NCBI GenBank assembly: GCA_032718475.1
Contig: JAUCBJ010007524.1
Span: 62,001 to 126,000 of the forward strand
Direction of reading: 5' to 3'
Length of the DNA stretch: 64,000 nucleotides
From: Nemertoderma westbladi
Taxonomy: Eukaryota; Animalia; Xenacoelomorpha
In this document: piece after piece, positions 1 through 64,000 of the stretch
Numbering within the stretch: the first letter of the stretch is position 1
Layout of the letters: every line of letters starts with the position of its first letter
Made by a program: the position numbers and the translations under genes
The notes under the pieces: generated by a model
The model's database searches: none
Told to the model about the DNA's origin: nothing
What the model saw: the letters and a program-made list of their open reading frames with translations, nothing else

Positions 1-810
1 TATGGGAAATGCCTCCAAAAGGTTAGAGACCGCGTTTCTTTCAGGTTATGCAATAGCGACGAACAATGCGATTTGCTCTTAGCCAAGCCCAACCACGAAT
101 CGTTTGTTGTCTTTACCCCCAACTTGAGTGGACATACTTTCACTAAAGAGGCTGTTTGCCTAAATCAGGGCGTGTTCATCGGTTGCACTATACTAGATCT
201 ATCTAAGCTACAGATGTACGACCTATTTTACAACAAACTGAAGCCTCTAGAACAAAAACTGGATTGCCAGATTCGCTGTCTAGCCGGTGACACGGATTCT
301 CTAATGCTAAGCGTAACTAATGCACCACAGCTAACCTTTCTACGGGCAATGTTTGAGGGTGGTTTCCTAGATACTTCCAACTACAGTACAACACATCCAC
401 TCTATACCATTAAACACAAAGCGGCTCTCGGCTTCATAAAAGATGAGAGCTGCGGTTTGCAGTATAAACAGTGGGTTTTCCTTAAACCAAAGGTCTACAG
501 CTTTCAATCCTATGATGCCCCAATCAAGAAAACCGCCAAAGGTGTATCTAGATCTGTTGTCGCTAAGCAACTAACACACGAGGATTATGCAGACTGTTTT
601 GAAAACGAGGCAATGCTCTTCCGCTATAACTCTACCTTCACTTCTAGAAAGCATCAAATTTTTACTGGTCATGTCTATAAGAAGGCACTAACGCTCTGGG
701 ATACGAAATCATATTGGAGTAGTAAATATAGCAGCAAACCATACGGGCACTATAGCACTAAGCTTGTTAGACCGGCGAAACGAGTAGTAATCCCCCCTAC
801 TAGGATTTAA
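1..810 (+). CDS. polB: Family B DNA polymerase, Polinton-type (pPolB), C-terminal part; 5' end lies outside the window
   Basis: Frame 1 is open from base 1 (YGKCLQK, end of motif B). It continues through GCTILDLSKLQMY, catalytic GDTDSL, GFIKDE, LKPKVY, KTAKGV and KKALTLWDTK, in the order seen in Polinton polymerases. Confidence 0.92.
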   Translation, partial: YGKCLQKVRDRVSFRLCNSDEQCDLLLAKPNHESFVVFTPNLSGHTFTKEAVCLNQGVFIGCTILDLSKLQMYDLFYNKLKPLEQKLDCQIRCLAGDTDSLMLSVTNAPQLTFLRAMFEGGFLDTSNYSTTHPLYTIKHKAALGFIKDESCGLQYKQWVFLKPKVYSFQSYDAPIKKTAKGVSRSVVAKQLTHEDYADCFENEAMLFRYNSTFTSRKHQIFTGHVYKKALTLWDTKSYWSSKYSSKPYGHYSTKLVRPAKRVVIPPTRI

Positions 811-824
811 ATTTATTTTTCTAG

Positions 825-1340
825 AATAAGAAATTGAACAACAAAATAGAAATAACCAATAAACAGTTTACCGGAAAAAACATTGCCAAATTTGAACTAG
901 AGAAAATTTCACAGCAAATTAGAGGTCGAAGTTGCTTAAAACCAAACATGTTTATCTACAAAGGTGACGATTCAACTTTAATGCTATTTCCCAGCGGCGC
1001 AGTAACAATTGTAGGCCTGTGCAATAATTTAGCTAGTGAATTGCTTTATTTAAAACAAACTATTGGTATGCAATTACAAAATTTGAAACTTAATACCGAA
1101 ACACGAACTATTATTTTTCCAAGTGTTAATTTTAAATTATTAATGAAAAAATGTGGACATCATACAATTAATAATAAAGCAATATTTATTAGCTATACCC
1201 CCGAATTATTTTGCGCGATTAGAATATATATAGGACGTGCATATTTCAGTGTATTTCATAGTAATAAAATCGTTTCCATGTGTCCAGCCGGTGAATTCCC
1301 CGGATCATTATCTATTTTACAAACTATATTATTAAATTAG
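825..1340 (+). CDS. Divergent TATA-binding protein (TBP)-like protein
   Basis: Both TBP core repeats are recognisable: TLMLFPSGAVTIVG (cf. TALIFSSGKMVCTG), ISYTPELFCAI (cf. SSYEPELFPGL) and FSVFHSNKIV (cf. LLIFVSGKVV). Length matches a bare TBP core. There is no ATG at the 5' end; an acceptor-like TTTATTTTTCTAG ends at 824. Confidence 0.8.
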   Translation, partial: NKKLNNKIEITNKQFTGKNIAKFELEKISQQIRGRSCLKPNMFIYKGDDSTLMLFPSGAVTIVGLCNNLASELLYLKQTIGMQLQNLKLNTETRTIIFPSVNFKLLMKKCGHHTINNKAIFISYTPELFCAIRIYIGRAYFSVFHSNKIVSMCPAGEFPGSLSILQTILLN

Positions 1341-1708
1341 TTTATTTACTATGGTATACATGAAAGTTTACTATATTATTTATTTTGTGTTGGTTTTTAT
1401 TTTCCCGTGAGTAGGGTTTGAATCCGTGACCATCCCTGATACCTACTTTTTATAATTGCATTAGTAGGAATCGAACCCTGGTTTAACTTATTTTGTGTTG
1501 GTTTTATAATGGTCGCGAGTAGGGCTTGAACCCGTGACCTTCTGTTTTTCCTATTTTGTGTTTACTTTTTATAATTCCCATAAAACGGGATATGAATAGG
1601 GAACGAACCTGCGAGCATATATTTTTCCTAATTTATGTTTAGTTTAGTCTAGTTATTCTATGTTTACTTTTTATATTTTCATGACTAGGATTCGAACCCT
1701 GGTTTAAC

Positions 1709-1972
1709 TTATTTTGTGTTGGTTTTATAATGGTCGCGAGTAGGGATTGAACCTATGACCTCCTGTTTATTTTCCATTGACTGTTTTATATTTAATATGT
1801 CACGCTCATCTCTCTTTTTCTTTTCATCTTCACTAAAAATATCTTCGGATTTTTTAAATTTTTTTGGTAACGGAGCCATTAGTTTTTCCTTTCTATGTGT
1901 TTCCATATGACGAGATAAATTGTCTTGTCTCATTTCTTTATTACAAACCAAACAAATTTCATGTCTATGCAT
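1709..1972 (-). CDS. Small single C2H2 zinc-finger protein with basic/acidic tail
   Basis: CLVC-x12-HMETH gives exact C-x2-C-x12-H-x3-H spacing, followed by an NLS-like PKKFKK. ATG start; the 3' end runs into a repeat unit. Confidence 0.7.
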   Translation of the reverse strand: MHRHEICLVCNKEMRQDNLSRHMETHRKEKLMAPLPKKFKKSEDIFSEDEKKKRDERDILNIKQSMENKQEVIGSIPTRDHYKTNTK

Positions 1973-2049
1973 TATATAGCAATGTCAATTGATAATATTG
2001 AATTTTCACATTATATTTATGTTAAATTATAAATTTATGCTACAATTAT

Positions 2050-2235
2050 CATCATACAATTAATAATAAAGCAATATTTATTAGCTATACCCTCGAATTA
2101 TTTTGCGCGATTAGAATATATATATAGGATGTGCATATTTCAGTGTATTTCATAGTAATAAAATCGTTTCCATGTGTCCTGCCGGTGAATTCCCCGGATC
2201 ATTATCTATTTTACAAACTGTATTATTAAATTAGT
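2050..2235 (+). pseudogene. Duplicated, frameshifted 3' half of the TBP-like gene
   Basis: Near-identical to about 1159-1340 but with small insertions (ccctcgaa vs ccccgaa; extra TA in atatatatagg). The downstream repeat units are duplicated with it. Confidence 0.9.
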
Positions 2236-2985
2236 TTATTTACTATGGTATACATGAAAGTTTACTATATTATTTATTTTGTGTTGGTTTTTATTTTTCC
2301 GTGAGTAGGGTTTGAATCCGTGACCATCCGTGTTACCTACTTTTTATATTTTCATGACTAGGACTCGAATCCTGGTTTAACTTATTTTGGGTTGGTTTTA
2401 TAATGGACGCGAGTAGGGATTGAACCTATGACCTCCTGTTTATTTTCCATAAAACGGGATACGACTAGGGATCGAACCTGTGACCATCTGTTTATCCTAT
2501 TTTGTGTTTAGTTTAGGTACTCTAGTTATTCTATGTTTACTTTTTATATTTTCATGACTAGGATTCGAATCCTGGTTTAACTTATTTTGTGTTGGATTTA
2601 TAATGGACGCGAGTAGGGATTGAACCTATGACCTCCTGTTTATTTTCCATAAAACGGGATATGACTAGGGATCGAACCTGTGACCATCTGTTTATCCTAT
2701 TTTGTGTTTAGTTTAGGTACTCTAGTTATTCTATGTTTAACTTATTTTGTGTTGGTTTTATATTGGTCGCGGAGTAGGGATTGAACCCGTGACCATCTGT
2801 TTATCCTATTTTGTGTTTAGTTTAGTTACTCTATGTTAAAGTGAATTTTCACATTATATTTATGTTAAATTATAAATTTATGCTACAATTATTATTTATA
2901 TTATAAAAACAGAAATATTCGAGTTATATTGCATTATATATTTTGCATTGAAGTGGAATACTTTAGATGTTGGGGGAATCTGGTT

Positions 2986-5850
2986 TGCGAGGGATATTTG
3001 AATGGTGAGTATAACTATCCTTGAGAGTTAGTGTGACGTTATCTCACTATGGATGGGCTTTACCATTGTACTCGCATCTGCTCTCTCATTGGCTGCTCGA
3101 TGCCTCCGATTAAGGGTCTAACTAAGGCCTTCAAGCTGGTCATTTGCTTAGTTCTCTAATTGGAGGGATGTGAGTTTGGACCCTAGAAGAGCATTATTAT
3201 TTTTCCTAGCTCTTGGTTAACTCTAGCATACACTCTAGCTTTGACTCTCCCGGCTATAGTGATAGTATGCAACCTTGGGAGTTAATGTGAGTAAAGACCA
3301 AGAGATTAGACTTCAGGCTCCCTCTATTGGTTCATTCTTCTTAACTTTATAAAATAACTCAACCCGTATTTAAAGTTTTAAAAATTATGATTTAGTCGAC
3401 TAATTTTCCAAAGTATATTATAAAAACATATAATTTCTTGAATAAATAGACCTAATAGTAATAAATAATGTGGGGGTAAATACATTTATAATTCTAATAT
3501 AATTATTAAGGATAAATAGTCCTAATACTAATATAATTATGTAATAGTAAGCAAAATTTTTATGCGCAACCATCAGAGATTATTTGGATATAAAAGATCA
3601 CACAGCAGGAGGCTAACTTGCTGGGATCGACAAAGGCTTTGTGTGCGGTGTGCCGCTATGTCTTATATCGGGTGCATGAGAGAGCCCCCCTAAGCGTAAC
3701 ATTGCGAACATGGGCTATATTGCTAGAGAGAGAACTACATATAAGACCACATGGAGGTTCATGAGGTGTATGGGAGTGGATGGGTATATGGATGGAGGAG
3801 CCTAGACCATTGAATAATTAATTTAGTGCAGGAAGATGTCGCGCCATTAGTCTGACACCGAGAGGGCACAGAGAAACACCAGAAGATGCCTTAACATCAC
3901 TAACTATGGGCCTACTAGACACTATTAACCGCACACTATAATAAAGGTAAACAAAATCCTTATCGCATTTTCAGCTATAATGAGCGACAGTTCGCGGCAA
4001 ACTATAGAGAGTTTCTAGATTACTAAACGTTTCAAAACTATTAATTTTTATCCTTTGACGGAAAATTATGTTCAATTGTCCCGTTCAACAACATTACACT
4101 GGTACACATTTGATAAAATAAGTTCACAATTGTACAAATCTGGGTTTTCTGGTGGCCTGTACCATAGAAACAATAAAATAAGTATGGATAGCTAAAGTAT
4201 AATTATATGACGGTAATAACTAGGGGATATAGCATATGAATGTTAGCCTTATTTGGGCCCTCAAGCTTATTAGCAATAGAGATATCTCGCTTGCCGGCCG
4301 GCCCTCATGCAAATTTAGCGGCGCCAAGGCTAACGGGGCACCTCGAAGACAGTCTGGCTATAGTAGAGTAGAATGGATATACGAGTCCATAGCTAAAATA
4401 CATCTGCCATGGAGCCTTCGCGTAGCACTATGCTCACCAAATATATTTATAATTCTCTATCCGCGAAATTTTCAGGAATTTTAAATTTTTGCCGTCGCTT
4501 CGCGGAAAAAATAAAAAGTAAACACAAAATAGGATATACAGATTGTCATAGATTCGATTCCCTACCCCCGACCAGGGTCATTATGACCCTCCCCGGTGTT
4601 TGTACAACATTTTATAGCCCGGTAGTATTATGATTAAAGCTACTAAACTAAAACATAAAGTGCAATTATCCTATCTGTTCCAACTCAGTCTCACTACTTT
4701 AGATAATATACTATAATAATAGTGATAGCAGATGCTTTTAATTTCGCGATGAAATAATGTCAGCAAACGAAATATAGCGAATACATCATAGATAGAGTTT
4801 TAAATTAGTATGGTTTTATCTGTAATTTTTTATTTTGAACGCAATAATAAAAAGGTTATTATGTGACTCATGAAAATAAATCTTAAATAAAATACAAATG
4901 TTCCACCTTGGTGAAGTGGATGCAATGTATTTACACCTCAAGTGTGGAATCAGGTTTGTAGCCAGGACTTTTAAGTTGGGTAGACCTGGGAATATCGGAG
5001 TAGGCAGGCGGAAATGTTAATTTGGATAAAGTTTACAATAGATTTAACTGATTAATTGTTTACAGCGGATAGAAAGCAAACCTACAGTAGGATGTACATG
5101 GAGTCCACCATTAATTCATCATTTGTATACAAAGCATAATTTAAACAATGGACGAAATCGCGTAGGTCCGCGTCTACCAGTCTACTAACGCATTAACTGT
5201 CTCCTTGAATGGCTTACTATCAATCATACTACTAAAAAATTCATTGGAGAGTGGGATTGAACTCGTTGTATAGTAAAAAAGTAAAACGAGTGAAATACTA
5301 TATGTATAATTACAGGATGGCTGGGTGCAACCTTCGTTCACCTACAACCTCCCCCCAGGTGCAATCTTTGTTCGCGAAATTTTCAGGAATTTTAAATTTT
5401 GCAGTCGCATGGAGTGATAACCCTTAGGTGAAAGCTAAATTTGCTCTACTTTAATCAAATGGGGCATTAAAGCTGAGTGTATTTTCCTCTACATCCTCCC
5501 TCGATCTTACGCAAATCTGGGTAAAAGGCAGTTGAAGGGCTATCATTCCCAACATATGCGGTCCCCCCTTTAATGTTTCATTGTTCTATTCATAGTCGCC
5601 TTTAAGAATTTCTCGGGAAAATAAGGACGATCACTTTCAACCCATGCGGCCCTCCCTTTCATGATTTCATTGAACTATCCATAGTATGAACAATCAAACC
5701 AAAGCCTTTGAATATAGGACTGAATATCCTCGCGGCTTATCAGCGGCGCCATGGCTAACGGCTTAATATCAATAGTGAAGCATCTAAAAGACAGAGTGTC
5801 TATGATAGGGCAGAACAGTATACTTACAGCTTAGAGGTGGGCGCGCTGAA
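2986..5850 (+). ncRNA. Candidate cluster of structured non-coding RNA domains
   Basis: No credible ORF. Several long imperfect stems with G-U pairs on +: 3001-3008/3060-3067, 3103-3112/3157-3166, 3210-3218/3296-3304, 4241-4250/4326-4335, 4901-4906/4944-4949, 4975-4989/5177-5189 and 5740-5750/5840-5849. Confidence 0.45.
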
Positions 5851-6527
5851 AACTTTGCTCGCCATCAATACATACAAAGCATCGCCTGAAGGATAGAGTA
5901 ATAGGGTGGATATTTTCATTTTGGTGAATATAATTTATAGCATTAATCACGAAAATCGCTAAATAATATATTTTAATTAAAATCAGCTCTGATAAACAAC
6001 TTGCATATCGAGTTTGTAAAGAATTCATAGGGATTGGCTGTTTATTTAGGGGTTAACATTCAAATTGATTACGAAGAAGCAGTAGGGGTCATTAATGGTA
6101 TGCTGAGACTCACTTATTTCATGGCTCGCTCTCATAGTATAGATTAACTAGTAGAGAAAAATGAAAAATAACCGGTTAAACATCTTATATTTTTTAAACA
6201 TTATGGGGAAACAAGAATAAATAATTTACCGACAACATCAATATTAAATAATATAACAACAACGGATAAATAATTTACCAACAACATTAATAATAAATAA
6301 TATAAGAACATCAACAATAACAAAAGATATAGTCAGAACAGTTTTCAATAAATAGAGACTGTTTATATTAATTTATATTTATTATATTTAATTTATATTA
6401 ATTTAGTTGCTGCTCTCCGAGAATAAGGTTTGGTTTAACCCTTTTAGGCTCCGATACTATTAATGGTTGAGATAATTTTCTCTTTAATAGATTGTTGAGA
6501 TAACCTTTTCTTGAGAGGTGAAATAGA

Positions 6528-8114
6528 TTAAGGTGTGTTTGCTGTGGGAGAAAGATGCCTTCTCTGAGAGAACGTTTTAGTAATTCGAAAAGGCGCGCGA
6601 TGGTAAGTAAAGTCGTTGGACAGGGTGATAGTGTTGGTATTTTTCGTATTGGTGAATATAATTTCTGTTGGTTTGTTCTCGATATGAATGTAAGGACTGA
6701 GATAGTAGTGAGAGTTGGGTGGGTTGGTTATATTTATCGTGAGAAAATCGCTGCCCCTAATATTGAGACCGTTGGTGAACTGAAAAGTGGTATTCTCTTC
6801 GTCTTTCATTAAAATGGGCCAGATACCGACATATTTTTCGGATTTGAGCTTATAGATAAAGGCTGCGATACTGCTATTTATGAGATAGCGCTGGTGATTG
6901 GGGATCGTAATCTGCTTTGGTTTGAAAGCAAATTGTATAGCCATAGCCTTGAATCTGATTAGAGCCTCGCGCGCTTGAATCGTGTTAGCTATAGTAAAGG
7001 ATTCGTTAAATTTTCTCTCGGTTATCTGTAAATCAATTTCTGAATCACTGATACAACTTTGTATCGATATTCGCTCGGAAATGTTGTCTTTGTAGACGTT
7101 AAGTTCATCGTAGCAGACACATTCACTATCCTCGATGGTTGAATCGAACCATTTCAATTCGCCGACCTCGGTTGGTGTAAGAAGAATCATGCCCCTAGAA
7201 GAAACAATAGCCTTTCCTTCGTCAACCTCGTAGCCATTGGTGATCGCTAAATTGCGCTCGTTCCGAATATTTGTAACAAACCCAAAAGTGCAATAGTCAA
7301 AAGCAACCCAATTCCCCGGTTTTAGGACAAGGTGAGTAGTAGGATTAATAAAAGGGCGACAGATGTTTACATATTGTTGAAATAAATTGGCGCAGGCGAC
7401 GGAAAATGTGATCCATGAACTGTTTACATTGTCTTCCAGCTTTATTAACTCAAGTGGTTTCACTGGGTTAATACTTCCATGGGTGCCAACTCTATAATTG
7501 AATCCAAAGTAATAGGAGACTTTATTGGCGTAAATGCATGTAAGCTCATTCAATTTCTCGCCGAAAGCGAGAACATCCTTGTCGAAAAGTTTAAAGAAAC
7601 GAGTCTCCTCTTCCTCGGTCGGAGTCGACGAGTTCCAGATGAGAAGAAGAATCGAGTTTGCGATACTATGAAAATCAAATAAGCGATCATCGGAGAAGAA
7701 GGAGGTTACGAGAGTGGTTAAACCCAGTAGACGATTTGCCACATCTTGGTTGATGTTCTCTCGAATAAAATCGACTATACTAGTTGGAATCGTAAACGTT
7801 TCGGGCGAAGTAGTTAGATTGAACGTTATTTTGTTGTCCCTTTTTATAAGTTTGAAACCGTGGTTGGAGGAATGAAGTTTATTATCGTCGAGGGTTTGAT
7901 ATTGTCCATCGTGAAGTTCGTAGCAGGCGCGGAAAATAAAGTGCGCGTAGTTTGCCGGAATCGGGATGGGTTGGTTTAAGGTTGAATTTATCGTTAACAG
8001 GAAGAGTTTGTTCGCCGGATCGAAATATAGACCAAACGAGTTGTCTTGTAGCATAAACTGATTTTCGTTGCAAACCAGATCGTTGCTTGAATAGCTGATT
8101 TCTGAATGTGCCAT
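6528..8114 (-). CDS. 528-aa uncharacterised element protein with two putative PC4/Sub1-like ssDNA-binding segments
   Basis: Long intact ORF with ATG and an upstream promoter. FGFVTNIRNERNLAITNGYEVDEGKAIVSSRGMILLTPTEVGELK and FIYKLKSEKYVGIWPILMKDEENTTFQFTNGLNIRGSDF follow the pattern of PC4 [44 protein letters not shown]. The ORF is secure; the domain call is tentative. Confidence 0.65.
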   Translation of the reverse strand: MAHSEISYSSNDLVCNENQFMLQDNSFGLYFDPANKLFLLTINSTLNQPIPIPANYAHFIFRACYELHDGQYQTLDDNKLHSSNHGFKLIKRDNKITFNLTTSPETFTIPTSIVDFIRENINQDVANRLLGLTTLVTSFFSDDRLFDFHSIANSILLLIWNSSTPTEEEETRFFKLFDKDVLAFGEKLNELTCIYANKVSYYFGFNYRVGTHGSINPVKPLELIKLEDNVNSSWITFSVACANLFQQYVNICRPFINPTTHLVLKPGNWVAFDYCTFGFVTNIRNERNLAITNGYEVDEGKAIVSSRGMILLTPTEVGELKWFDSTIEDSECVCYDELNVYKDNISERISIQSCISDSEIDLQITERKFNESFTIANTIQAREALIRFKAMAIQFAFKPKQITIPNHQRYLINSSIAAFIYKLKSEKYVGIWPILMKDEENTTFQFTNGLNIRGSDFLTINITNPPNSHYYLSPYIHIENKPTEIIFTNTKNTNTITLSNDFTYHRAPFRITKTFSQRRHLSPTANTP

Positions 8115-8224
8115 CGTGATTGTGTACCGGTAACTCGTTTAGGAAATAAAAATAAATAAATACTTTTACGAAAATAATTAAAACTTTTCAGGAAAACAAA
8201 GAGACAATGATTGGGAATGTGGTG

Positions 8225-8405
8225 AACGGGGGCTATTATAGAGGGGGCTAGAATGGGTTAGCCAATCAGGGAACAGGAGGGAGAAAAGACTGTATAATTA
8301 AACCAATCAGAGAGCAGCTTTGATGACGTCACATCAGGCGAGATAATGATTGCCCAATGTTATTCAATGGTAGATTCAATTCAAGTGGCGCCATTGAATA
8401 ACGAA
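8225..8405 (-). promoter_or_regulatory. Pol II promoter of the 528-aa gene
   Basis: TATAATAG on - near 8233-8240, two CCAATCAG boxes (about 8262 and 8303), a CRE palindrome TGACGTCA (8324-8331) and an inverted repeat GTTATTCAATGG/CCATTGAATAAC (about 8358-8402). Confidence 0.6.
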
Positions 8406-8677
8406 GACAAAGGGGCCGCGAGAGGAAAGATTATAAAGTTAACGATAAGGGATCTATAAACCAAAGAGCTAAATATAGACATTATGTCATAGTGATCTCA
8501 TTGGTAATATAAAAACTAATTATTCTAAAAATAAAAATCAATGTATAAAGTAAAAGTAATATATACAATTAATTAATTTAAAATAAAGTACAAATGAATA
8601 AATAAAGTAAAATAAAGTACAATTAATTAATTAAAATTAAATATAAATAAATAAGTATTAATGAATAAAAGAGCTGC

Positions 8678-9013
8678 GGTGTCACTTATGACACCCTCTT
8701 GAGCCGGCTCTGCGACAGTTAGACCTAACTGATGACCCATTGTGTGTCAGGGCGCTAATCAGTCTGATTAATTAGGATAATCAATTAAACCCTAATTAGG
8801 AGTCATATGACACCTGTTAGGGTTTAATTGTACTAATTAATTGATGACACCTGTCAATTAGGGTCTAATTAGCCTAATTGGGAGGTGTCACCCAGACAGT
8901 CTGGCGCCAATGACACCCAATGACACCCATAGGGTGATAATAGGGTGTCATATGACACCCAATGGGTGTCAGTTAGGTCTAACTGTCGCAGAGCCGCCCA
9001 AGACCCTACTACT
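8678..9013. repeat. Terminal (TIR-like) region with internal fold-back and TGACACC iterons
   Basis: Perfect 28-bp inverted repeat 8705-8732/8969-8996, about ten TGACACC/GGTGTCA motifs, and an end of CTACTACT. Confidence 0.85.
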
Positions 9014-9269
9014 AATACACCAGCAACACAGCAATATAAAATACTAAAATGTTTTTAATTTACGAGTTACATTTGGTTTATTATTTTGGTTAGGGTTAGT
9101 TGTCATCAGGCCTGAACCTTAATTAAAACTGTTATGTAACCCTAACCCTAAGTCATAATAATCTAAGAAATTTTGCGGAATTTCCGACATTATTGCCATT
9201 ATTGCCCCTTATGCCTTAATTAAAAAAATTAATTTTTTTACTAATTTTCTAGATAATTAGTAAAACCAG

Positions 9270-9800
9270 TTACCCCGTCTCTTTCGAGACAACTGGCGGA
9301 ATGGGTGAAGCAACTCGGAATTTCATTAAAGCAATTGGGAATAGGATCGCACAGTCCTCTGGTGACCCACGAGCAACGTCATTCCTTCGCCAACGTCTAG
9401 GAATACTTGTACAGATTGGAAATGCACTCAGTGTATCTGTTTCCATTAAACTCTCCCCTGACACCTGCAATGCTTGATGTCCCTAGCGTTGAATGTAACT
9501 ATGGTAACCCAAGCTTTTTCTGTGGCGAACCCGTTGGATACGAGGAAATCGAGCCACGAATAATATAGAAAGATGATTGTCATTGTATCCATGGTTACTG
9601 AGGGACTACGGACGGTCTCTGCGCCAGTCCAACGCCGTGGTTTCACTACTACACAAATTATTGGATTTCCTACCAATGCTAAGGGAGAACATCTATATAT
9701 AGCCTCGGTATTGTAATTATCAAATTTTAATTCAATAACGTTTAGTCAATGAATAAAGAAATAATTATTTAAAATAAAATAAAATAGTTAAAAAGTAATT
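9270..9800 (+). mobile_element. 5'-truncated CRE-type non-LTR retrotransposon (end of restriction-like endonuclease plus 3' UTR)
   Basis: + strand translates PVSFETTGGMGEATRNFIKAIGNRIAQSSGDPRATSFLRQRLGILVQIGNA, the P..ET.G...QR....Q.GNA C-terminal signature. The 3' limit is approximate. Confidence 0.7.
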
Positions 9801-11173
9801 ACTTATTACAAATATATGTATTTCATAACTACTGTGGCGTCTCACTTTTCTCGAGGTATTTTATTTACCGGTACCGAGCGCCAGCGAAGTTAATAAATAC
9901 GAGTCAAGAGTAGGGTGTATATTGAATAAAAATGTTCTCACTCAAAGTTAAATAATTTGATGTTCTCGAATATTTATTCCGTAACATAACTACATAAAAC
10001 ACAATATAATATTGGATACTGAATTCCGTTTTGGAGTACGCCTTGCTGACACTAGGCCTACAGTACACTCAATTTACAATAGCTGAATAAATTGAGTGCG
10101 TGCATGTATTTTACTCAAATTACGTGCAAACCTTTCCTTCTTCGATGATCTTTCAAAACATGTAATAAAATTTATTTTAAATCCTCCAATCATGCAGTAT
10201 TTCCATATTTTCGCCGGGAAAAAGTAAAATCAATGCATTCTTAAATTACTCATTTGTCTCCCGAATTTATGGTATACTGTATTTGCACGAAAAAGTATAA
10301 CAGTTTAAGAATACTGTAAAATTGTTTGCTTTCTTTAAAAGATATTAATATTAATTTTTTTTTCACAAATTTCAAAATTAATTGCAACACATTGAGGAGC
10401 TACTTAGATACAGTAGATGCCTACAGTAGAATAGGGCAATACGGTGAAAACTTGTCAATTTGTGTAAAACCCAACCACTCGGACAGAATAGTGGATTTCC
10501 GATAATGATTAAAAAAGCGGTGTTTTCGGATTATTTTTATTTGTTATCGAATAATAATAGTCCTTTGGACATATTTGTATACTTTTAATAATTTTCCAAA
10601 TTGTCGTTGCATAACTGATTAAATCAGTATAAATCAAGGACTACTATAGTGTAGTGTAGTATTGTAGTAGTCCTTGGTATAAACATAAACATATAGCATA
10701 CAGTATGACATGATCGTAAAAAACGTGCAGCACTTTGCGCATTTAGCGGTGCAATAGCCATACAGTAGAATCTACTGAGCTAGAGAACCTTGCTTGCGTA
10801 AAGGTTAAATCCGTTTCATTGAATTCACATATTTCCGGAGGTCGTGGGTAATATATAACTTTTACTTTGCTTTATAGAAAATCTACGAGTGATTTGATTT
10901 GTCTTAATTTTTAACATTATTTATAAGAACCTACCGATACAGAGATGTACGGTACTTTCCTAGGACTAGCCTAGTTTTAGGTTTGTAAAATACATGAGAC
11001 TTGAAAGTGAAAATAAAACTACAGTACTACAGTAGGACTAGCCTACCGTAATACAGTAATACTGTACTGTAGTACAGCAGTACAGTAGTAACTGTATTGT
11101 ACAGTACGTACAACAGAACTACTGCATACCGGTACCAGCCTGCCAGCATACTGCACTGCAACACTGCCTGACC

Positions 11174-12670
11174 ATGGCAGGTAGTAACAAGGAATATTCT
11201 ATAGTTGAGTTCTTACCGGAGCGGGGTGGTAGTCGTTGTGGCTACTGTAAGTCGGCAGACACTAACCACTCCCAGGGTATGTGGGCCCATAGACTCAACA
11301 CATCCGACTACCAAAGTCTCATAGACAGGGGCTGGCGACGCAGTGGCAAGTATTGCTACAAACCCTCGATGGAGACAACTTGCTGCCCCTTGTACACAAT
11401 CAGATGCGGTTCAGCCGAGTTCAAACCGTCCAAAAGTCAGAGGAAGTTAGCGAAACGAGTAGCTAACTATTTACTATACGATAATCGCCGTGGTGGTAAA
11501 CAGGCGGGCGAACATAATTATAACACAACAGAATATAGGCCTAAACCGGATAATATTGTCGTAAATGATGTTGTTTTACCGGAAGTTGTACCGACGGATA
11601 GTAGACTACAAACCGGAATTAAACCTGCGTCAGTAAATCTCCAAACCCATCAGCAAGAAGTGCCCTCTAGTTCTAAAGAATCCGCTCCCAGTAAGCCCTG
11701 TACAGAACGTGTTAGAACAGATGATAAGCCGTTCTCCCAAAGGAAAAGAAAAGAACGTAGACGAGAGAAATGTTTCCAAAAACTAAAGGTTCGTTCGGAA
11801 ACAACCGGAGTTCCTTTCGATCAACTTTTATTAGAGAAACAGAGAAAACAAAAAGAGAAAAACCAACCGAAATCCCTTCAACATTTACTCGATTATAAAT
11901 CCCAACTAAAAGTCGGACAAACCCCGAAACACCAGCTGGAACTTAAACTCGTCCGAAGCAGCCCAAAATCTGCGGAATTCCAATCCAGTTTATCTGCTTC
12001 GCACAAACTTCTGCAGAGATACCAGAAGAGCATTCACCATGAACCGGAAAGTAAGTGGGGGATGTCCCATTACCGAAACTTCCTTATTGAGTCCCCTCTC
12101 ATCGCCGTAGAAACAGACTCCGGCCCAGGACTTGGGTCTTTCCATCACCAATACTGGCTGGACGGGAACCTGATAGCCGTGGGAGTTGTGGACCTCCTTC
12201 CCAACAGTTTATCCAGCGTCTATCTCTTCTACGATCCGGACTTCTGGTTTCTATCCCTCGGAACTTACGCAGCCCTGCAGGAGATCCTATTAAGCCAACG
12301 TTTATTGGCTAGCAACCCCGCGATCCGCTGGTACTACATGGGTTTCTACATACACTCGTGTCCTAAAATGCGATACAAGGGCTGTTTCTCTCCCAGTTAC
12401 CTCCTCTGTCCGGAAGCCTACACCTGGCATCCCATTGACCAGTGTTTGCCTCGCCTCGCTATTTCCCGTTACTCCCGGTTCAACCCGACTCAGACTCCCG
12501 TAGAATCTCCCGACGTTAGCGAGCTACTGGTGCTCCACAACCGACAGGCTATGCCCTACTCCTTGTATCGGGCCTTAAACGCTTTTGTATTCGATGAAGA
12601 AGAAGTGGTTTTCTATGCACAACTAATCGGGATATCTTTGATCAAAGAGTTGTTATTGTACCGCGTTTAA
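11174..12670 (+). CDS. ATE1: Arginyl-tRNA--protein transferase 1, single exon
   Basis: N-terminal YSIVEF..CGYCKS..GMWAH..YQSLIDRGWRRSGKYCYKP..TCCPLYTIRC and C-terminal GSFHHQYWLDG.LIAVGVVDLLP..LSSVYLFYDPD..YYMGFYIHSCPKMRYK. Confidence 0.97.
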   Translation: MAGSNKEYSIVEFLPERGGSRCGYCKSADTNHSQGMWAHRLNTSDYQSLIDRGWRRSGKYCYKPSMETTCCPLYTIRCGSAEFKPSKSQRKLAKRVANYLLYDNRRGGKQAGEHNYNTTEYRPKPDNIVVNDVVLPEVVPTDSRLQTGIKPASVNLQTHQQEVPSSSKESAPSKPCTERVRTDDKPFSQRKRKERRREKCFQKLKVRSETTGVPFDQLLLEKQRKQKEKNQPKSLQHLLDYKSQLKVGQTPKHQLELKLVRSSPKSAEFQSSLSASHKLLQRYQKSIHHEPESKWGMSHYRNFLIESPLIAVETDSGPGLGSFHHQYWLDGNLIAVGVVDLLPNSLSSVYLFYDPDFWFLSLGTYAALQEILLSQRLLASNPAIRWYYMGFYIHSCPKMRYKGCFSPSYLLCPEAYTWHPIDQCLPRLAISRYSRFNPTQTPVESPDVSELLVLHNRQAMPYSLYRALNAFVFDEEEVVFYAQLIGISLIKELLLYRV

Positions 12671-15600
12671 TCGTTTTATAACTATTTATTTTATTTAGTT
12701 AATTTAAAATACCTACTCGTACATATTATATTTATTAATTATTTAATTTATGAACAAGGCTGTTTGTTCGCGCTTTCAGACCTTTGGCAGTTTAACCCAC
12801 CAAATTAAGATGTCTTCTAGATATTAAATCTGTTTTTAGTCTATGACAAGTATTTGATTCACTACACTAGTCGAAACCAATCCGTGCGCGACCATTCACC
12901 CGCTGGAGATTCCCGGGAGATTGGGTTCGACGGTTTAATTTTATTGCTATGTAAGCCTAATGTATTATTCGACTGACAGTATTATATAATCTCTGACAAT
13001 ATTATTCACCTTCGGGAATATTAACAGTTCCTTTAGGACGTGGCGCTTTATCTATATAAACAGAGTTATGACTTAAACTACTCACAACGATATGGCTCAA
13101 TTATAATTCACATATATGGCGCATTCTTTAGGAATTGCTTCTTTAACAGACTCACTCATACACAATGCTGCACAATACTGCACACTAATCTGCCAATCTT
13201 CACTGATTTTAGTCACATATAAAAGGAACACAGACTGACTCATGTAGGGTCTATCAAATAACATTAGATTCACTTCAAACCACTTTAACATAAGTCACAA
13301 TCGTTTATCTGTAACCCTTCTCTCTTACCTTCGGTATATCAAGAATATTGGGTTTCGGGGTTATTTATCGTTATTCCAAATATAATTATTCATCAACCAT
13401 ATTATGAAGAACTGACGGTAAATAGCAGTATAAAACAACAATGAAAACACTGATTGTTATGAGTTTGCAATGTTTCAGCAGTCAGCATGTATGATCAGTT
13501 AGCAGTGATTCCATGAGTCAGGTAGGTTAAAGGATATATGCCCTTTATAATTAAACCTACTAGTGTAAGACTAAAAACTAAAACACGGAGGTGCCAAAGC
13601 CGGTTCTTAGGCTCTGGGCAAAAAAATCATAACACTGAACTACTGAGTTTCTGTATATACCTCCAACACAAAGACAACAAACGCTCTGATTGGTCAACCT
13701 GAACAACGAGAGAACAGAGAAACAAAGAAACGTCGACGTGGCAATATCAGCTGCTAGCTGTCGTCATGGTAGCGACACTGTTTTCAAGAGTATCGAGCTT
13801 TTACGTCACGGAATTACGGATTATGTCCTCTAAAGTACAAATACAGAAGAAATAGCTCTTATGTCCGCTAAAACACCAGTACAGCAAGGACACGGCCTTT
13901 TTATGCCTGGTAAACCAACTACAGAGTACTTTACGGGAAAAATAAGGAAAAATAACCGGACAATTCAGTAAAAGCTTTTACACCGCTCCCAGAAAATGGG
14001 ATTTTCAGTCTATAAAATATAAAAATCACAGTTTCTAAAACATAAAGATACTCTAAACAGTTAGTCTTTCTTACGCAGACGGCGTTTACGCAGTTTTTTG
14101 AGGCTAGCAAGAGTCTTTTTCTCTTTGGGGGGAGCCACTTTACTAGGAGGGCCATAACTCCTGGGTGAAGGGTGCAATATGATTGCATCAGAAGGTGTAG
14201 GATTGTGGTCGGGGTATCCGCCGTTTCGATATGCTTCTCCTCGAGCTGATTTTCCTCCGCTCGTAGCTGGATACGTTCATCCAAAAACTCTCGCAGAGAA
14301 TGGGGTTGTCTAAGTGCGATATCTTCTTAGAGATTCTGGATTTCACAATCGAACTGAGATAAAGACAATTCGTTTATCGATTGGACTTACTGTTATAACT
14401 TACGTTTATCTGAACAAACGCAGGTTTCTTTTTTGATCTTTATAGAATAGCGTTTAACTCGTTTCGTACAACGCTCTCCTTCACTTTGATGAAGGGTTGT
14501 ATCGCGTTAAACGGGACGACCATACGGTTGGATAATGATATTAGGTGTCTGCGTCATAATCCAGCTAGGTAAGATGGGCGGCTAGCTAGAAATCACTGTC
14601 GGAGTGTTACCGATTAATTGTTAGGGTAGCACTAGATCTTGAACAGTGAATACCGTCCGCGAGGATCCGCGACACCACCAGGATCGCAGGTCTGAGGTCC
14701 AACTAAGGAATGAGGAGGTTTGACCGAGTATTCCGGGACTCTGATCGTAGGTTTACTCTAGGATCGTTAGAGCCGAGTGAGCATAGGTGATACGTCAAAC
14801 AAGTTTCGCTCGAAACTCCAGTAAATATAACGAACACAACTGTGTTTAACACGACGTTTCCGTGGATGTTTATGTCTTTCCGTTTATTGGCTGGGTCTAG
14901 GACATTTATCGTAATAATACCAAAGACGCACGTCTGGTAGGGGAAACGCGGGTGATATTTATTTGTTGTTACAATGCTTCTATCAAGAATTCCAAATATA
15001 CGTTGGAGTTACCGCGTCCATTTGTTTCTTTAGTGTCTTTTCTTTCGAGTCGATTTCGAATAGAATTTTCGCATTCGAATTTCAGTTTATGGTTCCGACT
15101 CCGCTGGGCAGGATATATAGTCGACATAGTCCGTATTGTGTAAATCGATAGGATGACCAGTAGTTAAGAAGACCACATACGTACCATTACGCTGCGTATA
15201 TCGAGCAGCGAATTTTCTATAGTCCAACTCGCGCGCGAGCTGCTCTTGGGACATTGGCGGTTCGATATAACGACCATCGTCCTCCGCAGCAGTTGGACTA
15301 ACGTCGCCGCGTATTAAGCTATCAACAAACGCTTGCAAAAGTAGAGTATATCGCTCCCCGATACCAAGAACATCTGCTATCAACTCCATCATGTCTGCTA
15401 TATATGAGTTTATCCACATTATAAGGAGTTTATATTCAGGCTAGCGAGCGTCGCTGCCTACTCCAATTAACCCCCGGACAGTACGAGATCCTCAGCGCCG
15501 ATGTGTCGTCGCCGCTGTACTTTCGCCAACGACGTAGCCGCACAACGACAACGACAACCGACACAAGTCACTCGACTGTCCGTCCCAAAGACTTAGATGT

Positions 15601-16214
15601 ACTTCAGGTTTTCCTTGGAGAGTTAGGTTACTTTTACGATTGCGACTAGCTACTGTAAACACACCTTAGCAGTAACATTCACCTATAAACTCACAAATAC
15701 CACACACACAACTTGTCACAAATTACACACATTCGGGCCATTTGTCCGTTAGTCAATGCCTTCCAGAATGTCACTGTATTATTATGTATCCTTGGATACT
15801 AGTAGTGCGCTATTTATTCCCTATGCTATTCAATGGGACAGGCTTTCTATTGTTCGTTAACTCAATTCTAATTCTAGCGTGGTTGTTGCTATGGTGACAT
15901 TATGCAAAGCTAGCGGTAGAATTAGGGTAGTTCCAATGCATACAGATCTGGGATGTTATTTAATAGTAATTCTTTAATAGTCAATGTCCTGTTTATACAT
16001 GACTTTACGAATTTTATAGGCTATTAACTATGTTTGGGAGACTTTCGTACACGCATACGCATAATAATATAAATCTCCGCTCCCTTGATCTATTAATTAA
16101 TGGAATTTTGGGAATGTTATAAATTGCGTAAAATGGCAATTTATTAAATTCATTAAAAGACATGAATTTAAATTTATTCCCTGAAATTTTATTATTTGAT
16201 AATTAAATGGACAT

Positions 16215-16500
16215 ATTTTGATTCTAGAACATGTCTAGGGACACAAGATCCTTAATTCTAAGAAAATTGTCTCTTTAAGAATATCGGTAAATGCTACGAT
16301 ATCTTAATTGACTAGAATTGTTGAAGGATCTGAATTTTACAGATTTTGATTTATTAGATTTGTAAATATTAAATAATTAATATTTGAGATGGGCACCGAT
16401 TTATTCCAGAACTTGTCTGGGGACGTTAACCACTGATTCTAGAATTTGTCTTTCAAGTATATCGGTGGGTGCCGCGATATCTTAATCGACTAGAATGACA
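16215..16500. repeat. Two diverged direct copies (~105 bp, ~180 bp apart), each with an ATATCG/CGATAT hairpin
   Basis: ttctagaacatgtctagggac...atatcggtaaatgctacgatatcttaattgactagaat versus ttccagaacttgtctggggac...atatcggtgggtgccgcgatatcttaatcgactagaat. Confidence 0.7.
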
Positions 16501-17041
16501 GATGGTCAAAGGGTCTAACAGATTTATTTTGCGTTATACGCTACTGTTAAAGGGACATCACGCTACTATATGTATTATTTAATATACGGTATGAGAGCAA
16601 TATCGCACGAAGCAATGTCAGTGTGAAGAGGCAAGTCGTTTCCAAGGTCTACCCAGAGCTTGGTTTAGCCGAGACACGAGGATCTGAACTTTGCATTCCT
16701 AATACTCTGCCTACCAATAATACTTAAATATAGTAGTGGCTTTATTGTACTTTAATAAGTACGGACATTTCATCTTACTGTAGTTACGTATTTATAATAG
16801 AATACGAGCAGTAAGGAAAGAGAAAAATAATTATTTCTCGCCGTCGCACTAAATATAATATAAGTAATTACGTACGTTATAAACACGAATATATTGCACT
16901 ATTCTACAAAATAATCGCTAAATAATATTCTACTAAATTAAATAAAACGATTATAATAAAATTACATAGTAATACATACATAAATATAAAAATAATAATA
17001 TAATATAAAATAATAGAGTCACACACCCACTCCATATGTTG

Positions 17042-19003
17042 TTACGTTATGGAGTCCCTAGATGTTTGAAGGATTAGGGAGGTGGTCGTGGGAAGAGAAT
17101 CTTGCCTTCCACAGTTTCCGGAGAGTCCTCCATTCCCTTCCGATAAACACAAACGACCGACTGGGTGATTGAGTCGCTGCATCCTGAATACAATTCCAGG
17201 TTTCCTCTTCGTCCTGGAATAGTGACGATAGAAACATCGCTCAAAGTATATGACGGCGTCACAAAGCCGATTCCAGAAGCTATAGTGGTCCGTCGCTCTC
17301 TGCAGGAGAGGTGAGAGTCCCTGCGAGACGTCTGATGTTCCAGAGCTCCAATCGCTCTCTCTGATCTTCATGAAGGATCCACTCGCGGAGGGGAGGCCCA
17401 GATCCACGGCGTCGTCCCTGGCAACATGTAATACCGACAGATCTATCCCGGGTTCAAATAACTCCGCTCCACCCGCCCGGGTTTTAGGTTTAACTTTCTC
17501 CGCTCCCTTGGCTGGTCTAATCTCAGTCGGAGTAAGATGGGGAGGCCATTCATCCTCCTTACTCAGGAAGTCGGGTTCACCTAACCGGTCTGTAGTATCT
17601 GTCAGTTCTTGAGGAGTTACTCCTCTGGAAGCGATGTCCGTTGGATTAAACTTCTTGGGACAATATCTCCATTGATCTAAATTGGAGCTAATATCGTCAT
17701 TATCTGAGGAGTATGGTGTTCCCTCAGTTGGGTCGTCTCCCTCACTAGTATCATCTTCCCATTCACTCATCTGGCAGACGCGATCTTGAAGCAGTCTTTC
17801 CCTGAGCGTTCTACCGGAAGGTCCAGTAAGGTACCAACCTACTCTAGTTCTTACCGCATAGGTCTGTAGTGGCTGCGGTTGAGCAGGTCGTTTCTCTAAT
17901 GTCTCCAGCGCCTCATGCGCGTTTTGGCCGATGAGTATTTGCACTCCAGGATAATCAGTCTGGAATCGAGGTATGTTAAGATGTTGGATGCTCTCATCCT
18001 CGTCCCAATTATAAAGGTCTGCTTGAGTAGTAGCGAAGTTCTTTATAGCCACCATTTTCACTGACCTGATACTGTATTCTCCTAGTTTATCCTGTGGAGT
18101 GGACAACTCACCTATATAATAGTCGGCAGCTACAGTAGAATTCCAAACCTGCATGATCCCTGACATGTTTAGCTTGGTTCGGAACTTGGGTTGTCCAGCA
18201 AAGATGACTTCGGCTAGTTCCCTATCGATGAATGTTCCTGTGCTACCGGAGTCCAGGAGGGCGTTCACTATATAGCTCTTCTGAGGTCCGTGGACCCGTA
18301 ACTGGACTACAGGAAATTCTCGGATTCCTATGTTGGAAGTTGGCGCTTTCCAAGATGGTTGTTGATCGGAAGTAGTTAAGGTAAGGTCGCTGTCTGTGTC
18401 TTTCTCATACACGAGTGCTCGATACACTGCGGTGGTGTTTATTAGGTAACAGGATTCGTTTTGGTCGGAGAACTCGTCCGTATAGAATCCTTCCATCTCA
18501 GATTGATCAGTGTCGTTCACATCACTGAATTGGACATGTATTTCGGACTCACTTACCTGACTCGGGCTGTTTCGTTCGAATTCCGTGTGCAACAAGATAT
18601 GATGTTTTGCGCCGCACTTTGCACACCTTGCGTCGGAGTTACAGGTTCGCCGTTGGTGTCCTCGTCTGAGGCAATTATAACACAACCGCTTATCCCACAT
18701 GACTTCACGTCTATCCTCGAGTGATTTCCTCAGGAATTTATCACACGCATTTAAACGGTGGGGCCCGTCGCACAGCACACATTTGGGCTTGATGTTACTT
18801 ACTTTAACATGTGCTGTGTGGTGCACACTTGTTCTTTCCTCGGGCTTTCTCACCTGAATTCTTTTAGGAGACGTAGGAGGGGTTTTTTGTACCGGTTCCC
18901 TTCTGTCATTGGGTCGAGACTTGGATTTACTTACCTGATCTTTAGGCATTTTATTGACATAAGATATGTCAGTGTCTTTCCCGCTGTCCTCTCCTTGAGA
19001 AGT
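17042..19003 (-). CDS. BEL/Pao Gag zinc knuckles, aspartic protease and end of RNase H; RT and integrase missing
   Basis: CVLCDGPH..C, CYNCLRRGH....C and CAKCGAKHHILLH; protease ALLDSGS; AVRTRVGWYLTG is followed shortly by QWRYCPKKFNPTDIASRG. Confidence 0.88.
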   Translation of the reverse strand, partial: TSQGEDSGKDTDISYVNKMPKDQVSKSKSRPNDRREPVQKTPPTSPKRIQVRKPEERTSVHHTAHVKVSNIKPKCVLCDGPHRLNACDKFLRKSLEDRREVMWDKRLCYNCLRRGHQRRTCNSDARCAKCGAKHHILLHTEFERNSPSQVSESEIHVQFSDVNDTDQSEMEGFYTDEFSDQNESCYLINTTAVYRALVYEKDTDSDLTLTTSDQQPSWKAPTSNIGIREFPVVQLRVHGPQKSYIVNALLDSGSTGTFIDRELAEVIFAGQPKFRTKLNMSGIMQVWNSTVAADYYIGELSTPQDKLGEYSIRSVKMVAIKNFATTQADLYNWDEDESIQHLNIPRFQTDYPGVQILIGQNAHEALETLEKRPAQPQPLQTYAVRTRVGWYLTGPSGRTLRERLLQDRVCQMSEWEDDTSEGDDPTEGTPYSSDNDDISSNLDQWRYCPKKFNPTDIASRGVTPQELTDTTDRLGEPDFLSKEDEWPPHLTPTEIRPAKGAEKVKPKTRAGGAELFEPGIDLSVLHVARDDAVDLGLPSASGSFMKIRESDWSSGTSDVSQGLSPLLQRATDHYSFWNRLCDAVIYFERCFYRHYSRTKRKPGIVFRMQRLNHPVGRLCLSEGNGGLSGNCGRQDSLPTTTSLILQTSRDSIT

Positions 19004-21190
19004 TTAGCTTTCACCGTCGTCGGTATAACATACTGGTGTTACCCTTCTCCTAGAAACGGGTTTCTCACTTACCTTGTTTTCCAATGTCTTCTCTCTGGAC
19101 TGCCTTAGGAGCTGTAATTTCACTTCTCCATCTAAGAATGACATGAGATCAGCCATGGTAGGGTCTCGTCGTTGTTGTTCCATCATATATAACACTTTCT
19201 TATCCCAGCGTGTACCTACTCCACCCTTCGGTAAAGCAGAAGCCACTGCTCTAATAACCATAGCACCCTGATACTCATGAGACTTACCTAGCCAATCTAA
19301 TTGTCTGCAGATCTCCTGAATTTCATCGGAAAACTCTATAATCCCGCTGCTAATAAACTTTCGGGGCGCTACCAACTTTGCATACAAATACCCAGCTATG
19401 TTATTCCTATTACCATACCTGATGTTTAATGTATCCCAAACTTGTCTTAATCCGTCTGGATGTCCAATAAACCTTAACGCCATTAACTTGGGAGATCCTT
19501 CCAAGCACTCGATGAGGTATCTAAGTTTTTCTCCATTAGATAGTACGGAGTTCTGTATGTTATCTTTGTAATATTCATTAAAAGGTAACCATTTCATCTC
19601 ATCTCCATTGAACTTAACGATCTCTCCCACCTTTACCGCTTGCCGGGCTTCGGTTCTAGCCATTTGACGCGTAAAACTTTCTTGGGCCATCGTGCTATTT
19701 AATATCGAGTTATCGGTATATAAATTCCTCGGATTATGATCAGTTCCATAGGGAATATCATTACAAACAGGTCTATAATTACCCTTAATAGGGTTCACTA
19801 TAGGAGTTTCTACTTCGCTAGCAGTATAGATGCGTGTAGGCTCCACACCTTGCGCATGAGATACTTCAGACCTAACGGGTTGACACATTGTTACAGAGGG
19901 TGGTGGTATACCCTTTTGGGTGTTTACTAATTTATCACGTTCAAGCGCGATACTTTGCTGCACTTCTTGCAACTCTAGCCTACTTTCCCTCACTGTTCCC
20001 TTTAAATGTTGGACAGTCCCTTCCAACTCTCGGACCTGTTGGGAGGAGCGTATCCGATTCTCCTCCATCTCTCCAAGGAGAATATCCATCCCCCGCCGTC
20101 TCTCGTCTACCCAATCAACCGCCGAAACGGGATCCGCCAACGTCGTAGCGGGCAGACAAGGGACAACGGGCGACAAATTCGGAATATTTCGCTCGGGGTC
20201 CAGGACCTGAACTGTCTCTCGGGCAGTTCTACGGGGCACAGGTAGCTTAGTGCTATGTAGAGGGAATTTATAGGTAGTCTCAGGGAGCACAGGTATGTCT
20301 ATCACTGAAGGGGTGATTTCAAGAACAGGCCTAATTATTTCAGGCTCATCTACTATAGTAGGGAGTCTTTCTATTTTAATTATTTGGTCTGTGGGCTCTG
20401 TACTACCTAAGTTGGTGTTATTTAGTTGCCTTCTAACAGCTGGAGGCAAATCAGGCAATTTCTGACGGTGGAATGTTCTTTTACGTCTACTTAGACGAGA
20501 TCTATTTCCCTTGCCTTCAGTATCGGTGGTATCACCTTCCTCAGATGATGTATATCCCTGTCGTTTGGGAGTAGATCGATTCATCATCTGCATATTACTA
20601 GCTGTTAACTGTTTATTTATGCAGTCTTGATTCTCCTGAATGTTTTCCAATTCTAATTGGGTGGTTTCTTCGGAAGCTCTCCGTTCTGCTTCGGCTACTG
20701 CCTCGACCGCTGCGACAGCCGCCTTTCTTTCTGCTTCGGCCGCTGCTGCTGCCACTTTTCTTTCGGCTTCTGCCTCTGCCTCTGCCGCTGCCACTTTTCT
20801 TTTGGCTTCTGCCTCTGCCGCTGCCACTGCCGCTTTTCTTTCTGCTTCTGCCGCTGCCACTGCTGCTGCCACTGCCGCTGTCTTTCTGTCTTCTATACGT
20901 TTTTTCTTGATTTGTTCTTCTTGGTCTCTAGCAATGCGGAGTTGTTCATCGAATTTAGCTTGGTTCGCCGCTAACCTATCCACATCAATTGCATCCAACA
21001 CACGCTGGGCTCCTTCACTATTAGGGTTAAGTCCCTCTAACCTTCTCCTCAATTCGTCATCACCTAAAAAACGTTGATAGTCTGACAGATAGATATCAAT
21101 GGCATCCCTCTTATGCGGTTTCTCTGCTGTCGCTTCACTCTCCGTTGTATCTAGTAGACTGTCTGACAGGTTCTGCTTTGCGTCAGACAT
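19004..21190 (-). CDS. BEL/Pao retrotransposon Gag, N-terminal part (Ala-rich coiled coil plus DUF1759-like capsid region)
   Basis: KFNGDEMKWLPF...EKLRYLIECLEGSP...WDTLNIRYGN matches the BEL Gag pattern; in frame with the downstream zinc-knuckle ORF. Confidence 0.88.
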   Translation of the reverse strand: MSDAKQNLSDSLLDTTESEATAEKPHKRDAIDIYLSDYQRFLGDDELRRRLEGLNPNSEGAQRVLDAIDVDRLAANQAKFDEQLRIARDQEEQIKKKRIEDRKTAAVAAAVAAAEAERKAAVAAAEAEAKRKVAAAEAEAEAERKVAAAAAEAERKAAVAAVEAVAEAERRASEETTQLELENIQENQDCINKQLTASNMQMMNRSTPKRQGYTSSEEGDTTDTEGKGNRSRLSRRKRTFHRQKLPDLPPAVRRQLNNTNLGSTEPTDQIIKIERLPTIVDEPEIIRPVLEITPSVIDIPVLPETTYKFPLHSTKLPVPRRTARETVQVLDPERNIPNLSPVVPCLPATTLADPVSAVDWVDERRRGMDILLGEMEENRIRSSQQVRELEGTVQHLKGTVRESRLELQEVQQSIALERDKLVNTQKGIPPPSVTMCQPVRSEVSHAQGVEPTRIYTASEVETPIVNPIKGNYRPVCNDIPYGTDHNPRNLYTDNSILNSTMAQESFTRQMARTEARQAVKVGEIVKFNGDEMKWLPFNEYYKDNIQNSVLSNGEKLRYLIECLEGSPKLMALRFIGHPDGLRQVWDTLNIRYGNRNNIAGYLYAKLVAPRKFISSGIIEFSDEIQEICRQLDWLGKSHEYQGAMVIRAVASALPKGGVGTRWDKKVLYMMEQQRRDPTMADLMSFLDGEVKLQLLRQSREKTLENKVSEKPVSRRRVTPVCYTDDGES

Positions 21191-22544
21191 GTTTGTGTGT
21201 ACAGTTGAATGTCTACTGCTGTATTACAGTCTGAGCAAGTCTAGTAACTCAGTATTAACTGATAGCCTAGTAATTAATTACCGGTACTGCTACTCAGTGT
21301 AGCGTGATATATATAATATATTAGAATACCGGTATACTTATAGTATATATAACTATATAAGTATTATTACAGACTAGGTTTATCACAGAATACCGGTATA
21401 ATTTTAGCACAAATATATATAAATATATAATAGGCCTATCGGAATACCGGTATACAGCTTACAGTTTGTAGGATATATAATTCTGAAATAGAATTAATTA
21501 CAAGTACCGGTATAATTTCAGCCTAGATTTATAGAAATAAAGATAATAGGCCTATCGTAAATACCGGTATATCAATTATTTTAAATAATTGAATTTCTGA
21601 ATTTTAGGGTTACTTGGTTACTTTACTTACCTTATTACCGTTATTTGGGCAGTAATCCAACTGATATTGAGACCTAATGGTTGTAAGGTAGGCCTACGAT
21701 TTATAAATCGTTAGATTTGATTTATAATATATATATACCCGTTTTAATGGGTTTTGTCAATGTTTGAAATAAATGTTATTATTTCTGGGGAGTAATCACT
21801 ACACAAAGCGGTGCGCTTTCAGTGAAGTGTTACGTACAGGACACTAAAACAAATAATACTAATTTACCTAAGTTACTTAATACTACAAATTACGTACAAT
21901 TTGGGTTGAGATTACAATCTCTAAATAAACACAAAATTTTACAAAAACACAAATACGAATTTTTAGGGTAATTTTACAAGAAGTCTACAAACCAGCCTAA
22001 CAAAGGGTTAGAAAACTGGTTATTACACGGACAGGGTACTACGGTATTTGAAATAATAAGTAGTAGTAAATACACTGCGTTGTCTAGATAGGAAAATACC
22101 ACCGCCTGACGACCTATAGCCGTATCGCTATAGGTTCTACGTTATATATCACGGAGTGTTCCTACCTAGAAGTTAATAGAGCTAATCGAATGTGCCTATC
22201 AACCACTTTACAACACAAATATAATGCCTACAATAATTACTTCGGAAAGTACTGTACACTAAACCCTAAATTAGGTACGAGTACTTGTATAACAGATAAT
22301 CAGTAGTTAAATATACTTGAACAGCTAAAAGAACCACGGCATCTGCTGGAGTGACCGATGCACAAAAATCACCAGTCTTTACCTACGCCGAGCAGCCCGT
22401 GTAGTACCGAGGTTAATTTAACTATAGCGGTATGTATAACAAACACAATTACTGTAGGAACAAACTTGGGGACTTGAATGTTGCGAATAATCGCATAAAC
22501 TCTGAATAATAAATATTACGCTACGCGTACAAACCACTCAAACA

Positions 22545-22920
22545 AAATACAGACCGAACACTGACAGACTACTATCAAGCCTAAACAAACTACGGTATAT
22601 GCAGACTCCGAAATGATTAGGGAGTATGCGCTCTAACCCAGTAGTGCGACTTATTCTTTAGTTGGGGGATTACCTTACAGCGTTCGCTGCCCCTACTGCC
22701 TAATCGTACTTAATCGGACAGATGATCTACACACGCGGCAATCCGTTCAGACCTAATAACAGCCAGACAACTATCCAGCCTACAAATTATTTAAATAAAA
22801 TTATACGCTACCCGTACAGACTTACACAAACAAAGTACAGACTAAACGATGGCAGACTACTCTCAAGCCTAAATAAACCACAGGACATGCAGACTCCGAA
22901 ATGATTAGGGAGTATGCAGT
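22545..22920. repeat. ~85-bp diverged direct repeat (about 22545-22628 and 22833-22918)
   Basis: Both copies share cagactact.tcaagcctaaa and atgcagactccgaaatgattagggagtatgc. Confidence 0.8.
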
Positions 22921-24011
22921 TGGGTATTCTCAGCGAGATTTCGCTGCACGTGCAACCAAATCTCGCTGCACAAATTAAAAATATCACTAACAAATCCCTT
23001 TCAAAATTTAAAATAAAAATATGCATATGATACAAAAACTATTGCAGTACAAAAATTACACCATCAGAAAGCCTGTAAAAAACTACGTTATTTGTATGTT
23101 GGACGTTTTGTTTGCATGTTGCGTTTTCGAATAAACACAACAAAAACAATTTACAGCGAGATTTCGCTGCACAGTAGTTTTCGTAGGTAGGAATAATAGT
23201 GTAAAGGCGGCCTGGCTTTGAGGTAGCTCAACAACTGGGATGAGTGACAGGAAAGTCTATGAATTCATTTAGTTAGGCAGGCTGGTGCGGTGGCTGGGGG
23301 ATGGGAGGTGCATGCACAGTAGCACAGACAGAGCAGCAGAGACAGGCACAGGCCCAAGCCAGGCTAGCTAGCAACTGCCCAGTGTCCAGTAAGTAGGTAT
23401 TACTAATAACCAAATATTGACTTCTTGCTAACTCGGGCTTGCCCTGTGGATAATACAATAGTTCTGTAGTTGGGTTTGTGTGCCAGAGCCACAGTGTAAT
23501 TAATCTATGTAAAGGCCTCCTCCTGCCCTCCAGCTCTGTGGCCTGTGGCTGAGCCTGGGGTTTCCTTAACTTATACAGTACTGGTGACTGGTACCATAAC
23601 TGTATCAGTGTATGTATAGGAAGGAAGGATGGGCTGGCTCCCTAAATTAATTCTTGGACATGGACTAGTTGGCCTTTGGTCTCTATTAGTGGCGGTTTAT
23701 ATATCTACATCAATATAATCACATATTGCCTTTCGTAGATGGCCTTGCTTAAGTTGCTTCTTGCTTGGCTGGGCTGAATAGCAAAAAACCTCTGTAAAAA
23801 TATTTTTATGCGTGTGTGCCAGATTGATGCATAGTTGCGATGCGAATATTTGAACACAGTGATTGCAATATTAAATATTTTAGAGAAACGCTGAAATATA
23901 GTATTCTGTATCCCTTGAGATTCATGCAGAGTGTAGACAGACTTATTGACTGTTGTATATAAACCCAGTTGACGGTAGGTACAGTACTTATCACTTATTG
24001 TTTATTGATAC

Positions 24012-24296
24012 ATAGCCAGGGCAGTCTTTGCCAGTTGCAGTTACTGCGTGGTTCTGGTGGGCGTAGTCGTTCTGATGACACAGGTACCGAAAGAGGTGCT
24101 TACACAGATCCCGACAGAGGCTAAGAGCTGCCAATACAAGTGCCGACAGAGGTGCAGACACAGATCCGATGCCGACAAACACTTTGTGTTGAAAAGAGGG
24201 CCATTTGTGGGACAGTGTTTTTTCCCTCACTACCTTAAAATTGTGTATAGGCAGCCCTATTGTTATATTGGCAACACACAGCAGCGCAGCGAATAA
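24012..24296 (+). CDS. Possible small secreted cysteine-rich peptide exon or pseudogene
   Basis: Open frame IARAVFASCSYCVVLVGVVVLMTQ... (hydrophobic, signal-like), then SCQYKCRQRC...GQC...YCY, double stop TAATAG and ATTAAA just downstream. TATATAAA lies near 23956. No ATG precedes the hydrophobic stretch. Confidence 0.35.
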   Translation: MARAVFASCSYCVVLVGVVVLMTQVPKEVLTQIPTEAKSCQYKCRQRCRHRSDADKHFVLKRGPFVGQCFFPHYLKIVYRQPYCYIGNTQQRSE

Positions 24297-27020
24297 TAGT
24301 TTATTCATTAAATGGGCCACATTATTATTTGAAAATTGAAATATTATCTATATATATAATTATCGATTGTCTGTCTGTGTGTTTGTCATCGGCTATACAA
24401 TCGAACCCATCTCGATGAAATCTCGCTTGCTATATCTCGTTAGAAAGGTCTCGCCCTAACTCGTTGCAACTTAATACTCAGAGCCGTCGAAAGTTCGCCC
24501 GTCTGCCGCTGGGCGATTTTCGTGATTTTCGGGCGAAATTTATCGAATTATTTCGGTTCTTCTATCGGTAATTAATGATTTAGAGGGCTAACATTTATCC
24601 CACCTGGTATAAAATTAACATGGGTAGATTCGCCGTGTCCCATTCTCACAAAGTTTTTATTTTATTCGAGTGTTTAATATAAATATGTATGATTATTTAT
24701 TGATTAAAAATCAAATAGTGTATAAATATGTCATATTCGCCAAGCACGATCGAATTGGCCTATTGGTATTGAATAGGGAAGGATTGTTTTCTGTATCATA
24801 GCAACGTTAAGGTAATTATTGAACTCGCAGCTAGCTGGCTGGGCACAGATAAGGAGCAAGCAGGCTGGAGTGTTGATTGGGGTGGGTTTGGGTTGTCTAT
24901 TGCGAATTGCTCAACAGTAATTCTGCTTTCTCAATCATTGGCTGCATGGAAAGAGAGGTTTATAACATTTTTGTTTTACTGTTATGAATATAAAAGTAAA
25001 ATAATTATTTCTGTAGGCCTATACTTACTGTATCATTATTTTATCTAATATTATACATCTAATCTCGATGAAATCTCGCTTACTATAGCTCGTTAGATAG
25101 GTCTCGCCCTAACTCGTTGCAACGTAAAACTCAGAGCCGTCTGAAGTTCCCCCGTCTGCCGCTAGAGGGCGAATTGTCCGATAGTGAAAACCTGATCTCA
25201 TTGGGTTGTTTTTAATGCTTTTGAGTTGAAACTCGGTAGCTATATACTGCAGCATAGGCTGTATATTTCCGCAGTCACTGAGTTGTCTACAGTTCCCCAG
25301 TCTACCGTTAGAGGGCTAAATGTCTGAGAGTTAACATCTTTTCCAACTGTGTTATTTACAATCCGTTTAGACTGAAACTTGGTAGGCATCTACTACAGCA
25401 TAGGCTGTATCTTTACTGAGTAGCAGAGTCGTCTACAATTCCCCGGTCTACCGCTAGAGGGCGAAATGTCTGAAAGTTAACATCTTCTCCAACTTTGTTA
25501 TTTTTAATGCTTTTGAGCTGAAACTTGGTAGCTATATACTGCAGCATAGGCTGTATCTTTACTGAGTAGCAGAGTCATCTACAATTCCCCGGTCTACTGC
25601 TAGATGGCGAAATGTCTGAAAGTTAACATCTTCTCCAACTTTGTTATTTTTAATGCTTTTGACCTGAAACTTGGTAGCTATATACTGCAGCATAGGCTGT
25701 ATATTTCCGGAGTCACTGAGTCGTCTACAATTCCCCAGTCTACCGCTAGAGGGCGAAATGTCTGAAAGTTAACATCTTCTCCAACTTTGTTATTTATAAT
25801 CCGTTTAGACTGAACTTGGTAGGCATCTACTACTGCATAGGCTATATCTTTAATGAGTCGCGCAGTGTTGTCTACAGTACCTGTGTCTACCGCTAGAGGG
25901 CGAAATGTATGAAAGTTAACATCTTCTCCAACTTTGTTATTTACAATTCTTTTAGACTGAAACTTGGTAGGCATCTACTATAGCATAGGCTATATCTTTG
26001 CGGAGTTGTAGAGTCGTCTACATTTCCCCAGTCTACCGCTAGAGGGCGAAATGTCTGAAAGTTAACATCTTCTCCAACTTTGTTATTTTTAATGCTTTTG
26101 AGCTGAAACTTGGTAGCTATATACTGCAGCATAGGCTGTATATTTCCGGAGTCACTGATTTGTCTAAAGTTCCCCAGTCTACCGTTAGAGGGCTAAATGT
26201 CTGAGAGTTAACATCTTCTCCAACTTTGTTATTTAAAATCCGTTTAGACTGAAACTTGGTAGGCATCTACTACAGCATAGGCTGAATCTTTACTGAGTCG
26301 CAGAGTCGTCTACAATTTCCCAGTCTACCGCTAGAGGGCGAAATGTCTGCAAGTTAACATCTTCTCCAACTTTGTTATTTATAATCCATTTAGACTGAAC
26401 TTGGTAGGCATCTACTACAGCATAGGCTATATCTTTACTGAGTCGCGCAGAGTTGTCTACAGTACCCGCGTCTGCCGCTAGAGGGCGAAATGTATGAAAG
26501 TTAACATCTTCTCCAACTTTGTTATTTACAATCCTTTTAGACTGAAACTTGGTAGGCATCTACTATAGCATAGGCTATATCTTTGCGAAGTAGTAGAGTC
26601 GTCTACAGTTCCACAGTCAGCCGCAAGAGGGCGAATTGTCTGATAGTGAAAACCTCATCCCATTTGGTTCTTTTTAATCCTTTTGAGCTGAAACTTGGCA
26701 GGTATCTACTACATCCTAGGCTCTATCGTTACGGAGTTGCAGAGTCCTATACACTTCCCCAGTCTACCGCTAGAGGGTGAAATGTCTGAAAGTTAACATC
26801 TTCTCCAACTTTGTTATTTACAAACGGTTTAGACTGAAACTTGGTAGGCATCTACTACAGCATAGGCTCTACCTTTACGGAGTCGCAGAGTTGTATAAAG
26901 TTCCCCTATCTGCCGCTAGAGGGCGAATTGTCTGATAGTGAACACCTCATCCCAATTGGTTCTTTTTAATCCCTTTGAGCTGAAACTTGGCAGGAATCTA
27001 CTACAGCATATTCTGTATCT

Positions 27021-27243
27021 TAATGATAGATAAGGGGAGACTGACCGTCAAGTAACCAAAATTGATAAATTGAGCAATATTTCGGCCACAGGCCTTTTAC
27101 TAGCTCGCTGATAGGTCTCGAGTAACAGAAACACAACCGGTATGTATGTACTGAAGGTACTCAATTTTGGTTACTTGACGGTCAGTCTCCCCTTATCTAT
27201 CATTATGATTTCAACAGTAACCCGGGCGCGACAACTCCTCTCA
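27021..27243. mobile_element. MITE-like palindromic insertion flanked by a 14-bp direct repeat
   Basis: ~45-bp perfect inverted repeat (TAATGATAGATAAGGGGAGACTGACC...; 27021 to 27205). ATATTCTGTATCTT occurs at 27008-27021 and 27244-27257. Sister units show the empty site. Confidence 0.85.
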
Positions 27244-29390
27244 ATATTCTGTATCTTTACGGAGTCCCAGAGTCGTCTACAGTTCTTCAGTCTACAGCTA
27301 GAAGTCTGAATGTGAACATCTACACCAATTTTGTTATTTACAATCTGTTTAAGCTGAAACTTGAAAGGCAGGCATTTTACTTCACCATAAACCCCATCTT
27401 TACCAAACTGCAGCGCCGTCTGCATTTCACCAGTCCGCAGGTAGAGGGTGGGTCTGAAAGTGATCATTTTCTGGAAATTTTGTTATTTACAATCTGCCTA
27501 AAGATGAAACTTGACAGTTATCTCTTATGGGGGTGGTGTTTTATTTAATGATGGTGTCTGTTCCGTATGCAGTTCACAAATCTCCCACACATATTCATAT
27601 ATCATCTGCACGTGCACTAGAAAGCTGTGGCCCGAAGGGCCACAGGCTTTCTAGTCTATATATATAAATATCATGTGTCTGTCTGTTTGTTTGTTTGTCT
27701 GTCCAAGCTATACGTTTCTACACACAAGCACCAGTCTGAGCTCGCGATACATCGAACGAAAGCTCTCGTCACGAGCACGTGCACTGTCGCTATCTCGAGT
27801 CTTATTTTACGCGTTTGTTTGCGTGAATGCAGATTTCGTGAATTTGGTACCGGTAGCGCAGTAGGCCTAGCAGTTCATTCTGTCACTCTACACGTTGTGT
27901 CTCGACTGAACTCTATGCAACTTTATAATGCGCATCTACGTGATGCTTTAGAAAGGTATCACCCTAACTCGTGGCAACGTAATACTCAGAGCCGTCTGAA
28001 GTTCCCCTGTCTGCCGCTAGAGGGCGAATTGTCCGATAGTGAAAACCTGATCTCATTTGGTTGTTTTAAATGCTTTTGAGCTGAAACTTGGTAGCTATCT
28101 ACTGCAGCATAGGCTGTATATTTCCGGAGTCACTGAGTTGTCTACAGTTCCCCAGTCTACCGCTAGAGGGCTAAATGTCTGAAAGTTAACATCTTCTACA
28201 ACTTTATTATTTACAATCCTTTTAGACTGAAACTTGGTTGGCATCTACTACAGCATAGACTATATCTTTGCAGAGTCGTAGAGTCGTCTACAGTTCCACA
28301 GTCAGCCGCTAGAGGGCGAATTGTCGGATAGTGAAAACCTCATCCCATTTGGTTGTTTTTAATCCTTTTGAGCTGAAACTTGGCAGGTATCTACTACAGC
28401 ATAGGCTGTATCTTTACGGAGTTGCAGAGTCCTATACAGTTCCCAGTCTACCGCTAGAGGGTGAAATGTCTGAAAGTTAATATATTCTCCAACTTTGTTA
28501 TTTACAATCGGTTTAGACTGAAACTTGGCAGGCATCTACTACAGCATAGACTATATCTTTGCAGAGTCGTAGAGTCGTCTTCAGTTCCACAGTCAGCCGC
28601 TAGAGGGCGAATTGTCGGATAGTGAAAACCTCATCCCATTTGGTTCTTTTTAATCCTTTTGAGCTGAAACTTGGCAGGTATCTACTACAGCATAGGCTGT
28701 ATCTTTACGGAGTTGCAGAGTCCTATACAGTTCCCCAGTCTACCGCTAGAGGGTGAAATGTCTGAAAGTTAACATATTCTCCAACTTTGTTATTTACAAT
28801 CCTTTTAGACTGAAACTTGGTAGGCATCTACTACAGTACAGCATAGACTATATCTTTGCATAGTCGTAGAGTCGTCTACAGTTCCACAGTCAGCCGCTAG
28901 AGGGCAATTTCTCAGTCTACCGCTAGAGGGTGAAATGTCTCAAGTGAAATCCTTCTCCCATTTCGTTGTTTCTAATGCTTTTTTGCTTATACTTGGGAAA
29001 AGCATGCTTGACCATAGGCTGTTTGTATGGGGAGGACGCTAACCAGTCTGCGGATTTCCAGTCTACTGCTAGGGTGCGAAATATCTGAATCTGAAAAGTA
29101 AAAACATTCTCACATTTATTTATTAAAAATGCTTTTACGCTGATAATTGTCAGAGGTCTACTGTACTACATCATAAGGCTGCATCTATGTGAAGGACGTT
29201 GACCAGTGTAGATATCTGAAAAGTAAAACAGCATCAGTCCTTTTGTTTGAGAGAACACTCTCAATCATATGAAGTTTTGTTAAGTCAATTAATTAATTAA
29301 TGTTTGGAATGGTGAATAGGCTTGTGGACTAGAAAGCCGTGGCCCGAAGGGCCACTGGCTTTCTAGTATCTAATATATATAAATCTCGAT

Positions 29391-29422
<32 letters not shown>

Positions 29423-32400
29423 ATCAGCTATACAATCGAACCCATCTCGATGAAATCTCGCTTGCTATAGCTCGTTAGAAAGGTCTCGCTCTAACTCGTT
29501 GCAACGTAATACTCAGAGTCGTCTGAAGTTCACCCGTCTGCCGCTAGAGGGTGATTTTCGTGATTTTCGGGCGAAATTTATCGAATTATTTCGGTTCTTC
29601 TATCGGTAATTAATTATTTAGAGGGCTAACATTTATCCCATCTGGTATAAAATTAACATGAGTAGATTCGCCGTGTCCCATTCTCACAAAGTTTTTATTT
29701 TATTCGAGTGTTTAATATAAATATCTATGATTATTTATTGATTAAAAACCAAATAGTGTATAAATATGTCATATTCGCCAAGCAGGATCGAATTGGCTTA
29801 TAGTTATTGAATAGGGAAGGATTGTTTTCTGTATCATAGCAACGTTAAGGTAATTATTGAACTCGCAGCTAGCTGGCTGGGCACAGATAAGGAGCAAGCC
29901 AGGCTGGAGTGTTGATTGGGGTGGGTTTGGGTTGTCTGTTGCGAATTACTCAGAGTAATTCTGCTTTCTCAATCATTGGCTGCATGGAAGGAGAGGTTTA
30001 TAACATTTTTGTTTTACTGTTATGAATATTAAAAGTAAAATAATTATTTCTGTAGGCCTATACTTACTGTATTATTATTTTATCTAATATTATACATCTA
30101 ATCTCGCTGAAATCTCGCTTACTATAGCTCGTTAGATAGGTCTCGCCCTAACTCGTTGCAACGTAATACTCAGAGCCGTCTGAAGTTCCACCGTCTGCCG
30201 CTAGAGGGCGAATTATCCGATAGTGAAAACCTGATCTTATAGGGTTGTTTTTAATGCTTTTGAGCTGAAACGTGGTAGCTATATACTGCAGCATAGGCTG
30301 TATATTTCCGGAGTCACTGGGTTGTCTACAGTTCCCCAGTCTACCGTTAGAGGGCTAAATGTCTGAGAGTTAACATCTTCTCCAACTTTATTATTTACAA
30401 TCCGTTTTGACTGAAACTTGGTAGGCATCTACTACAGCATAGGCTGAATCTTTACTGAGTCGCAGAGTCGTTTACAATTACCCAGTCTACCGCTAGAGGG
30501 CGAAATGTCTGCAAGTTAACATCTTCTCCAACTTTGTTATTTATAATCCGTTTAGACTGAACTTGGTAGGCATCTACTACAGCATAGGCTATATCTTTAC
30601 TGAGTCGCGCAGAGTTGTCTACAGTACCCGCGTCTGCCGCTAGAGGGTGAAATGTATGAAAGTAAACATATTTTCCAACTTTGTTATTTACAATCCTTTT
30701 ATACCTGAACTTGGTAGGCATCTACTATAGCATAGGCTATATCTTTGCGGAGTAGTAGAGTCGTCTACAATTCCCCAGTCTACCGCTAGAGGGCGAAATG
30801 TCTGAAAGTTAACATCTTCTCCAACTTTGTTATTTATAATCCATTTAGACTGAACTTGGTAGGCATCTACTACAGCATAGGCCATATCTTTACTGAGTCC
30901 CGCAGAGTTGTCTACATTACCCGCGTCTGCCGCTAGAGGGCGAAATGTATGAAAGTTAACATCTCCTCCAACTTTGTTATTTACAATCCTTTTAGACTGA
31001 ATCTTGGTAGGCATCTACTATAGCATAGGCTATATCTTTGCGGAGTAGTAGAGTCGTCTACAGTTCCACAGTCAGCCGCTAGAGGGCGAATTGTCTGATA
31101 GTGAAAACCTCATCCCATTTGGTTCTTTTTAATCATTTTGAGCTGAAAATTGGTAGGCATCTACTACAGCATAGGCTGTACCTTTACGGAGTCGCAGAGT
31201 TGTATACAGTCCCCCCCCCCCATATGCCGCTAGAGGGCGAAATATCTGATAGTGAACACCTCATCCTATTTGGTTCTTTTTAATCCTATTGAGCTGGAAC
31301 TTGGCAGGAATCTACTACAGCATATTCTGTATCTTTACGGAGCCCCAGAGTCGTCTACAGTTCTTCAGTCTACCGCTAGAGGGTGAAATGTCTGAATGTA
31401 AACATCTACACCAATTTTGTTATTTACAATCTGTTTAAGCTGAAACTTGAAAGGCAGGCATTTTACTTCACCATAAACCCCATCTTTACCAAACTGCAGC
31501 GCCGTCTGCATTTCACCAGTCCGCAGGTAGAGGGTGGATCTGAAAGTGATCATTTTTCTGGAAATTTTGTTATTTACAATCTGCCTAAAGTTGAAACTTG
31601 ACAGTTATCTCTTATGGCGGTGGCGTTTTATTTAATGATGGTGTCTGTTCCGTATGCAGTTCTCAAATCTCAAACACATATTCATATATCATCTGCACTG
31701 CACATGCACTAGAAAGCTGTGGCCCGAAGGGCCACAGGCTTTCTAGTCTATATATATAAATATCGATTGTCTGTCTGTGTGTTTGTCATCGGCTATACAA
31801 TCGAACCCATCTCGATGAAATCTCGCTTGCTATATCTCGTTAGAAAGGTCTCGCCCTAACTCGTTGCAACGTAATACTCAGAGCCGTCGAAAGTTCGCCC
31901 GTCTGCCGCTGGGCGATTTTCGTGATTTTCGGGCGAAATTTATCGAATTATTTCGGTTCTTCTATCGGTAATTAATGATTTAGAGGGCTAACATTTATCC
32001 CACCTAGTATAAAATTAACATGGGTAGATTCGCCGTGTCCCATTCTCACAAAGTTTTTATTTTATTCGAGTGTTTAATATAAATATGTATGATTATTTAT
32101 TAATTAAAAATCAAATAGTGTATAAATATGTCATATTCGCCAAGCACGATCGAATTGCCCTATTGGTATTGAATAGGGAAGCATTGTTTTCTGTATCATA
32201 GCAACGTTAAGGTAATTATTGAACTCGCAGCTAGCTGGCTGGGCACAGATAAGGAGCAAGCAGGCTGGAGTGTTGATTGGGGTGGGTTTGGGTTGTCTAT
32301 TGCGAATTGCTCAGAGTAATTCTGCTTTCTCAATCATTGGCTGCATGGAAGGAGAGGTTTATAACATTTTTGTTTTACTGTTATGAATATTAAAAGTAAA

Positions 32401-34767
32401 ATAATTATTTCTCTACGCCTGTACTTACTGTATTATTATTTTATCTAATATTATACATCTAATCTCGATGAAATCTCGCTTACTATAGCTCGTTAGATAG
32501 GTCTCGCCCTAACTCGTTGCAACGTAATACTCAGAGCCGTCTGAAGTTCCCCCGTCTGCCGCTAGAGGGCGAATTATCCGATAGTGAAAACCTGATCTTA
32601 TAGGGTTGTTTTTAATGCTTTTGAGCTGAAACGTGGTAGCTATATACTGCAGCATAGGCTGTATATTTCCGGAGTCACTGGGTTGTCTACAGTTCCCCAG
32701 TCTACCGTTAGAGTGCTAAATGTCTGAGAGTTAACATCTTCTCCAACTTTATTATTTACAATCCGTTTTGACTGAAACTTGGTAGGCATCTACTACAGCA
32801 TAGGCTGAATCTTTACTGAGTCGCAGAGTCGTCTACAATTTCCCAGTCTACCGCTAGAGGGCGAAATGTCTGCAAGTTAACATCTTCTCCAACTTTGTTA
32901 TTTATAATCCATTTAGACTGAACTTGGTAGGCATCTACTACAGCATAGGCTATATCTTTACTGAGTCGCGCAGAGTTGTCTACAGTACCCGCGTCTGCCG
33001 CTAGAGGGCGAAATGTATGAAAGTTAACATCTTCTCCAACTTTGTTATTTACAAACCTTTTAGACTGAAACTTGGTAGGCATCTACTATAGCATAGGCTA
33101 TATCTTTGCGGAGTAGTAGAGTCGTCTACAGTTCCACAGTCAGCCGCAAGAGGGCGAATTGTCTGATAGTGAAAACCTCATCCCATTTGGTTCTTTTTAA
33201 TCCTTTTGAGCTGAAACTTGGCAGGTATCTACTACATCCTAGGCTCTATCTTTACGGAGTTGCAGAGTCCTATACACTTCCCCAGTCTACCGCTAGAGGG
33301 TGAAATGTCTGAAAGTTACCATCTTCTCCAACTTTGTTATTTATAATCCATTTAGACTGAACTTGGTAGGCATCTACTACAGCATAGGCTATATCTTTAC
33401 TGAGTCGCGCAGAGTTGTCTACATTACCCGCGTCTGCCGCTAGAGGGCGAAATGTATGAAAGTTAACATCTCCTCCAACTTTGTTATTTACAATCCTTTT
33501 AGACTGAAACTTGGTAGACATCTACTATAGCATAGGCTATATCTTTGCGGAGTAGTAGAGTCGTCTAAAGTTCCACAGTCAGCCGCTAGAGGGGGAATTG
33601 TCTGATAGTGAAAACCTCATCCCATTTGGTTCTTTTTAATCATTTTGAGCTGAAACTTGGCAGGTATCTACTACATCATAGGCTGTATCTTTACGGAGTT
33701 GCAGAGTCCTATACACTTCCCCAGTCTACCGCTAGAGGGTGAAATGTCTGAAAGTTAACATCTTCTCCAACTTTGTTATTTACTAACGGTTTAGACTGAA
33801 ACTTGGTAGGCATCTACTACAACATAGGCTGTACCTTTACGGATTCGCAGAGTTGTATACAGTCCCCCCATTTGACGCTAGAGGGCGAAATATCTGATAG
33901 TGAACACCTCATCCCATTTGGTTCTTTTTAATCCTATTGAGCTGGAACTTGGCAGGAATCTACTACAGCATATTCTGTATCTTTACGGAGTCCTAGAGTC
34001 GTCTACAGTTCTTCAGTCTACCGCTAGAGGGTGAAATGTTTGAATATGAACATCTACACCAATTTTGTTATTTACAATCTGTTTAAGCTGAAACTTGAAA
34101 GGCAGGCGTTTTACTTCACCATAAACCCCATCTTTACCAAACTGCAGCGCCGTCTGCATTTCACCAGTCCGCAGGTAGAGGGTGGATCTGAAAGTGATCA
34201 TTTTCTGGAAATTTTGTTATTTACAATCTGCCTAAAGTTGAAACTTGACAGTTATCTCTTATGGGGTGGTGTTTTATTTAATGATGGTGTCTGTTCCGTA
34301 TGCAGTTCTCAAATCTCCCACACATATTCATATATCATCTGCACGTGCACTAGAAAGCTGTGGCCCGAAGGGCCACAGGCTTTCTAGTCTAATATATATA
34401 AATCTCGATTGTCTGTGTGTTTGTCATCGGCTATACAATCGAACCCATCTCGATGAAATCTCGCTTGCTATATCTTGTTAGAAAGGTCTTGCCCTAACTC
34501 GTTGCAACGTAATACTCAGAGCCGTCTGAAGTTCGCCCGTCTGCCGCTAGAGGGCGATTTTCGTGATTTTCGGGCGAAATTTATCGAATTATTTCGGTTC
34601 TTCTATCGGTAATTAATGATTTAGAGGGCTAACATTTATCCCACCTGGTTTAAAATTAACATGGGTAGATTCGCCGTGTCCCATTCTCACAAAGTTTTTA
34701 TTTTATTCGAGTGTTTAATATAAATATGTATGATTATTTATTGATTAAAAATCAAATAGTGTATAAA

Positions 34768-35966
34768 CAAGCTGGCAAGCCTGGAGGGTTCACGGTCCTC
34801 CTACTTAATCAGTACAATAATAATAACCGATACATCATTGTCGAAACGTACCCAGTATTCGGGTACCGGCTGGCGGCTGACCGGTACGTTTTCGTTCGGG
34901 TAGGCCTATGTTTCCTTTTCACTTGTTCCCATCGTAGGCGACCTCATGCTCATCCCACCACGACCACCAGTTACGAGTTGGGCAGGCGTCTACCACTGTA
35001 CCATCTACCGGCAACCGGTAAGTAATTACGCGCCACACGACGTCATCCCGCCATCCGCCAACATTTATACCGGTACGGTAAGCCTACCACCTACCGGCTG
35101 GCTACCATCGCACCGTAGGTCTACCGCCTACCGGTCAACCGGTAACGGTAGGCTACCGCGTACCGGTACAGCGGTACTCAAAGTCGTACCGGTATTGTCG
35201 TAATTGACAAATGCAGGATTAAACCGTAACCCGTTCCGGTACCGGTACCATATGCATCTGAACGACTGGACGGTTAATCTCATAGCATAGCTGCATAGGC
35301 CTACCGGTAGTCAGTGCGAAGTCGCCTGCGAACATGGCGAAATATTATATTTAAGCCAGGCTGCCAGGCATAGCCTACCTGATGGATAATAATAAACTGA
35401 AATGCTATGCCACTCAGAAGTACCGGTACTTGGTACTGCCAGTTTGCTGCTATGCCAGTATGCTAGCAGGTAGTGCATAGTGCTAGCTAAGATTGTCTAC
35501 AGATTAACTAGGCCTACAGGCAGACAATCAGACAGTACTAGCTGTCTAGGGCCTACAGGACTGCAGTACCGGTACTGCAGTATTGGTAATTGCTAATGCT
35601 AATTAATTACCTTAATTAAATCTTCAATTAGGTCATAATGTAGGTCCAAATTTAAAAATCGGCCTCCGTTAATCGATTTAGAAATAATTCAGGTACCTCC
35701 ATGCCAAATATCAGAATCATTCATTGCGTTCCCTATGACAAGATAGCTTTTTCCTAAACCATGCGAAAACACGCAAATATAGCGCTCACATCGCACAAAT
35801 ACCATCTCGACACCCAATTTTTTGTATGAGCCTTCGCCATCCCTATATCTAACTTTTGTCCAAACTTTGTTTCGATTGATTAATAAATAACTGAGATATC
35901 GCTCTGGACACACACACACACACACATTACGGTAATAATGGTCACTTATGTCAAAGACCGTGAACC
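34768..35966 (-). mobile_element. Helentron-associated interspersed element (HINE, DINE-1-like)
   Basis: Subterminal inverted repeats GGTTCACGGTC (34787-34797 / 35956-35966), a short terminal hairpin CAAGCT-ggca-AGCCTG beyond one of them, and a (CA)n microsatellite near the other end. Inserted in an A/T run that is empty in sister units. Confidence 0.85.
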
Positions 35967-38900
35967 AATATGTCATATTCGCCAAGCAGGATCGAATTGG
36001 CCTATAGTTATTGAATAGGGAAGGATTGTTTTCTGTATCATAGCAACGTTAAGGTAATTATTGAACTCGCAGCTAGCTGGCTGGGCACAGATAAGGAGCA
36101 AGCAGGCTGGAGTGTTGATTGGGGTGGGTTTGGGTTGTCTGTTGCGAATTGCTCAGAGTAATTCTGCTTTCTCAATCATTGGCTGCATGGAAGGAGAGGT
36201 TTATAACATTTTTGTTTTGCTGTTATGAATATTAAAAGTAAAATAATTATTTCTGTAGGCCTATACTTACTGTATTATTATTTTATCTAATATTATACAT
36301 CTAATCTCGATGAAATCTCGCTTACTATAGCTCGTTAGATAGGTCTCGCCCTAACTCGTTGCAACGTAATACTCAGAGCCGTCTGAAGTTCCACCTTCTG
36401 CCGCTAGAGGGCGAATTATCCGATAGTGAAAACCTGATCTTATAGGGTTGTTTTTAATGCTTTTGAGCTGAAACGTGGTAGCTATATACTGCAGCATAGG
36501 CTGTATATTTCCGGAGTCACTGGGTTGTCTACAGTTCCCCAGTCTACCGTTAGAGGGCTAAATGTCTGAGAGTTAACATCTTCTCCAACTTTATTATTTA
36601 CAATCCGTTTTGACTGAAACTTGGTAGGCATCTACTACAGCATAGGCTGAATCTTTACTGAGTCGCAGAGTCGTCTACAATTTCCCAGTCTACCTCTAGA
36701 GGGCGAAATGTCTGCAAGTTAACATCTTCTCCAACTTTGTTATTTATAATCCATTTAGACTGAACTTGGTAGGCATCTACTACAGTATAGGCTATATCTT
36801 TACTGAGTCGCGCAGAGTTGTCTACAGTACCCGCGTCTGCCGCTAGAGGGCGAAATGTATGAAAGTTAACATCTTCTCCAACTTTGTTATTTACTAACCT
36901 TTTAGACTGAAACTTGGTAGGCATCTACTATAGCATAGGCTATATCTTTGCGGAGTAGTAGAGTCGTCTACAGTTCCACAGCCAGCCGCAAGAGGGCGAA
37001 TTGTCTGATAGTGAAAACCTCATCCCATTTGGTTCTTTTTAATCCTTTTGAGCTGAAACTTGGCAGGTATCTACTACATCCTAGGCTCTATCTTTACGGA
37101 GTTGCAGAGTCCTATACACTTCCCCAGTCTACCGCTAGAGGGTGAAATGTCTGAAAGTTACCATCTTCTCCAACTTTGTTATTTATAATCCATTTAGACT
37201 GAACTTGGTAGGCATCTACTACAGCATAGGCTATATCTTTACTGAGTCGCACAGAGTTGTCTACATTACCCGCGTCTGCCGCTAGAGGGCGAAATGTATG
37301 AAAGTTAACATCTCCTCCAACTTTGTTATTTACAATCCTTTTAGACTGAAACTTGGTAGACATCTACTATAGCATAGGCTATATCTTTGTGGAGTAGTAG
37401 AGTCGTCTACAGTTCCACAGTCAGCCGCTAGAGGGGGAATTGTCTGATAGTGAAAACCTCATCCCATTTGGTTCTTTTTAATCCTTTTGAGCTGAAACTT
37501 GGCAGGTATCTACTACATCATAGGCTGTATCTTTACGGAGTTGCAGAGTCCTATACACTTCCCCAGTCTACCGCTAGAGGGTGAAATGTCTGAAAGTTAA
37601 CATCTTCTCCAACTTTGTTATTTACTAACGGTTTAGACTGAAACTTGGTAGGCATCTACTACAACATAGGCTGTACCTTTACGGATTCGCAGAGTTGTAT
37701 ACAGTCCCCCCATTTGACGCTAGAGGGCGAAATATCTGATAGTGAACACCTCATCCCATTTGGTTCTTTTTAATCCTATTGAGCTGGAACTTGGCAGGAA
37801 TCTACTACAGCATATTCTGTATCTTTACGGAGTCCTAGAGTCGTCTACAGTTCTTCAGTCTACCGCTAGAGGGTGAAATGTTTGAATATGAACATCTACA
37901 CCAATTTTGTTATTTACAATCTGTTTAAGCTGAAACTTGAAAGGCAGGCATTTTACTTCACCATAAACCCCATCTTTACCAAACTGCAGCGCCGTCTGCA
38001 TTTCACCACTCCGCAGGTAGAGGGTGGATCTGAAAGTGATCATTTTCTGGAAATTTTGTTATTTACAATCTGCCTAAAGTTGAAACTTGACAGTTATCTC
38101 TTATGGGGGTGGTGTTTTATTTAATGATGGTGTCTGTTCCGTATGCAGTTCTCAAATCTCCCACACATATTCATATATCATCTGCACGTGCACTAGAAAG
38201 CTGTGGCCCGAAGGGCCACAGGCTTTCTAGTATCTAATATATATAAATATCGATTGTCTGTCTGTCTGTCTGTCTGTGTGTTTGTCATCGGCTATACAAT
38301 CGAACCCATCTCGATGAAATCTCGCTTGCTATATCTCGTTAGAAAGGTCTCGCCCTAACTCGTTGCAACGTAATACTCAGAGCCGTCTGAAGTTCGCCCG
38401 TCTGCCGCTAGAGGGCGATTTTCGTGATTTTCGGGCGAAATTTATCGAATTATTTCGGTTCTTCTATCGGTAATTAATGATTTAGAGGGCTAACATTTAT
38501 CCCACCTGGTTTAAAATTAACATGGGTAGATTCGCCGTGTCCCATTCTCACAAAGTTTTTATTTTATTCGAGTGTTTAATATAAATATGTATTATTATTT
38601 ATTGATTAAAAATCAAATAGTGTATAAATATGTCATATTCGCCAAGCAGGATCGAATTGGCCTATAGTTATTGAATAGGGAAGGATTGTTTTCTGTATCA
38701 TAGCAACGTTAAGGTAATTATTGAACTCGCAGCTAGCTGGCTGGGCACAGATAAGGAGCAAGCAGGCTGGAGTGTTGATTGGGGTGGGTTTGGGTTGTCT
38801 GTTGCGAATTGCTCAGAGTAATTCTGCTTTCTCAATCATTGGCTGCATGGAAGGAGAGGTTTATAACATTTTTGTTTTACTGTTATGAATATAAAAGTAA

Positions 38901-40765
38901 AATAATTATTTCTGTAGGCCTATACTTACTGTATTATTATTTTATCTAATATTATACATCTAATCTCGATGAAATCTCGCCTACTATAGCTCGTTAGATA
39001 GGTCTCGCCCTAACTCGTTGCAACGTAATACTCAGAGCCGTCTGAAGTTCCACCGTCTGCCGCTAGAGGGCGAATTATCCGATAGTGAGAACCTGATCTT
39101 ATAGGGTTGTTTTTAATGCTTTTGAGCTGAAACATGGTAGCTATATACTGCAGCATAGGCTGTATATTTCCGGAGTCACTGGGTTGTCTACAGTTCCCCA
39201 GTCTACCGTTAGAGGGCTAAATGTCTGAGAGTTAACATCTTCTCCAACTTTGTTATTTATAATCCATTTAGACTGAACTTGGTAGGCATCTACTACAGCA
39301 TAGGCTATATCTTTACTGAGTCGCGCAGAGTTGTCTACAGTACCCGCGTCTGCCGCTAGAGGGCGAAATGTATGAAAGTTAACATCTTCTCCAACTTTGT
39401 TATTTACAAACCTTTTAGACTGAAACTTGGTAGGCATCTACTATAGCACAGGCTATATCTTTGCGGAGTAGTAGAGTCGTCTACAGTTCCACAGTCAGCC
39501 GCAAGAGGGCGAATTGTCTGATAGTGAAAACCTCATCCCATTTGGTTCTTTTTAATCCTTTTGAGCTGAAACTTGGCAGGTATCTACTACATCCTAGGCT
39601 CTATCTTTACGGAGTTGCAGAGTCCTATACACTTCCCCAGTCTACCGCTAGAGGGTGAAATGTCTGAAAGTTACCATCTTCTCCAACTTTGTTATTTATA
39701 ATCCATTTAGACTGAACTTGGTAGGCATCTACTACAGCATAGGCTATATCTTTACTGAGTCGCGCAGAGTTGTCTACATTACCCGCGTCTGCCGCTAGAG
39801 GGCGAAATGTATGAAAGTTAACATCTCCTCCAACTTTGTTATTTACAATCCTTTTAGACTGAAACTTGGTAGACATCTACTATAGCATAGGCTATATCTT
39901 TGTGGAGTAGTAGAGTCGTCTACAGTTCCAAAGTCAGCCGCTAGAGGGGGAATTGTCTGATAGTGAAAACCTCATCCCATTTGGTTCTTATTTTTAATCA
40001 TTTTGAGCTGAAACTTGTCAGGTATCTACTACATCATAGGCTGTATCTTTACGGAGTTGCAGAGTCCTATACACTTCCCCAGTCTACCGCTAGAGGGTGA
40101 AATGTCTGAAAGTTAACATCTTCTCCAACTTTGTTATTTACTAACGGTTTAGACTGAAACTTGGTAGGCATCTACTACAACATAGGCTGTACCTTTACGG
40201 ATTCGCAGAGTTGTATACAGTCCCCCCATTTGACGCTAGAGGGCGAAATATCTGATAGTGAACACCTCATCCCATTTGGTTCTTTTTAATCCTATTGAGC
40301 TGGAACTTGGCAGGTATCTACTACAGCATATTCTGTATCTTTACGGAGTCCTAGAGTCGTCTACAGTTCTTCAGTCTACCGCTAGAGGGTGAAATGTTTG
40401 AATATGAACATCTACACCAATTTTGTTATTTACAATCTGTTTAAGCTGAAACTTGAAAGGCAGGCATTTTACTTCACCATAAACCCCATCTTTACCAAAC
40501 TGCAGCGCCGTCTGCATTTCACCAGTCCGCAGGTAGAGGGTGGATCTGAAAGTGAGCATTTTCTGGAAATTTTGTTATTTACAATCTGCCTAAAGTTGAA
40601 ACTTGACAGTTATCTCTTATGGGGGTGGTGTTTTATTTAATGATGGTGTCTGTTCCGTATGCAGTTCTCAAATCTCCCACACATATTCATATATCATCTG
40701 CACGTGCACTGGAAAGCTGTGGCCCGAAGGGCCACAGGCTTTCTAGTCTATATATAAATATCATG

Positions 40766-40805
<40 letters not shown>

Positions 40806-43800
40806 CAAGCTATACGTTTCTACACACAAGCACCAATCGGAGCTCTCGATACATCGAACGAAAGCTCTCGTCACGAGCACGTGCACTGTCGCTATCTCGA
40901 GTCTTATTTTACGCGTTTGTTTGCGTGAATGCAGATTTCGTGAATTTGGTACCGGTAGCGCAGTAGGCCTAGCAGTTCATTCTGTCACTCTACACGTTGG
41001 GTCTCGACTATTATGCTACTTTTTCATGCGCATCTAAGTGATGCAGACTGCCCCGAGCACATGGACGTGAAACGTCGTTATATCGAGGCTAATTTTATGC
41101 ATCATTTATGCGTGAATGCGTATTTGTGGACAAATCGGGCTATTATTCCATAGGCCTAACCATTTTTCGGCCAAATTACAGGTCAACCAGCAGGAAACTC
41201 TATAACAGTGGTTGTACCATCAGACTCAATCTGTTCTAAATGATACTTTGCAGATATGTTCCCGACCATAGACTGTGTGATTGGGAGGACACTGATCAAT
41301 CTGCAGTTCTCCAGTCTGCCGCTAGGGGGCGAAATGTCAGAAACTGAAAACCTTCTCCAATTTCGTTATTATTAACGCCTTTTAGCTGATACGTGGCAGA
41401 GGTCTACTACACCATAGGCTGTGTGTTTTCGGAGGATGCTGACCAATCTGCAATTCCCCAGTCTGCCGCTAGGGGAAGAAATATCTGAAAGTGAAAACCT
41501 TACCCATTTCGTTGTTTATAATGCTTTTTTGCTGATACTTGGCAGAGGTCTGCTACACCATAGACTGCGTGTTTGTGGAGAACTCTGAGCAATCTGCAAT
41601 TCCTCTGTCTGCCGCTAGGGGGCGCAATGTCTGAAAGTGAAAACCTTCACCCATTTCGTTGTTTATAATGCTTTTTTGCTGATACTTGGCAGAGGTCTAC
41701 CACACAGAGACTGCGTGTTTCGGGAGGAGCGAGAACCAGTCTGCATTTCTCCAGTCTGCCGCTAGGGGGCCAAATGTCTGAAAGTGAAAACCTTCACCCA
41801 TTTCGTTGTTTATAATGCTTTTTTGCTGATACTTGGCAGAGGTCTACTACACAAAGACTGCGTGTTTGGGGTGGAGCTAGAACCAGTCTGCATTTCTCCA
41901 GTCTACCGCTAGGGGGCCCAATGTCTGAAAGTGAAAACCTTATCCCATTTCGTTATTAATATGCTTTTAGGCTGACACTTGGCAGATGTGTATTACACCA
42001 TAGGGTGTGTCTGGGGAGGACGCCGAACAAACTGCAGTTCTCCATTCGGCCGCTAGGGGGCGAAATGTCTGAAAGTGAATACCCTCTCCCATTTCGATGT
42101 TTATAATGCTTTTAGGCTGATGCTTGGCAGAGGTCTACTACACCATAGGCTGCGTCTTTGTGGAGAACTCTGACCAATCTGCAATTCCTCCGTCTGCCAC
42201 TAGGGGGCGCAATGTCTGAAAGTCAAAACCTTCACCCATTTCGTTATTAATAATGCTTTTATGCTGATACTTTGCAGAGGTCTACTATACCATAGGCTGT
42301 GTTTTTGTGGAGAACTCTGACCAATCTGCAATTCCTCAGTCTGCCGCTAGAGGGTGAAATGTCTGAAATGAAAACCTTCTCCCATTTCGTTGTTTCTAAT
42401 GCTTTTTTTTATACTTGGGAAAGGTATACTACACCATCGGCTGTATGTTTGGGGCGGATGCTAACCAGTCTGCAGTTCTCCAGTATACTGCTAGAGGGTG
42501 CGAAATGTCTGAAAAGTGAAAACATTCTCACATTTATTTATTAAAAATGCTTTTAGGCTGATACTTGGCAGAGGTCTACTGTACTACATCATAAGCTGCG
42601 TCTTTGGGAAGGACGTTGACCAGTCTGCAGTTCTCCAGTCCGCCACTAGGGACGAATTGTCTGAAAGTGAAATCCTTCTCCCATTTAAATTCTTTAGAGT
42701 TTATTCTTGGCAGCGATCTAAAAGTACTGTACAGTACCTACTAAACTAAATAAACTATAGGTTGTGTTTACGAGGATGATAACCACCTGCAGTTCTACAG
42801 TTTAACCTTTTTCCATATTTTTACTATTTATAATCCTTTGGAAATGATACTTGGCAGGTATTTATCTACTTTATACAACCTACTGTTAGCCTTATGTTGT
42901 ACGTAGTATATAGATATTTGAAAAGTAAATCAGCTTCAGTCCTTTTGTTTGAGAGAACACTCAATCATGTGACGTTTTGTTAAGTTAAGTTAATTAATTA
43001 ATCTAATGTTTGGAATGGTGAATAGGCTTGTGAACTAGAAAGCCGTGGCCCGAAGGGCCACGGGCTTTCTAGTCTATATATATAAATATCGATTGTCTGT
43101 CTGTCTGTCTGTCTGTCTGTGTGTTTGTCATCGGCTATACAATCGAACCCATCTCGATGATATCTCGCTTGCTATATCTCGTTAGAAAGGTCTCGCCCTA
43201 ACTCGTTGCAACGTAATACTCAGAGCCGTCTGAAGTTCGCCCGTCTGCCGCTAGAGGGCGATTTTCGTGATTTTCGGGCGAAATTTATCGAATTATTTCG
43301 GTTCTTCTATCGGTAATTAATGATTTAGAGGGCTAACATTTATCCCACCTGGTATAAAATTAACATGGGTAGATTCGCCGTGTCCCATTCTCACAAAGTT
43401 TTTATTTTATTCGAGTGTTTAATATAAATATGTATGATTATTTATTGATTAAAAATCAAATAGTGTATAAATATGTCATATTCGCCAAGCACGATCGAAT
43501 TGGCCTATTGGTATTGAATAGGGAAGGATTGTTTTCTGTATCATAGCAACGTTAGGTAATTATTGAACTCGCAGCTAGCTGGCTGGGCACAGATAAGGAG
43601 CAAGCAGGCTGGAGTGTTGATTGGGGTGGGTTTTGGTTGTCTATTGCGAATTGCTCAAGAGTAATTAATTCTGCTTTCTCAATCATTGGCTGCATGGAAG
43701 GAGAGGTTTATAACATTTTTGTTTTACTGTTATGAATATTAAAAGTAAAATAATTATTTCTGTAGGCCTATACTTACTGTATTATTTATTATTTTATCTA

Positions 43801-46800
43801 ATATTATACATCTAATCTCGATGAAATCTCGCTTACTATAGCTCGTTAGATAGGTCTCGCCCTAACTCGTTGCAATGTAATACTCAGAGCCGTCTGAAGT
43901 TCCCCCATCTGCCGCTAGAGGGCGAATTGTCCGATAGTGAAAACCTGATCTCATTGGGTTGTTTTTAATGCTTTTGAGGTGAAACTTGGTAGCTATATAC
44001 TGCAGCATAGGCTGTATATTTCCGAAGTCACTGAGTTGTCCACAGTTCCCCAGTCTACCGTTAGAGGGCTAAATGTCTGAGAGTTAACATCTTCTCCAAC
44101 TTTGTTATTTACAATCCGTTTAGACTGAAACTTGGTAGGCATCTACTACAGCATAGGCTGTATCTTTACTGAGTCGCAGAGTCGTCTACAATTCCCCAGT
44201 CTACCGCTAGAGGGCGAAATGTCTGAAAGTTAACATCTTCTCCAACTTTGTTATTTATAATCCATTTAGACTGAACTTGGTAGGCATCTACTACAGCATA
44301 GGCTATATCTTTACTGAGTCACGCAGAGTTGTCTATATTACCCGCATCTGCCGCTAGAGGGCGAAATGTATGAAAGTTAACATCTCCTCCAACTTTGTTA
44401 TTTACAGTACAATCCTTTTAGACTGAAACTTGGTAGGTATCTACTATAGCATAGGCTATATCTTTGCGGAGTAGTAGAGTCGTCTACAGTTCCACAGTCA
44501 GCCGCTAGAGGGCGAATTGTCTGATAGTGAAAACCTCATCCCATTTGGTTCTTTTTAATCATTTTGAGCTGAAACTTGGTTGGTATCTACTACATCATAG
44601 GCTGTATCTTTACGGGGTTGCAGAATCCTATTCACTTCCCCAGTCTACCGCTAGAGGGTGAAATGTCTGAAAGTTAACATCTTCTCCAACTTTGTTATTT
44701 ACTAACGGTTTAGACTGAAACTTGGTAGGCATCTACTACAGCATAGGCTGTACCTTTACGGAGTCACAGAGTTGTATACAGTCCCCCCATCTGCCGCTAG
44801 AGGGCGACATATCTGATAGTGAACACCTCATCCCATTTGGTTCTTTTTAATCCTATTGAGCTGGAACTTGGCAGGAATCTACTACAGCATATTCTGTATG
44901 TTTACGGAGTCCCAGAGTCGTCTACAGTTCATCATTCTACCGCTAGAGGGTGAAATGTCTGAATGTGAACATCTACACCAATTTTGTTATTTACTATCTG
45001 TTTAAGCTGAAACTTGAAAGGCAGGCAATTTACTTCACCATAAACCCCATCTTTACCAAACTGCAGCGCCGTCTGCATTTCACCAGTCCGCAGGTAGAGG
45101 GTGGATCTGAAAGTGATCATTTTCTGGAAATTTTGTTATTTACAATCTGCCTAAAGTTGAAACTTGACAGTTATCTCTTATGGGGGTGGTGTTTTATTTA
45201 ATGATGGTGTCTGTTCCGTATGCAGTTCTCAAATCTCCCACATATATTCATATATCATCTGCATATGCACTAGAAAGCTGTGGCCCGAAGGGCCACAGGC
45301 TTTCTAGTCTATATATATAAATATCATGTGTCTGTCTGTCTGTGAGTCTGTGAGTCTGTCCAAGCTATACGCTCCGACACACATGCACCAATCTGAGCAA
45401 ATGATACATCGATCGAAAGCTCTCGTCCTGAGCACGTAAACTATCGCAATCTCGAGGCTAATTTTACGCGTTTGCTTGCGTGAATGCGTATTTTGTGTTC
45501 GTTCGGGCGAAATGTATCGAATTATTTCGGTTCTTCTATCGGTAATTAATTATTTAGAGGGGTAACATTTATCCCATCTGGTATAAAATTAACATGAGTA
45601 GATTCGCCGTGTCCCATTCTCACAAAGTATTTATTTTATTCGAGTGTTTAATATAAATATGTATGATTATTTATTGATTAAAAATCAAATAGTGTATAAA
45701 TATGTCATATTCGCCAAGCACGATCGAATTGGCCTATTCTTAGTGCTGTAGTGAATAGGGAAGGATTTTTTTCTGTATCATAGCAACGTTAAGGTAATTA
45801 TTGAAATCGCAGCTAGCTGGCTGGGCACAGATAAGGAGCAAGCAGGCTGGAGTGTTGATTGGGGTGGGTTTGGGTTGTCTGTTGCGAATTGCTCAAGAGT
45901 AATTCTGCTTTCTCAATCATTGGCTGCATGGAAGGAGAGGTTTATAACATTTTTGTTTTACTGTTATGAATATTAAAAGTAAAATAATTATTTCTGTAGG
46001 CCTATACTTACTGTATTATTATTTTATCTAATATTATACATCTAATCTCGATGAAATCTCGCTTACTATAGCTCGTTAGATAGGTCTCGCCCTAACTCGT
46101 TGCAACGTAATACTCAGAGCCGTCTGAAGTTCCCCCATCTGCCGCTAGAGGGCGAATTGTCCGATAGTGAAAACCTGATCTCATTGGGTTGTTTTTAATG
46201 CTTTTGAGCTGAAACTTGGTAGCTATATACTGCAGCATAGGCTGTATATTTCCGGAGTCACTGAGTTGTCCACAGTTCCCCAGTCTACCGTTAGAGGGCT
46301 AAATGTCTGAGAGTTAACATCTTCTCCAACTTTGTTATTTATAATCCATTTAGACTGAACTTGGTAGGCATCTACTACAGCATAGGCTATATCTTTACTG
46401 AGTCGCGCAGAGTTGTCTACATTACCCGCGTCTGCCGCTAGAGGGCGAAATGTATGAAAGTTAACATCTCCTCCAACTTTGTTATTTACAATCCTTTTAG
46501 ACTGAAACTTGGTAGGCATCTACTATAGCATAGGCTATATCTTTGCGGAGTAGTAGAGTCGTCTACAGTTCCACAGTCAGCCGCTAGAGGGCGAATTGTC
46601 TGAAAGTTAACATCTTCTCCAACTTTGTTATTTACTAACGGTTTAGACTGAAACTTGGTAGGCATCTACTACAGCATAGGCTGTACCTTTACGGAGTTAC
46701 AGAGTTGTATACAGTCCCCCCATCTGCCGCTAGAGGGCGACATATTTGATAGTGAACACCTCATCCCATTTGGTTCTTTTTAATCATTTTGAGCTGAAAC

Positions 46801-49499
46801 TTGGTTGGTATCTACTACATCATAGGCTGTATCTTTACGGGGTTGCAGAATCCTATTCACTTCCCCAGTCTACCGCTAGAGGGTGAAATGTCTGAAAGTT
46901 AACATCTTCTCCAACTTTGTTATTTACTAACGGTTTAGACTGAAACTTGGTAGGCATCTACTACAGCATAGGCTGTACCTTTACGGAGTCACAGAGTTGT
47001 ATACAGTCCCCCCATCTGCCGCTAGAGGGCGACATATCTGATAGTGAACACCTCATCCCATTTGGTTCTTTTTAATCCTATTGAGCTGGAACTTGGCAGG
47101 AATCTACTACAGCATATTCTGTATCTTTACGGAGTCCCAGAGTCGTCTACCGCTAGAGGGTGAAATGTCTGAATGTGAACATCTACATCAATTTTGTTAT
47201 TTACAATCTGTTTAAGCTGAAACTTGAAAGGCAGGCATTTTACTTCACCATAAACCCCATCTTTACCAAACTGCAGCGCCGTCTGCATTTCACCAGTCCG
47301 CAGGTAGAGGGTGGATCTGAAAGTGATCATTTTCTGGAAATTTTGTTATTTACAATCTGCCTAAAGTTGAAACTTGACAGTTATCTCTTATGGGGGTGGT
47401 GTTTTATTTAATGATGGTGTCTGTTCTGTATGCAGTTCTCAAATCTCCCACACATATTCATATATCATCTGCACGTGCACTAGAAATCTGTGGCCCGAAG
47501 GGCCACAGGCTTTCTAGTATACTGTATAAATATCCTCTGTCTGTCTGTGAGTCTATGAGTCTGTGAGTCTGTCCAAGCTATACGCTCCGACACACATGCA
47601 CCAATCTGAGCAAATGATACATCAATCGAAAGCTCTCGTCCTGAGCACGTAAACTATCGCTATCTCGGAGCTAATTTTACGCGTTTGCCTGCGTGAATGC
47701 GTATTTTGTGTTCGTTCGGGCGAAATTTATCGAATTATTTCGGTTCTTCTACTGTATCGGTAATTAATTATTTAGAGGGGTAACATTTATCCCATCTGGT
47801 ATAAAATTAACATGAGTAGATTCGCCGTGTCCCATTCTCACAAAGTATATAGTTTATTCGAGTGTTTAATATTAATATGTATGATTATTTATTGATTAAA
47901 AATCAAATAGTGTATAAATATGTCATATTCGACACGCAGGATCGAATGGGGTTCACGACTCAAATTCAAAATCAGATCAATTAGATGCAATAATATCACA
48001 GAAACACAATGGCGTTTACAGAATTCAATAAGATGCTAAAATAGCCGAGATATTTGTGTTTTCAGTTTAAAAATTATTCAAAATATGAAAACGATCTGTG
48101 ATTGGTCGTGACGTCACTATACGCCTCTGAATTCCACTTATATCAACATTCAGATACGTAATACAATCTTTGTATAAATTGGGGCAATTTGTTACTGCAG
48201 GGACTGCTATATTAGTACTATAGTACAGCTGTACCCTGTACAGTGCAGCAGTCACCGGTACAAGCACTGCAGAGTTGTATACTTGCTTATTTATACGGCG
48301 AACGGAGAGTAAACGGGACAACGGCAAGGCACAAGGAGGGGCGAACAGGGGTTCCCGGAACAACGGCAAGGAGGAGCGAATACAGTGAATGGGAGTACCT
48401 GGAGCCGCGAGCCGGAACGCCCATGAGAATGTCCCATTAAGCCTACTACGACAGTACTGACAAAGGAACAAAATGATGTACGTATAGGCCTAGATAGATA
48501 TTATGGCAGGTTCAGGCAAGAGGATAATGACATTGTATCTGTATGGGCCGTATCAGATGTGTACAGTCAAGGAGGAATCGACCAATGGTTAGTGTTAACG
48601 CAGTCATGAAGGTCTGAGGATGAGTGCGTGATTCGACAAAATGCTAACAATGATACCGGAACTAGTGGCGATGTAGTCGCTTATGTATTTCTGCAAAGCG
48701 CTGTTAGAAACGACCGAACGTTGAACGATGTTTGGTTGCCTAACAGAGTTGGTTAAACTATCTTACTAGAAAGCATTCAGCGTAGAGACACGAGATTGCC
48801 ATTCGGGCTCGGCGAGTTATCATATCCCAACCGCTTTAGTTGACTCGGACTGCCCACATTTGAGTATCGATTCCACCGATTGGATTTAGTGCAATTCTAC
48901 CAGTTGCTTAAAAGATTGGATTATAATGTATAGAGAGACTGATTAATACGGAATACACATTTCAGAGTCATTGAATGTGCATGAATTATTTATTCTAACC
49001 GCCCATGTCATGAATACCAGGATTTCATTTTTCGGTCGACTTTTTATTATAATTTTATATATGGAGATTTTTTATTTTTTTTAATGTATCTATACTAAGT
49101 GTTTTATAGCGCTTATTTCTGTCTTATAACCTGTACATATACTAATTCGTTTATTGTTTGATGTAAATAATACACGGTTTCGCGTATACCGACAGTAAGA
49201 AACATATGTTCATTATTTGATTTTATTATTTGATATAACATTATTTGATATATATTGTTTATATATACTGCTATACGACTGTTTTAGTATACCTTCGCTG
49301 CTTCAAGATGCCACCGAAGCAGAAGCAACCAGTGACGAGACAAAGCCCAGCTGGAGCGGCTCCGCGTGGGCACTCTAGCATCAAGGACAAGTCTCGGCGA
49401 TAATAGTCCAATAGGAAAAATAGATCTCTCCAAGCTGCTAAACTGCAACGGATGTTCTGCCCTTTTCACAGATAAAGCCGCCTACAATAACCACGCGCC

Positions 49500-50456
49500 A
49501 TGTGCGACATGTCTACTCCATCGTGCGACGGGGACAAATCCGTGGAGAATTTGTATCCCCACTGCCTGAAGGCAGTGGCGGGCAGAAACTGTCTGGGATG
49601 CGACTGCTGTGGATCCTGGATTCACAGCAAGTGTCTCGGGCTCATCACTTCGGACATACCGATTCTCGGGAAGTCCAAAAACTGCAAGATTGTGTTCAAC
49701 ACTTGCGAGTCACGTGGTGCATTTAAGCAATCAACAAATACGACCAGCTCCAGTTCGGAATCCCTAATAACGGTTATATCCAAACTGGAAGAAGAAATAA
49801 CTAGGGATTTCAGTTCCCTGAAATCCCAGATCGATCTTCTTCGAGAGGAATCCAAGGACTCGGGTGGAGAGGCCTGGTCCCAGGTGCAACAGAAGAAGAA
49901 CAAATCCCGGCCCGCGTCTACTGCGGTCCCAATGACCACGGAGGATGTGGATGGAGAGGTTCAAGAGCAGCGGAAACGTGAGCTCAACATCGTCATTCGA
50001 GGTTTACCGGTATCAACCAATGATTCTAACAAAGGAGAAATCTCTTCTCTGTTGGAGTCAGAGTTCGATCAGAAAGATATGGTATTTTCAGTGGATTCCA
50101 GTCTACTGGAGAGAGATAATAAACCTACGCGTTTCATTGTCCGCCTCTCTAGCATGGATTCCAAGAATAATATCATGGAACAAAAGAAAAAACTCCGGAA
50201 ATCTACTGCGCATACTGGGGTTTATATCGACCATGATCTTACCCGACTACAGGCCGAGCAGCAGTACCATAAACGGGAAGCTGTTCATAACCAACGACAA
50301 CACCGATCAACGAAAAACCCATCTGCCATGTCCCCCTCGCCGTGGACGACAGAGCCCGGGACGCCGGAGCCCCGGACGCCGGATCCTCGGACGACGCCAC
50401 AGAATACAAATAGCGCAACTGTCGATCCGACGTCTTCTTCATTGGGAAATGTTTAA
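49500..50456 (+). CDS. CR1-type LINE ORF1 with PHD finger (5' part frameshifted)
   Basis: CLKAV...CLGCDCCGSWIHSKC PHD, then KRELNIVIRGLP and VYIDHDLT typical of CR1/L2 ORF1. Confidence 0.85.
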   Translation: MCDMSTPSCDGDKSVENLYPHCLKAVAGRNCLGCDCCGSWIHSKCLGLITSDIPILGKSKNCKIVFNTCESRGAFKQSTNTTSSSSESLITVISKLEEEITRDFSSLKSQIDLLREESKDSGGEAWSQVQQKKNKSRPASTAVPMTTEDVDGEVQEQRKRELNIVIRGLPVSTNDSNKGEISSLLESEFDQKDMVFSVDSSLLERDNKPTRFIVRLSSMDSKNNIMEQKKKLRKSTAHTGVYIDHDLTRLQAEQQYHKREAVHNQRQHRSTKNPSAMSPSPWTTEPGTPEPRTPDPRTTPQNTNSATVDPTSSSLGNV

Positions 50457-50479
50457 ACGGAGGGAAACAACCCGACAAG

Positions 50480-51687
50480 GAGCCATTCATCGAATGCTGC
50501 TTAGTGAATGCGCAGTCGCTGAACAATAAACTAACTGACCTCGAGCTCGTCTTACAAACTAATAAATATAGGATCCTGGCTGTCACCGAGTCCTGGCTCA
50601 CAGATACAATCCCAGACAAGATGGTGAGCAACAATGGGCAATATCGTGTCTTCCACAAAGATAGACCCTCTCGTGGTGGTGGAGTTGCCGTCCTTGTCCA
50701 GTCGGACATCAAATGCGTCCAGGTACAACTACCGGCTCGCTTTGTAGATACTGAGGTGGTAGCGATCGATCTAGTTGGAAGCTCCCCCTGTCGGTTTATA
50801 TGTATATATCGATCAGGAACCATCGCGACCATTGAAACTGATAAACTCTTGTCCGAATGCATATCTCTTCTCTGTCAAGTAAATACCCCATGTGTCGTGA
50901 ATGGTGATTTTAATTTACCAGATTTCGATTGGCTTAACTTAACATATCATACATATGCTAACTACGACTTACTAAACCAGTGTTTTCTGGACAGTGGTTT
51001 AACTCAGTTACAATTAAAACCCACCTGCGATAATAACATTCTAGATCTAGTTTTTTCCAGTGAGGATATGTTTGTTTCTAATGTAGATGTTACTGATAAT
51101 TTTAGTACTAGCCTTGCACCTTTAGACCATGCATCTGTAATTTTTAATATTTTATTTAATATTTTACTTCGAATCGTTCTGCATTAATTACGGCTTTTAA
51201 ATCTTATGTGTGTCCCTTATTCGAGTACTGTACGCCTATATGGTCTCCTTTTCATTTAGGTTGTATAGACTTACTTGAGCGGGTACAGAGATATTTTACG
51301 CGTCGCCTTTTTAAACATTGTAATTTGGATTGTACAGTAAGCTATTTGAATCGAATTAACGTATTACAACTTCAACCCCTGGAAGTGCGCCGCATAATTT
51401 TTGACCTCAAGATGAACTTCGCTCTTTCGAACAACGAAGTCGACCTAAACTTCGCTGACTTCTTTACCTTGGCCCCTAGGGGTGGGTTGAGAGGTCACGA
51501 CCGTAAACTGTTTCATAAACAGTCGCGCTTGCAGATGTGCAAAAATAATTTTTCCCATAGAGTGGTGCCCATTTGGAACTCGCTTCCAGGTGAAGTTGTA
51601 AATTGCCGTAATAAACTGTTATTTTCTCTAAGACTCAAAGAAATTAACCTACTTTCTTTTTGTAAGTTTAACCGGAATTTAGTGTAA
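50480..51687 (+). pseudogene. CR1-type LINE ORF2: AP endonuclease joined to the C-terminus, RT deleted
   Basis: NAQSL, VTESWL, GGGV, GDFN, LDLVF and DH motifs, followed directly by PLFEYCTPIWSP..LERVQR..RGH..FSHRVVPIWNSLP. An (AAT)n tail lies at about 52175-52199. Confidence 0.88.
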
Positions 51688-53749
51688 TTATTGTAATTTT
51701 ATTTGTAAATATAATATATGTTTTTATCTGTTCTACTTTATGTTTTTATCATATCTATTATAATTTCTACATACTATTAATTGTTATCAGCCTTCTATAT
51801 CTATATTTGTAATAATGTCATTTGTTCTACTGTACTACTTGGAACTAATGTATACGTTATTAATTTAATATGGCATATAGTTACGTTTTTATAAGATTTG
51901 TAAATTTTTAATAATATGCTGCTCTAATGTACTGTTTATAGTATTTACATACATAATTTCAATATTTTTACTTCATTTCCGTTTAAATTTCCGCTTGATT
52001 TCTCTCTTTAGTATGTACTGTCCGTTTTTATTTTCTTAAGATGCATTGGTCACTAATTTTATTCATTCGTGTTTTTCTGATCTCAATTCAACTATTAGTG
52101 TACCTGGTTTTACCGTAAGTGTACCTTGTTGTTCTTCTCCGGTGTTAACATTTTTATAATATTTCACCGTGTTTTAATAATAATAATAATAATAATAATT
52201 GTTTTGGTTAGATTCAGCCCTTCTGTAACCTGTGTTTTTGGTGAAAACCTTGTATTGTTCACATGGGGATAAACTGAAATATAACGGCAGAAAGTCTGGT
52301 ATTCTTCACATGGGCCATTCTAACCATGGCCATTAATTTAAATTGTTTTCGCAATATTTGTTATTGAAATTATGTGTTCAATGTCTATTGATTGTTATCT
52401 TGTTGATTATTGATATCTATTGATATTGTTGTATAAATTAAAAAAATATATATGTTGATTTTACGTATTCTTTATTTTACTTAACGCGGCCGTCAGGCCG
52501 TTTTGATCTACTGTAAACTGTCGTATGCTATTTTAATGGATGTGTAACTTTAACTTCTTCTTTCTTTTATCCGCGACGCAATCAAATATAACTGTATATC
52601 CGTAGCCTATAGACTTTCGTCTATTAGTGCCCTCCACCCCCTTGCTTCCAAGTCCTACAGTAGATCTACCACTGATGATATGATATCAGACGTTCATGGG
52701 ATTGGGATGGGACCAAGACGTACTATATGCCAAGTATATAATATGCCTTAGATGGGACAGTTGTTTAGTGGGATGTGACTGACTGACGGAAAAATTAAAA
52801 CAAACAAATTTTCGGACTTTAATATTTTTTACTTTCAACACAAAACACAAACATATGTATAAAAAAATATTCAAATTAAAGTCAGGACAATACAGCAATA
52901 ATTAATGTTGGGACATCCTCATGGTAGTTCCGGCCCCGGGTACCTCCCGTTCGCTTGTACACCGACACCGTATTCGCTCCTCATCTGTCCTCGTCATTGT
53001 TCCAGCTCCAGGTGTACAGTACGCCATGTTCGCCATATTCGCTGCTCCTTGCCGTTGTCCCGGCCCTGGGTAGGCGGGTACCTCCCGTTCGCTGTACGCC
53101 GTATTCGCTCCAACTCGTCGTTGTTCCAGCTGTCTGGGTACCCCCTGTTCGCCGTATTCGCTCCTCTTTTCCGTTTCCATTGTCCCGGGTACTTACCGTA
53201 TTCGCTACCAGCTACTCCTTGCCGTTGCCCCAAGTACTCTCCGTTCGCCATATTCGCTAGTTCTTGCCGTTGTCCGGGTACTCTCCGTTCGCCATATAAA
53301 TAAACAAGTATGCAGGTGCTGGAAAGCTTGTCCTTCTACCGGTAACTGCTGCACTGTACTACAGTACTAATCTGCTAATGTAGCAGTAGTACCTGGTGTA
53401 ATAAACTGCCTAATTTGTACTGTAATTTACACAAAGATAGTATTGGGTATCTGAATGTTGATATCAATGGGATTCCGAGGCATATAGTGACGTCACGACC
53501 AATCACAGATCGTTTTCAAATTTTGAATAATTTTTAAATTGAAAACACGAATATCTCGGCTATTTAGCATCTTATTGAATTCTGTAAACGCCATTGTGTT
53601 TCTGTGATATTATTGCATCTAATTAATCTGGTTTTGAATTTGAGTCGTGAACCCCATTGGCCTATTGTTAGTGAATAGGGAAGGATTGTTATCTGTATCA
53701 TAGCAACGTTAGGTAATTATTGAACTCGTAGCTAGCTGGCTGGGCACAG

Positions 53750-55690
53750 GTAAGTACTCCAACAGGAACTGGTTCTATGACACCTAACCGGACATCCTGG
53801 ACTAAACCTGCATTCACAGTGTCCTGCCAATGGATTGGTACATGAATGGGGCAGTAGTGTGCTACTTGCTCAGCTTCAGGATCTACCATTAGCTTCAATG
53901 GGCGCCCATCCATTAAGGGAAGAAGTTGACACACATGCTCACATGTATTAAATGTGCTGGCCTCCCAAGTGATATTGGCTTATCAGAAATTGTTCGAGTT
54001 TCTTTTATTATTTTTTTCAGTTGCAGGATATGGCAATTTCGTGGTGGGTTTATTAGGTCTTTCTCGCCTTGGACATTGGCAATCTATTATGAGGTTGTCA
54101 TGGTTATCATGGCTTACACCGCTTGAAATAACATCCTGTTGATTTGTGTTGTCTTCCATGCTAGCCATTTTATTGGTTTCACCTATTGCAGGAAAATTGC
54201 CAGTTATCATTCCCAGGGTCTCTCTACTGATGAAAAATGTATCAGCATCTTCAGATACATTTGTTATTTGGCGAGTTTCAACCATGTTGCCGAGTTTATC
54301 TGGACCAGTGAGTCGTAAAATTGCAGCACCCGTAATATTGATTGATACCTTTATCATTGGCAGCATGCATATTCATGGAGACTGGTATTAAATATTTTAT
54401 GGTCAAACCGAGTTTGTTTATTAGATTTATGGCAATTAGACAACTTTAGCAGCCTGTGTCTGCCATTGCTAATATAGTAATTTTCTTTGGTGTGGTCGTT
54501 AGAGGAAAACCAAAGTTGATATAATCCTGACTAATGGCAGTTACTGTGAGCTGTATATAAGGTTGAGGTTTGGAGGAGCATTTTAACCAAGTATCAGATA
54601 GGTGATTGTATATATGGTGGCTGAGGACTATCATTTTTGTGGTGTGATCATGTTTAGAAGGGCTGACCTTCATTATAGCGCACAGGGTGTCAAAAACAGC
54701 GCCCTAATGGTTACAATTCTTGGATGATTTATCATTGGCTGCTTTCATTTTGTTTCAATACATCTTCTCAAAGTGATTTTCAAAACCGCTGTGTTGGCAT
54801 TTGTTACCATAGGCAGAGCATTCTTTTCATCTCATCCATGGAGGTGAACTTTTACCATGTCCTTTTTTTCTACAGTATGTACAATCCCATTCATCAATAT
54901 TGTCCTGATGCATACTCTGACTCTGACTGGGTTGATTTCTATTTTGATCCCTCAAATTATTATTTCTACTACAATTCTACTTACTTCTACTGATGCTATG
55001 GGCATCAACACTAGGTTGTGTGGTAAATAACATAGATGCAGATTGCTTCCCAGATTCTATAGCTTCAACAAACTGGAAGACTTGTTCCAGAGACATATCT
55101 TGGTTTTTATTGCCAAGTAAATCGTGTTGAATCTCGTGATCTTCCAGACCTCAACTCAATACATCGCGCATCATAGGTTCTGTATAGTTTACTTCGTTGT
55201 TACAATGTATACACATTATTATAAACTTACATATATTAACTTGGCCAGAAATCTGATCTCCAAATGAATGAACTGGCACCTCCCGGTCCTGTCGCATGTT
55301 GTGTAGGACTGTGGCGACCATCATGAGTTCTTCACGAACTGCAAGTTTTTTCATAACTTCCAGGACCTCTTGTTCTGTTGTATTTGTCATCGTACCGCCA
55401 GCAATGCGAGTCAGATCTTTTATGATTTGCTCGTCGTAGGTTTCCAGGAGTTGAACGACTTTATCAGCCCCAGACAACTTGGTAGCTACTTTGTAGTCGT
55501 TCCATCTGGATATAAAATACGACCATTCTTCGCTGGTTACCGCAGAGGAGATTGTCAGCCATTTCACTATTTCTGCCTTTGCAGTATCAGTACCGTCAGT
55601 TGAGGTACGTTCATGGGATATTGTGTGGGTTGTGATTAAGGCTGCTGCCAAAACGGCTTCGATGTCTGGGGTTTTATAGGTGCATCCCTA
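53750..55690 (-). mobile_element. Decayed Ty3/Gypsy gag-protease-start of pol
   Basis: EEWSYFISRWNDYK (gag), AMADTGC (protease) and PIHVPIHWQDTV..GVIEPVP (start of RT region); many stops and frameshifts. Confidence 0.8.
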
Positions 55691-55699
55691 AATTGGGCA

Positions 55700-56765
55700 T
55701 TTGACGATCGAAATAGGTGCTCTGAATACTCAGACAAATCCTTTTAGTTCTAACAGGATTGTTCATCCATATATATGTCATTCTTGATGTTATCGATGAC
55801 TGCTTTAGGGAAGGTATTGCCTGTTCTGGTCTGCAGGCGTTATGGATGGACTCGAGATAATGCCAAAAGCTTGGATGGTCATCCAATATTCGACGGGATC
55901 CTGACTAAAGTCTCCTTCAGGACACCATAAAAAGCGTAAACTATCCCGATCCCTCTGTAACGCCTTTAGCTGCAGAAACATGCCTTCGAGATCAGAGGCA
56001 AATGCAACAGAATATTGCCATAGTCGCAATAATATCCCCAACATAAAGTGCAGTAAGTTGGGTCCCGGCAATAGTTCTGAGTTCAGGGACTCACCTTTAT
56101 ATAGGGTGGAGCCATCGAAGACTACTCAGACTTCATTGGGTTTACCGGGTTCCAGTTCATTGGGAACTTCCTTACTTACCTTAGCACTAAAGACGTGTTT
56201 TCACCAAAGGGCCTGAACAATACCAACCTACTCTGGTGTGGATGGCATGGTCTGTAATTGCCATAGTTCTGCAGGTCATTTCTCTAATATCTCTAATGCC
56301 TCATGAGCATTTTGTCCTACAAGTAGTTGGACTAAGGGGAAATCTACCTTAAACTGAGGAATCTTATACTTACAAGCAAAGTTGTCCTCATCTCAGTTGT
56401 ATAATTCCGTTTGGCTGGCTGCGAAGTGCTTGCATGCATAAGAGCTCGATAAACCATGGAGTGTATCATATTGCATGAAACATCATCGTCTGTAAACTCA
56501 TCAGTGTAGAAATCTGTAAACTCATTGGTGTAGAAATCTATCATTTCCGAGTTAGTGTCATGTCAGTATTGTACATTACTAAACTGAATGTGTACTTTCC
56601 GGATTCTGAGTTCGTATCACTGTTGGTATGGAGCAAAGAGTGATGTTTAGCTCCACATTTGAAACACTTTGTCTCAGAGTAACAGTTGTGTCGCTGGTGT
56701 CCAGATCTTAGACAGTTGTAACACAGTCTCTTTTCAAATGCGGCCTTCCGTAAGAAGTCAGTCAT
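55700..56765 (-). mobile_element. Decayed BEL/Pao fragments related to the 17-21 kb element
   Basis: KRLCYNCLRSGHQRHNC..CFKCGAKHHSLLHT and FYTDEF closely resemble the first copy; an RT fragment reads PGPNL..SDLEGMFLQ..DRDSLRFLW..FGIISSP. Confidence 0.85.
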
Positions 56766-57149
56766 TCACTATATTCATGGATGGAATGCAATATATATAA
56801 TGGAATGTCTATATAGCATTCCAGGCTGCATCATAAATTGCATCATCATAAAGACCAAAATGTGTTTTCTGTAACCAGTACCATTTTTCAACAAACTGTG
56901 ATCAATGTAGCAATGTAGCATCCATTACAAATTTTACTGTAAAGTCACAAATTACGTTTCTTTTTTTAGGATCTAGTCATGAAGAAAACGTTGTCGTCGA
57001 ATTCACTCATCACAATTTTCACAGTATCATCATTTTGCCATTGACCATAGTGTTTCAACCGAATCTTAAGCAAGGTTGGTTTCTGGAAACTACTACTAGA
57101 ATCGGCATGCTGCATTGCAGCTGCATTTTATATATAAATAGTATATATA

Positions 57150-58140
57150 TATTAAGAATGCTGTGCTAGCTTGTCGACAAAATTGCGCTGCCACAACTCC
57201 CTATCACGCATGACATTTTCTAGATCATCCGCATCTTCAAGTCCAGTGTCCTTTAAGATGCGTCTCAAGAAAGTCATGGGCTGTTCACCATGCTTATTCA
57301 CTCCATGAGGCCGCCAAAGCACAAGATTTTGCACTGGCTGGTCCTCACGGCAAAAGCAATGTCCTGCAAAGTGTAGGTGGCTTTGTTCTAGTGTCAAGCT
57401 TGGGGGAACCATGAGACACCTCCAATGTTATATAGTGTCTGGTTGGAGATGTGTGCATTGTACTTGACACAATGAACCCGGCGTAGCATTCTTGTGAATG
57501 TGCCATCCAGAGATTTGGTGACCTTAGCAGTTAGAGCACAGCATGGATTCCCCTAGAGGAGTACTGGAACTACTGCTGCTCTAAATAATCGGACCTTATG
57601 ATTCCGATGAATTATATGTGACTTCAAAATCCTGGAATGCCCATTCAAGGCTGCCCATGCCTTTCCCGTACGTATTCGAAGGTCCTCACCTGACTTCCGG
57701 ATCCATAATCCCAGGTAACAGAAGTCGTCGACATGCTCAAGCCTACCATCCTTTAAACTTATGGTCATCCAGTCAGAGACTTGCTGAGGACGTTCAAAGT
57801 TATTTGTCAAAATTTTGGACTTAATAAAAAATGTTGGAAGCAGCCTGCTCCATTGATCTGATGAGCCGTTGTGCTCCCTCTAGTGATTCTGAGAGAACTC
57901 CTAAGTCATCCGCAAAGTCTAGATCAGTTAGGTACTTGGCAGGATTTCCTCGACTTCTGGTGCGAGTAGGTGGAGTTACAATCACCCCATCATCAATGTG
58001 ATGATCTAAGGATATGCGTCGAACATAGTCAACCACAATTATGAACAAGGAGGTCTCAAGGGAGGACTCCCCATAATACTTAAAATAGTTCTTCGTCACC
58101 GTCAACAGTAGACACTGTTGTTTCGCGGTACAAGACCATA
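57150..58140 (-). mobile_element. Decayed RTE-like LINE, RT 3' half
   Basis: LFIIVVDY, DLDFADDL, VDDFCYLG, KVRLFRAAVVPVLL, FAGHCF and MRDRELW. Confidence 0.85.
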
Positions 58141-58619
58141 TAAATTAGACCACCATCTGTAAAATGCTCGTGTGAGTTCAGGAGTTGCACAACAGATGTC
58201 AGGATGTGCTGATTCTATATCATGCACTAGGCCTAACGGATTATGGTAGCCTGGAACTAGACCACTACAAAAACTGATGCGACAGAGCGAGGTGCCGTTA
58301 GCCTAACATTTCTCGGAGGCTGGTCCTATAACACTAATGCATTGTTTGGTTGGACATTGACATTACCGGTATTGCATTACAGTGTACATTACTGCATTAT
58401 TACATACGGATTAGTATGGATTGAGAAATTGGATAGCCTATATTTGACGTCAATGGAGGTTTGGTTTGAGAAATTAATACAGTAATATCACGTAGGCCTA
58501 CCTAATCATATCTTTGCGTTAATTATTACTAGATCCACTGGCCCCCAGCCACCTTCAACAAACCATCATTGCGGAGGGGCACTCAGCTAAGGGGGCGGAG
58601 CGCATTAAAAACTCTAAGT

Positions 58620-58861
58620 ATCACGACCTAATGGACCGGGGCCATTTATTTCACCCCGTGGCCTTTGAGACCTTTGGCCGCCCTGGTCCAGAGACATCCA
58701 CCTTCCTCCGGGAGATCGGGGCTCGTCTCCACAGTGCCACCCACGAACCGCGGTCACACCAGTTTCTGCTCCAACGCCTGGAGATGGAAATTTTGGTTGG
58801 TAATGCAGCATCAGTCATGGGGACAGCAACCACGCCGACCATCGGTCTATTCAGGGACTGA
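58620..58861 (+). mobile_element. CRE-type non-LTR retrotransposon 3' fragment
   Basis: FHPVAFETFGRPG...FLLQRLEMEILVGNAASVMGT. Confidence 0.75.
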
Positions 58862-59904
58862 AGAGCCGAAACCAATCGAAATGGTTGCCAATGGAGTCAC
58901 CAACGGGATGATGGCCGAAGATATTCAATACTCTATCTTATGCAATCTCAAATATTCAATGTTCGATCCCTAGATGGGGCACTGGGGCAGTACTGTTTGG
59001 GCACAGTGCTTTAAATGCTGCAGCCTAGCCCAACCCCGGCTTTCATCCTTCAGTGGTCGATTGGGAACCAAGGCAACTTGGGAAACAGAGTGGAAGGGTT
59101 TGCTGTGGAATATCACCCATGGTGGTGAACAGGCATTCCTTGGCTTAACGAGCCTAAAAGATTCTCCCATTCAAATATTCAATTCGGTACTGTACCTTCA
59201 ATTAAATATTCAATCTTAGTATTATTTCTGTGCTTCGTTATTTAATAATGTGATTAGATAAAAAAAATAAATTAATGAAATATAATTCATCTGTTAATTA
59301 TTACAAAAAAAAAATCCAACATTATATTAACATTTATATAGTTTTGAATTAAATGTTTCGAAATCAACAGTCATTCAATGAACTTATACAGCAGTGTCAT
59401 ATATCGCGTATCCCTTGGCTGCTTGGTTTAATCACTATTCTTTATTCAAGTATAACTGAATCCTGGCCCGGCGCCTTCACCCTCCACTGATAATTTAAAA
59501 TCGTAACATAACAATAATCTTTAACTAAAATATACCAAACTTGGTAAACATGTAATCTTGTCTATCGGCTAAAATAAACACAACTTGCAAAAGTTTTCCC
59601 CTATAATGTTTTTTCCTATAGAACAGGATGCAGTTTTATTTTAGTAGTAAACAAGCTGTTATTTGCGTCGATTTTCACCTGGAGAGGGAAGAATATTGAT
59701 TGCCCCCCCCCCCCCCCCCCCTGCAGTTAAGTAAGTGAAAATATTTCGGCACCATTTAATTTTATTATCACGGTCGCGCATCAAGTAGTCTGTCAAAAGA
59801 TACAATTCATTATAAACATAACAAAATTAATTATAATAATTCAAAAATATAAGGCAGATCTTCCTAAAGTTAGCTCTTTAGTCTTTAGCAATCTTATACA
59901 TTTA

Positions 59905-60230
59905 CAAGACCAGGTTTAATACTGTAATAGACTCCGTTATCCGTCTCGATCGTTTCGCTATGCACCATCTTACTGGGTTTAATAAACTCCATCGCCTTCC
60001 TGTCGTTCTCTGTTTTGTAGATTACTTCGCCATCGTCTGATCGCTTTGGTTGCGTGTTTAATACTGTAATAGACTCCGTTATCCGTCTCGATCGCTTCGC
60101 TATGCACATCTTACTGGGTTTAATAAACTCAGAAACTCCATCGCCTTCCTGTCGTTCTCTGTTTTGTAGATTACTTCGCCATCATCTGATCGCTTTGGTT
60201 GCGTGTTTAATACTGTAATAGACTCCGCCG
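59905..60230. repeat. Local tandem duplication (~140-150 bp period) in a decayed unknown minus-strand ORF
   Basis: tttaatactgtaatagactccg occurs three times; ESITVLNTQPKRSDDGEVIYKTENDRKAMEF appears twice. Confidence 0.8.
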
Positions 60231-60867
60231 CCATCGTATCGTTCTGGATACATTGAATAGACTCCATCAGTCCATTGTCCATCGCGATCGTTTCATTGTT
60301 ACATTTAATTGACTCCGTCGCCTCCTCGGATTAGGAATCCGGCCGGGTTTCGTAGATTCCGCCATCGTTCAGCAGTTCAGTGTTTTTAATCAAAGCCAGA
60401 ATTCCGGCACCGGCGCCACGATCAACGATTTCGGAAGTAACAGACTCCGTCAACAACACTCGGGGTTTAAAAAATACAACTATCGGGCAACTTGTAACTG
60501 GGCGATCATCTATCTGATGGTTGAAAAAGACTGTCTGACAGTTGGTATCAGACTATCTGATAGTTAGCGCCCCATGGGTAAATCCTTACCCCATGGGCTG
60601 TTACCTCTCTGACTGACAGCGCAACAGCCCCTATAGGTCAACTTGGCCCTTTCTCTGGCTACATGGTATGTCGCATATTCCTACCTACATATTGCACAAT
60701 GGAAGTTTCCCGTGCGGGTTAGTGAGGCTACTTCCCCCCCCCCCCCCCCCCCCCCCCGCTTGTGTAATAGGTTTGGTGCCGACCAAACCTATCATTGCTT
60801 TCTTGGGTTGCCAACATTGAATTGGCTTCCTTCTTGTTGACCGCTTTCCTATATTGCTTATAAACCC

Positions 60868-61200
60868 TCAGTAGCATTTGGGCGCTACCGTAACAGACAC
60901 TTCAAATGGTTCTGTGTCACCGTTAACAGTAGACACAAATTTTGTCGAACCATCGTATACTGATCTGATTGCTGCAATAATTTCATCACGAATCCCATAA
61001 AATGAAAGTATGCTGAACATGCGTGAGTGAGAGATTGAATCAAACGCCTTGATTGAAGAAGTCAACAAAGATAACAGCCTGTCTTTCTTTTTTGATAACT
61101 CTTCAATTATCCTCCTAAGTGCCAAAATGGTCTCCATGGTCCCACGACCTTTACGGAACCCAGTCTGATTTACACAGGTCAGTCCCTCAATGGAACCCTG
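60868..61200 (-). mobile_element. RTE-like LINE RT fragment
   Basis: ILALRRIIEE...KAFDSISH...L..YGI, with NQTGFRKGRGT just upstream. Confidence 0.8.
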
Positions 61201-64000
61201 ATGTGATTTCTAGAAAAGAAGCACTAGATATTGTCTTGAACGCATCTAGTTCATCTCATACGATGAAAATCCTGATTTTATGAAGAATCATTTAGAAACT
61301 ATACTTTGCAGCATGCATTACGCTATATGGTAGCTCTGCATTGAGATGCTATGATGGCTTAACAATAAATTTTGTGCCACCATCATGTAATGTACAATAG
61401 GCTTGCTATAATGCAGCATGCATTACGAAAAATGTATGCCAGCTTGTCAATAAAATTGAACCTCCACAACTATCCCCCATGACATTCACGAGATTATCCG
61501 CATCTTGAAAACAGTCTCCGTTGCTATAGTTAAGGGTCTGTAAAAAAATAATGAAATTTAAGATGGGATTTTTCAGAATGACTACTCAACCAACTGCTTC
61601 AAAAAATCCAACTATGGTTTAGATCGGAATTTGTGGGCAAAAATATATACTCGCTCAGTCTATTATGGGGGATGGTGTATATGATATATATTATATGGAT
61701 TTTATATGATACAATTTCAAGGCGCTATCTGACTGATTGATATTGCTTTTATTCTTAAATTGTCACTTTTTCGCTCGAATATACCCCAAAATCGGAAGAA
61801 AAAGTTTCACTTTTTTCTCTAGGGAAAAAAGTAATCAATAGGAATGCATTGATTTTACTTTTTTTCCCGGCGAAAAAAGTAAAGTAAAATATTTTTGGTG
61901 GAATATTTTAAATGTATTATTTATTATGTATTAAATGTATATCACATGTATTGAAAGAGCATCGACGTAGAAAAGGTTTGAAAGTAATTTGTGCGAAATC
62001 CATTCACCCACTCAAAAGTTATTGCAACTTTAGTGCCTGCGCGGCGTACACCAAAACGGACCTCAATATCCTGTATTGGTTTATGTAGTTTAAGCAGCTC
62101 TCTAGTTACATAATAAATATTCGAGAACACTAAATTAGTTTAGCATTGAGTAAGGCAACATCGAGAGTTGAAGAATGGCCTACTATATACTATTGTTATT
62201 ATTATTATGTTTTATTATGTTGTTGTATTATTGTATATGTGTTGTTGTTATATTATTATGTTTTATTATGTTGTTGTATTATTGTATATGTGTTGTTGTT
62301 ATATTATTATTATGTTACTATTATTATACTATACTATATTGTATATATTAGGCCATGGTTGAAGAATAAAATAATTTGAATCGCAGTAACTATGGAAGAA
62401 ATATAGTAAAATACTACAATTCAATTTATTTTGTAACACTACTGTACTATAGTATATCGCTATGTTTTATTACAGAATTTAGCAACAAAAAAGTACCAAT
62501 TTAAGAATAAAATTACGTATTACATGGGAAAAAACGTGGAACAATTTTTTTTCAATTTTCTCTCGACCCTTTATTAACCTCGCTGATGCTGCACTCGGTA
62601 AATAAAATGCCTCGAGAATAATGAGAAAAAGTTCTACTTTTTTCCCATGTAATAAATAATTATTATTGTATATTGGTTATGGACAGTATAATATGGTATC
62701 AAAGACTTCAGTTCCATCACTACAAAACGTATGTCATGTGACTTATATTCCAGAATAAAAGTCATTAAATAGCAAAAAAGTAGGCTAGAGTTCCGTTTGT
62801 ATCAAGGTGTACTAAATAACCTATAGTTATTTAGTACACCTTGGTTTGTATTAACATTTTCAGTAAAAGTTTTTGATGCATTGCAGGACAAATTTTTATA
62901 CTAATAATAATGTATATGAATGAGTACTTGATCTTGGCAGACCTAGCTCATGAATTTTATGGTAGCTAGTATTTTTTTTAGCTTGCTAGTATTTTTTGAA
63001 AATTAAAAAATAATAAAAATGATAAAAAAAATTAATAATGTTTTTGAGTGTTTTTATTAGATATTGGTAAATGTTCTAGAACCATAGTATATTTTTATAT
63101 ATAGTGTATATAGTGTATGTTTTTATTATATTGGATCTATTGTTTTTTTTACTAGCTAGTAGGCCGCCTATTTTATGAAAATAAAAAAAAATAATTAAAA
63201 TTAATATTATTTTTAAGTGTCTTTTAGATATTGGTGAATGTTCTAAAAACGTAGTAGATATTTTTTTTAATGTACTTAGTGTTACGAAATATGGCGCTGT
63301 GTACCAATATTAGCCGTTATACAGTATAATCATTTAGATAAGCCATAATGACGCGCAATTATATTTAGATAAGGAAACTAAAATGCCCATATTTGTGAAT
63401 TTTATCCATTTTGTACAGTATGTAGTCCTACCTATGTAATTTTGTAATTAAATATAAACAAATAGTTCTACAGTAGCAAGTTTCCTATAAAATCCTTTGA
63501 TGTAAGCTTGCTGTTATTAGTATCAATAGGATTAACTGTATATTTGCTTTAATTTCTATTATATTTGCGCTAAATTAGATTTTATGTACCGTGCTTTAAG
63601 TACCGCTAAAATAAGCAACGCCAATATTACCATATATATGGTGGTAATTTGTGATTCTGAGGGGGAATAGGTTCACAATCCGGCTTCCTTATTGGCCTAG
63701 CTGCTTCCAGGTTGGTCTAATGGTATCGCAGATTGGGGAACCAATCAGAGGATTATTGCATCATCCTCGATGAATCACATATAAATTGGCTGTATTTCCG
63801 GTATGTGCGATCCATAATCTCATTCTCACTGTGTTTCTTAATCAATCTCGATGGTTACTGCAAATTAGAATCCGAACTATGATTTCTACCCTTTTTATTA
63901 ATGGTTCTATGTGATTAAGATGCGATAATCCCACGGGATTTTCTTTAGACTGTCAGACTGTTTGTGATTGCATGCGCCGTTACGGTAGCTATTCATTCTA

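What the first reader, a model, noticed from the sequence alone, without database searches (positions are those of the whole stretch)
1..9013. Polinton-like element carrying its own basal-transcription toolkit next to Pol III-like sites and structured RNA
Seen: within 9 kb between PolB and a Polinton-type terminus lie a TBP-like gene, a C2H2 finger gene, a protein with PC4-like segments, about 14 tRNA-B-box-like repeats and 3 kb of hairpin-rich non-coding DNA. Known: TBP and PC4 are general transcription factors, B-boxes bind TFIIIC, and adenoviruses (relatives of Polintons) express Pol III VA RNAs. Inference: this may be a module by which the element redirects host Pol II/III transcription and produces its own small RNAs. 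TBP is not among the core Polinton genes I know.
Basis: partly seen in the sequence, partly recalled or inferred. Interest (0 to 1): 0.85.

Follow-up and report, generated by a model that had tools for sequence, protein, structure and literature searches.

The report
Polinton arm with its own TBP
The end of a young virus-like Polinton element in a likely animal genome carries a divergent TATA-binding-protein gene that likely switches on the element's own genes through host RNA polymerase II, while the tRNA-promoter-like repeats beside it lack the other parts of an RNA gene and the supposed hairpin-rich DNA folds no better than ordinary DNA.

Summary
Positions 1-9013 are the right arm of a Polinton: a protein-primed PolB tail, then accessory DNA, then an (ACT)2 end. 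The TBP-like frame (825-1340) is real: Pfam, Atlas, profile and fold searches agree, and it keeps 3 of TBP's 4 DNA-bending phenylalanines. It has no ATG at its 5' end but opens exactly behind a splice-acceptor-like site. Four of 81 PolB-related metagenome loci also carry TBP downstream of PolB. In them a variant box, YATAAAC, sits 30-65 nt before 15 of 32 genes (about 1 expected), never before TBP itself. This points to a herpesvirus-like promoter-specificity factor; for this element that is inferred, because its virion genes lie outside the window. The 14 B-box repeats (plus one inverted copy) are real, but have no A-box, mostly no terminator and no intact T-stem, so they are more likely TFIIIC-binding or passive tRNA-derived DNA than RNA genes. 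The 3-kb non-coding block is not more structured than background; only the terminus folds. PC4 likeness of the 528-aa protein got no tool support and stays open. The parts are not shown to form one Pol II/III module.

The parts
1..810 (+). C-terminal 269 aa of a protein-primed family B DNA polymerase (open at the window edge)
   Evidence: 45 relatives at E<=1e-10, 26-44% identity, many with PF03175; tree
812..824 (+). Pyrimidine tract ending in TAG, like a 3' splice acceptor; the TBP frame opens at the next base
   Evidence: sequence; similar tracts precede the TBP start in L017, L018, L021; splicing is inferred
825..1340 (+). Divergent two-repeat TBP-like frame, 171 codons stop to stop; first ATG only at 948
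1380..1770 (-). Array 1: six 52-89 nt units, each with a B-box-like core
1709..1972 (-). 87-aa ORF with one C2H2-like finger and a basic tract; its last codons run into the repeat array
   Evidence: below Pfam cut-off; contigs of other copies leave the window sequence at 1766
2050..2895 (+). Second copy of an internal duplication: non-coding copy of the TBP 3' half, array 2 (eight B-box units, 2270-2830), no finger ORF
2900..6200 (.). Non-coding block, not more structured than background; scattered Pol II-type motifs; parts occur in other sequence contexts
4515..4574 (+). Lone inverted, degenerate copy of the B-box unit
6528..8114 (-). Intact 528-aa ORF without detectable relatives; PC4-like by eye at about residues 256-335 and 400-460, unconfirmed
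8233..8331 (-). Ordinary Pol II-type promoter motifs before the 528-aa ORF: TATA-like (8240-8233), two CCAAT boxes, one CRE
   Evidence: motif consensus recalled; function inferred
8690..9013 (.). Candidate right terminal inverted repeat: inner inverted arms 8705-8732/8969-8996, ten GACACC motifs, (ACT)2 end
   Evidence: (mean z -3.5); end motif as in PMC8097293
9014..9019 (+). Candidate 6-bp target-site duplication AATACA; the left copy is outside the window
   Evidence: sequence only; untested

Best explanation
This is the right arm of a young, multi-copy Polinton that carries a divergent TBP gene, whose product likely acts as a promoter-specificity factor that steers host RNA polymerase II to the element's virion and integration genes through a non-standard TATA box. 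Shown: the TBP fold, its linkage to PolB in another study's contigs, TBP genes in four related Polintons, and a variant box (YATAAAC) before many of their genes but never before TBP. Inferred: that TBP is made early from a spliced transcript (acceptor-like site at the frame's first base), that it binds such a box, and that this element has its own box on the missing left arm. The B-box array is likely DNA-level sequence derived from a tRNA 3' half and amplified in tandem; it may bind host TFIIIC as a barrier between two convergent genes (about 45%) or be passive (about 40%), and is probably not a set of small-RNA genes (about 15%). The 528-aa gene has an ordinary Pol II promoter and is likely a separate accessory gene, possibly a single-stranded-DNA-binding protein.
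For: TBP identity: Pfam TBP E 7.8e-4; all 30 Atlas hits in TBP-bearing clusters, best 0.95; the only hit among 1.84 billion representatives is a TBP-domain protein; profile A3 finds 35 PDB sequences, all TBP or TBP-containing, best E 7.6e-21; all 37 listed Foldseek rows at E<=0.001 are TBP chains. Three of four intercalating Phe kept; first stirrup shortened. Linkage: run X4 contigs span 620-848 and 1069-1500 without gaps. Relatives: 4 of 81 loci, 4 of the 24 with >=2 kb after PolB, carry TBP at Pfam E 2e-15 to 2e-18 inside a Polinton cassette. Box: 15 of 32 listed starts against 0.96 for random starts, maximum 5 in 2000 draws; 15 of 37 genes against 3 of 186 in the other PolB clade; 39 of 43 sites on the gene strand. 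Repeats: no exact A-box in 14 of 14, T4 within 69 nt in 3 of 14, T-stem 1-4 of 5 pairs in all 15. Precedent: herpesviral TBP mimic with TATTWAA late box (PMC12529657); TFIIIC-only B-box sites act as barriers (PMC12409998).
Against: The box was found in relatives, not in this element: their TBPs are only 21-23% identical to the window's, the window's PolB sits on a long branch and is not their sister (quick tree), and none of the 4 YATAAAC sites in the arm precedes an arm gene. The motif was chosen on the same four loci that test it; three of the four are close kin; the control clade differs in lineage and host. The box also precedes PolB in L018 and 5 of 32 genes in same-clade loci where no TBP was seen (mostly short contigs), so it is not strictly late-only or TBP-only. 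The window's TBP scores below Pfam's cut-off, its Atlas recognition (1862) is under the 2300 mark, the model is moderate (pLDDT 63) and was guided by the relatives. The frame lacks a 5' ATG, and the 3 listed differences between this copy and the deepest contigs in it are all amino-acid changing, so this copy may be decaying. Gene order differs: TBP lies next to the virion cassette in relatives, in the terminal arm here.
Confidence: 0.55

Rival explanations
1. First reader's module: TBP, PC4 and the B-box array work together, and the arm makes its own Pol III small RNAs like adenovirus VA RNAs.
For: B-box enrichment is far above chance; 9 of 14 units match GWTCRANNC exactly on one strand; 8 of 14 have a TATAAA 30-41 nt upstream; TBP-bearing L011 carries a tRNA-Cys and a tRNA-like gene just after PolB.
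Against: No A-box beyond background (5 of 14 at one mismatch, 28.6% expected); terminators in 3 of 14; T-stems broken; no Rfam match; no excess folding in the repeats (mean z -0.10) or the 3-kb block (+0.11); the units are copies of each other, 8 of them in a duplication; 3 of 4 TBP-bearing relatives have no tRNA-like gene and none has the array; no PC4 hit.
Confidence: 0.12
2. The TBP acts as a decoy or general helper: it binds host initiation factors or ordinary AT-rich promoters (for example when host TBP is scarce in germ cells) and has no private box in this family.
For: The arm's own genes show ordinary Pol II motifs; the window's TBP has drifted far from the box-bearing relatives and has lost one Phe, one stirrup glutamate and the proline after the third Phe.
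Against: In relatives the variant box is strong, spaced like a TATA box and absent before TBP, which a decoy does not explain; three DNA-bending Phe are kept.
Confidence: 0.2
3. In this family the TBP gene is a relic: once functional, now without a start, with the neighbouring repeats and non-coding DNA as accumulated debris of a non-autonomous or decaying arm.
For: No ATG until codon 42 of the frame; partial duplication of the gene's 3' half; 3 kb without genes; segments that continue into other sequence in other contigs.
Against: The frame stays open for 171 codons at 30% GC, contigs of another study show no gaps in it, it starts exactly at an acceptor-like site, and relatives with an ATG have similar acceptor-like tracts.
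Confidence: 0.13

Closest known systems
Polintons/Mavericks, Alpha-PolB adintoviruses (Starrett et al. 2021, PMC8502044; Barreat and Katzourakis 2021, PMC8097293)
   Same: PF03175-type protein-primed PolB; (ACT)2 right end; accessory genes near the terminus; relatives have PLA2-like, ATPase, integrase and capsid genes.
   Different: TBP is not among the eight vertebrate core genes named in PMC8097293. In Starrett et al. it appears only as a label in the legend of the figure on MELD viruses and related elements, in the section on non-animal datasets; no promoter box or function is given in the passages read. Left end, integrase and capsid genes of this element are outside the window.
Beta/gamma-herpesvirus TBP mimic (KSHV ORF24) with the TATTWAA late box (PMC12529657)
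   Same: A virus without its own RNA polymerase encodes a TBP-fold protein; a variant TATA box marks downstream genes (shown here for relatives).
   Different: ORF24 is a large multidomain protein in a six-member complex and lacks the TFIIB-binding acidic residues; the Polinton protein is a bare ~170-aa TBP core that keeps one (window) or both (relatives) stirrup glutamates; the box differs (YATAAAC); no partner was found.
Cellular TBP (Pfam PF00352) and giant-virus TBP homologues
   Same: Two-repeat saddle fold, YxPELF stirrup motif, three of four Phe.
   Different: 13-20% identity to solved TBPs; first stirrup shortened and its Phe not kept; no N-terminal extension.
Extra-TFIIIC (ETC) sites (PMC12409998)
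   Same: B-box without the rest of a type II promoter.
   Different: Here a tandem array inside a mobile element; TFIIIC binding is untested.
Adenovirus VA RNA genes (recalled)
   Same: B-box-like motif in a PolB-encoding linear DNA virus relative.
   Different: No A-box, no terminator in most units, no stable fold.
PC4/Sub1 (PF02229) and the adintovirus gene labelled MOSUB (PMC8502044 Suppl. Fig. S2)
   Same: MOSUB is drawn as the last gene before the right ITR in one map, the place the 528-aa ORF holds here; the reading of MOSUB as PC4-like comes from earlier scan notes, not from the paper text I saw.
   Different: No sequence or fold evidence links the 528-aa protein to PC4.

Membership tests
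Polinton/Maverick | Protein-primed PolB | tested here: met
Polinton/Maverick | (AGT)2//(ACT)2 or (AG)3//(CT)3 end motif | tested here: met
   right end ACTACT at 9008-9013; motif in PMC8097293
Polinton/Maverick | Matching left TIR and 6-bp target-site duplication | not testable with these tools
   left end outside the window; no genome held; terminus pattern absent from viral contigs
Polinton/Maverick | Integrase, ATPase, protease, major and minor capsid genes | not testable with these tools
   not in the window; integrase, ATPase and a weak capsid match are present in relatives L011/L017
TBP (PF00352) | Two-repeat saddle fold | tested here: met
TBP (PF00352) | Pfam curated cut-off (22.9 bits) | tested here: not met
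   19.7 bits for the window frame; the four relatives pass at 57-66 bits
TBP (PF00352) | Four DNA-intercalating phenylalanines | tested here: not met
   three kept (F55, F129, F144 of the frame); the first aligns to Asn in a shortened stirrup
TBP (PF00352) | Acidic TFIIB-binding stirrup | tested here: inconclusive
   YTPELF keeps one of two glutamates; relatives keep YEPELF
TBP (PF00352) | Complete, expressed gene | tested here: inconclusive
   open frame without 5' ATG; acceptor-like site; no transcript data
Herpesvirus-type viral TBP system | Variant TATA box before virion genes, absent before the TBP gene | tested here: inconclusive
   met in four relatives; this element's virion genes are outside the window
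Herpesvirus-type viral TBP system | Binding of the viral TBP to the box and late kinetics | not testable with these tools
   needs experiment
Type II Pol III gene (tRNA/VA RNA) | B-box | tested here: met
Type II Pol III gene (tRNA/VA RNA) | A-box upstream of the B-box | tested here: not met
   0 of 14 exact; one-mismatch rate at background
Type II Pol III gene (tRNA/VA RNA) | Oligo-T terminator | tested here: not met
   3 of 14 units within 69 nt
Type II Pol III gene (tRNA/VA RNA) | Stable RNA fold | tested here: not met
ETC (TFIIIC-only) site | B-box without A-box | tested here: met
ETC (TFIIIC-only) site | TFIIIC bound without TFIIIB and Pol III | not testable with these tools
   needs ChIP or binding assay
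PC4/Sub1 (PF02229) | Profile match or PC4 fold | tested here: inconclusive
   no profile hit; the single-sequence model is unusable (pLDDT 31)

The most novel reading that the evidence does not exclude
A Polinton lineage uses one small viral TBP on two fronts: a variant TATA box for its Pol II virion genes, and, together with host TFIIIC, TATA-plus-B-box units that need no A-box for Pol III small RNAs. The array's 52-55 nt period would place a TATA about 85 nt before the next unit's B-box, close to tRNA-gene geometry, and the tRNA pair in TBP-bearing L011 would be the same strategy with intact genes.
Probability: 0.12. Interest if true: 0.85.

Novelty: new variant of a known kind. Interest (0 to 1): 0.52.

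Why it matters
How Polintons, which have no RNA polymerase, time their capsid genes is an open question. A self-encoded TBP with a matching variant TATA box would be a one-protein early-to-late switch, parallel to the six-protein system of beta/gamma-herpesviruses, and is directly testable by a binding assay. I found no paper describing it for Polintons (searches; TBP appears only as a figure label in Starrett et al.). The idea already recurs in many unchecked notes of this scan, so this window adds a very divergent member and a different box (YATAAAC) in independent loci, not a first sighting. The Pol III and structured-RNA parts of the finding largely fall away.

Tried and rejected
No whole genome is held, so the left arm and other copies could not be read. 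Word-index protein searches found nothing for the 528-aa or TBP frames. Scans of viral contigs with PolB, TBP (three queries), the 528-aa protein and a terminus pattern gave no usable locus beyond L001; prokaryote genomes gave none for TBP; the first metagenome scan gave none. No RNA holder was listed. Reads were laid on 1-6200 only, all as contigs, so depth gives no copy number and the 528-aa gene and the terminus have no read support. PC4: no hit in Pfam (whole and four segments), PHROGs, NCBIfam, PDB sequences or the Atlas; single-sequence model pLDDT 31, its fold search best Z 3.8, uninformative; six putative internal repeats show no mutual similarity (15 of 15 pairs p>0.1); a two-copy complex job on residues 400-475 gave no answer; an attempt to fetch PC4 family members through genome handles found no held record. 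25 short frames in 2869-6052 gave one chance-level Pfam hit. ARAGORN found no tRNA in the window; Rfam's two hits (E 1.6, 4.2) are chance. The TAAGA-type box named in earlier scan notes was not the enriched motif in my four loci. The higher conservation of the B-box core among seven unit types (79% against 38-67% in flanks) is partly circular, as units were picked by that core. The PolB tree is the quick version; the careful search did not finish. PMC11662393 was irrelevant ('PC4' is a cluster label).
Full report
What the region is. The window opens in the last 269 codons of a DNA polymerase; 45 longer relatives score E<=1e-10 at 26-44% identity, many carrying PF03175, the protein-primed family. 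The arm ends at 9013 in CCCTACTACT, the (ACT)2 right-end motif reported for Mavericks (PMC8097293, passages). The last 320 bases hold 28-nt perfect inner inverted arms, ten GACACC motifs and the only strongly folding windows of the arm (mean z -3.5, 4 of 6 windows at z<=-3). Beyond 9013 lie a single-exon arginyl-tRNA transferase gene and retroelement ORFs, so the host is a eukaryote, likely an animal (inference). No genome is held, so the left TIR, the TSD and the virion genes are untested. Contigs of four DNA runs from three studies of one organism cover 30 of 30 bins of 1-6200 in three runs and 22 of 30 in the fourth; the longest deep contigs differ from the window by about 1% (4 in 563, 2 in 225), with many more divergent contigs beside them: a young, multi-copy family.

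The TBP-like gene is real. The frame 825-1340 hits Pfam TBP at E 7.8e-4, below the curated cut-off. All 30 Atlas neighbours are TBP-bearing clusters, best score 0.95, though the recognition value (1862) is under the tool's 2300 mark. A full HMMER scan of 1.84 billion representatives returns one protein (E 5.4e-4), which has a clear TBP domain (E 8.8e-12). A profile of the window frame and five relatives retrieves 35 PDB sequences, all TBP or TBP-containing (one named only by a locus tag), best E 7.6e-21. The alignment-guided model (pLDDT 63, pTM 0.46) matches TBP chains in all 37 listed rows at E<=0.001 and giant-virus TBP-like proteins in the viral library. Three of four intercalating phenylalanines are kept; the first aligns to Asn in a shortened stirrup; one stirrup glutamate and the proline after the third Phe are replaced. 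From recalled TBP structure, the altered lobe reads the 3' half of the TATA box, which fits a changed box. The first ATG is at 948 and would cut off the first strand and helix; the frame opens at the base after TTTATTTTTCTAG, an acceptor-like site, and similar tracts precede the TBP start in L017, L018 and L021. A spliced 5' exon, or a spliced leader that brings a start codon (PMC9851317, start of abstract only), is the likely source of the start; a decayed copy is the alternative. Contigs of run X4 span 620-848 and 1069-1500 without gaps, linking PolB to TBP and TBP to the first two repeats in another study.

Relatives. A PolB profile gave 80 metagenome loci (the best 80 of 213 confirmed, from a scan cut at 42 of 64 parts) and one viral locus. 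Four of these 81 carry TBP downstream of PolB on the same strand, at Pfam E 2e-15 to 2e-18. Of the 24 loci with at least 2 kb after PolB, these are the four best-scoring; 20 show none. In L011 and L017 the order is PolB, PLA2-like, small ORF, TBP, ATPase, small ORF, C2H2, integrase with chromodomain, then capsid-module ORFs (the penton and hexon labels rest on position and one weak Pfam hit, E 0.007). In a quick tree of 114 PolB tails the window and the four share a 54-row clade (support 97), but the window is a long branch and not their sister, and L023 in that clade shows no TBP in 3.6 kb. Their TBPs are 21-23% identical to the window's. None of the 81 loci has DNA similarity to the arm beyond PolB, a relative of the 528-aa protein or a B-box array.

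A variant promoter box. Earlier scan notes (AI, unchecked) suggested looking for a non-standard TATA box. In my four loci the top enriched hexamer before gene starts was ATAAAC (17 of 32 against 1.75 expected), not the TAAGA-type box of those notes. YATAAAC lies 30-65 nt before 15 of 32 listed starts (PLA2-like, ATPase, integrase, penton, hexon and others); random starts give 0.96, at most 5 in 2000 draws; only 3 of the 15 overlap an upstream stop codon. With automatic gene calls it precedes 15 of 37 genes in TBP loci, 3 of 186 in the other PolB clade and 5 of 32 in same-clade loci where no TBP was seen; 39 of 43 sites are on the gene strand. It never precedes TBP (0 of 4) but does precede PolB in L018. 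Limits: the motif was picked on the same loci, three loci are close kin, and the control is another lineage. In the window's arm none of four such sites precedes an arm gene; the 528-aa gene has ordinary CRE, CCAAT and TATA-like motifs (consensus recalled). The parallel is KSHV ORF24 with its TATTWAA late box (PMC12529657, passages).

The B-box repeats. Fourteen units in two arrays and one inverted copy give 18 of the window's 19 matches, against 3.67 expected; 9 of 14 fit GWTCRANNC exactly on the minus strand. They read like a tRNA variable loop plus T-arm set in A-rich spacers. But no unit has an exact A-box, 5 of 14 have one at one mismatch (background 28.6%), 3 of 14 have a T4 run within 69 nt, and the T-stem forms only 1-4 of 5 pairs in all 15. 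ARAGORN and Rfam find nothing, and folding is at background (mean z -0.10). Eight units belong to a second copy of a duplication that also repeats the TBP 3' half without an open frame, so the count overstates independent sites. Type II promoters need A- and B-boxes, and B-box-only sites bind TFIIIC alone and act as barriers (PMC12409998, passages). The array sits between the convergent TBP and finger genes, so a TFIIIC landing array is plausible; passive amplification is nearly as likely. For a Pol III link: 8 of 14 units have TATAAA 30-41 nt upstream, and L011 carries a tRNA-Cys (Rfam E 5.6e-11) and a divergent tRNA-like gene without an anticodon arm right after PolB; the other three TBP loci do not.

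The 3-kb block, the finger and the 528-aa gene. 2900-6200 folds no better than shuffles (mean z +0.11; 7 of 65 windows at z<=-2, against 3 of 28, 4 of 32 and 6 of 20 in controls), has no gene-like frames, varies among copies by small indels, and has segments that continue into other sequence elsewhere. The finger ORF has one C2H2-like motif below cut-off; 4 of 7 listed variants in it are silent, and other contigs leave the window sequence at 1766, where it meets the array. The 528-aa ORF is intact but has no detected relative or family; two segments resemble PC4 by eye (recalled pattern), and Starrett's Suppl. Fig. S2 shows a gene labelled MOSUB just inside a right ITR, which earlier notes read as PC4-like. 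That remains a lead.

Literature. TBP with Polinton or Maverick appears in Starrett et al. only as an abbreviation in figure legends for MELD viruses and related elements (bioRxiv 10.1101/697771, passages and section 8; PMC8502044, passages, section 3.2 and a supplement search). The figures were not visible and the supplement file is cut, so I cannot say which element carries it. Searches listed no paper on a Polinton TBP with a promoter box, on PC4 in Polintons or on Pol III units in them (listings only for the other papers); subscription journals are mostly not covered. PMC10748475 (passages) gave general Polinton features.

Verdict. A real, divergent Polinton TBP, belonging to a wider TBP-bearing group in which a variant promoter box is evident. 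The proposed combined Pol II/III, PC4 and structured-RNA module is not borne out. New variant of a known kind; interest 0.52.

Noticed in passing
L011:10000-10227: A TBP-bearing Polinton carries a divergent pair just after PolB: tRNA-Cys(GCA) on the plus strand and a tRNA-like gene lacking the anticodon arm on the minus strand, each followed by a T-run.
   Followed up: partly
L011:10568-10750: Weak match to an HDV-like ribozyme family (drz-agam-2-2, E 0.022, below gathering score) in the same non-coding stretch.
   Followed up: no
window 25132-47150: Arrays of a 146-bp tandem repeat hold 45 same-strand copies of a motif that fits the recalled CTCF consensus; the period is close to nucleosome core length.
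   Followed up: no
window 11174-12670: Intronless arginyl-tRNA-protein transferase (ATE1) gene 2 kb from the Polinton end; possibly a retrocopy or a compact host gene.
   Followed up: no
L011:13037-13489 and 17674-18141: Two similar-looking ~150-aa ORFs without Pfam match; by eye they could be paralogous nucleic-acid-binding folds.
   Followed up: no
window 4454-4498 and 5365-5408: 45-bp direct repeat (89%) with an E2F-like TTTCGCG site in the non-coding block.
   Followed up: no
window 9932-10243 and 61839-62161: A diverged (68%) dispersed repeat in the host flank, with several strongly folding windows at 10520-10920; likely a small non-autonomous transposon.
   Followed up: no
window 1380-2830: The A-rich spacers of the B-box units are rich in RTAAACA, a forkhead-like motif (recalled) that also resembles the relatives' YATAAAC box.
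   Followed up: partly
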